A stretch of 64,000 nucleotides of DNA from Eledone cirrhosa (lineage: Eukaryota), in contig OZ024741.1 in NCBI GenBank assembly GCA_964016885.1, positions 190,898,001-190,962,000 on the forward strand, written 5' to 3'. The position numbers were made by a program, and so were the translations under genes. Shown in pieces: positions 1 to 64,000 of the stretch; within the stretch, counting starts at the first letter, position 1; every line of letters starts with the position of its first letter. A model generated the notes under the pieces. The model searched no databases. It was not told where the DNA came from and saw nothing but the letters and a program-made list of their open reading frames with translations.

Positions 1-3000
1 GATGGTAAAGTGTTATATATGTTACCTGTTGGTTTGTCTGGATGTTAAAGTGTCATACATGTTACCTGGTGGTTTGTCTGGATGGTAAAGTGTCATACAT
101 GTTACCTGGTGGGTTGTCTGGATGGTAAAGTGTTATATATGTTACCTGCTAGTTTGTCTGGATGGTAAAGTATCATATAAGTTACCTGGTGGTTTGTCTG
201 GATGGTAAAGTGTCATATATGTTACCTGGTGGTTTGTCTGGATGGTAAAGTGTCATATATGTTACCTGGTAGTTTGTCTGGATGGTAAAGTGTTATATAT
301 GTTACCTGGTGGTTTGTCTGGATGGTAAAGTGTCATATATGTTACCTGGTAGTTTGTCTGGATGGTAAAGTGTCATATATGTTACCTGGTAGTTTGTCTG
401 GATGGTAAAGTGTCATATATGTTACCTGGTAGTTTGTCTGGATGGTAAAGTGTCATATATGTTACCTGGTAGTTTTTCTGGATGGTAAAGTGTCATATAT
501 GTTACCTGGTAGTTTGTCTGGATGGTAAAGTGTCATATATGTTACCTGGTGGTTTGTCTGGATGGTAAAGTGTCATATAAGTTACCTGGTGGATTGTTTG
601 GATGGTAAAGTGTTATATATGTTACCTGGTAGTTTTTCTGGATGGTAAAGTGTCATATATGTTACCTGGTAGTTTGTCTGGATGGTAAAGTGTCATACAT
701 GTTACCTGGTGGTTTGTCTGGATGGTAAAGTTACCTGGTGGTTTGTCTGGATGGTAAAGTGTCATATATGTTACCTGGTGGTTTGTCTGGAAGGTAAAGT
801 GTCATATAAGTTACCTGATAGTTTGTCTGGATGGTAAAGTGTCATATATGTTACCTGGTAGTTTGTCTGGATGGTAAAGTGTCATATATGTTACCTGGTG
901 GTTTGTCTGGAAGGTAAAGTGTCATATAAGTTACCTGGTAGTTTGTCTGGATGGTAAAGTTACCTGGTGGTTTGTCTGGAATGTAAAGTGTCATATATGT
1001 TACCTGGTGGTTTGTCTGGATGGTAAAGTGTCATATATGTTACCTGGTGGTTTGTCTGGATGGTAAAGTGTCATATATATTACCTGGTGGTTTGTTTGGA
1101 TGGTAAAGTGTCATACATGTTACCTGGTGGTTTGTCTGTATGGTAAAGTGTCATATATGTTACCTGGTGGTTTGTCTGGATGGTAAAGTGTCATATATGT
1201 TACCTGGTGGTTTGTCTGGATGGTAAAGTGTCATATATGTTACCTGGTGGTTTGTCTGGATGGTAAAGTGTTATATATGTTACCTGGTAGTTTGTCTGGA
1301 TGGTAAAGTGTCATATATGTTACCCGGTGGTTTGTCTGGATGGTAAAGTGTTATATATGTTACCTGGTAGTTTGTCTGGATGGTAAAGTGTCATATATGT
1401 TACCTGGTGGTTTGTCTGGATGGTAAAGTGTCATATATGTTACCTGGTGGTTTGTCTGGATGGTAAAGTGTCATATATGTTACCTGGTGGTTTGTCTGGA
1501 TGGTAAAGTGTCATATATGTTACCTGGTAGTTTGTCTGGATGGTTAAGTTACCTGGTGGTTTGTCTGGATGGTAAAGTGTCATATATGTTACCTGGTGGT
1601 TTGTCTGGATGGTAAAGTGTCATATATGTTACCTGGTAGTTTGTCTGGATGGTAAAGTGTTATATATGTTACCTGGTGGTTTGTCTGAATGGTAAAGTTA
1701 CCTGGTGGTTTGTCTGGATGGTAAAGTGTTATATATGTTACCTGGTAGTTTGTCTGGATGGTAAAGTTACCTGGTAGTTTGTCTGGATGGTAAAGTTACC
1801 TGGTGGTTTGTCTGGAAGGTAAAGTGTCATATAAGTTACCTGGTAGTTTGTCTGGATGGTAAAGTTACCTGGTAGTTTGTCTGGATGGTAAAGTGTTATA
1901 TATGTTACCTGTTGGTTTGTCTGGATGTTAAAGTGTCATACATGTTACCTGGTGGTTTGTCTGGATGGTAAAGTGTCATACATGTTACCTGGTGGGTTGT
2001 CTGGATGGTAAAGTGTTATATATGTTACCTGGTAGTTTGTCTGGATGGTAAAGTGTCATATAAGTTACCTGGTGGTTTGTCTGGATGGTAAAGTGTCATA
2101 TATGTTACCTGGTGGTTTGTCTGGATGGTAAAGTGTCATATATGTTACCTGGTAGTTTGTCTGGATGGTAAAGTGTTATATATGTTACCTGGTGGTTTGT
2201 CTGGATGGTAAATTGTCATATATGTTACCTGGTAGTTTGTCTGGATGGTAAAGTGTCATACATGTTACCTGGTGCTTTGTCTGGATGGTAAAGTGTTATA
2301 TATGTTACCTCGTAGTCTGTCTGGATGGTAAAGTGTCATATAAGTTACCTGGTGGTTTGTCTGGAAGGTAAAGTGTCATATATGTTACCTAGTGGGCTGT
2401 CTGGATGGTAAAGTGTCATATATGTTACCTGGTGGTTTGTCTGGATGGTAAAGTGTCATATATGTTACCTGGTGGTTTGTCTGGATGGTAAAGTGTCATA
2501 TATGTTACCTGGTGGTTTGTCTGGATGGTAAAGTGTCATATAAGTTACCTGGTGGTTTGTTTGGATGGTAAAGTGTTATATATGTTACCTGGTAGTTTTT
2601 CTGGATGGTAAAGTGTCATATATGTTACCTGGTGGTTTGTCTGGATGGTAAAGTGTCATACATTTTACCTGGTGGTTTGTCTGGATGGTAAAGTTACCTG
2701 GTGGTTTGTGTGGATGGTAAAGGGTCATATATGTTACCTTGCGGTTTGTCTGGAAGGTAATGTGTCATATAAGTTACCTGATAGTTTGTCTGGATGGTAA
2801 AGTGTCATATATGTTACCTGGTGGTTTGTCTGGATGGTAAAGTGTCATATATATTACCTGGTGGTTTGTCTGGAAGGTAAAGTGTCATATAAGTTACCTG
2901 GTAGTTTGTCTGGATGGTAAAGTTACCTGGTGGTTTGTCTGGAAGGTAAAGTGTCATATATATTACCTGGTGGTTTGTCTGGCTGGTAAAGTGTCATACA

Positions 3001-6000
3001 TGTTACCTGGTGGTTTGTCTGTATGGTAAATTGTCATATATGTTACCTGGTGGTTTGTCTGGATGGTAAAGTGTCATATATGTTACCTGGTGGTTTGTCT
3101 GGATGGTAAAGTGTCATATATGTTACCTGGTGGTTTGTCTGGATGGTAAAGTGTCATATATGTTACCTGGTGGTTTGTCTGGATGGTAAAGTGTTATATA
3201 TGTTACCTGGTAGTTTGTCTGGATGGTAAAGTGTCATATATGTTACCTGGTGGTTTGTCTGGATGGTAAAGTGTTATATATGTTACCTGGTGGTTTGTCT
3301 GGATGGTAAAGTGTTATATATGTTACCTGGTAGTTGGTCTGGATGGTAAAGTGTCATATAAGTTACCTGGTGGTTTGTCTGGATGGTAAAGTGTCATATA
3401 TGTTACCTGGTGGTTTGTCTGGATGGTAAAGTGTCATATATGTTACCTGGTGGTTTGTCTGGATGGTAAAGTGTCATATATGTTACCTGGTGGTTCGTCT
3501 GGATTGTAAAGTGTCATATATGTTACCTGGTAGTTTGTCTGGATGGTTAAGTTACCTGGTGGTTTGTCTGAATGGTAAAGTGTTATATATGTTACCTGGT
3601 AGTTTGTCTGGATGGTAAAGTTACCTGGTAGTTTGTCTGGATGGTAAAGTTACCTGGTGGTTTGTCTGGAAGGTAAAGTGTCATATAAGTTACCTGGTAG
3701 TTTGTCTGGATGGTAAAGTTACCTGGTAGTTTGTCTGGATGGTAAAGTGTTATATACGTTACCTGGTAGTTTGTCTGGATGGTAAAGTGTCATATAAGTT
3801 ACCTGGTGGATTGTCTGGATGGTAAAGTGTCATATATGTTACCTGGTGGTTTGTCTGGATGGTAAAGTGTCATATATGTTACCTGGTGGTTTGTCTGGAT
3901 GGTAAAGTGTCATATATGTTACCTGGTAGTTTGTCTGGATGATAAAGTGTTATATATGTTACCTGGTGGTTTGTCTGAATGGTAAAGTTACCTGGTGGTT
4001 TGTCTGGATGGTAAAGTGTTATATATGTTACCTGTTAGTTTGTCTGGATGGTAAAGTTACCTGGTAGTTTGTCTGGATGGTAAAGTTACCTGGTGGTTTG
4101 TCTGGAAGGTAAAGTGTCATATAAGTTACCTGGTAGTTTGTCTGGATGGTAAAGTTACCTGGTAGTTTGTCTGGATGGTAAAGTGTTATATATGTTACCT
4201 GTTGGTTTGTCTGGATGTTAAAGTGTCATACATGTTACCTGGTGGTTTGTCTGGATGGTAAAGTGTCATACATTTTACCTGGTGGGTTGTCTGGATGGTA
4301 AAGTGTTATATATGTTACCTGGTAGTTTGTCTGGATGGTAAAGTGTCATATAAGTTACCTGGTGGTTTGTCTGGATGGTAAAGTGTCATATATGTTACCT
4401 GGTGGTTTGTCTGGATGGTAAAGTGTCATATATGTTACCTGGTAGTTTGTCTGGATGGTAAAGTGTTATATATGTTACCTGGTGGTTTGTCTGGATGGTA
4501 AAGTGTCATATATGTTACCTGGTAGTTTGTCTGGATGGTAAAGTGTCATATATGTTACCTGGTAGTTTGTCTGGATGGTAAAGTGTCATATATGTTACCT
4601 GGTAGTTTGTCTGGATGGTAAAGTGTCATATATGTTACCTGGTAGTTTTTCTGGATGGTAAAGTGTCATATATGTTACCTGGTGGTTTGTCTGGATGGTA
4701 AAGTGTCATATATGTTACCTGGTGGTTCGTCTGGATGGTAAAGTGTCATATATGTTACCTGGTAGTTTGTCTGGATGGTTAAGTTACCTGGTGGTTTGTC
4801 TGAATGGTAAAGTGTTATATATGTTACCTGGTAGTTTGTCTGGATGGTAAAGTTACCTGGTAGTTTGTCTGGATGGTAAAGTTACCTGGTGGTTTGTCTG
4901 GAAGGTAAAGTGTCATATAAGTTACCTGGTAGTTTGTCTGGATGGTAAAGTTACCTGGTAGTTTGTCTGGATGGTAAAGTGTTATATATGTTACCTGGTA
5001 GTTTGTCTGGATGGTAAAGTGTCATATAAGTTACCTGGTGGTTTGTCTGGATGGTAAAGTGTCATATATGTTACCTGGTGGTTTGTCTGGATGGTAAAGT
5101 GTCATATATGTTACCTGGTGGTTTGTCTGGATGGTAAAGTGTCATATATGTTACCTGGTAGTTTGTCTGGATGATAAAGTGTTATATATGTTACCTGGTG
5201 GTTTGTCTGAATGGTAAAGTTACCTGGTGGTTTGTCTGGATGGTAAAGTGTTATATATGTTACCTGGTAGTTTGTCTGGATGGTAAAGTTACATGGTAGT
5301 TTGTCTGGATGGTAAAGTTACCTGGTGGTTTGTCTGGAAGGTAAAGTGTCATATAAGTTACCTGGTAGTTTGTCTGGATGGTAAAGTTACCTGGTAGTTT
5401 GTCTGGATGGTAAAGTGTTATATATGTTACCTGTTGGTTTGTCTGGATGTTAAAGTGTCATACATGTTACCTGGTGGTTTGTCTGGATGGTAAAGTGTCA
5501 TACATGTTACCTGGTGGGTTGTCTGGATGGTAAAGTGTTATATATGTTACCTGGTAGTTTGTCTGGATGGTAAAGTGTCATATAAGTTATCTGGTGGTTT
5601 GTCTGGATGGTAAAGTGTCATATATGTTACCTGGTGGTTTGTCTGGATGGTAAAGTGTCATATATGTTACCTGGTAGTTTGTCTGGATGGTAAAGTGTTA
5701 TATATGTTACCTGGTGGTTTGTCTGGATGGTAAAGTGTCATATATGTTACCTGGTAGTTTGTCTGGATGGTAAAGTGTCATATATGTTACCTGGTAGTTT
5801 GTCTGGATGGTAAAGTGTCATATATGTTACCTGGTAGTTTGTCTGGATGGTAAAGTGTCATATATGTTACCTGGTAGTTTTTCTGGATGGTAAAGTGTCG
5901 TATATGTTACCTGGTAGTTTGTCTGGATGGTAAAGTGTCATATATGTTACCTGGTGGTTTGTCTGGATGGTAAAGTGTCATATAAGTTACCTGGTGGATT

Positions 6001-9000
6001 GTTTGGATGGTAAAGTGTTCTATATGTTACCTGGTAGTTTTTCTGGATGGTAAAGTGTCATATATGTTACCTGGTAGTTTGTCTGGATGGTAAAGTGTCA
6101 TACATGTTACCTGGTGGTTTGTCTGGATGGTAAAGTTACCTGGTGGTTTGTCTGGATGGTAAAGTGTCATATATGTTACCTGGTGGTTTGTCTGGAAGGT
6201 AAAGTGTCATATAAGTTACCTGATAGTTTGTCTGGATGGTAAAGTGTCATATATGTTACCTGGTGGTTTGTCTGGATGGTAAAGTGTCATATATGTTACC
6301 TGGTGGTTTGTCTGGAAGGTAAAGTGTCATATAAGTTACCTGGTAGTTTGTCTGGATGGTAAAGTTACCTGGTGGTTTGTCTGGAATGTAAAGTGTCATA
6401 TATGTTACCTGGTGGTTTGTCTTGATGGTAAAGTGTCATATATGTTACCTGGTGGTTTGTCTGGATGGTAAAGTGTCATATATGTTACCTGGTGGTTTGT
6501 TTGGATGGTAAAGTGTCATACATGTTACCTGGTGGTTTGTCTGTATGGTAAAGTGTCATATATGTTACCTGGTGGTTTGTCTGGATGGTAAAGTGTCATA
6601 TATGTTACCTGGTGGTTTGTCTGGATGGTAAAGTGTCATATATGTTACCTGGTGGTTTGTCTGGATGGTAAAGTGTTATATATGTTACCTGGTAGTTTGT
6701 CTGGATGGTAAAGCGTCATATATGTTACCCGCTGGTTTGTCTGGATGGTAAAGTGTTATATATGTTACCTGGTAGTTTGTCTGGATGGTAAAGTGTCATA
6801 TATGTTACCTGGTGGTTTGTCTGGATGGTAAAGTGTCATATATGTTACCTGGTGGTTTGTCTGGATGGTAAAGTGTCATATATGTTACCTGGTGGTTTGT
6901 CTGGATGGTAAAGTGTCATATATGTTACCTGGTAGTTTGTCTGGATGGTAAAGTGTTATATATGTTACCTGGTGGTTTGTCTGAATGGTAAAGTTACCTG
7001 GTGGTTTGTCTGGATAGTAAAGTGTTATATATGTTACCTGGTAGTTTGACTGGATGGTAAAGTTACCTGGTAGTTTGTCTGGATGGTAAAGTTACCTGGT
7101 GGTTTGTCTGGAAGGTAAAGTGTCATATAAGTTACCTGGTAGTTTGTCTGGATGGTAAAGTTACCTGGTAGTTTGTCTGGATGGTAAAGTGTTATATATG
7201 TTACCTGTTGGTTTGTCTGGATGTTAAAGTGTCATACATGTTACCTGGTGGTTTGTCTGGATGGTAAAGTGTCATACATGTTACCTGGTGGGTTGTCTGG
7301 ATGGTAAAGTGTTATATATGTTACCTGGTAGTTTGTCTGGATGGTAAAGTGTCATATAAGTTACCTGGTGGTTTGTCTGGATGGTAAAGTGTCATATATG
7401 TTACCTGGTGGTTTGTCTGGATGGTAAAGTGTCATATATGTTACCTGGTAGTTTGTCTGGATGGTAAAGTGTTATATATGTTACCTGGTGGTTTGTCTGG
7501 ATGGTAAATTGTCATATATGTTACCTGGTAGTTTGTCTGGATGGTAAAGTGTCATACATGTTACCTGGTGCTTTGTCTGGATGGTAAAGTTACCTGGTGG
7601 TTTGTCTGGATGGTAAAGTGTCATATAAGTTACCTGGTGGTTTGTCTGGAAGGTAAAGTGTCATATATGTTACCTGGTAGTTTGTCTGGATGGTAAAGTG
7701 TCATATATGTTATCTGGTAGTTTGTCTGGATGGTAAAGTGTCATATATGTTACCTGGTAGTTTGTCTGGAGGGTAAATTGTTACATATGTTACCTGGTGG
7801 TTTGTCTGGATGGTAAAGTGTCATATATGTTACCTGGTGGTTTGTCTGGAAGGTAAAGTGTCATATATGTTACCTGGTGGTTTGTCTGGATGGTAAAGTG
7901 TTATATATGTTACCTCGTAGTCTGTCTGGATGGTAAAGTGTCATATAAGTTACCTGGTGGTTTGTCTGGAAGGTAAAGTGTCATATATGTTACCTAGTGG
8001 GCTGTCTGGATGGTAAAGTGTCATATATGTTACCTGGTGGTTTGTCTGGATGGTAAAGTGTCATATATGTTACCTGGTGGTTTGTCTGGATGGTAAAGTG
8101 TCATATATGTTACCTGGTGGTTTGTCTGGATGGTAAAGTGTCATATAAGTTACCTGGTGGTTTGTTTGGATGGTAAAGTGTTATATATGTTACCTGGTAG
8201 TTTTTCTGGATGGTAAAGTGTCATATATGTTACCTGGTGGTTTGTCTGGATGGTAAAGTGTCATACATTTTACCTGGTGGTTTGTCTGGATGGTAAAGTT
8301 ACCTGGTGGTTTGTCTGGATGGTAAAGGGTCATATATGTTACCTGGTGGTTTGTCTGGAAGGTAATGTGTCATATAAGTTACCTGATAGTTTGTCTGGAT
8401 GGTAAAGTGTCATATATGTTACCTGGTGGTTTGTCTGGATGGTAAAGTGTCATATATGTTACCTGGTGGTTTGTCTGGAAGGTAAAGTGTCATATAAGTT
8501 ACCTGGTAGTTTGTCTGGATGGTAAAGTTACCTGGTGGTTTGTCTGGAAGGTAAAGTGTCATATATGTTACCTGGTGGTTTGTCTGGCTGGTAAAGTGTC
8601 ATATATGTTACCTGGTGGTTTGTCTGGATGGTAAAGTGTCATATATGTTACCTGGTGGTTTGTTTGGATGGTAAAGTGTCATACATGTTACCTGGTGGTT
8701 TGTCTCTATGGTAAAGTGTCATATATGTTACCTGGTGGTTTGTCTGGATGGTAAAGTGTCATATATGTTACCTGCTGGTTTGTCTGGATGGTAAAGTGTC
8801 ATATATGTTACCTGGTGGTTTGTCTGGATGGTAAAGTGTCATATATGTTACCTGGTGGTTTGTCTGGATGGTAAAGTGTTATATATGTTACCTGGTACTT
8901 TGTCTGGATGGTAAAGTGTCATATATGTTACCTGGTGGTTTGTCTGGATGGTAAAGTGTCATATATGTTACCTGGTGGTTTGTCTGGATGGTAAAGTGTC

Positions 9001-12000
9001 ATATATGTTACCTGGTAGTTTGTCTGGATGGTTAAGTTACCTGGTGGTTTGTCTGAATGGTAAAGTGTTATATATATTACCTGGTAGTTTGTCTGGATGG
9101 TAAAGTTACCTGGTAGTTTGTCTGGATGGTAAAGTTACCTGGTGGTTTGTCTGGAAGGTAAAGTGTCATATAAGTTACCTGGTAGTTTGTCTGGATGGTA
9201 AAGTTACCTGGTAGTTTGTCTGGATGGTAAAGTGTTATATATGTTACCTGGTAGTTTGTCTGGATGGTAAAGTGTCATATAAGTTACCTGGTGGTTCGTC
9301 TGGATGGTAAAGTGTCATATATGTTACCTGGTGGTTTGTCTGGATGGTAAAGTGTCATATATGTTACCTGGTGGTTTGTCTGGATGGTAAAGTGTCATAT
9401 ATGTTACCTGGTAGTTTGTCTGGATGATAAAGTGTTATATATGTTACCTGGTGGTTTGTCTGAATGGTAAAGTTACCTGGTGGTTTGTCTGGATGGTAAA
9501 GTGTTATATATGTTACCTGGTAGTTTGTCTGGATGGTAAAGTTACCTGGTAGTTTGTCTGGATGGTAAAGTTACCTGGTGGTTTGTCTGGAAGGTAAAGT
9601 GTCATATAAGTTACCTGGTAGTTTGTCTGGATGGTAAAGTTACCTGGTAGTTTGTCTGGATGGTAAAGTGTTATATATGTTACCTGTTGGTTTGTCTGGA
9701 TGTTAAAGTGTCATACATGTTACCTGGTGGTTTGTCTGGATGGTAAAGTGTCATACATGTTACCTGGTGGGTTGTCTGGATGGTAAAGTGTTATATATGT
9801 TACCTGGTAGTTTGTCTGGATGGTAAAGTATCATATAAGTTACCTGGTGGTTTGTCTGGATGGTAAAATGTCATATATGTTACCTGGTGGTTTGTCTGGA
9901 TGGTAAAGTGTCATATATGTTACCTGGTAGTTTGTCTGGATGGTAAAGTGTTATATATGTTACCTGGTGGTTTGTCTGGATGGTAAAGTGTCATATATGT
10001 TACCTGGTAGTTTGTCTGGATGGTAAAGTGTCATATATGTTACCTGGTAGTTTGTCTGGATGGTAAAGTGTCATATATGTTACCTGGTAGTTTGTCTGGA
10101 TGGTAAAGTGTCATATATGTTACCTGGTAGTTTTTCTGGATGGTAAAGTGTCATATATGTTACCTGGTAGTTTGTCTGGATGGTAAAGTGTCATATATGT
10201 TACCTGGTGGTTTGTCTGGATGGTAAAGTGTCATATAAGTTACCTGGTGGATTGTTTGGATGGTAAAGTGTTATATATGTTACCTGGTAGTTTTTCTGGA
10301 TGGTAAAGTGTCATATATGTTACCTGGTAGTTTGTCTGGATGGTAAAGTGTCATACATGTTACCTGGTGGTTTGTCTGGATGGTAAAGTTACCTGGTGGT
10401 TTGTCTGGATGGTAAAGTGTCATATATGTTACCTGGTGGTTTGTCTGGAAGGTAAAGTGTCATATAAGTTACCTGATAGTTTGTCTGGATGGTAAAGTGT
10501 CATATATGTTACCTGGTGGTTTGTCTGGATGGTAAAGTGTCATATATGTTACCTGGTGGTTTGTCTGGAAGGTAAAGTGTCATATAAGTTACCTGGTAGT
10601 TTGTCTGGATGGTAAAGTTACCTGGTGGTTTGTCTGGAATGTAAAGTGTCATATATGTTACCTGGTGGTTTGTCTGGATGGTAAAGTGTCATATATGTTA
10701 CCTGGTGGTTTGTCTGGATGGTAAAGTGTCATATATGTTACCTGGTGGTTTGTTTGGATGGTAAAGTGTCATACATGTTACCTGGTGGTTTGTCTGTATG
10801 GTAAAGTGTCATATATGTTACCTGGTGGTTTGTCTGGATGGTAAAGTGTCATATATGTTACCTGGTGGTTTGTCTGGGTGGTAAAGTGTCATATATGTTA
10901 CCTGGTGGTTTGTCTGGATGGTAAAGTGTCATATATGTTACCTGGTGGTTTGTCTGGATGGTAAAGTGTCATATATGTTACCTGGTGGTTTGTCTGGATG
11001 GTAAAGTGTCATATATGTTACCTGGTAGTTTGTCTGGATGGTTAAGTTACCTGGTGGTTTGTCTGAATGGTAAAGTGTTATATATGTTACTTGGTAGTTT
11101 GTCTGGATGGTAAAGTTACCTGGTAGTTTGTCTGGATGGTAAAGTTACCTGGTGGTTTGTCTGGAAGGTAAAGTGTCATATAAGTTACCTGGTAGTTTGT
11201 CTGGATGGTAAAGTTACCTGGTAGTTTGTCTGGATGGTAAAGTGTTATATATGTTACCTGGTAGTTTGTCTGGATGGTAAAGTGTCATATAAGTTACCTG
11301 GTGGTTTGTCTGGATGGTAAAGTGTCATATATGTTACCTGGTGGTTTGTCTGGATGGTAAAGTGTCATATATGTTACCTGGTGGTTTGTCTGGATGGTAA
11401 AGTGTCATATATGTTACCTGGTAGTTTGTCTGGATGATAAAGTGTTATATATGTTACCTGGTGGTTTGTCTGAATGGTAAAGTTACCTGGTGGTTTGTCT
11501 GGATGGTAAAGTGTTATATATGTTACCTGGTAGTTTGTCTGGATGGTAAAGTTACCTGGTAGTTTGTCTGGATGGTAAAGTTACCTGGTGGTTTGTCTGG
11601 AAGGTAAAGTGTCATATAAGTTACCTGGTAGTTTGTCTGGATGGTAAAGTTACCTGGTAGTTTGTCTGGATGGTAAAGTGTTATATATGTTACCTGTTGG
11701 TTTGTCTGGATGTTAAAGTGTCATACATGTTACCTGGTGGTTTGTCTGGATGGTAAAGTGTCATACATGTTACCTGGTGGGTTGTCTGGATGGTAAAGTG
11801 TTATATATGTTACCTGGTAGTTTGTCTGGATGGTAAAGTATCATATAAGTTACCTGGTGGTTTGTCTGGATGGTAAAGTGTCATATATGTTACCTGGTGG
11901 TTTGTCTGGATGGTAAAGTGTCATATATGTTACCTGGTAGTTTGTCTGGATGGTAAAGTGTTATATATGTTACCTGGTGGTTTGTCTGGATGGTAAAGTG

Positions 12001-15000
12001 TCATATATGTTACCTGGTAGTTTGTCTGGATGGTAAAGTGTCATATATGTTACCTGGTAGTTTGTCTGGATGGTAAAGTGTCATATATGTTACCTGGTAG
12101 TTTGTCTGGATGGTAAAGTGTCATATATGTTACCTGGTAGTTTTTCTGGATGGTAAAGTGTCATATATGTTACCTGGTAGTTTGTCTGGATGGTAAAGTG
12201 TCATATATGTTACCTGGTGGTTTGTCTGGATGGTAAAGTGTCATATAAGTTACCTGGTGGATTGTTTGGATGGTAAAGTGTTATATATGTTACCTGGTAG
12301 TTTTTCTGGATGGTAAAGTGTCATATATGTTACCTGGTAGTTTGTCTGGATGGTAAAGTGTCATACATGTTACCTGGTGGTTTGTCTGGATGGTAAAGTT
12401 ACCTGGTGGTTTGTCTGGATGGTAAAGTGTCATATATGTTACCTGGTGGTTTGTCTGGAAGGTAAAGTGTCATATAAGTTACCTGATAGTTTGTCTGGAT
12501 GGTAAAGTGTCATATATGTTACCTGGTAGTTTGTCTGGATGGTAAAGTGTCATATATGTTACCTGGTGGTTTGTCTGGAAGGTAAAGTGTCATATAAGTT
12601 ACCTGGTAGTTTGTCTGGATGGTAAAGTTACCTGGTGGTTTGTCTGGAATGTAAAGTGTCATATATGTTACCTGGTGGTTTGTCTGGATGGTAAAGTGTC
12701 ATATATGTTACCTGGTGGTTTGTCTGGATGGTAAAGTGTCATATATATTACCTGGTGGTTTGTTTGGATGGTAAAGTGTCATACATGTTACCTGGTGGTT
12801 TGTCTGTATGGTAAAGTGTCATATATGTTACCTGGTGGTTTGTCTGGATGGTAAAGTGTCATATATGTTACCTGGTGGTTTGTCTGGATGGTAAAGTGTC
12901 ATATATGTTACCTGGTGGTTTGTCTGGATGGTAAAGTGTTATATATGTTACCTGGTAGTTTGTCTGGATGGTAAAGTGTCATATATGTTACCCGGTGGTT
13001 TGTCTGGATGGTAAAGTGTTATATATGTTACCTGGTAGTTTGTCTGGATGGTAAAGTGTCATATATGTTACCTGGTGGTTTGTCTGGATGGTAAAGTGTC
13101 ATATATGTTACCTGGTGGTTTGTCTGGATGGTAAAGTGTCATATATGTTACCTGGTGGTTTGTCTGGATGGTAAAGTGTCATATATGTTACCTGGTAGTT
13201 TGTCTGGATGGTTAAGTTACCTGGTGGTTTGTCTGGATGGTAAAGTGTCATATATGTTACCTGGTGGTTTGTCTGGATGGTAAAGTGTCATATATGTTAC
13301 CTGGTAGTTTGTCTGGATGGTAAAGTGTTATATATGTTACCTGGTGGTTTGTCTGAATGGTAAAGTTACCTGGTGGTTTGTCTGGATGGTAAAGTGTTAT
13401 ATATGTTACCTGGTAGTTTGTCTGGATGGTAAAGTTACCTGGTAGTTTGTCTGGATGGTAAAGTTACCTGGTGGTTTGTCTGGAAGGTAAAGTGTCATAT
13501 AAGTTACCTGGTAGTTTGTCTGGATGGTAAAGTTACCTGGTAGTTTGTCTGGATGGTAAAGTGTCATATATGTTACCTGGTGGTTTGTCTGGATGGTAAA
13601 GTGTCATATATGTTACCTGGTAGTTTGTCTGGATGGTAAAGTGTTATATATGTTACCTGGTAGTTTGTCTGGATGGTAAAGTTACCTGGTAGTTTGTCTG
13701 GATGGTAAAGTTACCTGGTGGTTTGTCTGGAAGGTAAAGTGTCATATAAGTTACCTGGTGGTTTGTCTGGATGGTAAAGTGTCATATATGTTACCTGGTG
13801 GTTTGTCTGGATGGTAAAGTGTCATATATGTTACCTGGTAGTTTGTCTGGATGGTAAAGTGTTATATATGTTACCTGGTGGTTTGTCTGGATGGTAAATT
13901 GTCATATATGTTACCTGGTAGTTTGTCTGGATGGTAAAGTGTCATACATGTTACCTGGTGCTTTGTCTGGATGGTAAAGTGTTATATATGTTACCTCGTA
14001 GTCTGTCTGGATGGTAAAGTGTCATATAAGTTACCTGGTGGTTTGTCTGGAAGGTAAAGTGTCATATATGTTACCTAGTGGGCTGTCTGGATGGTAAAGT
14101 GTCATATATGTTACCTGGTGGTTTGTCTGGATGGTAAAGTGTCATATATGTTACCTGGTGGTTTGTCTGGATGGTAAAGTGTCATATATGTTACCTGGTG
14201 GTTTGTCTGGATGGTAAAGTGTCATATAAGTTACCTGGTGGTTTGTTTGGATGGTAAAGTGTTATATATGTTACCTGGTAGTTTTTCTGGATGGTAAAGT
14301 GTCATATATGTTACCTGGTGGTTTGTCTGGATGGTAAAGTGTCATACATTTTACCTGGTGGTTTGTCTGGATGGTAAAGTTACCTGGTGGTTTGTGTGGA
14401 TGGTAAAGGGTCATATATGTTACCTTGCGGTTTGTCTGGAAGGTAATGTGTCATATAAGTTACCTGATAGTTTGTCTGGATGGTAAAGTGTCATATATGT
14501 TACCTGGTGGTTTGTCTGGATGGTAAAGTGTCATATATATTACCTGGTGGTTTGTCTGGAAGGTAAAGTGTCATATAAGTTACCTGGTAGTTTGTCTGGA
14601 TGGTAAAGTTACCTGGTGGTTTGTCTGGAAGGTAAAGTGTCATATATATTACCTGGTGGTTTGTCTGGCTGGTAAAGTGTCATACATGTTACCTGGTGGT
14701 TTGTCTGTATGGTAAATTGTCATATATGTTACCTGGTGGTTTGTCTGGATGGTAAAGTGTCATATATGTTACCTGGTGGTTTGTCTGGATGGTAAAGTGT
14801 CATATATGTTACCTGGTGGTTTGTCTGGATGGTAAAGTGTCATATATGTTACCTGGTGGTTTGTCTGGATGGTAAAGTGTTATATATGTTACCTGGTAGT
14901 TTGTCTGGATGGTAAAGTGTCATATATGTTACCTGGTGGTTTGTCTGGATGGTAAAGTGTTATATATGTTACCTGGTGGTTTGTCTGGATGGTAAAGTGT

Positions 15001-18000
15001 TATATATGTTACCTGGTAGTTGGTCTGGATGGTAAAGTGTCATATAAGTTACCTGGTGGTTTGTCTGGATGGTAAAGTGTCATATATGTTACCTGGTGGT
15101 TTGTCTGGATGGTAAAGTGTCATATATGTTACCTGGTGGTTTGTCTGGATGGTAAAGTGTCATATATGTTACCTGGTGGTTCGTCTGGATTGTAAAGTGT
15201 CATATATGTTACCTGGTAGTTTGTCTGGATGGTTAAGTTACCTGGTGGTTTGTCTGAATGGTAAAGTGTTATATATGTTACCTGGTAGTTTGTCTGGATG
15301 GTAAAGTTACCTGGTAGTTTGTCTGGATGGTAAAGTTACCTGGTGGTTTGTCTGGAAGGTAAAGTGTCATATAAGTTACCTGGTAGTTTGTCTGGATGGT
15401 AAAGTTACCTGGTAGTTTGTCTGGATGGTAAAGTGTTATATACGTTACCTGGTAGTTTGTCTGGATGGTAAAGTGTCATATAAGTTACCTGGTGGATTGT
15501 CTGGATGGTAAAGTGTCATATATGTTACCTGGTGGTTTGTCTGGATGGTAAAGTGTCATATATGTTACCTGGTGGTTTGTCTGGATGGTAAAGTGTCATA
15601 TATGTTACCTGGTAGTTTGTCTGGATGATAAAGTGTTATATATGTTACCTGGTGGTTTGTCTGAATGGTAAAGTTACCTGGTGGTTTGTCTGGATGGTAA
15701 AGTGTTATATATCTTACCTGTTAGTTTGTCTGGATGGTAAAGTTACCTGGTAGTTTGTCTGGATGGTAAAGTTACCTGGTGGTTTGTCTGGAAGGTAAAG
15801 TGTCATATAAGTTACCTGGTAGTTTGTCTGGATGGTAAAGTTACCTGGTAGTTTGTCTGGATGGTAAAGTGTTATATATGTTACCTGTTGGTTTGTCTGG
15901 ATGTTAAAGTGTCATACATGTTACCTGGTGGTTTGTCTGGATGGTAAAGTGTCATACATTTTACCTGGTGGGTTGTCTGGATGGTAAAGTGTTATATATG
16001 TTACCTGGTAGTTTGTCTGGATGGTAAAGTGTCATATAAGTTACCTGGTGGTTTGTCTGGATGGTAAAGTGTCATATATGTTACCTGGTGGTTTGTCTGG
16101 ATGGTAAAGTGTCATATATGTTACCTGGTAGTTTGTCTGGATGGTAAAGTGTTATATATGTTACCTGGTGGTTTGTCTGGATGGTAAAGTGTCATATATG
16201 TTACCTGGTAGTTTGTCTGGATGGTAAAGTGTCATATATGTTACCTGGTAGTTTGTCTGGATGGTAAAGTGTCATATATGTTACCTGGTAGTTTGTCTGG
16301 ATGGTAAAGTGTCATATATGTTACCTGGTAGTTTTTCTGGATGGTAAAGTGTCATATATGTTACCTGGTGGTTTGTCTGGATGGTAAAGTGTCATATATG
16401 TTACCTGGTGGTTCGTCTGGATGGTAAAGTGTCATATATGTTACCTGGTAGTTTGTCTGGATGGTTAAGTTACCTGGTGGTTTGTCTGAATGGTAAAGTG
16501 TTATATATGTTACCTGGTAGTTTGTCTGGATGGTAAAGTTACCTGGTAGTTTGTCTGGATGGTAAAGTTACCTGGTGGTTTGTCTGGAAGGTAAAGTGTC
16601 ATATAAGTTACCTGGTAGTTTGTCTGGATGGTAAAGTTACCTGGTAGTTTGTCTGGATGGTAAAGTGTTATATATGTTACCTGGTAGTTTGTCTGGATGG
16701 TAAAGTGTCATATAAGTTACCTGGTGGTTTGTCTGGATGGTAAAGTGTCATATATGTTACCTGGTGGTTTGTCTGGATGGTAAAGTGTCATATATGTTAC
16801 CTGGTGGTTTGTCTGGATGGTAAAGTGTCATATATGTTACCTGGTAGTTTGTCTGGATGATAAAGTGTTATATATGTTACCTGGTGGTTTGTCTGAATGG
16901 TAAAGTTACCTGGTGGTTTGTCTGGATGGTAAAGTGTTATATATGTTACCTGGTAGTTTGTCTGGATGGTAAAGTTACATGGTAGTTTGTCTGGATGGTA
17001 AAGTTACCTGGTGGTTTGTCTGGAAGGTAAAGTGTCATATAAGTTACCTGGTAGTTTGTCTGGATGGTAAAGTTACCTGGTAGTTTGTCTGGATGGTAAA
17101 GTGTTATATATGTTACCTGTTGGTTTGTCTGGATGTTAAAGTGTCATACATGTTACCTGGTGGTTTGTCTGGATGGTAAAGTGTCATACATGTTACCTGG
17201 TGGGTTGTCTGGATGGTAAAGTGTTATATATGTTACCTGGTAGTTTGTCTGGATGGTAAAGTGTCATATAAGTTATCTGGTGGTTTGTCTGGATGGTAAA
17301 GTGTCATATATGTTACCTGGTGGTTTGTCTGGATGGTAAAGTGTCATATATGTTACCTGGTAGTTTGTCTGGATGGTAAAGTGTTATATATGTTACCTGG
17401 TGGTTTGTCTGGATGGTAAAGTGTCATATATGTTACCTGGTAGTTTGTCTGGATGGTAAAGTGTCATATATGTTACCTGGTAGTTTGTCTGGATGGTAAA
17501 GTGTCATATATGTTACCTGGTGGTTTGTCTGAATGGTAAAGTGTTATATATGTTACTTGGTAGTTTGTCTGGATGGTAAAGTTACCTGGTAGTTTGTCTG
17601 GATGGTAAAGTTACCTGTTGGTTTGTCTGGAAGGTAAAGTGTTATATAAGTTACCTGGTAGTTTGTCTGGATGGTAAAGTTACCTGGTAGTTTGTCTGGA
17701 TGGTAAAGTTACCTGGTAGTTTGTCTGGATGGTAAAGTGTTATATATGTTACCTGGTAGTTTGTCTGGATGGTAAAGTGTCATATAAGTTACCTGGTGGT
17801 TTGTCTGGATGGTAAAGTGTCATATATGTTACCTGGTGGTTTGTCTGGATGGTAAAGTGTCATATATGTTACCTGGTGGTTTGTCTGGATGGTAAAGTGT
17901 CATATATGTTACCTGGTAGTTTGTCTGGATGATAAAGTGTTATATATGTTACCTGGTGGTTTGTCTGAATGGTAAAGTTACCTGGTGGTTTGTCTGGATG

Positions 18001-21000
18001 GTAAAGTGTTATATATGTTACCTGGTAGTTTGTCTGGATGGTAAAGTTACCTGGTAGTTTGTCTGGATGGTAAAGTTACCTGGTGGTTTGTCTGGAAGGT
18101 AAAGTGTCATATAAGTTACCTGGTAGTTTGTCTGGATGGTAAAGTTACCTGGTAGTTTGTCTGGATGGTAAAGTGTTATATATGTTACCTGTTGGTTTGT
18201 CTGGATGTTAAAGTGTCATACATGTTACCTGGTGGTTTGTCTGGATGGTAAAGTGTCATACATGTTACCTGGTGGGTTGTCTGGATGGTAAAGTGTTATA
18301 TATGTTACCTGGTAGTTTGTCTGGATGGTAAAGTATCATATAAGTTACCTGGTGGTTTGTCTGGATGGTAAAGTGTCATATATGTTACCTGGTGGTTTGT
18401 CTGGATGGTAAAGTGTCATATATGTTACCTGGTAGTTTGTCTGGATGGTAAAGTGTTATATATGTTACCTGGTGGTTTGTCTGGATGGTAAAGTGTCATA
18501 TATGTTACCTGGTAGTTTGTCTGGATGGTAAAGTGTCATATATGTTACCTGGTAGTTTGTCTGGATGGTAAAGTGTCATATATGTTACCTGGTAGTTTGT
18601 CTGGATGGTAAAGTGTCATATATGTTACCTGGTAGTTTTTCTGGATGGTAAAGTGTCATATATGTTACCTGGTAGTTTGTCTGGATGGTAAAGTGTCATA
18701 TATGTTACCTGGTGGTTTGTCTGGATGGTAAAGTGTCATATAAGTTACCTGGTGGATTGTTTGGATGGTAAAGTGTTATATATGTTACCTGGTAGTTTTT
18801 CTGGATGGTAAAGTGTCATATATGTTACCTGGTAGTTTGTCTGGATGGTAAAGTGTCATACATGTTACCTGGTGGTTTGTCTGGATGGTAACGTTACCTG
18901 GTGGTTTGTCTGGATGGTAAAGTGTCATATATGTTACCTGGTGGTTTGTCTGGAAGGTAAAGTGTCATATAAGTTACCTGATAGTTTGTCTGGATGGTAA
19001 AGTGTCTTATATGTTACCTGGTAGTTTGTCTGGATGGTAAAGTGTCATATATGTTACCTGGTGGTTTGTCTGGAAGGTAAAGTGTCATATAAGTTACCTG
19101 GTAGTTTGTCTGGATGGTAAAGTTACCTGGTGGTTTGTCTGGAATGTAAAGTGTCATATATGTTACCTGGTGGTTTGTCTGGATGGTAAAGTGTCATATA
19201 TGTTACCTGGTGGTTTGTCTGGATGGTAAAGTGTCATATATGTTACCTGGTGGTTTGTTTGGATGGTAAAGTGTCATACATGTTACCTGGTGGTTTGTCT
19301 GTATGGTAAAGTGTCATATATGTTACCTGGTGGTTTGTCTGGATGGTAAAGTGTCATATATGTTACCTGGTGGTTTGTCTGGATGGTAAAGTGTCATATA
19401 TGTTACCTGGTGGTTTGTCTGGATGGTAAAGTGTTATATATGTTACCTGGTAGTTTGTCTGGATGGTAAAGTGTCATATATGTTACCCGGTGGTTTGTCT
19501 GGATGGTAAAGTGTTATATATGTTACCTGGTAGTTTGTCTGGATGGTAAAGTGTCATATATGTTACCTGGTGGTTTGTCTGGATGGTAAAGTGTCATATA
19601 TGTTACCTGGTGGTTTGTCTGGATGGTAAAGTGTCATATATGTTACCTGGTGGTTTGTCTGGATGGTAAAGTGTCATATATGTTACCTGGTAGTTTGTCT
19701 GGATGGTTAAGTTACCTGGTGGTTTGTCTGGATGGTAAAGTGTCATATATGTTACCTGGTGGTTTGTCTGGATGGTAAAGTGTCATATATGTTACCTGGT
19801 AGTTTGTCTGGATGGTAAAGTGTTATATATGTTACCTGGTGGTTTGTCTGAATGGTAAAGTTACCTGGTGGTTTGTCTGGATGGTAAAGTGTTATATATG
19901 TTACCTGGTAGTTTGTCTGGATGGTAAAGTTACCTGGTAGTTTGTCTGGATGGTAAAGTTACCTGGTGGTTTGTCTGGAAGGTAAAGTGTCATATAAGTT
20001 ACCTGGTAGTTTGTCTGGATGGTAAAGTTACCTGGTAGTTTGTCTGGATGGTAAAGTGTTATATATGTTACCTGTTGGTTTGTCTGGATGTTAAAGTGTC
20101 ATACATGTTACCTGGTGGTTTGTCTGGATGGTAAAGTGTCATACATGTTACCTGGTGGGTTGTCTGGATGGTAAAGTGTTATATATGTTACCTGGTAGTT
20201 TGTCTGGATGGTAAAGTGTCATATAAGTTACCTGGTGGTTTGTCTGGATGGTAAAGTGTCATATATGTTACCTGGTGGTTTGTCTGGATGGTAAAGTGTC
20301 ATATATGTTACCTGGTAGTTTGTCTGGATGGTAAAGTGTTATATATGTTACCTGGTGGTTTGTCTGGATGGTAAATTGTCATATATGTTACCTGGTAGTT
20401 TGTCTGGATGGTAAAGTGTCATACATGTTACCTGGTGCTTTGTCTGGATGGTAAAGTGTTATATATGTTACCTCGTAGTCTGTCTGGATGGTAAAGTGTC
20501 ATATAAGTTACCTGGTGGTTTGTCTGGAAGGTAAAGTGTCATATATGTTACCTAGTGGGCTGTCTGGATGGTAAAGTGTCATATATGTTACCTGGTGGTT
20601 TGTCTGGATGGTAAAGTGTCATATATGTTACCTGGTGGTTTGTCTGGATGGTAAAGTGTCATATATGTTACCTGGTGGTTTGTCTGGATGGTAAAGTGTC
20701 ATATAAGTTACCTGGTGGTTTGTTTGGATGGTAAAGTGTTATATATGTTACCTGGTAGTTTTTCTGGATGGTAAAGTGTCATATATGTTACCTGGTGGTT
20801 TGTCTGGATGGTAAAGTGTCATACATTTTACCTGGTGGTTTGTCTGGATGGTAAAGTTACCTGGTGGTTTGTCTGGATGGTAAAGGGTCATATATGTTAC
20901 CTTGCGGTTTGTCTGGAAGGTAATGTGTCATATAAGTTACCTGATAGTTTGTCTGGATGGTAAAGTGTCATATATGTTACCTGGTGGTTTGTCTGGATGG

Positions 21001-24000
21001 TAAAGTGTCATATATATTACCTGGTGGTTTGTCTGGAAGGTAAAGTGTCATATAAGTTACCTGGTAGTTTGTCTGGATGGTAAAGTTACCTGGTGGTTTG
21101 TCTGGAAGGTAAAGTGTCATATATATTACCTGGTGGTTTGTCTGGCTGGTAAAGTGTCATATATGTTACCTGGTGGTTTGTCTGGATGGTAAAGTGTCAT
21201 ATATGTTACCTGGTGGTTTGTTTGGATGGTAAAGTGTCATACATGTTACCTGGTGGTTTGTCTGTATGGTAAAGTGTCATATATGTTACCTGGTGGTTTG
21301 TCTGGATGGTAAAGTGTCATATATGTTACCTGGTGGTTTGTCTGGATGGTAAAGTGTCATATATGTTACCTGGTGGTTTGTCTGGATGGTAAAGTGTCAT
21401 ATATGTTACCTGGTGGTTTGTCTGGATGGTAAAGTGTTATATATGTTACCTGGTAGTTTGTCTGGATGGTAAAGTGTCATATATGTTACCTGGTGGTTTG
21501 TCTGGATGGTAAAGTGTTATATATGTTACCTGGTGGTTTGTCTGGATGGTAAAGTGTTATATATGTTACCTGGTAGTTGGTCTGGATGGTAAAGTGTCAT
21601 ATAAGTTACCTGGTGGTTTGTCTGGATGGTAAAGTGTCATATATGTTACCTGGTGGTTTGTCTGGATGGTAAAGTGTCATATATGTTACCTGGTGGTTTG
21701 TCTGGATGGTAAAGTGTCATATATGTTACCTGGTGGTTCGTCTGGATGGTAAAGTGTCATATATGTTACCTGGTAGTTTGTCTGGATGGTTAAGTTACCT
21801 GGTGGTTTGTCTGAATGGTAATGTGTTATATATGTTACCTGGTAGTTTGTCTGGATGGTAAAGTTACCTGGTAGTTTGTCTGGATGGTAAAGTTACCTGG
21901 TGGTTTGTCTGGAAGGTAAAGTGTCATATAAGTTACCTGGTAGTTTGTCTGGATGGTAAAGTTACCTGGTAGTTTGTCTGGATGGTAAAGTGTTATATAT
22001 GTTACCTGGTAGTTTGTCTGGATGGTAAAGTGTCATATAAGTTACCTGGTGGTTTGTCTGGATGGTAAAGTGTCATATATGTTACCTGGTGGTTTGTCTG
22101 GATGGTAAAGTGTCATATATGTTACCTGGTGGTTTGTCTGGATGGTAAAGTGTCATATATGTTACCTGGTAGTTTGTCTGGATGATAAAGTGTTATATAT
22201 GTTACCTGGTGGTTTGTCTGAATGGTAAAGTTACCTGGTGGTTTGTCTGGATGGTAAAGTGTTATATATGTTACCTGTTAGTTTGTCTGGATGGTAAAGT
22301 TACCTGGTAGTTTGTCTGGATGGTAAAGTTACCTGGTGGTTTGTCTGGAAGGTAAAGTGTCATATAAGTTACCTGGTAGTTTGTCTGGATGGTAAAGTTA
22401 CCTGGTAGTTTGTCTGGATGGTAAAGTGTTATATATGTTACCTGTTGGTTTGTCTGGATGTTAAAGTGTCATACATGTTACCTGGTGGTTTGTCTGGATG
22501 GTAAAGTGTCATACATTTTACCTGGTGGGTTGTCTGGATGGTAAAGTGTTATATATGTTACCTGGTAGTTTGTCTGGATGGTAAAGTGTCATATAAGTTA
22601 CCTGGTGGTTTGTCTGGATGGTAAAGTGTCATATATGTTACCTGGTGGTTTGTCTGGATGGTAAAGTGTCATATATGTTACCTGGTAGTTTGTCTGGATG
22701 GTAAAGTGTTATATATGTTACCTGGTGGTTTGTCTGGATGGTAAAGTGTCATATATGTTACCTGGTTAGTTTGTCTGGATGGTAAAGTGTCATATATGTT
22801 ACCTGGTAGTTTGTCTGGATGGTAAAGTGTCATATATGTTACCTGGTAGTTTGTCTGGATGGTAAAGTGTCATATATGTTACCTGGTAGTTTTTCTGGAT
22901 GGTAAAGTGTCATATATGTTACCTGGTGGTTTGTCTGGATGGTAAAGTGTCATATATGTTACCTGGTGGTTCGTCTGGATGGTAAAGTGTCATATATGTT
23001 ACCTGGTAGTTTGTCTGGATGGTTAAGTTACCTGGTGGTTTGTCTGAATGGTAAAGTGTTATATATGTTACCTGGTAGTTTGTCTGGATGGTAAAGTTAC
23101 CTGGTAGTTTGTCTGGATGGTAAAGTTACCTGGTGGTTTGTCTGGAAGGTAAAGTGTCATATAAGTTACCTGGTAGTTTGTCTGGATGGTAAAGTTACCT
23201 GGTAGTTTGTCTGGATGGTAAAGTGTTATATATGTTACCTGGTAGTTTGTCTGGATGGTAAAGTGTCATATAAGTTACCTGGTGGTTTGTCTGGATGGTA
23301 AAGTGTCATATATGTTACCTGGTGGTTTGTCTGGATGGTAAAGTGTCATATATGTTACCTGGTGGTTTGTCTGGATGGTAAAGTGTCATATATGTTACCT
23401 GGTAGTTTGTCTGGATGATAAAGTGTTATATATGTTACCTGGTGGTTTGTCTGAATGGTAAAGTTACCTGGTGGTTTGTCTGGATGGTAAAGTGTTATAT
23501 ATGTTACCTGGTAGTTTGTCTGGATGGTAAAGTTACATGGTAGTTTGTCTGGATGGTAAAGTTACCTGGTGGTTTGTCTGGAAGGTAAAGTGTCATATAA
23601 GTTACCTGGTAGTTTGTCTGGATGGTAAAGTTACCTGGTAGTTTGTCTGGATGGTAAAGTGTTATATATGTTACCTGTTGGTTTGTCTGGATGTTAAAGT
23701 GTCATACATGTTACCTGGTGGTTTGTCTGGATGGTAAAGTGTCATACATGTTACCTGGTGGGTTGTCTGGATGGTAAAGTGTTATATATGTTACCTGGTA
23801 GTTTGTCTGGATGGTAAAGTGTCATATAAGTTATCTGGTGGTTTGTCTGGATGGTAAAGTGTCATATATGTTACCTGGTGGTTTGTCTGGATGGTAAAGT
23901 GTCATATATGTTACCTGGTAGTTTGTCTGGATGGTAAAGTGTTATATATGTTACCTGGTGGTTTGTCTGGATGGTAAAGTGTCATATATGTTACCTGGTA

Positions 24001-27000
24001 GTTTGTCTGGATGGTAAAGTGTCATATATGTTACCTGGTAGTTTGTCTGGATGGTAAAGTGTCATATATGTTACCTGGTAGTTTGTCTGGATGGTAAAGT
24101 GTCATATATGTTACCTGGTAGTTTTTCTGGATGGTAAAGTGTCGTATATGTTACCTGGTAGTTTGTCTGGATGGTAAAGTGTCATATATGTTACCTGGTG
24201 GTTTGTCTGGATGGTAAAGTGTCATATAAGTTACCTGGTGGATTGTTTGGATGGTAAAGTGTTCTATATGTTACCTGGTAGTTTTTCTGGATGGTAAAGT
24301 GTCATATATGTTACCTGGTAGTTTGTCTGGATGGTAAAGTGTCATACATGTTACCTGGTGGTTTGTCTGGATGGTAAAGTTACCTGGTGGTTTGTCTGGA
24401 TGGTAAAGTGTCATATATGTTACCTGGTGGTTTGTCTGGAAGGTAAAGTGTCATATAAGTTACCTGATAGTTTGTCTGGATGGTAAAGTGTCATATATGT
24501 TACCTGGTGGTTTGTCTGGATGGTAAAGTGTCATATATGTTACCTGGTGGTTTGTCTGGAAGGTAAAGTGTCATATAAGTTACCTGGTAGTTTGTCTGGA
24601 TGGTAAAGTTACCTGGTGGTTTGTCTGGAATGTAAAGTGTCATATATGTTACCTGGTGGTTTGTCTTGATGGTAAAGTGTCATATATGTTACCTGGTGGT
24701 TTGTCTGGATGGTAAAGTGTCATATATGTTACCTGGTGGTTTGTTTGGATGGTAAAGTGTCATACATGTTACCTGGTGGTTTGTCTGTATGGTAAAGTGT
24801 CATATATGTTACCTGGTGGTTTGTCTGGATGGTAAAGTGTCATATATGTTACCTGGTGGTTTGTCTGGATGGTAAAGTGTCATATATGTTACCTGGTGGT
24901 TTGTCTGGATGGTAAAGTGTTATATATGTTACCTGGTAGTTTGTCTGGATGGTAAAGCGTCATATATGTTACCCGCTGGTTTGTCTGGATGGTAAAGTGT
25001 TATATATGTTACCTGGTAGTTTGTCTGGATGGTAAAGTGTCATATATGTTACCTGGTGGTTTGTCTGGATGGTAAAGTGTCATATATGTTACCTGGTGGT
25101 TTGTCTGGATGGTAAAGTGTCATATATGTTACCTGGTGGTTTGTCTGGATGGTAAAGTGTCATATATGTTACCTGGTAGTTTGTCTGGATGGTAAAGTGT
25201 TATATATGTTACCTGGTGGTTTGTCTGAATGGTAAAGTTACCTGGTGGTTTGTCTGGATAGTAAAGTGTTATATATGTTACCTGGTAGTTTGACTGGATG
25301 GTAAAGTTACCTGGTAGTTTGTCTGGATGGTAAAGTTACCTGGTGGTTTGTCTGGAAGGTAAAGTGTCATATAAGTTACCTGGTAGTTTGTCTGGATGGT
25401 AAAGTTACCTGGTAATTTGTCTGGATGGTAAAGTGTTATATATGTTACCTGTTGGTTTTTCTGGATGTTAAAGTGTCATACATGTTACCTGGTGGTTTGT
25501 CTGGATGGTAAAGTGTCATACATGTTACCTGGTGGGTTGTCTGGATGGTAAAGTGTTATATATGTTACCTGGTAGTTTGTCTGGATGGTAAAGTGTCATA
25601 TAAGTTACCTGGTGGTTTGTCTGGATGGTAAAGTGTCATATATGTTACCTGGTGGTTTGTCTGGATGGTAAAGTGTCATATATGTTACCTGGTAGTTTGT
25701 CTGGATGGTAAAGTGTTATATATGTTACCTGGTGGTTTGTCTGGATGGTAAATTGTCATATATGTTACCTGGTAGTTTGTCTGGATGGTAAAGTGTCATA
25801 CATGTTACCTGGTGCTTTGTCTGGATGGTAAAGTTACCTGGTGGTTTGTCTGGATGGTAAAGTGTCATATATGTTACCTGGTGGTTTGTCTGGAAGGTAA
25901 AGTGTCATATAAGTTACCTGATAGTTTGTCTGGATGGTAAAGTGTCATATATGTTACCTGGTGGTTTGTCTGGATGGTAAGGTGTCATATATGTTACCTG
26001 GTGGTTTGTCTGGAAGGTAAAGTGTCATATAAGTTACCTGGTAGTATGTCTGGATGGTAAAGTTACCTGGTGGTTTGTCTGGAATGTAAAGTGTCATATA
26101 TGTTACCTGGTGGTTTGTCTGGATGGTAAAGTGTCATATATGTTACCTGGTGGTTTGTCTGGATGGTAAAGTGTCATATATGTTACCTGGTGGTTTGTTT
26201 GGATGGTAAAGTGTCATACATGTTACCTGGTGGTTTGTCTGTATGGTAAAGTGTCATATATGTTACCTGGTGGTTTGTCTGGATGGTAAAGTGTTATATA
26301 TGTTACCTGGTAGTTTGTCTGGATGGTAAAGTGTCATATATGTTACCCGTTGGTTTGTCTGGATGGTAAAGTGTTATATATGTTACCTGGTAGTTTGTCT
26401 GGATGGTAAAGTGTCATATATGTTACCTGGTGGTTTGTCTGGATGGTAAAGTGTCATATATGTTACCTGGTGGTTTGTCTGGATGGTAAAGTGTCATATA
26501 TGTTACCTGGTGGTTTGTCTGGATGGTAAAGTGTCATATATGTTACCTGGTAGTTTGTCTGGATGGTTAAGTTACCTGGTGGTTTGTCTGGATGGTAAAG
26601 TGTCATATATGTTACCTGGTGGTTTGTCTGGATGGTAAAGTGTCATATATGTTACCTGGTAGTTTGTCTGGATGGTAAAGTGTTATATATGTTACCTTGT
26701 GGTTTGTCTGGATGGTAAAGTTACCTGCTGGTTTGTCTGGATGGTAAAGTGTTATATATGTTACCTGGTAGTTTGTCTGGATGGTAAAGTTACCTGGTAG
26801 TTTGTCTGGATGGTAAAGTTACCTGGTGGTTTGTCTGGAAGGTAAAGTGTCATATATGTTACCTGGTAGTTTGTCTGGATGGTAAATTTACCTGGTAGTT
26901 TGTCTGGATGGTAAAGTTACCTGGTGGTTTGTCTGGATGGTAAAGTGTTATATATGTTACCTGGTAGTTTGTCTGGATGGTAAAGTGTTATATATGTTAC

Positions 27001-30000
27001 CTGTTGGTTTGTCTGGATGTTAAAGTGTCATACATGTTACCTGGTGGTTTGTCTGGATGGTAAAGTGTCATACATGTTACCTGGTGGCTTGTCTGGATGG
27101 TAAAGTTTTATATATGTTACCTGGTGGTTTGTCTGGATGGTAAAGTGTCATATATGTTACCTGGTGGTTTGTCTGGATGGTAAAGTGTCATATATGTTAC
27201 CTGGTGGTTTGTCTGGATGGTAAAGTGTCATATATGTTACCCGGTGGTTTGTCTGGATGGTAAAGGGTCATATATGTTACCTGGTAGTTTGTCTGGATGG
27301 TAAAGTGTTATATATTTTACCTGGTGGTTTGTCTGGTTGGTAAAGTGTCATATATGTTACCTGGTAGTTTGTCTGGATGGTAAAGTGTCATATATGTTAC
27401 CTGGTAGTTTGTCTGGATGGTAAAGTGTCATATATGTTACCTGGTAGTTTATCTGGATGGTAAAGTGTCATATATGTTAACTGGTAGTTTGTCTGGATGG
27501 TAAAATGTCATATATGTTACCTGGTAGTTTGTCTGGATGGTAAAGTGTCATATATGTTACCTGGTAGTTTGTCTGGATGGTAAAGTGTTACATATGTTAC
27601 CTGGTGGTTTGTCTGGATGGTAATGTGTCATTTATGTTACCTGGTGGTTTGTCTGGATGGTAAAGTTACCTGGTAGTTTGTCTGGATGGTAAAGTGTCAT
27701 ATATGTTACCTGGTAGTTTGTCTGGATGGTAAAGTGTCATATATGTTATCTGGTAGTTTGTCTGGATGGTAAAGTGTCATATATGTTACCTGGTAGTTTG
27801 TCTGGATGATAAAGAGTCATATATGTTACCTGGTAGTTTATCTGGATGGTAAAGTGTTATATATGTTACCTAGTGGTTTGTCTGGATGGTAAAGTTACCT
27901 GGTAGTTTGTCTGGATGTTAAAGTGTCATATAAGTTACCTCGTAGTTTGTCTGGATGGTAAAGTGTCATATATGTTACCTGGTGGTTTGTCTGGAAGGTA
28001 AAGTGTCATATATGTTACCTGGTGGTTTGTCTGGATGGTAAAGTGTTATATATGTTACCTCGTAGTTTGTCTGGATGGTAAAGTGTCATATAATTTACCT
28101 GGTGGTTTGTCTGGAATGGTAAAGTGTCATATATGTTACCTAGTGGGCTGTCTGGATGGTAAAGTGTCATATATGTTACTTGGTGGTTTGTCTGGATGGT
28201 AAAGTGTCATATATGTTACCTGGTGGTTTGTCTGGATGGTAAAGTGTCATATATGTTACCTGGTGGTTTGTCTGGATGGTAAAGTGTCATATAAGTTACC
28301 TGGTGGTTTGTTTGGATGGTAAAGTGTTATATATGTTACCTGGTAGTTTTTCTGGATGGTAAAGTGTCATATATGTTACCTGGTGGTTTGTCTGGATGGT
28401 AAAGTGTCATACATGTTACCTGGTGGTTTGTCTGGATGGTAAAGTTACCTGGTGGTTTGTCTGGATGGTAAAGGGTCATATATGTTACCTGGTGGTTTGT
28501 CAGGAAGGTAAAGTGTCATATAAGTTACCTGATAGTTTGTCTGGATGGTAAAGTGTCATATATGTTACCTGGTGGTTTGTCTGGATGGTAAAGTGTCATA
28601 TATGTTACCTGGTGGTTTGTCTGGAAGGTAAAGTGTCATATAAGTTACCTGGTAGTTTGTCTGGATGGTAAAGTTACTTGGTGGTTTGTCTGGAAGGTAA
28701 AGTGTCATATATGTTACCTGGTGGTTTGTCTGGATGGTAAAGTGTCATATATGTTACCTGGTGGTTTGTCTGGATGGTAAAGTGTCATATATGTTACCTG
28801 GTGGTTTGTTTGGATGGTAAAGTGTAATACATGTTACCTGGTGGTTTGTCTGTATGGTAAAGTGTCATATATGTTACCTGGTGGTTTGGCTGGATGGTAA
28901 AGTGTCATATATGTTACCTAGTGGTTTGTCTGGATGGTAAAGTGTCATATATGTTACCTGGTGGTTTGTCTGGATGGTAAAGTGTCATATATGTTACCTG
29001 GTGGTTTGTCTGGATGGTAAAGTGTCATATATGTTACCTGGTAGTTTGTCTGGATGGTTAAATTACCTGGTGGTTTGTCTGGATGGTAAAGTGTCATATA
29101 TGTTACCTGGTAGTTTGTCTGGATGGTAAAGTGTCATATAAGTTACCTGGTGGTTTGTCTGGATGGTAAAGTGTCATATATGTTACCTGGTGGTTTGTCT
29201 GGATGGCAAAGTGTCATATATGTTACCTGGTGGTTTGTCTGGATGGTAAAGTGTCATATATGTTACCTGGTAGTTTGTCTGGATGGTTAAGTTACCTGGT
29301 GGTTTGTCTGGATGGTAAAGTGTCATATATGTTACCTGGTGGTTTGTCTGGATGGTAAAGTGTCATATATGTTACCTGGTAGTTTGTCTGGATGGTAAAG
29401 TGTTATATATGTTACCTGGTGGTTTGTCTGGATGGTAAAGTTACCTGGTGGTTTGTCTGGATGGTAAAGTGTTATATATGTTACCTGGTAGTTTGTCTGG
29501 ATGGTAAAGTTACCTGGTAGTTTGTCTGGATGGTAAAGTTACCTGGTGGTTTGTCTGGATGGTAAAGTGTTATATATGTTACCTGGTAGTTTGTCTGGAT
29601 GGTAAAGTGTTATATATGTTACCTGTTGGTTTGTCTGGATGTTAAAGTGTCATACATGTTACCTGGTCGTTTGTCTGGATGGTAAAGTGTCATACATGTT
29701 ACCTGGTAGTTTGTCTGGATGGTAAAGTGTCATATAAGTTACCTGGTGGTTTGTCTGGATGGTAAAGTGTCATATATGTTACCTGGTAGTTTGTCTGGAT
29801 GGTAAAGTGTCATATATGTTACCTGGTAGTTTATCTGGATGGTAAAGTGTCATATATGTTACCTGGTGGTTTGTCTGGATGGTAAAGTGTCATATATGTT
29901 ACCTGGTGGTTTGTCTGGATGGTAAAGTGTCATATATGTTACCTGGTGGTTTGTCTGGATGGTAAAGTGTCATATAAGTTACCTGGTGGTTTGTTTGGAT

Positions 30001-33000
30001 GGTAAAGTGTTATATATGTTACCTGGTTATTTGTCTGGATGGTAAAGTGTCATATATGTTACCTGGTGGTTTGTCTGGATGGTAAAGTGTCATACATGTT
30101 ACCTGGTGGTTTGTCTGGATGGTAAAGTTACCTGGTGGTTTGTCTGGATGGTAAAGTGTCATATATGTTACCTGGTGGTTTGTCTGGAAGGTAAAGTGTC
30201 ATATAAGTTACCTGATAGTTTGTCTGGATGGTAAAGTGTCATATATGTTACCTGGTGGTTTGTCTGGATGGTAAAGTGTCATATATGTTACCTGGTGGTT
30301 TGTCTGGAAGGTAAAGTGTCATATAAGTTACCTGGCAGTTTGTCTGGATGGTAAAGTTACCTGCTGGTTTGTTTGGAAGGTAAAGTGTCATATATGTTAT
30401 CTGGTGGTTTGTCTGGATGGTAAAGTGTCATATATGTTACCTGGTGGTTTGTCTGGATGGTAAAGTGTCATATATGTTACCTGGTGGTTTGTCTGGATGG
30501 TAAAGTGTCATATATGTTACCTGGTGGTTTGTTTGGATGGTAAAGTGTAATACATGTTACCTGGTGGTTTGTCTGTATGGTAAAGTGTCATATATGTTAC
30601 CTGGTGGTTTGTCTGGATGGTAAAGTGTAATACATGTTACCTGGTGGTTTGTCTGTATGGTAAAGTGTCATATATGTTACCTGGTGGTTTGTCTGGATGG
30701 TAAAGTGTCATATATGTTACCTGGTGGTTTGTCTGGATGGTAAAGTGTCATATATGTTACCTGGTAGTTTGTCTGGATGGTTAAATTACCTGGTGGTTTG
30801 TCTGGATGGTAAAGTGTCATATATGTTACCTGGTAGTTTGTCTGGATGGTAAAGTGTCATATAAGTTACCTGGTGGTTTGTCTGGATGGTAAAGTGTCAT
30901 ATATGTTACCTGGTGGTTTATCTGGATGGTAAAGTGTCATATATGTTACCTGGTGGTTTGTCTGGATGGCAAAGTGTCATATATGTTACCTGGTGGTTTG
31001 TCTGGATGGTAAAGTGTCATATATGTTACCTGGTAGTTTGTCTGGATGGTTAAGTTACCTGGTGGTTTGTCTGGATGGTAAAGTGTCATATATGTTACCT
31101 GGTGGTTTGTCTGGATGGTAAAGTGTCATATATGTTACCTGGTAGTTTGTCTGGATGGTAAAGTGTTATATATGTTACCTGGTGGTTTGTCTGGATGGTA
31201 AAGTTACCTGGTGGTTTGTCTGGATGGTAAAGTGTTATATATGTTACCTGGTAGTTTGTCTGGATGGTAAAGTTACCTGGTAGTTTGTCTGGATGGTAAA
31301 GTTACCTGGTGGTTTGTCTGGATGGTAAAGTGTTATATATGTTACCTGGTAGTTTGTCTGGATGGTAAAGTGTTATATATGTTACCTGTTGGTTTGTCTG
31401 GATGTTAAAGTGTCATACATGTTACCTGGTCGTTTGTCTGGATGGTAAAGTGTCATACATGTTACCTGGTGGGTTGTCTGGATGGTAAAGTGTTATATAT
31501 GTTACCTGGTAGTTTGTCTGGATGGTAAAGTGTCATATAAGTTACCTGGTGGTTTGTCTGGATGGTAAAGTGTCATATATGTTACCTGGTAGTTTGTCTG
31601 GATGGTAAAGTGTCATATATGTTACCTGGTAGTTTATCTGGATGGTAAAGTGTCATATATGTTACCTGGTGGTTTGTCTGGATGGTAAAGTGTCATATAT
31701 GTTACCTGGTGGTTTGTCTGGATGGTAAAGTGTCATATATGTTACCTGGTGGTTTGTCTGGATGGTAAAGTGTCATATAAGTTACCTGGTGGTTTGTTTG
31801 GATGGTAAAGTGTTATATATGTTACCTGGTAGTTTGTCTGGATGGTAAAGTGTCATATATGTTACCTGGTGGTTTGTCTGGATGGTAAAGTGTCATACAT
31901 GTTACCTGGTGGTTTGTCTGGATGGTAAAGTTACCTGGTGGTTTGTCTGGATGGTAAAGTGTCATATATGTTACCTGGTGGTTTGTCTGGAAGGTAAAGT
32001 GTCATATAAGTTACCTGATAGTTTGTCTGGATGGTAAAGTGTCATATATGTTACCTGGTGGTTTGTCTGGATGGTAAAGTGTCATATATGTTACCTGGTG
32101 GTTTGTCTGGAAGGTAAAGTGTCATATAAGTTACCTGGCAGTTTGTCTGGATGGTAAAGTTACCTGCTGGTTTGTTTGGAAGGTAAAGTGTCATATATGT
32201 TATCTGGTGGTTTGTCTGGATGGTAAAGTGTCATATATGTTACCTGGTGGTTTGTCTGGATGGTAAAGTGTCATATATGTTACCTGGTGGTTTGTCTGGA
32301 TGGTAAAGTGTCATATATGTTACCTGGTGGTTTGTTTGGATGGTAAAGTGTAATACATGTTACCTGGTGGTTTGTCTGTATGGTAAAGTGTCATATATGT
32401 TACCTGGTGGTTTGTCTGGATGGTAAAGTGTCATATATGTTACCTGGTGGTTTGTCTGGAAGGTAAAGTGTCATATAAGTTACCTGGCAGTTTGTCTGGA
32501 TGGTAAAGTTACCTGCTGGTTTGTTTGGAAGGTAAAGTGTCATATATGTTATCTGGTGGTTTGTCTGGATGGTAAAGTGTCATATATGTTACCTGGTGGT
32601 TTGTCTGGATGGTAAAGTGTCATATATGTTACCTGGTGGTTTGTCTGGATGGTAAAGTGTCATATATGTTACCTGGTGGTTTGTTTGGATGGTAAAGTGT
32701 AATACATGTTACCTGGTGGTTTGTCTGTATGGTAAAGTGTCATATATGTTACCTGGTGGTTTGGCTGGATGGTAAAGTGTCATATATGTTACCTGGTGGT
32801 TTGTCTGGATGGTAAAGTGTCATATATGTTACCTGGTGGTTTGTCTGGATGGTAAAGTGTCATATATGTTACCTGGTGGTTTGTCTGGATGGTAAAGTGT
32901 CATATATGTTACCTGGTGGTTTGTCTGGATGGTAAAGTGTCATATATGTTACCTGGTGGTTTGTCTGGATGGTAAAGTGTCATATATGTTACCTGGTGGT

Positions 33001-36000
33001 TTGTGTGGATGGTAAAGTGTCATATATGTTACCTGGTGGTTTGTCTGGATGGTAAAGTGTTATATATGTTACCTGGTAGTTTGTCTGGATGGTAAAGTGT
33101 CATATATGTTACCTGGTGGTTTGTGTGGATGGTAAAGTGTTATATATGTTACCTGGTAGTTTGTCTGGATGGTAAAGTGTCATATATGTTACCTGGTGGT
33201 TTGTCTGGATGGTAAAGTGTTATATATGTTACCTGGTAGTTTGTCTGGATGGTAAAGTGTCATATAAGTTACCTGGTGGTTTGTCTGGATGGTAAAGTGT
33301 CATATATGTTACCTGGTGGTTTGTCTGGATGGTAAAGTGTCATATATGTTACCTGGTGGTTTGTCTGGATGGTAAAGTGTCATATATGTTACCTGGTGGT
33401 TTGTCTGGATGGTAAAGTGTCATATATGTTACCTGGTAGTTTGTCTGGATGGTTAAATTACCTGGTGGTTTGTCTGGATGGTAAAGTGTCATATATGTTA
33501 CCTGGTAGTTTGTCTGGATGGTAAAGTGTCATATAAGTTACCTGGTGGTTTGTCTGGATGGTAAAGTGTCATATATGTTACCTGGTGGTTTATCTGGATG
33601 GTAAAGTGTCATATATGTTACCTGGTGGTTTGTCTGGATGGCAAAGTGTCATATATGTTACCTGGTGGTTTGTCTGGATGGTAAAGTGTCATATATGTTA
33701 CCTGGTAGTTTGTCTGGATGGTTAAGTTACCTGGTGGTTTGTCTGGATGGTAAAGTGTCATATATGTTACCTGGTGGTTTGTCTGGATGGTAAAGTGTCA
33801 TATATGTTACCTGGTAGTTTGTCTGGATGGTAAAGTGTTATATATGTTACCTGGGGGTTTGTCTGGATGGTAAAGTTACCTGGTGGTTTGTCTGGATGGT
33901 AAAGTGTTATATATGTTACCTGGTAGTTTGTCTGGATGGTAAAGTTACCTGGTAGTTTGTCTGGATGGTAAAGTTACCTGGTGGTTTGTCTGGATGGTAA
34001 AGTGTTATATATGTTACCTGGTAGTTTGTCTGGATGGTAAAGTGTTATATATGTTACCTGTTGGTTTGTCTGGATGTTAAAGTGTCATACATGTTACCTG
34101 GTCGTTTGTCTGGATGGTAAAGTGTCATACATGTTACCTGGTGGGTTGTCTGGATGGTAAAGTGTTATATATGTTACCTGGTAGTTTTTCTGGATGGTAA
34201 AGTGTCATATAAGTTACCTGGTGGTTTGTCTGGATGGTAAAGTGTCATATATGTTACCTGGTAGTTTGTCTGGATGGTAAAGTGTCATATATGTTACCTG
34301 GTAGTTTATCTGGATGGTAAAGTGTCATATATGTTACCTGGTGGTTTGTCTGGATGGTAAAGTGTCATATATGTTACCTGGTGGTTTGTCTGGATGGTAA
34401 AGTGTCATATATGTTACCTGGTGGTTTGTCTGGATGGTAAAGTGTCATATAAGTTACCTGGTGGTTTGTTTGGATGGTAAAGTGTTATATATGTTACCTG
34501 GTAGTTTGTCTGGATGGTAAAGTGTCATATATGTTACCTGGTGGTTTGTCTGGATGGTAAAGTGTCATACATGTTACCTGGTGGTTTGTCTGGATGGTAA
34601 AGTTACCTGGTGGTTTGTCTGGATGGTAAAGTGTCATATATGTTACCTGGTGGTTTGTCTGGAAGGTAAAGTGTCATATAAGTTACCTGATAGTTTGTCT
34701 GGATGGTAAAGTGTCATATATGTTACCTGGTGGTTTGTCTGGATGGTAAAGTGTCATATATGTTACCTGGTGGTTTGTCTGGAAGGTAAAGTGTCATATA
34801 AGTTACCTGGCAGTTTGTCTGGATGGTAAAGTTACCTGCTGGTTTGTTTGGAAGGTAAAGTGTCATATATGTTATCTGGTGGTTTGTCTGGATGGTAAAG
34901 TGTCATATATGTTACCTGGTGGTTTGTCTGGATGGTAAAGTGTCATATATGTTACCTGGTGGTTTGTCTGGATGGTAAAGTGTCATATATTTTACCTGGT
35001 GGTTTGTCTGGATGGTAAAGTGTCATATATTTTACCTGGTGGTTTGTCTGGATGGTAAAGTGTCATATATGTTACCTGGTGTTTTGTCTGGATGGTAATG
35101 TGTCATATATGTTACCTGGTGGTTTGTCTGGATGGTAAAGTGTCATATATGTTACCTGGTGGTTTGTCTGGATGGTAAAGTGTTATATAGGTTACCTGGT
35201 AGTTTGTCTGGATGGTAAAGTGTCATATATGTTACCTGGTGGTTTGTCCGGATGGTAAAGTGTTATATATGTTACCTGGTAGTTTGTCTGGATGGTAAAG
35301 TGTCATATAAGTTACCTGGTGGTTTGTCTGGATGGTAAAGTGTCATATATGTTACCTGGTGGTTTGTCTGGATGGTAAAGGGTCATATATGTTACCTGGT
35401 GGTTTGTCTGGATGGTAAAGTGTCATATATGTTACCTGGTGGTTTGTCTGGATGGTAAAGTGTCATATATGTTACCTGGTAGTTTGTCTGGATGGTTAAG
35501 TTACCTGGTGGTTTGTCTGGATGGTAAAGTGTCATATATGTTACCTGGTGGTTTGTCTGGATGGTAAAGTGTCATATATGTTACCTGGTAGTTTGTCTGG
35601 ATGGTAAAGTGTTATATATGTTACCTGGTGGTTTGTCTGGATGGTAAAGTTACCTGGTGGTTTGTCTGGATGGTAAAGTGTTATATATGTTACCTGGTAG
35701 TTTGTCTGGATTGTAAAGTTACCTGGTAGTTTGTCTGGATGGTAAAGCTACCTGGTGGTTTGTCTGGAAGGTAAAGTGTCATATAAGTTACCTGGTAGTT
35801 TGTCTGGATGGTAAAGTTACCTGGTTGTTTGTCTGGATGGTAAAGTTACCTGGTGGTTTGTCTGGATGGTAAAGTGTTACATATGTTACCTGGTAGTTTG
35901 TCTGGATGGTAAAGTGTTATATATGTTATCTGTTGGTTTGTCTGGATGTTAAAGTGTCATACATGTTACCTGGTGGTTTGTCTGGATGGTAAAGTGTCAT

Positions 36001-37476
36001 ACATGTTACCTGGTGGTTTGTCTGGAAGGTAAAGTGTTATATATGTTACCTGGTGGTTTGTCTGGATGGTAAAGTGTTATATATGTTACCTGGTGGTTTG
36101 TCTGGATGGTAAAGTGTCATATAAGTTACCTAGTGGTTTGTCTGGATGGTAAAGTGTCATATATGTTACCTGGTGGTTTGTCTGGATGGTAAAGTGTCAT
36201 ATATGTTACCTGGTGGTTTGTCTGGATGGTAAAGTGTCATATATATTACCTGGTAGTTTGTCTGGATGGTTAAGTTACCTGGTGGTTTGTCTGGATGGTA
36301 AAGTGTCATATATGTTACCTGGTGGTTTGTCTGGATGGTAAAGTGTCATATATGTTACCTGGTAGTTTGTCTGGATGGTAAAGTGTTATATAGTTACCTG
36401 GTGGTTTGTCTGGATGGTAAAGTGTCATATATGTTACCTGGTGGTTTGTCTGGATGGTAAAGTGTCATATAAATTTACCTGATAGTTTGTCTGGATGGTA
36501 AAGTGTCATATATGTTACCTGGTGGTTTGTCTGGATGGTAAAGTGTCATATATGTTACCTGGTAGTTTGTCTGGATGGTTAAGTTACCTGGTGGTTTGTC
36601 TGGATGGTAAAGTGTCATATATGTTACCTGGTGGTTTGTCTGGATGGTAAAGTGTCATATATGTTACCTGGTAGTTTGTCTGGATGGTAAAGTGTTATAT
36701 AGTTACCTGGTGGTTTGTCTGGATGGTAAAGTTACCTGGTGGTTTGTCTGGATGGTAAAGTGTTATATATGTTACCTGGTAGTTTGTCTGGATTGTAAAG
36801 TTACCTGGTAGTTTGTCTGGATGGTAAAGTTACCTGGTGGTTTGTCTGGAAGGTAAAGTGTCATATAAGTTACCTGGTAGTTTGTCTGGATGGTAAAGTT
36901 ACCTGGTTGTTTGTCTGGATGTTAAAGTTACCTGGTGGTTTGTCTGGATGGTAAAGTGTTATATATGTTACCTGGTAGTTTGTCTGGATGGTAAAGTGTT
37001 ATATATGTTACCTGTTGGTTTGTCTGGATGTTAAAGTGTCATATCTGTTACCTGGTGGTTTGTCTGGAAGGTAAAGTGTCATATAAGTTACCTGGTGGTT
37101 TGTCTGGATGGTAAAGTGTTATATATGTTACCTGGTGGTTTGTCTGGATGGTAAAGTGTCATACACGTTACCTGGTGGTTTGTCTGTATGGTAAAGTGTC
37201 ATATATGTTACCTGGTGGTTTGTCTGGATGGTAAAGTGTCATATATGTTACCTGGTGGTTTGTCTGGATGGTAAAGTGTCATATAAGTTACCTAGTGGTT
37301 TGTCTGGATGGTAAAGTGTCATATATGTTACCTGGTGGTTTGTCTGGATGGTAAAGTGTCATATAAATTTACCTGATAGTTTGTCTGGATGGTAAAGTGT
37401 TATATATGTTACCTGGTGGTTTGTCTGGATGGTAAAGTGTCATATAAGTTACCCTGTGGTTTGTCTGGATGGTAAA
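1..37476. repeat. 40-bp tandem satellite array with an interspersed 29-bp deletion monomer; runs off the left edge of the window
   Basis: Consensus GATGGTAAAGTGTCATATATGTTACCTGGTGGTTTGTCTG repeats head-to-tail without interruption. The short monomer is GATGGTAAAGTTACCTGGTRGTTTGTCTG (11-nt deletion). Roughly 950-1000 monomers by length estimate. Sharp end at ...ggatggtaaa|ctgccatag. Confidence 0.99.
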
Positions 37477-37917
37477 CTGCCATAGTTTTCAACATATTTA
37501 TAAATCAAAGATATTCCAGTCATTGGTAATTCCTTCTTTTATTTCAGATTTAGTATATATAGAATTACATTACCTAATATTAATATGTCCTTCCTTTTTT
37601 AAGACAATAGGACATGATTTGAGGAGGCTTTGATTACTATTGCTAGCAGGTCGAGTGACTGCACAGAGGATTCCTCATTGGCTCCTGTTGTTCTGGTTGA
37701 CGATGTGTTTAATTTTATGTGTGCATTCATGTATGTGCATATGTATGCATGTATGCATGTATGTATGCATGTGATGCATGTATGAGTACTTGAATGCTTA
37801 CACATGTATGTGTGCATGTGCCTGTGAATATATACATGTGTGTATGTTTGTGAAGTTTCACTCGTTAACTGTTAATGATTAACTAAAACTTAATAATTTA
37901 ATTTTTATATTTTAAAG

Positions 37918-38020
37918 TTTCAATGAATTCCTTCTAAAATGTCCACATCTTGGCAGACTTTCCCACATTCAAATCGGCCATGACAATACTGGATTTTGCC
38001 CAGGATGGTACCTCGATAAG
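37918..38020 (+). CDS. Internal coding exon of a PLAT/LH2-domain protein (LOXHD1-like or another PLAT protein)
   Basis: Acceptor ttttatattttaaAG|, then 1 nt + 34 codons: FNEFLLKCPHLGRLSHIQIGHDNTGFCPGWYLDK, matching the PLAT motif LGxLxxIxIGHDNxGxxPGWxLDxV. Similarity stops at AAG|GCAAGA (GC-type donor). Absent from the ORF track. Confidence 0.85.
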
Positions 38021-38132
38021 GCAAGACAACCATTTCATGATAACTCCAAATGTTGTTGTTTTTATTGCAGGAATCTTTTTTCATACATTTGAAATCTTTC
38101 TTTATAATTCTAACTATTCTTTTTAATGTAAG

Positions 38133-38298
38133 CCAGTAATTTGGGAGAAGGGGAAAGTTGTTTATATCAACTTCAGTACTTAACTCGTACTTTATTTTAT
38201 AAAACCCCCAGAATGATGAAAGGCAAATTTGACCTCAGAATGTAGAAAGCCATAAGTAAATGCTGCAATGCATTTTGTTTGATGCTGTACCAATACTC
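38133..38298 (-). mobile_element. tRNA-derived SINE, diverged copy
   Basis: Contains gtactttattttat...gatgaaaggcaaatttgacctcagaatgta, homologous to the reverse complement of the 58744-58918 SINE, with an internal deletion. Confidence 0.75.
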
Positions 38299-38730
38299 TG
38301 TTGATCAAAGCAATTGGTTTATGTTTTCAGGTAGATAATATGTTTCCTCCAGCAATATTTTCATGTCCTTCTATTACTTTTGCATAATGTTCCCTCAATA
38401 ATATATTCATGATTTCTTCTTAGCAATATTTTCATATCCTCCAGTAATATTTTTATGATAGTAATATTTCCATGATATATCCTTCTTCTTTGCCCACATA
38501 TTCCTGAGAGGGTCGTGGGGACAGAGTTCTTAAACACTCGTGATATGTTCCTTAGTAAAATTTTCATGATATCACCCCATGAAGAATGGCAAAAAGTAAG
38601 AATGGGTTGAAGAAGTTTAGGGAGCTGGTACTTCAAAGGGCAGCAAGAGGCTTTTAAGGGTTGGCTGTAAAGGATCTGTAAAGGCTAGAAAGAAAGGAAG
38701 TGCATATGCTCGTATATATATATATGTATA

Positions 38731-38798
<68 letters not shown>

Positions 38799-38802
<4 letters not shown>

Positions 38803-39483
38803 GAAAAATAAAAGTTACGGGCGAAAGAGAGGAATATCCATCGTCATTTTCGCCCGTAACTTTTATTTTTCATTATACTTAATTGCAACTACACAGCTCG
38901 CCATTTTATTCATATAAGCTTCCTTGTTCGCTGTGATCCGTCTCTTTTCTCTCCCCTTGTTGCTATCCTCTCTCCCCCCCCTTTTCTCTCCTTCTCCCTC
39001 TTACTTTAGCTCACCTCCTCTGCTAGTCACCTTCTCACTATAACTATCTCTTTCTCACTTCCTCTTACTTTCACTCACTCTCTGTTAGTCATCCTCTCTC
39101 CGCGAGCTCACTTCCTCCCTCGTCCGCCACTGTATGCAGCCTCTTCTCTCGCTAACACTGCTACAGTAAAGACGTGTCTTTTTCTCTCTTGTCAAACTCG
39201 CCAGTTCTTACGTTCGAAATGAATTGTTGACATGATATTTTCCTATTTTTCCTCTCTTTACGTTGCCTCATCCTTCGTATCTGTTTACATGTCCCCCCCC
39301 CCCTCCTTTTTTATCCCAATAACTTATTTTAGTGATTATTCGCCCTAGGTTGAGGTATCTTGTCTCTAACATGAAGAAATACCTATGATTCCTAGCAGAC
39401 AACTGATGATGGATATTCCTCTCTTTCACCCGTAACTTTTATTTTTCATTATACTTAAATGCAACCACACAGCTCGCCATTTT
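38799..39483 (+). mobile_element. Penelope-like pLTR-derived fold-back element between (TA)n tracts
   Basis: 38800-38826 aatgaaaaataaaagttacgggcgaaa is the reverse complement of 38848-38874 and, with one mismatch, of about 39425-39450. The right end has CTGATGAtggatattcc (hammerhead 5' half; GAAA part missing). CT-rich interior. Confidence 0.6.
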
Positions 39484-39661
39484 ATATATATATATATATA
39501 TGTATATATGTAAATGTGGTTGGCGTTAGGAAGGGCATCCAGCTGTAAAATAACCAGCCAAATTTACGATTCCTAGCAGACAACTGATGATGGATATTCC
39601 TCTCTTTCACCCGTAACTTTTATTTTTCATTATACTTAAATGCAACCCCACAGCTCGCCAT

Positions 39662-39692
<31 letters not shown>

Positions 39693-39750
39693 GTAAATGT
39701 GGTTGGCGTTAGAAAGGGCATCCAGCTGTAAAATAACCAGCCAAATTTAC
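39387..39750. repeat. Tandem duplication of about 181 bp spanning a pLTR/(TA)n/RTE junction
   Basis: 39387-39567 and 39568-39750 are near-identical, both starting gattcctagcagacaactgatg and ending ccaaatttac. Confidence 0.95.
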
Positions 39751-39875
39751 AGTCCTCATCGGAGCAAGGTAGAGCGTGGCCAAATCTGGTCAGACTTGTC
39801 TCCCAACATAGATGACCCATTTATCCCATGCAAGCATGGAAAAATGGACACTAAATGATGATGAAACAATGATGA
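39690..39875 (+). mobile_element. RTE LINE 3' UTR fragment
   Basis: gtggttggcgttagaaagggcatccagctgtaaaa...cccatgcaagcatggaaaaatggacactaaatgatgatga is homologous to the 3' end of the RTE at about 52555-52716. Confidence 0.8.
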
Positions 39876-40188
39876 TATGTAGGTTGTTGATTTCTTAGTG
39901 GCATTGGTCCCCATAAACTTGCCCCAGAGTATCAATGTTTTGGCTGCTCTTCCACCATATCTTTACCATGAATTTGATGTTTTGCTGAAGACCATGTTGT
40001 TCAAGCGGGTGCTGACTTCTGACTGGTGGCGCCGCATTGCAACATACATTTAAGGGTTCATGTTAGAACATGTTATGTCACATTAGTATGAGAACGAACA
40101 GGTGCATTGAGATCAAAATCCCTGCATATGATTTTTACCTATGTACTTTTTATACAAATTTTTTAAAGCCCCCTCGTACATATATACA

Positions 40189-40782
40189 CAAAGCATAAAT
40201 GAATTGAGAGAGAGACTGAGCATAAGAAGAATCAAATGCTGTGTGCAGGAGAGGCGGTTGCGCTGGTATGGACATGTGATGCGTATGAAGGATGACAGCT
40301 GCATAAAAAGGTGCAGAGCACTAGAAGTTGATGGAAACCGCGGAGTGGGGAGACCCAAGATGACCTGGGATGAGGTGATAAAAGCCGACCTTACCCAATT
40401 ACACCTCTCAAAGACAATGACACACGACCGTGACTTCTGGCGTCACGCAGTAATACAGAGTACCCGACCTCCCATGGGTACATGCTGAAGCATATAAACA
40501 ATATGCCCCCATACCCCCCACCGCAAGGTGGTCGTGGAGGTGCCACGACAAAAAAGCACCCAGCCCACACTGTAAAGTGGACGTGTAGGCGCCACGAAAA
40601 AGCACCCAGCACTCACTGTAAATGAGGTTGGTGTTAGGAAGGGCATCCAGCTGTAGAAATCAAGCCAAAATCAGTTCCTGTATGAGCAAGGCATGGTCAG
40701 CCGACCAGACACTGCACACAACAGGACAACCCGTCTATCCCATGCTAGCGTGGAAGAACGGACGTAAAACGGTGATGATGAT
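40189..40782 (+). mobile_element. 5'-truncated RTE LINE (ORF C-terminus + 3' UTR + (GAT)n tail)
   Basis: Peptide RRLRWYGHVMRM...RGVGRPKMTWDEVIKADL...DRDFWR is a typical RTE C-terminus; tail gatgatgat. Confidence 0.9.
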
Positions 40783-40815
40783 AAATATTCAATATATGTA
40801 TGCACATACACATGA

Positions 40816-41230
40816 TGAGAGGTGATTTCCATTGTGAAGAGCAGGTGAGAGGGGCCAGGAGAGAAAAAGGAGTTGAAGGGGTGGTGGGCATGATCAGTAT
40901 CTTGGATTAGTGGGAAGAGAGGTTGGTGATTAAAAGGGCAAGGATGGTGTCCAAGTATTTGGAGATGAGTACAGTGCGACAGTTGCAAGATAGGATGGCC
41001 AGGGTCGTTGGGTTTGTGAGTATTGGGGAGGAAGTAGATGGTAGGAGTCTGGGGTGAGCACACTAAAATATAAGATGGTGGAGGAGAGGAAGAGATGAAT
41101 TGGCAGAAGGTGGAGGGCACGATCTGTTGGTAGCCAGTGGTGGGGCTGGAATTTAGAGGGTGATGAAAAAGAGGGTTGTGAAGCTGGCAGAGGGGCTCAG
41201 CCTGGTAGGGGCCTATCATGGTGTGTCCTG
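40816..41230 (-). mobile_element. Degraded Penelope-like reverse transcriptase fragment (N-terminal RT region)
   Basis: Minus-strand peptide PTIYFLPNTHKPNDPGHPI...IQDTDHA...LLFTMEITS resembles the PLE RT motifs FYxLPKIHKPxxPGRPI, IxDT and LxTMDVxSLY. Confidence 0.75.
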
Positions 41231-41257
41231 TAGTGTGTAACTGTGTGTCTATATATA

Positions 41258-41770
41258 TCATAATCATCATCATCATCGTTTAACGTCCATCTTCCATGCT
41301 TGCATGGGTTTGGACGGGAATATTCCCACTTGAGGCAAGATTGGTTGTCTTGCTCGCATAGGACTGTCTGGCGGGTTTTCTACGGCTGGATGCTCTTCCT
41401 AACACCAACCACGTTTACAGTGTGGACTGGGAGGTTTTTACTGTGTTACCTACACGGCCACATTACAGCGTGGACTGTGTGTTTTTTTGTCGTGACACCT
41501 ACACGACCTCATTTGTTTCGGACTGGATGTTGTGGTACCAACATAACTTTACATTGAAAGGGGTGGTGTGGATGGGGTGGGGGTAGTGGGACGGGTGTGT
41601 ATTTTTTTATTTATTTTTTTAAATTTTTTTATTAAGAGGTGCCTACTGACTGTAGGTTTCGCTTTGTACTTAGGCAAGGCGGGTCTTCTGTATTACTGTA
41701 TAGTGCCAAAGATCTCGGTCCAGTGACATTGTCTTGGAGAGGTGTAAGTGTGTGAGGTCGGAATTTATCA

Positions 41771-41771
<1 letters not shown>
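41258..41771 (-). mobile_element. RTE LINE 3' fragment, reverse orientation
   Basis: (ATC)n tail at 41258-41277; the rest is the reverse complement of about 52225-52716 (e.g. aaacacacagtccacgctgtaatgtggccgtgtaggtaacac). Confidence 0.9.
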
Positions 41772-41812
<41 letters not shown>

Positions 41813-42027
41813 TATGTATATAATGATAAGAATGACTGTTCTGATGGGTGTTATTCTTTAATGAACAATCTATTTATCAAGTGTCTCACTTTTAGGGCAA
41901 TTTCCAAAATGATCATGTGACTGTTAATACAGTCCTGGCATTTGTTTGGGGGATAGAGGTGAAATTTGAAATGTGTGCCTCCCAACGTAAATAACCATAA
42001 TAATTAACCACTATACTAAAGAGTGTA

Positions 42028-42201
42028 TCTACTTTTGGCACAAGGCCAGCAATTACCCCAATGCATTACTGGTGCTTTATTTTATCAACCCCATAAGGAT
42101 GAAAGGCAAAGTTAACCTCGGCAGGATTTGAACTCAGAATGTAAAGGGCCATAACTCTATGCTGTAAAGCATGGTATCTGACGCTCTACCGATACTGCCA
42201 A
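42028..42201 (-). mobile_element. tRNA-derived SINE (Nin/Deu-type central domain)
   Basis: Reverse complement of the 58744-58918 copy, including the B box (gagttcaaatcc) and gcctttcatcc. Confidence 0.85.
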
Positions 42202-42703
42202 ATGCTATAAATATGTACCTTCCACCACCTCCGTAACTTTTCCCCACATCGATGATTCTGGCTGTTGAGTCATACTTAAGATATTACAGTTTTCCCACAG
42301 AAAAAAAGCTCCTGGGCTACAGATCTACTTCTACAGATAGGAGGAGGTGGAGGTGGAACTATTCAAAATATTGGGTGTGGGATAAAGAAATATTAGATCT
42401 CTGATAAAAGATCTATTAGTACTGCAATTATCATGGGTATTTCTGTCATGTAAGTATTTTGTTGTTCAATTAATGATAGAATCAGTTTGCCTTTTCTGCT
42501 TGACAAGAGAACCAAGCCTTCAAGAGAAGCAATGTTTTGCCATTGTTTACAATGAAATACATAAACTTCCTTCTGTAAAACAGGGTGCAACCCACTGAAC
42601 GTGACTGATTCCTGATCTGGAACTTTCTACAGTCAGCTTCTAATGTTATTGGAGTAGTTCTTGCTTCATTTTAGACAGCATCTGTTTATCCAAGACACCT
42701 CTA

Positions 42704-42811
42704 TTGTTGTTGTTGTTTTAGTTGTTGCTGTTGTTGTCATTGTTGTTGTTATCGTTGTTATTGTTGCTGTTGTGGTTGTCATTGTTGTTGCCATTTTCAT
42801 TGCTGTTGTTG
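42704..42811. repeat. Imperfect (GTT)n trinucleotide tract
   Basis: ttgttgttgttgttttagttgttgctgttgttgtc... Confidence 0.9.
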
Positions 42812-43536
42812 TATCACCAACTAACATGATTCATTACTTCACATAATATAAACTCCACTCCACAAACGATCTCCCCCACCCCGCCCTTACTCTGCCTTTC
42901 TCAGCTGACCCCCTGTACCAAATAAAAAATGAGAAAATAACAAAAAGAAATGGCAAGTAAAAAAAAATGTTTAACTGTGGAGTGTGGTGCTTCTTAATGT
43001 AATGTGTAAGTGTCTGTCTGTGTCAGGGGGTGGTTGCATATGAGTGTGTGGGTGTATGTGGGGAGGTACATGTGAGTGTGTGGGTGTACGTGGGGAGGTA
43101 CATGTGAGTGTGTGGGTGTATGTGTGTGTATGGGGGGGGGGGGTACATGTCAGTGCGTGAGCGTATGTGAGGTGTAATTGTTTATATAATAATATGTAGA
43201 GAGAATGAGAGAGAGAGAAATAAAGTGTGAAGGAACGAAGGATAAAGTAAGAGAGAGAGAGAGGGAGAGAGGGGGGGGTAGTTGGGGGTAGGATAGTGGT
43301 GGTGGCGGGATATTGTTTATTGAAATATTTTCTATTCTTGGAAATACAGAAATATCATCATCATCATCATCATCAACACCATCATCGCCACTACTACTAT
43401 TTTTATTTTGTCACTTGTTATGTTGTTGTCTACCAATATATATACGTATATATATGTGTGTGTGTACATATTCATACACACACACATATATATATATGTA
43501 TATATAAATATATGTATACATATGTATATATATATG

Positions 43537-43568
<32 letters not shown>

Positions 43569-43583
43569 TATACATATATGTGT

Positions 43584-43761
43584 ATCCCGGGTTCAATCGG
43601 GGGGTAATCGCAGTAATTAAGGTACTCAATACATAGAAGAGTATATACAATATCTGATATAGAAATGGCTTCTACAGGACTACAACTGTTTCATTCGAAG
43701 AAAATCATCAGGTTCCTTTGAATGAAACAGTTCTAGTCCTGTAGAAGCCATTTCTATGTCA

Positions 43762-43767
<6 letters not shown>
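43584..43767 (-). mobile_element. Short fold-back pLTR element with a minimal hammerhead ribozyme
   Basis: Arms about 43649-43700 and 43714-43767 are inverted, with a single-copy tail at 43584-43648. The minus strand reads CTGATGA-ttttcttcgaat-GAAAC-agtt-GTA. Flanked by (TA)n. Confidence 0.7.
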
Positions 43768-43826
<59 letters not shown>

Positions 43827-43914
43827 CGATCGATTGACTTTTGTCAAATCGGACTGAGGAAACAACGTTTCCGTTAGTCTTTCCAGTTGCTAGTACTAGC
43901 TATCGGTCGCAACT

Positions 43915-43998
43915 CCAGGTAGAAGGAGCAACGGGAAATAAAGTGTCTTGCTCAAGGAAATAACGCATCGCCCAGTATTATGTCTTTGAGCAAGACAC
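43915..43998. mobile_element. Fragments of a second SINE family in inverted arrangement
   Basis: aagtgtcttgctcaaggaaataacgc followed by its inverse tgtctttgagcaagacac, a motif typical of invertebrate tRNA-SINE bodies. Confidence 0.45.
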
Positions 43999-44020
43999 AC
44001 ACACACACACATATATATAT

Positions 44021-44415
44021 ATATTAAAATACAAATATTAATAAAATAGATGTTCTTTTGATCAATTAAATTTTATTATACATATTTCAGAGGTACAACA
44101 GTACGTCCTCATCAGACAAAATATAATGATACATGATTGAGTTTTTTCTTAGGTTAATCACTACCTTGATTAAATCTTAACCATTTAACATCTCAGGGTA
44201 TGTCATGTATCATTATATTTTGTCTGATGAGGGCGTACTGTTGTACCTCTGAAATATGTATAATAACATTTAATTGATCAAAAGAACATCTATTTTATTA
44301 ATATTTGTATTTTAATATTAATAACTCTGGAAAATTATTTTGTTTGTAGAGTGCTTCCAATCTACTGTAAAACTCATTCTTTGATGTACTCATAGAATCT
44401 TGTTTAACTCTTTAA
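44021..44415 (+). mobile_element. Fold-back pLTR element: about 115-bp inverted arms, hammerhead in each arm, single-copy tail
   Basis: 44021-44136 is the reverse complement of about 44203-44318; tail 44319-44415; (TA)n on both sides. Confidence 0.85.
44217..44269 (+). ncRNA. Minimal type I hammerhead ribozyme (mirror copy on the - strand at about 44070-44122)
   Basis: attttgt-CTGATGA-gggcgtac tgtt gtacctct-GAAAT-atgt-ATA-ataacat; stem I, stem II and a short stem III can all be paired by eye. Confidence 0.75.
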
Positions 44416-44431
44416 TATATATATATATATG

Positions 44432-44820
44432 TAACACAGTAAAGAGAGATATGTGCGTTATTTAGTCTTCTAAGAAATTTAGTAGTGAAGGGATTACTGG
44501 TTTTGAACATCCATTGAAAAGCATCGAACAAGTAACTCTCTTCACTGAATTGCCAAACAGTTCTACTTTAAAGCTGTCTGGATGTTGATAATTATCATAG
44601 TCGTTTCGTATACCTTGATTTATCCTTTTAATTGAGTTCTGTGAACCATACTATCTTTAGTCAGTATTTTCTTCAAACTGGCAATTTGCGTCCCTTGCGA
44701 TTTGAACACATTTATAAATATATATATGTGTTCATCTCTCTTTACTGTGTTATAAGGCTTGGAAAACTTTTTCCTTGAGCTAATTTGATTATATGGGACT
44801 ATTGTCAGTTTTTAACTCAA
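44432..44820. mobile_element. Probable PLE-derived element with 19-bp inverted ends plus tail
   Basis: taacacagtaaagagagat (44432-44450) vs atctctctttactgtgtta (44734-44752); tail to 44820, then short TA run. The minus strand encodes LKKILTK, weakly like the PLE linker. Confidence 0.45.
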
Positions 44821-45164
44821 TATATATTTTTGCGGGCCCCCGGGGGTTGGGCAGCGAGATTTGTTGGCTCTGTATCTGTGAGAGTGTGGAGATCCTAAAG
44901 CTACGTGGGCCAGCGATCGACTCTAAGTTCGAGATCCTGAGTAATTGTCTGCATAGAAGGACCCATCTCTTCAACGGTGTGTACACAGTGAGGGGCCGAT
45001 GTCTTACGTAGGGGGCTACAAACCCTGTCTTACTACTGTAACCCCATTACTTGTCTCAAAACACCAACATCCCCTTTTTCTTGCATTTTTGAGTGTATTT
45101 TTGTGATGTGTATATATGTATATGTATGTGATTGTAAGCGTATATGTGTGTGTGTGTAAGCGTA

Positions 45165-45780
45165 TATCTATGGCCAGGTCACCAGTTGGTGCTACTGGTA
45201 ACATGTATCCCAATACAACCTGTCTCATGGTCGGGTCGTTTGCGACTAAACTGGCAACCCCACCAAGGTTTCTTGGTGAGGAGGGTGACTTTGGACATCC
45301 TGCAGGACTAAAAACAAAACCTGTCAAAGGGCAAAGGAGCTCTTAAGAGTCAATGGCCATCCAAAATCACCGGGAGAGATGACCCCTTAGCCTTTGTCAA
45401 GGCAGAATTCTAGGAGAAGGAAAACTCTGATATAACACCTGCAACTCTGATGGTATCCAATGATGTTGACTTGTTCTTCTTTTTGGTAAATATCATCTTG
45501 GTTAAGAGAGTCGGACTGGCGTTGTGCAGTGCCTTTGCTCACTATAAAGGCTTCACGGCACAGGCATTGCTTTATATCTGGAGATCTCTCTGCACTTGTC
45601 GTCACATGGTACCATGGGCCCAGCACTATGTGTCAATAATTGTCACAAGTGTAGTGTTTGTACCAGAGTTTTCAAGTCGCTGGCTGGACTAAAAAGCCTC
45701 ACTCGTTCAGCGCATCGGTAGGGGTTCTCCTACATAGATATAAAGTAGTGGCAGTACTCGAAAACGAGTTGGCAGCCACC
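45165..45780. mobile_element. Probable interspersed repeat (LINE 5' region-like), family not determined
   Basis: More GC-rich island bounded by microsatellites. The gcgactaaactggcaacccc and ggagaaggaaaactctga motifs resemble LINE 5' UTR sequence from recall; no diagnostic protein motif seen. Confidence 0.35.
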
Positions 45781-45781
45781 A

Positions 45782-45820
<39 letters not shown>

Positions 45821-46051
45821 TTGTGTGTATATATATATATGTGTGTGTATATGTATGTATATTTGTATGTATGTGTATATATGGGTATATATGTATGCGT
45901 GAATATATGTGTATATATGTATGTGTATATGTATATATGTATGTGTATATGTATATATGTATGTGTATATGTATATATGTATGTGTATATGTATATATGT
46001 ATGTGTATATATGTATGTATGTGTGTATATATGTGTGTATATGTATGTGTA

Positions 46052-46108
<57 letters not shown>

Positions 46109-46152
46109 AAATAACAGGAGGCTGGTCTTGTGTAATTCTTTAAAATGTTTAT

Positions 46153-46213
46153 TATACTATGATCATTTCAGTGACCGGGTTCAGTATGAATCCGGTGACA
46201 TCATCAGGTATTC
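46153..46213 (-). ncRNA. Minimal type I hammerhead ribozyme in a solo pLTR fragment (about 46105-46292)
   Basis: Minus strand: atac-CTGATGA-tgtcaccggattca tac tgaacccggtcact-GAAAT-gatc-ATA-gtat, with palindromic stem/loop III (ATGATCAT) as in PLE minimal hammerheads. Confidence 0.8.
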
Positions 46214-46766
46214 GAAATTTAACAAAGGAATACAATAGACAAAATCCATGGGGCTGAAAATTTAGCAGCTTCTAGCCCGGTCAGCCGCCCTCATATATAT
46301 CATAATAATAATAAAATGTGGAGAAGGAACGGCCATTTGCCTCCTCCAAGAATAAACATCTTCAAGCGATCTTTGCCTAAAAACAATGTTTTAACTGCTT
46401 ATCTTCAAAAACCATGTTTGTAAAAATTATTATTCTTTCTTCCTCATTAACTTAACATGTTTAACATCACCTTATTTTCTCTTCTACATTTTGTACAAAC
46501 ACAAATTCCTTTTTTTTCTCTCCCACTCACATAATTTGAAAATGCATAAAATGCTGAAACCAGTAATTGATAATTATTAATTAAATAAATTAATAAATAA
46601 ATAATCAATGCTATTGTTAATTAATAAATAAATAAATTAATACTTTGACACCCCACACAAAGTAAAATAATTTGTTTTAAACATTTTCTAACCCAGAAAA
46701 AGGAAAAAAATAGCAGAAAAAAAATGTTTTTCTTCCTAATAATCGTTTTTTTCTCTCTCTCCCCCA

Positions 46767-46848
<82 letters not shown>

Positions 46849-47134
46849 CAGTGGTACTATTATGTTTCCACCATTGTATTGTAATGGCACATAATAGTAC
46901 CACTTATGTGTGATGAAAGAACTTTGATAGACTATATATATATATATATTTATATCTGTATTTTTAACAATTGGTCAATCAATGATAAACATTGATTGCC
47001 AGATAAATTAACTATGGAGATATAAAAGATACAGAAGCGAAAACCAACCCAAATCAAACTAAGTGTCTTCTATTACTATTTCTAGCAATATTATAACAAT
47101 ATGATCCTCCCCAAATATAAGAATATAAGAATAT

Positions 47135-47209
<75 letters not shown>

Positions 47210-47507
47210 ATGATATTAAATAAATGGAAAACTAAATTTATAAAACCATATTTATTCTATTATATATATTTCAAGGGTACCAACATTTTGGTACGCTATC
47301 ATCAGATAAAATACGAAGTGTGTTTTATAAATTTTGACATAACCAAGGAGAATATACCTTAACGGTTCAAGATTTCCTTGGATAGTGAAGGGATAAGAGA
47401 AGAAAAGTCAGATATTTCAAATTATTAAGATGAGTATGCAAATGAGGTTTATGTAAATGGGCTGAAAAAAACGTTATTTTAGACGCTATGGAAAATTTAA
47501 ATAATTG

Positions 47508-47686
47508 TTTCTACTTTAGGTACAAGGCCAGCAATTACCCAGTGCATTACTGGCACTTTATTTTATCGACCCCGTAAGGATGAAAGGCAAAGTCAACCTC
47601 GGCGGGATTTGAACTCAGATCGTAAAGGGATGTAACTATGCTGGAAAGCATGGGGTCCGACCCTCTACCGATACTGCCAATCCACC
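47508..47686 (-). mobile_element. tRNA-derived SINE nested in the PLE 3' UTR
   Basis: Close reverse complement of 58744-58918. Confidence 0.9.
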
Positions 47687-48704
47687 AATTATGATAAGTT
47701 ATTGTATGCGTAGGAAAGAAGAGCTAGCATTTACGTTAATTCGGGAAAAAAAAATGATTCCAGAGTTTAAATTTAAATTTATTTACCTATATTATGAGTT
47801 ATAATATTGTATATATAATCAATTAGATTATCTGAAGAATTATGGTTGTAAGTATTTTTATCTTATTATATTATGATAGGTTATATGTATATAAATACCA
47901 TATAGATTAATAATTGCGTATTATAGAGATAGAGATAATTTACAATTATTAGTTGTTTATATATCAAATATGAGTTACGAAGGAAGTTGATTTTGTATTT
48001 TACTTAAAAATAGGTGGTTCAAATTGTGAGAGTAGAACAATTTGTGGATTCAAAATTTTGTTCAACATTGAAAATGTTTTCAGAATATTGTTAATTTAGC
48101 GAAGTTATATAGATTACCAAACATAATATGTTTATGTTTGCACGATTGAGAAAGGAAAGATAACTCCAATTTTTTTTTTGTTAACCGTTAAATTTGATGA
48201 GTGATTTACTCCAAAATATATAGAGAAAATTATATATTATTTTATGTGAGATCCATTATTTCAGTCGAAAGATGTGTGAATGTTTGAATAACAAAAAGAG
48301 AGAGGAAAAATGTAATGCGCTTTTCGAAGATCTATCATTAAGAGGATAAATTTTCAGAATGTCATTTAAAGATTATCAATCTACATCTAGAAAATATATT
48401 TAGAGGACTGTCCTTAGAAAAATAATGTCAGAATTAAAAATAATTTCAGAATTAAAATAATGTCGGAAATTAAAATATTAATATATATATTAAAAATATT
48501 ATAAATATTAGAGATATTAAAAAATTTAGAAATATTAAAAATATTAAAATATAAAAAATATAAAAAATATAAAAAATATAAAAAATATAAAAAATATAAA
48601 AAATATAAAAAATATAAAAAATATAAAAAATATTAAAAATATTAAAAAAATTTACATTTAAATTTTAAAAAAGGTAAGATCATTTTGAAGGTGTATAGGA
48701 ATAT

Positions 48705-49905
48705 TATAAATTAAAAATAGTTCTGAACGTGGAATTTTGGCGATGTCTGCAAGAAGAAAATAATTTTGTTCTGAGATTAATAGAGTTTTGACAGTTAATT
48801 ATATAAAAAAATTTCTTCGATACACAATTTACAGAATCTTGATAAAGCCATATTTCGGTATGCAGGTGCTTTCGAAATCGTTCTCCACGATATTGAATAG
48901 TCTATATTGTTGTCTTTTAAATTCCAAATTAGATGTGAAAGTGAAGTAGAAGATTTTTTATCAGATCTCTTAAATGTATGATTATGGTTATTCCAGCGTT
49001 CTTTAAATTTTGTTGAAGTGGCACCAACATAGTTAAACATTTTGTCACTAGTTTTAACTGTGCATTTATAAACTACGTTTTTGTCTAAACAATTATTTTG
49101 TAATGGGCAGTTTGATTTGATTCTACAGTTACATTTACGGGAGTTATTGTTGTTCAGAACGGTACTATTATTCTGAATATTGTTGTTAGAAATATTATTA
49201 TTGCTATTTTGGCTAGTTTGGTTAGGGTTTAAATTTAAGTTTCTTTTATTAATTCTATTTATATTTTGTGCTATGTTCATAGTAATAGAGGAGGATAGTT
49301 TTATAGTGTGTCTTTTAAAAATAGAGTGGTATCTGTGGACTTTAGGAAAACATTTATCTAGTGCTTTAAAGAATAGCTTTGCTAAAGGTGTTTTAACGCT
49401 AAAGGTGTTTTAACGCTAAAGGTGTTTTAACGCTTAATGAGAATGGGTGAGAGTACCAAATAATATTTCTAGTTCTAGTTTTTTTGTTTGGTTTGGTGTT
49501 TAAGTTAATACTAGGATGATATGTCATGTTATTGTTATCTATGTAATTAATTCTAGTTGAGTATCCTGCTCTATGTAAAGCTTCATTATAATATTCAGCC
49601 TTCTCATCAAAAATATTTTTATTAGCGGAGATGCGTGAAATCCGTTGTTGGACGCTATTGACAATAGTGTTTTTAATACTTCTAGGATAATTAGAATTGA
49701 AACTTACATAATTTAGATTTTCGTTAATTTTATGGAAAGGATAGTAAAGACCTGTTCTAAGAAGTTAACGATTTGGTAGTTATTTTTATTTCTAACTTAA
49801 GATTGTAGCTGTTGAAAAATTGTATTATGGATTTTCTTTTCCTATTAATTTCACTATTGCTATGGTTTTCAATTAGAAGCAACATACCGTCACGATATAA
49901 ACCTC
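48705..49905 (-). pseudogene. Disrupted PLE ORF: RT palm/thumb plus GIY-YIG endonuclease
   Basis: Minus strand: GLYRDG (degenerate YRDD), YYPFHKINENLNYVSFNSNYP...QRISRISAN...YNEALHRAGY, RNIIWYSHPFS, then CNCRIKSNCPLQNNC-VVYKC...YVGATSTKFKERWNNH...FCKLC and, after a frameshift, NLRTKLFSSCRH. A 17-bp unit triplicated at 49381-49431 breaks the frame. Confidence 0.92.
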
Positions 49906-50032
49906 TGCATACTCATCTTAATAATTTGAAATATCTGACTTTTCTTCTCTTATCCCTTCACTATCCAAGGAAAACTTGAACCGTTAAGGTATATTCTCCT
50001 TGGTTATGTCAAAATTTATAAAACACACTTCG

Positions 50033-50093
50033 TATTTTATCTGATGATAGCGTACCAAAATTTTGGTACCCTTGAAATATATATAATAGAATA
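50033..50093 (+). ncRNA. Minimal type I hammerhead ribozyme (mirror copy on the - strand at about 47253-47313)
   Basis: tattttat-CTGATGA-tagcgtacca aaattt tggtaccctt-GAAAT-atat-ATA-atagaata; 8-bp stem I with one GU pair, palindromic loop III. Confidence 0.82.
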
Positions 50094-50230
50094 AATATGG
50101 TTTTATAAATTTAGTTTTCCATTTATTTAATATCATTGTATATTATACTCCAGAAAACTTGTCGAATGCTCTGAATCAATTATAAACATTTATATTTGCT
50201 GAATTACCACCAAATTGAATATCCCTTCTG

Positions 50231-50287
<57 letters not shown>

Positions 50288-50290
<3 letters not shown>

Positions 50291-50669
50291 TAGCGTATTT
50301 TGCAATACACTGTATGCTTAATTAAAAGCATTTTGAAGACCTTATGCTATTGTTTTAAAGTAGTGACTATGTCGCTTACTTCTATTTTCAGCAAACAAGG
50401 GGAGATGAGCTGACATAGCGCGGTTTCGTACTGTTGGTACTTATCAAAGCCTAGCACTCCTCCTGTTTGCTGCAAATTATGAATGTTGGATTCTTATAGA
50501 ATTCCAGTAATAATCAGGAACTGATTATACAGAGCAGTTGCCGGTCCAGCAAAAAATGGAAATTAGAATTGGTGCTCTGAAATAGCGATATATATATATG
50601 AATGTATATATAGTGTATTTTGAAATACACTGTATGCTTAATTAAAAGCATTTTGAAGACTTTACGCTA
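50288..50669 (-). mobile_element. Non-coding 320-bp unit with about 60-bp terminal direct repeat and a variant hammerhead (retrozyme-like)
   Basis: 50291-50349 repeats at 50611-50669 (offset 320). Long hairpin 50389-50472 encloses, on the minus strand, ggct-TTGATAA-gtac caaca gtac-GAAAC-cgcgctat-GTC-agct. (TA)n on both sides. Confidence 0.6.
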
Positions 50670-50789
<120 letters not shown>

Positions 50790-50815
50790 ATATATATATA
50801 AATATATATATACTA

Positions 50816-52716
50816 TGGTCATCCGGATAGTAAACCAAGTATTACAGAATGGGGTCATACCAAATGACTGGCGTAGCAGCATCATCGTTAACTGGTACAA
50901 GGGTAAAGGAGATGCTCTAGATAGGGGAAACTATAGAGTTAGTTGACCAGGTCATGAAGGTCACAGAAAGAGTTATAGCACAACTAATCAGAGATCGAAT
51001 TGATCTAGATGAAATGCAGTTTGGGTTTGTGTCAGGTAAAAGTACCACAGATGCTCTTTTCCTTGTACGACGACTAGAGAAGTACCTAGCTAAAAGTAAA
51101 CCCCTCTACTTAGCTTTTGTTGACTTGGAGAAAGCCTTTGACAGAGTCCCACGCTCCATTAAAAAGGGGCCCTTAAAAAGCTAGGAGCAGATTAATGGCT
51201 TGTGAGAGCTATACAAGCCATGTATAAAGATACAGTCAGCAAGGTTAGAATTAACAATGAATATAGTGAAGAATTTAGCGTAAACGTTGGTGTTCATCAA
51301 GGCTCTGTCCTTAACCCCCTGCTGTCTATTATGGCCTTTCAGGGTATAACAGATGAGTTTAAGACCTGCTGCCCATGGGAACTTCTATATGCAGATGATC
51401 TAACTCTCATAGCTGAATCTATTGCTGAACTAGAAAGGAAATTCCAAACATGGAAGCATGGCCTAGAATCAAAAGGCCTTAAAGTTAACTTGTCTAAGAC
51501 TAAAGTTCTAGTATGTAGAAAGGAAAATAGGGCACAGATGGCCTCTGGGAAATGGCCATGCTCAGTATGTAGGAAAGGAGTATGTAGAAATTCCATTCTA
51601 TGTCCCAAATGCAAACTATGGGTACATAAAAGATGTAGTGGGATCACAGGCAAGCTATCTAAGAACGTACATTTTATATGCGGCCGATGCTCAGGTGCAA
51701 TAAGTAGCCAGTGCCCACAGGATACTAGCTTCTTCTACTGCCCAGATGGTTCTATAGAAATAGTAGACACTTTCCGTTACCTGGGTGACAAAATCAGCAG
51801 TGGTGGAGGGTGCTCTGAAAGTACAGTAGCCAGAGTTAGAACAGGAGGGAAAAAGTTCAGAGAGCTTATACCATTGTTGGCCACAAAAGGTTTCTCTCTA
51901 AAAATGAAAGGCAGATTGTATGATGCTTGTATACGAACAGCAATGGTACATGGCAGTGAGACATGAGCATTGTGTGCAGAGGACCAGCGCAGACTGGAAA
52001 GGAACCAAGCATGCATGCACCGTTGGATGTGTAATAGTAATGTACATGAACGGCAAAACATAAATGAACTAAATGAGAAATGAAGAATAAGAGGGATCAG
52101 ATGCTGTTTACTTGAGAGAAGATTACATTGGTATGGTCACGTGATGCGCATGAAAGACGATAGCTGTATAAAAAAGTGCAGGGCAATCAAAATTGATGGT
52201 AGGCCCAGAAAAACCTGGGATGACATGATCAATTCTGACCTTGCACACTTACACAATGTCACTGGATCGAGATCTCTGGCATCACACAGTAATACAGAAG
52301 ACCTGCCTTCTACGTGCAAATTTAACCTACAGTCAGTAGGCCCCTCCAACCCAAACATACACCCCAACCAACTAACCCTACTCCATCCTCCCACTCCCAC
52401 CAACACCACCCTTTCTCTGTAAAGTTATGTTGGTACCACAACACCCAGTCCAAACTAATGAGGTCGTGTAGGTGTCACGACAAATAAACACACAGTCCAC
52501 GCTGTAATATGGCCGTGTAGGTAACACGGTAAAAAGCTCCCAGTCCACACTGTAAATGTGGTTGGTGTTAGGAGGGCATCCAACCGTAGAAAACCTGCCA
52601 GATAGTCCTATACGAGCGAGACACGGTCACCCGACCAATCTTGCCTCAAGTGGGACAATTGAGCGTCTAACCCATGTTAGCATGGAAGATAGACGTTAAG
52701 CTATGATGATGATGAT
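50816..52716 (+). mobile_element. 5'-truncated, disrupted RTE-clade LINE (RT domain, Cys-rich insert, 3' UTR, (GAT)n tail)
   Basis: Motifs QFGF, LYLAFVDLEKAFDRV, GVHQGSVLNP, LLYADD, GLKVNLSKTKV, FRYLG and RLHWYGHVMR, with several stops and frameshifts; starts right after (TA)n. Confidence 0.96.
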
Positions 52717-52728
52717 ATATATATATAT

Positions 52729-53532
52729 AACGAAGGAAGTGTGGTAAGGAACCAGATGGACCATAACGCACCAGAGTACTCAATACTTAGGGTAGTAGAG
52801 TGGGTAATAGCAAAATGTTTAACCTCGACGGCGTGGTAATAAATAGCCGAACTTTTCAAGGGGTAATTCCTTATATGGGAAGATTGTAGTTGTCAAAAGG
52901 ATTGGTAAAAATTTCTTGTAAACACAATTAAGTCATTCTTGGTGGTAGGTGGGAGGTGGGGTGGCTGAACTTACCTGTAGAATAATGAGGGAGTGGGTGG
53001 AGCCGATCAAGCATTGAAAGTGAATTCTATACAGCAAATTCTAAGGAGTGTCTATGAGATTATGCTAGGTAGAAAGCAGGCGAAAAAAATTCTGGGGGAA
53101 TATGAGAGTGGAACGTTATAAAGTTAAAAGGTTATTAAATTGAGATTAAAAGATAATAAATAAAAAATAATAAAAAAATGTTTAGTAGTAACAAATAATA
53201 AAAAAAATCTCTAGAGTCTAAAGCAGCTGCTATATTTTTAGCTGGTATTGCGTTTTCGGCCAATGCTATATAGAATTTACTGGGGTGGGGGTACAGAGGC
53301 TACAAAAGCCCGATGGGCTGCCTCAGGGTAGGCGAAAGAGGAACAGGAAAAGAAAGGGGAGAGGGAGTGGGAGGAAGTGAAAAGAAGAGATAAAGGGAAA
53401 AAGAAAAGAAGTACATCTTGAATTACCCCTTGAAAAGTTCGGCTATTTAATACCACGCTAAAAATTCTAATTTAGTTCAGAAATAGCCGTCGAAACGACT
53501 TGAGCTCTGCCGTCGGGGTTAAAGATTTTCCT
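52729..53532 (+). mobile_element. Fold-back pLTR element with variant-core hammerhead; same family as 57991-58180
   Basis: 52831-52870 is inverted relative to 53420-53458, and 52809-52832 relative to 53509-53533. The tail 52729-52808 is near-identical to 57992-58070. TA runs on both sides. Confidence 0.8.
53425..53519 (+). ncRNA. Type I hammerhead ribozyme with U3-A8 core
   Basis: ACCCC-TTGAAAA-gttcggctattt...aaatagccgtc-GAAAC-gacttgagctctgcc-GTC-GGGGT; 5-bp stem I, 9-bp stem II, 3-4 bp stem III. Confidence 0.65.
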
Positions 53533-53845
53533 ATATATATATATATTTGAAATAAAAAAGGAAAAGAATGACTTCACTTGTATTGTTAAATAATTTGATT
53601 TAATTTTATAATATTATGAGTTGGTAGATCTAGTAAGTTCTTTGTTAACTTCGGTGGGAAGAATTTTAAAGATTCCTGGTTAACTTTGTTGGAGAACTTT
53701 CTCGCATTCGTCGGTGGCGATTGTCAAACTGAGATCAGGTTGTGTTGAGATGTGTGACTATATATATAAGAGAGATTTGGATGTGTCTGGGGTGTGGGGT
53801 GTGGTGTTAATGAGTGTTGATGAAGATTTGGAGGAATTAAAGCAT

Positions 53846-53916
<71 letters not shown>

Positions 53917-54038
53917 GTATGTATGTATGATATATATATATATAATACATATAAAATGTGTGTGTGGTTATGTGTGTGTATATATGTATGTGTATGTGTG
54001 TATATATATGTGTATATATATATATATGTGTGTGTATA

Positions 54039-54399
54039 AGTAGAAGGGGTATTTAATTTATTGGAAGTCTGACAAATATAAATGTTTATAACAAATTTAG
54101 AGCACTCAACATATTACTGGAGTAAATATTCAATGATATTAAATGAATGGAAACTATATTTATAAAACCATATTTATTTTATTATATATATATTTCAAGG
54201 GTACCAAGACACATTGGTACGCTTTCATCTGATAAAATACAAAGTTTGTTTTTTAAATAGAGACATACCCATGAAAATCATACCTTATCGGTTGGATATT
54301 CACTGGATAGTGGAAATATATTAGGGATTATTCAAACTTATGTGTGAATATGCAAATGAATATGTAAATAATTTTAAAACAACCGTTTATTTAAACGAC

Positions 54400-54479
<80 letters not shown>

Positions 54480-55600
54480 ATAAGAGGAGAAGGATAAAAT
54501 AGTGCGAGAGAGAGAGAAGAAGAAGAAAGAATCAAGAGAAGATGAATAAAAACTCATATAACGTTAATTTGAGGGAAATATATTCTAAGCATATATCTTA
54601 ATAGTACGTGTATTTACGATTATTAGTTGTTTAAAATTTGTTTATAATATAATATTTTTCTTCTGTTATAAGTAGATAAATAAATAAATAAATACATAAA
54701 TAAATAAATGGGTATATCATGTTATAGATAATTTTTCTAATGAGTTATGAGGGATATTGGTTTTGCATTTAATGTAAATAAATATTAAGTTAAATTAAAT
54801 TAAATTAACTGAGTTAATAAGAGTATTTATATTTATATGATTTAAAATGGGAAGATACGGAAAAAACTCCGGTTTAATTTATTTATTCGTTAGTGTGAGA
54901 CTATTTAGTCAAAATAAGTATAGATGTTGAAACATACATTTAGCCAGAATCAGTTAGTGGTTATAAATCTATTGAAAAATATTGAAAAAATATTGATAAA
55001 GTATTGAAAAAATATTGAAAAAGTATTGAAAAAATATTGAAAAATTTGAGAAAAAAAAAAATTTATAAGAGATAAGTAATTTTTAAAGAAATAAAAATTA
55101 AAGAAATAAAAATAAAGAAATAAAAATTATCAAAATTAAAATTAAAATTAAAATTAAAATTAAAATTAAAATTAAAATTAAAATTAAAATTAAAATAAAA
55201 AAAAAAGATTAGAATTATATACGTATATATTTTATGAAACTTTAAGAAGTGGAATTACAGCAAATGTTATAGTTATTATGATTTAGAGGTATCATTATAT
55301 TAAAACCAAGTGGATGAGATTGTTATGGAAATAAGTAGAAATATTATAAGTATAATTATAAGTTATATAGTTCTGAATGTTGAATCCTGGCGATGTCTAC
55401 AAGAATTAAATAAATTCGTTCTTAGATTATTAGAGTTTTTACATTTAACTATGAAAAATATTTCCTCAATACACAATTTTCAGAATCTAGATAAAGTTGT
55501 GTTTCGGTACACGGGTGCTTTTGAAACTTTCCATATTCTTGCATTTTACGTTATCCCTCATAACTCATTAGAAAAATTATCTATAACATGATATACCCAT

Positions 55601-55655
<55 letters not shown>

Positions 55656-56152
55656 TGTATTCATTTATTTATTTATCGACTTATAACAGAAGAAAAATAT
55701 TATATTATAAACAAATTTTAAACAACTAATAATCGTAAATACACGTACTATTAAGATATATACTTAGAATATATTTCCATCAAATTAACGTTATATGAGT
55801 TTTTATTCATCTTCTCTTGTTTCTTTCCTCTCTCTCGCACTATTTTAACCTTCTCCTCTTATCTCTTCTCTCTCTCCATAGTCGTTTAAATAAACGGTTG
55901 TTTTTCAATTAGTTACATATTCATTTGCATATTCGCACATAAGTTTGAAAAATCCCTAATATATTTCCACTATCCAGTGAATATCCAACCGATAAGGTAT
56001 AATTTTCATGGGTATGTCTCTATTTATAAAACAAACTTTGTATTTTATCTGATGAAAGCGTACCAATGTGTCTTGGTACTCTTGAAATATATATATAATA
56101 AAATAAATATGGTTTTATAAATATAGTTTCGATTCATTTAATATCATTGAAT
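54039..56152 (-). mobile_element. Second Penelope-like element (related subfamily): about 600-bp inverted arms and GIY-YIG C-terminal remnant
   Basis: Arms 54128-54756 and 55552-56152; tail 54039-54127 homologous to 50140-50233. Minus strand 55370-55533 reads SKAPVYRNTTLSRF*KLCIEEIFFIVKCKNSNNLRTNLFNSCRH. Hammerhead CTGATGA...GAAAT at 56049-56088. Confidence 0.9.
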
Positions 56153-56708
56153 TATATATGTTTATATGTATATATATGTGTATGTGTTGATATGTGTGTG
56201 TGTATGTTTATAATATATATGGACTGTAAATATATTTACATATAGGGAAGTGAATATGTGAGCTAGCATGTCCGCCCCACTCTTCCTCTCCCAAACCAAT
56301 ATCAACGACACATTTTTGACAAATGTTCCCAAACTATCCTTCTATTCTCTTTTTACTGTCATCCCATTCTTATCAAAAGACATGTATCTTACACCTCATT
56401 AAAACCCAAACATGCACCTAAATTCATCTTTGATATAGAAATTTGTAGAAGATATTCTTTATAAATTTAAGAGAATTGATTCAGCTATGCCATTATATAC
56501 TCATCAAAAGTCAGCTAATGAAATAAAACCAGCAGGAGGGGATGTTTACAACCACCTTCTCAAACACCCTTATCTTGCAACCTCACCATTTTCTGAGTGT
56601 ATATATGTGTGTATGTATGTGTGTGTGTTGCGTGTGTGTGTGTATGTATGCTTTAATTCCTCCAAATCTTCATTAACACCACACCCCAGACACATCAAAA
56701 TCTTTAAA

Positions 56709-57636
56709 AAAAAAGTGAAGATAATACGTCGTTATGTGGAGCGCTGAGAACAATTACACGCAAAGACAAAACCACGTTTATGGTATAAATGAAGTCGTAG
56801 ACTAAAATTCTATTTAGGAAACCGAATGATTCTCGGCTTCGGAGTTAAGAATAATGTAAATATATATGGGTATGTATGAGTGCGTATGTGTGTTTGTACG
56901 TATGTATGATGTGTACATAGGGTTTTGGTATATGTACATTTGGTGAACATATGTGTATTTACCTGTAGGTATATATGTGCGCGCGTTATATATGCCTTTA
57001 TGCGTGTATATTTATATGTGTATTTGGTGTATACGTTCGTATGTGTGCGGGTATATTTGTCGCGCCGGTTTACGCACGTGTGCGCGTGTTTATGTGTACG
57101 TGCATGTATATGCATGCATGGCGTGTGTTTTCATGTATGCATGTGTATGTACGTATGTAGATGTGTGTATTATATATTTAACTATTATTACTTTTATGAT
57201 TTTAATAACCTCTATCATTTTCGTTCAACTAATTTATTTACATTATTCTTAACTCCGAAGCCGAGAATCATTCGGTTTCCTAAATAGAATATTGGTTATA
57301 CCATTAACGTGGTTTTATCTTTGCGTGTAATTGTTCTCACCGCTCCACAAAACGACGTATTATCTTCGCTTTTTTCCGTTCATTGCCAGGGAACGTCTTC
57401 ACGAACCAAAGTATCGGCTTCCTGTTTTCCTTCGGTTGCAACGTTTTTCGAAATATTTACTTCTGCGTTTAAAGATTGATTTTTTTAATTTCAGAAGATC
57501 CCGTTAAGGGTGAATACAACGATTCTTTGCTTAAACTTTAATCTGTTTTTTAAAAATAAATATTTGATCTAAGGTTCTTATATATTTGATATATATTTAT
57601 CTTTATCGAGTCCTCTTTGGATTTTAGTCTTCACAT
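56709..57636. repeat. About 150-bp inverted repeat pair around a simple-repeat spacer, with single-copy extension; probably PLE-derived
   Basis: 56709-56862 vs 57235-57375 are reverse complements with an indel. Degenerate hammerhead-like cagaaga-tcccgttaagggt-gaatac at about 57492-57517. Confidence 0.65.
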
Positions 57637-57766
57637 TTATTATTATTACTATATATATATATATATATATATATATGCGTGTGTGTGTGTATACACACAC
57701 ACACATTTTTATATATACATATATATACATATATATATATACATATACACACACAGATATATACAC

Positions 57767-57839
<73 letters not shown>

Positions 57840-57855
57840 CACACATACGTATATC

Positions 57856-58428
<573 letters not shown>

Positions 58429-58743
58429 CATTTGTGTACAACACAGACCCCCTTTTGACCAGAAAAATGTCAAATGCACAAGAGAAACCAGGAACATTGA
58501 AGACATAAAAAGAAATATGGCTTTGTACAATCTGTGGAATATACTATATACAGTATCTGTAAAACTTTATTCAAACATTTTATTATATAATATTGTATAG
58601 AATTGGAACACTCATTGTTAGAACTGACAGATGTCTAAAAGACAGGTGTAACTTCTACTTCCTCAAATTTTCAGGTAGTTGGCTTCTCCCGCTACTGATG
58701 TCCATTGTATTGATGGAGAGGTCAGCAAAGATTTGAGAAACTA

Positions 58744-58918
58744 TTGGCAGTATCGGTAGAGGGTCGGACGCCATGCTTTCCAGCATAGTTACGCCCCTTT
58801 ACGATCTGAGTTCAAATCCCGCCGAGGTTGACTTTGCCTTTCATCCTTACGGGGTCGATAACATAAAGTACCAGTAATTCACTGAGTAATTGCTGGCCTT
58901 GTGCCTAAAGTAGACACA
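58744..58918 (+). mobile_element. tRNA-derived SINE, sense orientation (Nin/Deu-type central domain)
   Basis: A-box-like TGGCAGTATCGG, B box GAGTTCAAATCC, then gcctttcatccttacggggtcgata...aagtaccag; three more copies in the window. Confidence 0.88.
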
Positions 58919-59311
58919 AATATTGTATAAGGAAAGGTACGAACGAAGTCAAAAGGTACTCAGAGTTGGAAAATTCTTGATACAGTTTCCTGTCTTCTGC
59001 TGATTATTTTCTTGGGAACAGGTCTAAAAAAAGCTGGAAACATTTAGCTATGGTGTATGCCGCACACCAAAAGAACAAATAAGGAAAAAGTGAAAAAAAA
59101 CTGTGCTATATACATGGAAGAACACAGTATATATATGTGTGTGTGTGTATATATGTGGTGTGTGTAGTATACACTATATAAGGACTATTATACTGTAGCA
59201 TATATAAGTAGGAACTACATGGAAACATACTATAATGAAACAACTGTAATATGATAAAACTGATTAAATATCAATATTCAGTGATTTATTCTCCATCACT
59301 TTTGTAGTTTA

Positions 59312-62300
59312 CTGGTTATATATTTAGTAAATGACATATATGTGTATTGTCTGTATGTGTATGTGCCTGAAAGTATCTATCTGTGTGTGCTGGTTATATA
59401 ATTAGTAGATGACATATATGTGTATTGTCTATATGTGTATGTGCCTGAACGTATCTGTATGTGTGCTGGTTATATATTTAGTAGATGACATATATGTGTA
59501 TTGTCTATATGTGTATGTGCCTGAATGTATCTATGTGTGCTGGTTATATATTTAGTAGATGACATATATGTGTATTGTCTGTATGTGTATGTGCCTGAAT
59601 GTATCTGTATGTGTGCTGGTTATATATTTAGTAGATGACATATATGTGTATTGCCTGTATGTGTATGTGCCTGAATGTATCTGTATGTGTGCTGGTTATA
59701 TATTTAGTAGATGACATATATGTGTATTGTCTGTATGTGTATGTGCTTGAATGTATCTGTATGTGTGCTGGTTATATATTTAGTAAATGACATATATGTG
59801 TATTGTCTGTATGGGTATGTGCCTGAATGTATCTGTATGTGTGCTGGTTATATATTTAGTAAATGACATATATGTGTATTGTCTGTATGTGTATGTGCTT
59901 GAATGTATCTGTATGTGTGCTGGTTATATATTTAGTAAATGACATATATGTGTATTGTCTGTATGTGTATGTGCCTGAAAGTATCTGTATGTGAGCTGGT
60001 TATATATTTAGTAAATGACATATACGTGTATTGTCTGTATGTGTATGTGCCTGAATGTATCTGTATGTGTGCTGGTTATATATTTAGTAAATGACATATA
60101 TGTGTATTGTCTGTATGTGTATGTGCCTGAATGTATCTGTATGTGTGCTGGTTATATATTTAGTAGATGACATATATGTGTATTGTCTGTATGTGTATGT
60201 GTCTGAATGTATCTGTATGTGTGATGGTTATATATTTAATAGATGACATATATGTGTATTGTCTGTATGTGTATGTGCCTGAATGTATCTGTATGTGTGC
60301 TGGTTATATATTTAGTAAATGACATATATGTGTATTGTCTGTATGTGTATGTGCCTGAATGTATCTGTATGTGTGCTGGTTATATATTTAGTAAATGACA
60401 TATATGTGTATTGTCTGTATGTGTATGTGCCTGAAAGTATCTGTATGTGTGCTGGTTATATATTTAGTAGATGACATATATGTGTATTGTCTGTATATGT
60501 GTATGTGTCTGAATGTATCTGTATGTGTGCTGGTTATATATTTAGTAGATGACATATATGTGTATTGTCTATATGTGTATGTGCCTGAATGTATCTGTAT
60601 GTGTGCTGGTTATATATTTAGTAGATGACATATATGTGTATTGTCTATATGTGTATGTGCCTGAATGTATCTGTATGTGTGCTGGTTATATATTTAGTAA
60701 ATGACATATATGTGTATTGTCTGTATGTGTATGTGCCTGAATGTATCTGTATGTGTGCTGGTTATATATTTAGTAGATGACATATATGTGTATTGTCTGT
60801 ATGTGTATGTGCCTGAAAGTATGTGTATGTGTGCTGGTTATATATTTAGTAAATGACATATATATGTATTGTCTGTATGTGTATGTGCCTGAAAGTATCT
60901 GTATGTGTGCTGGTTATATATTTAGTAGATGACATATATGTGTATTGTCTGTATGTGTATGTGCCTGAAAATATCTGTATGTGTGCTGGTTATATATTTA
61001 GTAGATGACATATATGTGTATTGTCTGTATGTGTATGTGCCTGAATGTATCTGTATGTGTGCTGGTTATATATTTAGTAAATGACATATATGTGTATTGT
61101 CTGTATGTGTATGTGCCTGAAAGTATCTGTATGTGTGCTGGTTATATATTTAGTAGATGACATATATGTGTATTGTCTGTATATGTGTATGTGTCTGAAT
61201 GTATCTGTATGTGTGCTGGTTATATATTTAGTAGATGACATATATGTGTATTGTCTATATGTGTATGTGCCTGAATGTATCTGTATGTGTGCTGGTTATA
61301 TATTTAGTAGATGACATATATGTGTATTGTCTATATGTGTATGTGCCTGAATGTATCTGTATGTGTGCTGGTTATATATTTAGTAAATGACATATATGTG
61401 TATTGTCTGTATGTGTATGTGCCGGAATGTATCTGTATGTGTGCTGGTTATATATTTAGTAGATGACATATATGTGTATTGTCTGTATGTGTATGTGCCT
61501 GAAAGTATGTGTATGTGTGCTGGTTATATATTTAGTAAATGACATATATGTGTATTGTCTGTATGTGTATGTGCCTGAAAGTATCTGTATGTGTGCTGGT
61601 TATATATTTAGTAAATGACATATATGTGTATTGTCTGTATGTGTATGTGCCTGAAAGTATCTGTATGTGAGCTGGTTATATATTTAGTAAATGACATATA
61701 TGTGTATTGTCTGTATGTGTATGTGCCTGAATGTATCTGTATGTGTGCTGGTTATATATTTAGTAAATGACATATATGTGTATTGTCTGTATGTGTATGT
61801 GCCTGAATGTATCTGTATGTGTGCTGGTTATATATTTAGTAAATGACATATATGTGTATTGACTGTATGTGTATGTGCCTGAATGTATCTGTATGTCTGC
61901 TGGTTATATATTTAGTAGATGACATATATGTGTATTGTCTGTATGTGTATGTGCCTGAAAGTATCTGTATGTGTGCTGGTTATATATTTAGTAGATGACA
62001 TATATGTGTATGTGTCTGAATCTATCTGTATGTGTGCTGGTTATATATTTAGTAAATGACATATATGTGTATTGTCTGTATGTGTATGTGCCTGAATGTA
62101 TCTGTATGTGTGCTGGTTATATATTTAGTAAATGACATATATGTGTATTCTCTGTATGTGTATGCGCCTGAATGTATCTGTATGTCTGCTGGTTATATAT
62201 TTAGTAGATGACATATATGTGTATTGTCTGTATGTGTATGTGCCTGAAAGTATCTGTATGTGTGCTGGTTATATATTTAGTAGATGACATATATGTGTAT

Positions 62301-64000
62301 GTGTCTGAATGTATCTGTATGTGTGCTGGTTATATATTTAGTAAATGACATATATGTGTATTGTCTGTATGTGTATGTGCCTGAATGTATCTGTATGTGT
62401 GCTGGTTATATATTTAGTAAATGACATATATCTGTATTGTCTGTATGTGTATGTGCCTGAATGTATCTGTATGTCTGCTGGTTATATATTTAGTAGATGA
62501 CATATATGTGTATTGTCTGTATGTGTATGTGCCTGAAAGTATCTGTATGTGTGCTGGTTATATATTTAGTAGATGACATATATGTGTATTGTCTGTATGT
62601 GTATGTGCCTGAATGTATCTGTATGTGTGCTGGTTATATATTTAGTAAATGACATATATGTGTATTGTCTGTATGTGTATGTGCCTGAATGTATCTGTAT
62701 GTGTGCTGGTTATATATTTAGTAAATGACATATATGTGTATTGTCTGTATGTGTATGTGCCTGAAAGTATCTGTATGTGTGCTGGTTATATATTTAGTAG
62801 ATGACATATATGTGTATTGTCTGTATATGTGTATGTGCCTGAAAATATCTGTATGTGTGCTGGTTATATATTTAGTAGATGACATATATGTGTATTGTCT
62901 GTATGTGTATGTGCCTGAATGTATCTTTATGTGTGCTGGTTATATATTTAGTAAATGCCATATATGTGTATTGTCTGTATGTGTATGTATCTGAATGTAT
63001 CTGTATGTGTGCTGGTTATATATTTAGTAAATGACATATATGTGTATTGTCTGTATGTGTATGTGTCTGAATATATCTGTATGTGTGCTGGTTATATATT
63101 TAGTAAATGACATATATGTGTATTGTCTGTATGTGTATGTGCCTGAATGTATCTGTATGTGTGCTGGTTATATATTTAGTAGATGACATATATGTGTATT
63201 GTCTGTATGTGTATGTGCCTGAATGTATCTGTATGTGTGCTGGTTATATATTTAGTAAATGACATATATGTGTATTGTCTGTATGTGTATGTGCCTGAAT
63301 GTATCTGTATGTGTGCTGGTTATATATTTAGTAAATGCCATATATGTGTATTGTCTGTATGTGTATGTATCTGAATGTATCTGTATGTGTGCTGGTTATA
63401 TATTTAGTAGATGACATATATATGTATTGTCTGTATGTGTATGTGTCTGAATATATCTGTATGTGTGCTGGTTATATATTTAGTAAATGACATATATATG
63501 TATTGTCTGTATGTGTATGTGCCTGAATGTATCTGTATGTGTGCTGGTTATATATTTAGTAGATGACATATATGTGTATTGTCTGTATGTGTATGTGCCT
63601 GAATGTATCTGTATGTGTGCTGGTTATATATTTAGTAAATGACATATATGTGTATTGTCTGTATGTGTATGTGCCTGAATGTATCTGTATGTCTGCTGGT
63701 TATATATTTAGTAAATGACATATATGTGTATTGTCTGTATGTGTATGTATCTGAATGTATCTGTATGTGTGCTGGTTATATATTTAGTAGATGACATATA
63801 TGTGTATTGTCTGTATGTGTATGTATCTGAATGTATCTGTATGTGTGCTGGTTATATATTTAGTAGATGACATATATATGTATTGTCTGTATGTGTACGT
63901 GCCTGAATGTATCTGTATGTGTGCTGGTTATTTATTTAGTAGATGACATATATGTGTATTGTCTGTATGTGTATGTGCCTGAATGTATCTGTATGTGTGC
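59312..64000. repeat. 76-bp tandem satellite array; runs off the right edge of the window
   Basis: Consensus GCTGGTTATATATTTAGTARATGACATATATGTGTATTGTCTGTATGTGTATGTGCCTGAATGTATCTGTATGTGT, about 62 copies, with occasional 78-bp and 60-bp variants. Confidence 0.99.

What the first reader, a model, noticed from the sequence alone, without database searches (positions are those of the whole stretch)
53425..53519. Second U3-A8 hammerhead in an unrelated fold-back family
All elements of a type I hammerhead are present (stem I ACCCC/GGGGT, stem II cggctattt/aaatagccg, GAAAC, stem III, GTC), but the core is TTGAAAA. The inverted arm (ttttcaa at about 52853-52859) has the same core, so the variant predates the insertion. 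Two different families within 3 kb carrying the same compensatory U3-A8 pair suggest an under-counted class of variant-core ribozymes in this genome.
Basis: partly seen in the sequence, partly recalled or inferred. Interest (0 to 1): 0.75.

Follow-up and report, generated by a model that had tools for sequence, protein, structure and literature searches.

The report
Variant hammerhead in Penelope retrotransposon end
The motif is a real hammerhead-ribozyme shape at the end of a very common Penelope-type jumping gene, and its unusual U-A core pair is already in print for such elements; this particular copy is predicted to misfold, and a sister lineage spread widely with that core pair broken, so self-cutting is likely not needed for copying.

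Summary
Observation confirmed. 53425-53519 is a type I hammerhead with core UUGAAAA (U3-A8) and a predicted cut after 53514. It lies in the inverted, truncated end repeat (pLTR) of a Penelope-like retrotransposon inserted in (TA)n. Intact relatives encode a 719-aa protein with the Hydra-clade motifs. U3-A8 is fixed in the family (2588 of 2902 exact-flank copies) and in its youngest, tandem, intact-ORF subfamily. U3-A8 hammerheads in Penelope elements are published (Cervera 2014, about 1,300 in Schistosoma), so the class is not new. This copy is probably a poor ribozyme: a private stem III change and a truncated stem I put the active fold 5.7 kcal/mol above the minimum. Extras: about 1,000 sister copies carry a broken C3·A8 pair. 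Copies end 19 or 102 nt past the cut site, so uncut RNA is the likely template. Six of 30 5' ends fall near the cut site (suggestive only). Cleavage is untested. The scan noted U3-A8 Penelope hammerheads and this mismatch lineage before, on other DNA.

The parts
53425..53519 (+). Type I hammerhead motif, U3-A8 core
53430..53436 (+). Core box 1 (positions 3-9), U3 and A8 in place of C3 and G8
53437..53491 (+). Long stem II: G10.1-C11.1, 2x1 internal loop, 9 bp, distal hairpin
53492..53514 (+). GAAA box, stem III with palindromic 6-nt loop motif, GUC triplet; predicted cut after 53514; private G-to-A change at 53498
53420..53534 (+). Inverted 5'-truncated arm (partial pLTR); ends 19-20 nt after the cut site (short end class), then (TA)n
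52870..53418 (-). 5'-truncated 3' UTR of the Penelope-like element (no ORF left in this copy)
   Evidence: upstream in L002, L008, L061, L066 lies the endonuclease end
52715..52869 (-). 3' pLTR with internally deleted hammerhead and long tail (about +102), then (TA)n
57993..58180 (.). Short head-to-head insertion of a sister subfamily; both arms start inside stem II, so no core box 1
50408..50452 (-). The other U3-A8 hammerhead (family C), core at 50447-50441; unrelated at DNA level

Best explanation
The motif is a type I hammerhead with a U3-A8 core in the inverted partial end repeat of a truncated Penelope-like retrotransposon with Hydra-clade protein motifs; the family's ribozyme likely cuts its own RNA after GUC slowly or with protein help, while this genomic copy is predicted to misfold and is likely a by-product of insertion. 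Shown: anatomy, copy numbers, 3,543-bp tandem units with an intact RT plus endonuclease ORF, insertion in (TA)n, two fixed 3' ends at about +19 and +102 from the cut site. Inferred: the element's protein nicks (TA)n and starts reverse transcription inside the RNA at these two sites, downstream of the ribozyme, so the copied ribozyme was uncut (or re-ligated); the two target ends give the head-to-head pair. Inferred: a U-A pair replaces C-G at 3-8 and keeps the active geometry; cutting is a minor or late event that trims tandem transcripts to unit length and is not required for insertion, which is why a lineage with a C3·A8 mismatch could still spread.
For: Element: P0003 has RWR, DKT, YRDD, CxCx5C, YIG, CxxC and CxH, and no CX2-5CxxC, the Hydra diagnostics of Craig 2021; tandem period 3,542-3,543. 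Core fixed: 2588 of 2902; 100 of the first 100 listed of 2145 subfamily D copies. Position 7, the free position, differs between subfamilies (A, U, G), and the older sister family X keeps U3 and mostly A8 while three stem II pairs change on both sides (read by eye). In D the hammerhead fold is the minimum-energy fold. 3' ends: of 145 distinct copies, 70 short end, 51 long end, 12 run on into the 5' UTR, 12 other; this matches the two internal start sites of the anole element, whose ribozyme mutants still insert in vitro (Frangieh 2024). U3-A8 is described as active in vitro (Perreault 2011 citing its ref. 32). 5' ends: 6 of 30 within +2..-6 of the cut, 1.1 expected if uniform.
Against: No cleavage or expression data. 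Within the four close subfamilies no pair changes on both sides (0 of 19 pairs). The 5'-end cluster at the cut is matched by one at -38..-44 (7 of 30, three from one array), so RNA structure may explain both. About 1,040 copies with C3·A8 show that the pair is not strictly kept. Pfam gave no hit for the ORF pieces; clade assignment rests on motifs, not on a tree with named Hydra elements.
Confidence: 0.8

Rival explanations
1. The whole family's hammerhead is catalytically dead; the fold is kept only as a protein-binding or reverse-transcription start structure, and U3-A8 is drift.
For: C3·A8 lineage of about 1,040 copies; all counted 3' ends lie past the cut site; ribozyme mutants of the anole element insert normally and no RNA ends were found at its cut site.
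Against: In 1.18 Mb, 48 of 51 hits have a Watson-Crick 3-8 pair (33 C-G, 15 U-A), so pairing is kept across many families; U4, G5, A6, A9, GAAA and GUC are fixed in all subfamilies; 5' ends cluster near the cut.
Confidence: 0.12
2. This copy is an active, host-relevant ribozyme that cuts a host transcript running on the + strand.
For: All core bases and stem I are intact in this copy.
Against: Active fold 5.7 kcal/mol above the minimum, ensemble share about 4e-5, against 0.07-0.36 for typical U3-A8 copies; it is one of thousands of similar copies; it sits in a pile-up of repeats; none of the 7 stop-to-stop frames of 150 aa or more in the window looked like a host gene to me (short exons not tested).
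Confidence: 0.05
3. The arms are terminal inverted repeats of a fold-back DNA transposon that captured a hammerhead.
For: Inverted arms flank the element.
Against: Arm lengths vary from copy to copy, 5' ends are truncated at many places, 3' ends are fixed, and the body continues into an RT ORF.
Confidence: 0.02

Closest known systems
U3-A8 minimal hammerheads of Schistosoma mansoni Cercyon Penelope-like elements (Cervera and de la Pena 2014, PMC4209133; parts 1-2 of 4 read)
   Same: Type I, in the pLTR, U3-A8 core, long stem II, short stem I, G10.1-C11.1, palindromic loop III, many solo and opposite-strand copies.
   Different: Here stem III has 5-6 bp and can form in a monomer; no extra base between positions 9 and 10.1; stem II is much longer; copy numbers are higher; a C3·A8 lineage exists.
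Hydra clade of Penelope-like elements (Craig et al. 2021, PMC8557442; section 11, passages, and the Hydra sheet and File S2 of the supplement read)
   Same: RWK-type motif, DKT, CxCx5C linker, CxxC and CxH, C-terminal endonuclease, (TA)n target, inverted 5'-truncated copy, optional tail.
   Different: All Hydra hammerheads listed in File S2 have a canonical CUGANGA core, including Hydra-1_Obim; unit 3.5 kb against 'generally <3 kb'; tail about 83 nt against 30-40.
PAc (Poseidon of Anolis carolinensis; Frangieh et al. 2024, PMC11167929; parts 1-2 of 4 read)
   Same: Two internal reverse-transcription start sites downstream of the hammerhead; AT-rich target; ribozyme not needed for insertion in vitro.
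   Different: Poseidon clade, canonical C3-G8 core, ribozyme overlaps the ORF start; here it lies about 190 nt before the ATG.
Natural U3-A8 core variants (Perreault et al. 2011, PMC3088659; section 8 and passages read)
   Same: Same 3-8 covariation, called active in vitro.
   Different: There rare variants; here fixed in thousands of mobile copies.

Membership tests
Type I hammerhead ribozyme | Three stems around the core, open at stem I | tested here: met
   (95% of cells paired in 9 distinct copies; slid controls 19-53%)
Type I hammerhead ribozyme | Core CUGANGA / GAAA / UH | tested here: not met
   U3 and A8 in place of C3 and G8; all other core bases present. This is the published U3-A8 variant.
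Type I hammerhead ribozyme | Watson-Crick pair between 3 and 8 | tested here: met
   U-A in this copy and in 2588 of 2902 copies; not met in the C3·A8 lineage
Type I hammerhead ribozyme | Active fold is favoured | tested here: inconclusive
   Minimum-energy fold for subfamily D, +0.8 kcal/mol for A and T, +5.7 for this copy; prediction without tertiary contacts
Type I hammerhead ribozyme | Self-cleavage after position 17 | not testable with these tools
   Only an indirect cluster of 5' ends near the site
Penelope-like element | Single ORF with RT and C-terminal GIY-YIG-type endonuclease | tested here: met
   719-aa ORF with YRDD and YIG motifs; 2027 homologues, the best with precomputed PF01541; direct Pfam scans of ORF pieces gave nothing
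Penelope-like element | Tandem or partial-tandem units, inverted 5'-truncated copy, tail | tested here: met
Hydra clade | RWK, DKT, CxCx5C, CxxC/CxH, no CX2-5CxxC | tested here: met
   against the definition (RWR in place of RWK)
Hydra clade | (TA)n target | tested here: met
Hydra clade | Groups with named Hydra elements in an RT tree | not tested
Neptune / Nematis clades | CX2-5CxxC linker | tested here: not met
   absent from P0003, and 0 of 120 homologues have it before the YIG motif; my early label 'Neptune-like' in the notes is withdrawn

The most novel reading that the evidence does not exclude
The sister lineage with core CUGAGAA (about 1,000 copies) is not a broken ribozyme but a new core variant: C3 pairs with the G one place earlier, giving a six-base box CUGAGA plus one extra A before stem II. 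C3 occurs as a subfamily trait only where position 7 is G. The family would then hold a natural series U3-A8, register-shifted C3-G, U3-A8 again, with insertion ends recording cuts in vivo.
Probability: 0.12. Interest if true: 0.7.

Novelty: new member of a known kind. Interest (0 to 1): 0.3.

Why it matters
The finding itself adds one more U3-A8 hammerhead family to a published kind, here in a Hydra-type Penelope element. Its use is practical. (1) Searches that fix CUGANGA, and Rfam here, miss roughly a quarter to a third of the type I hammerhead motifs in this genome. (2) The family offers near-identical natural ribozymes with U3-A8 and C3·A8 cores plus an intact young ORF, a ready test of the open question whether Penelope hammerheads are needed for retrotransposition.

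Tried and rejected
Rfam scan: no hammerhead hit, only microsatellite-driven miRNA matches below threshold. RNA evidence: no RNA holder listed; three coded runs of one sample held contigs only and gave no information on ends. Pfam and PDB gave nothing useful for the ORF. Przybilski and Hammann 2007 and Lunse et al. were not held; I saw them only as cited, so rates for U3-A8 or C3·A8 are not quoted. Paper searches with no hit: hammerhead+G8A+C3U, hammerhead+G8A+compensatory+core, hammerhead+CUGAGA; hammerhead+octopus+Penelope gave only Craig 2021. These cover the open-access library only; supplements of Cervera 2014, which I did not open, may list further core variants. PMC11014351 (passages) was irrelevant. 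The first descriptors were too strict; one search included 3 satellite artefacts, removed by an ad hoc filter. One search used a mis-registered structure and is void; one search replaces it. The second test of 5' ends crashed and was not completed. The subfamily tree (29 of 35 copies, D capped at 9) does not resolve whether the C3·A8 group is ancestral to T and D; family X and the larger C3·A8 group could not be placed on it. Rejected: Neptune clade, fold-back DNA transposon, chance match.

Full report
1. Observation. The core reads U3 and A8. The minus-strand arm has the same core at 52853-52859 but lacks about 50 nt that include the GAAA box. Rfam does not detect the motif.

2. The element. 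The window lies in a 3.0-Gb animal genome. A DNA search gave 4114 first-look candidates, of which 40 were scored. In the 30 loci fetched, the sequence upstream of the hammerhead matches window 53418 to 52870 on the minus strand and in longer copies runs into a coding region. Tandem arrays with a period of 3,542-3,543 bp carry an intact 719-aa ORF. It has RWR, DKT, YRDD, CxCx5C, YIG, CxxC and CxH motifs and lacks CX2-5CxxC. These are the features that Craig et al. 2021 give for the Hydra clade of Penelope-like elements. I did not build a tree with named Hydra elements. The window copy is thus a 5'-truncated element on the minus strand (53418-52715) with an inverted partial end repeat on the plus strand (53420-53534), set in (TA)n. 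Craig et al. describe this layout as usual.

3. The core across the family. Patterns that fix the flanks and leave the core free found 757, 2145 and 941 copies in three disjoint flank classes. In the first two classes 2588 of 2902 have an intact U3-A8 core. With looser flanks only 19 copies have G8, of which 4 are canonical C3-G8 and 15 U3·G8. Subfamily D is the youngest (median divergence 1.1%, against 1.7-2.9% for the other three), holds the intact arrays, and has U3-A8 in 100 of the first 100 listed copies. Position 7 is A, U or G by subfamily. An older sister family X (138 matches) has U3 in 97 of the 100 listed and mostly A8, with 11 of 100 G8; three stem II pairs differ from this family on both sides (read by eye). 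So U3-A8 is likely ancestral for the group. Among the close subfamilies there is no two-sided change (0 of 19 pairs).

4. A result against strict compensation. 191 of the 757 copies have C3 with A8, and so do 90 of the first 100 listed of the 941 (counted by eye): about 1,040 copies by extrapolation. They have their own diagnostic bases, so they amplified in this state. On a tree of the endonuclease end they form an unresolved star between subfamily A and the T plus D clade. Either the ribozyme is dispensable, or C3 pairs with the G at position 7 in a shifted register. Searches found no paper on this in the open library.

5. How common is U3-A8 here? In 118 regions of 10 kb taken at round coordinates (1.18 Mb), my descriptor found 33 C3-G8, 15 U3-A8 (2 doubtful), 1 C3·A8 and 2 other hits; the same DNA read backwards gave 2. 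An ad hoc filter removed a satellite that gave 3 false hits. The U3-A8 hits lie in 11 regions and, with the 50447 family, fall into at least five families. Scaled up this is some 33,000-38,000 motifs, a rough figure from clustered counts. One family is a 591-bp tandem repeat with 4372 exact-flank matches, 98 of the first 100 with U3-A8. The 50447 family has 30 exact-flank matches and no BLAST similarity to the subfamily D unit. Cervera and de la Pena 2014 already report about 1,300 U3-A8 motifs beside about 2,000 canonical minimal ones in Schistosoma, and Perreault et al. 2011 report the natural covariation. The Hydra hammerheads in File S2 of Craig et al. are all canonical.

6. Mechanism. Of 145 distinct copies, 70 end about 19-23 nt after the cut site and 51 about 102-107 nt after it. 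The window element has one end of each kind. The copied RNA was therefore uncut, or re-ligated, at the ribozyme that was copied (inference). Frangieh et al. 2024 showed for an anole element that reverse transcription starts at two internal sites past the hammerhead, that core mutants still insert in vitro, and that the ribozyme needs the protein to cut. I take the same scheme as most likely here. Among 53 near-full-length D copies, 30 have a 5' boundary between +94 and -148; 6 lie within +2..-6 of the cut, against 1.1 expected if uniform (p = 7e-4). The window width was chosen after seeing the data, and a cluster of 7 lies at -38..-44 (three from one array), so this is only a hint of cleavage in vivo.

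7. This copy. It has a private G-to-A change at 53498 that breaks a stem III pair, and the inversion junction removes the distal stem I. The hammerhead fold is 5.7 kcal/mol above the minimum (ensemble share about 4e-5), against 0.8 for typical A and T copies and 0.0 for D (one copy each, no tertiary terms). It is predicted to be a poor ribozyme. No RNA holder was listed.

8. Earlier notes of this scan, unchecked AI notes, describe U3-A8 Penelope hammerheads in this and other genomes, the 591-bp family, ends at the cut site, and a Hydra-type subfamily with a C3/A8 mismatch. I reached the subfamily, census and end results before reading them, and the Hydra assignment.

9. Verdict. Real feature, known kind: a U3-A8 type I hammerhead in a Penelope pLTR. 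New member; interest 0.3. The mismatch lineage is the part most worth a bench test.

Noticed in passing
window 47207-50139; hammerheads at 47305 (-) and 50041 (+): Another Penelope-like insertion with canonical CUGAUGA cores; ORF remains at 48813-49903 (-), 36-41% identical to P0003.
   Followed up: partly
window 54128-56152; hammerhead at 56049 (+): Further head-to-head insertion with a canonical-core minimal hammerhead and an all-(UA) palindromic stem III.
   Followed up: partly
window 50840-52250 (+): Decayed non-LTR RT fragment, RTE-like by my recall (256-aa frame at 51196-51966).
   Followed up: no
L222 (G000:C1:50594500-50601500) and L203-L217: 591-bp non-coding tandem repeat with a U3-A8 hammerhead, 4372 exact-flank matches; retrozyme-like.
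   Followed up: partly
census hits: All 13 plausible U3-A8 hits have G10.1-C11.1, against 8 of 33 canonical hits (counted by eye); U3-A8 may need the stronger closing pair.
   Followed up: no
L079 (-) 3137 versus window 50447 (-): A canonical-core hammerhead resembles family C in stem I and stem III, a possible C3-G8 relative and an independent origin of U3-A8.
   Followed up: no
many loci; window 58087-58163: Short arms often start 33-50 nt before the cut site, inside stem II, as do some full-length copies: a transcription start or an RT stall; unexplained.
   Followed up: partly
Small groups with a U3·G8 wobble: 11 of 100 listed family X copies and 11 copies with the G-C-U stem II start; possible intermediates.
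   Followed up: no
L317 (G000:C2:356029900-356032800): A 299-bp tandem array made from the hammerhead and 5' UTR of subfamily D, a possible retrozyme in the making.
   Followed up: no
window 59306-59987: 76-bp minisatellite, 7 or more copies.
   Followed up: no
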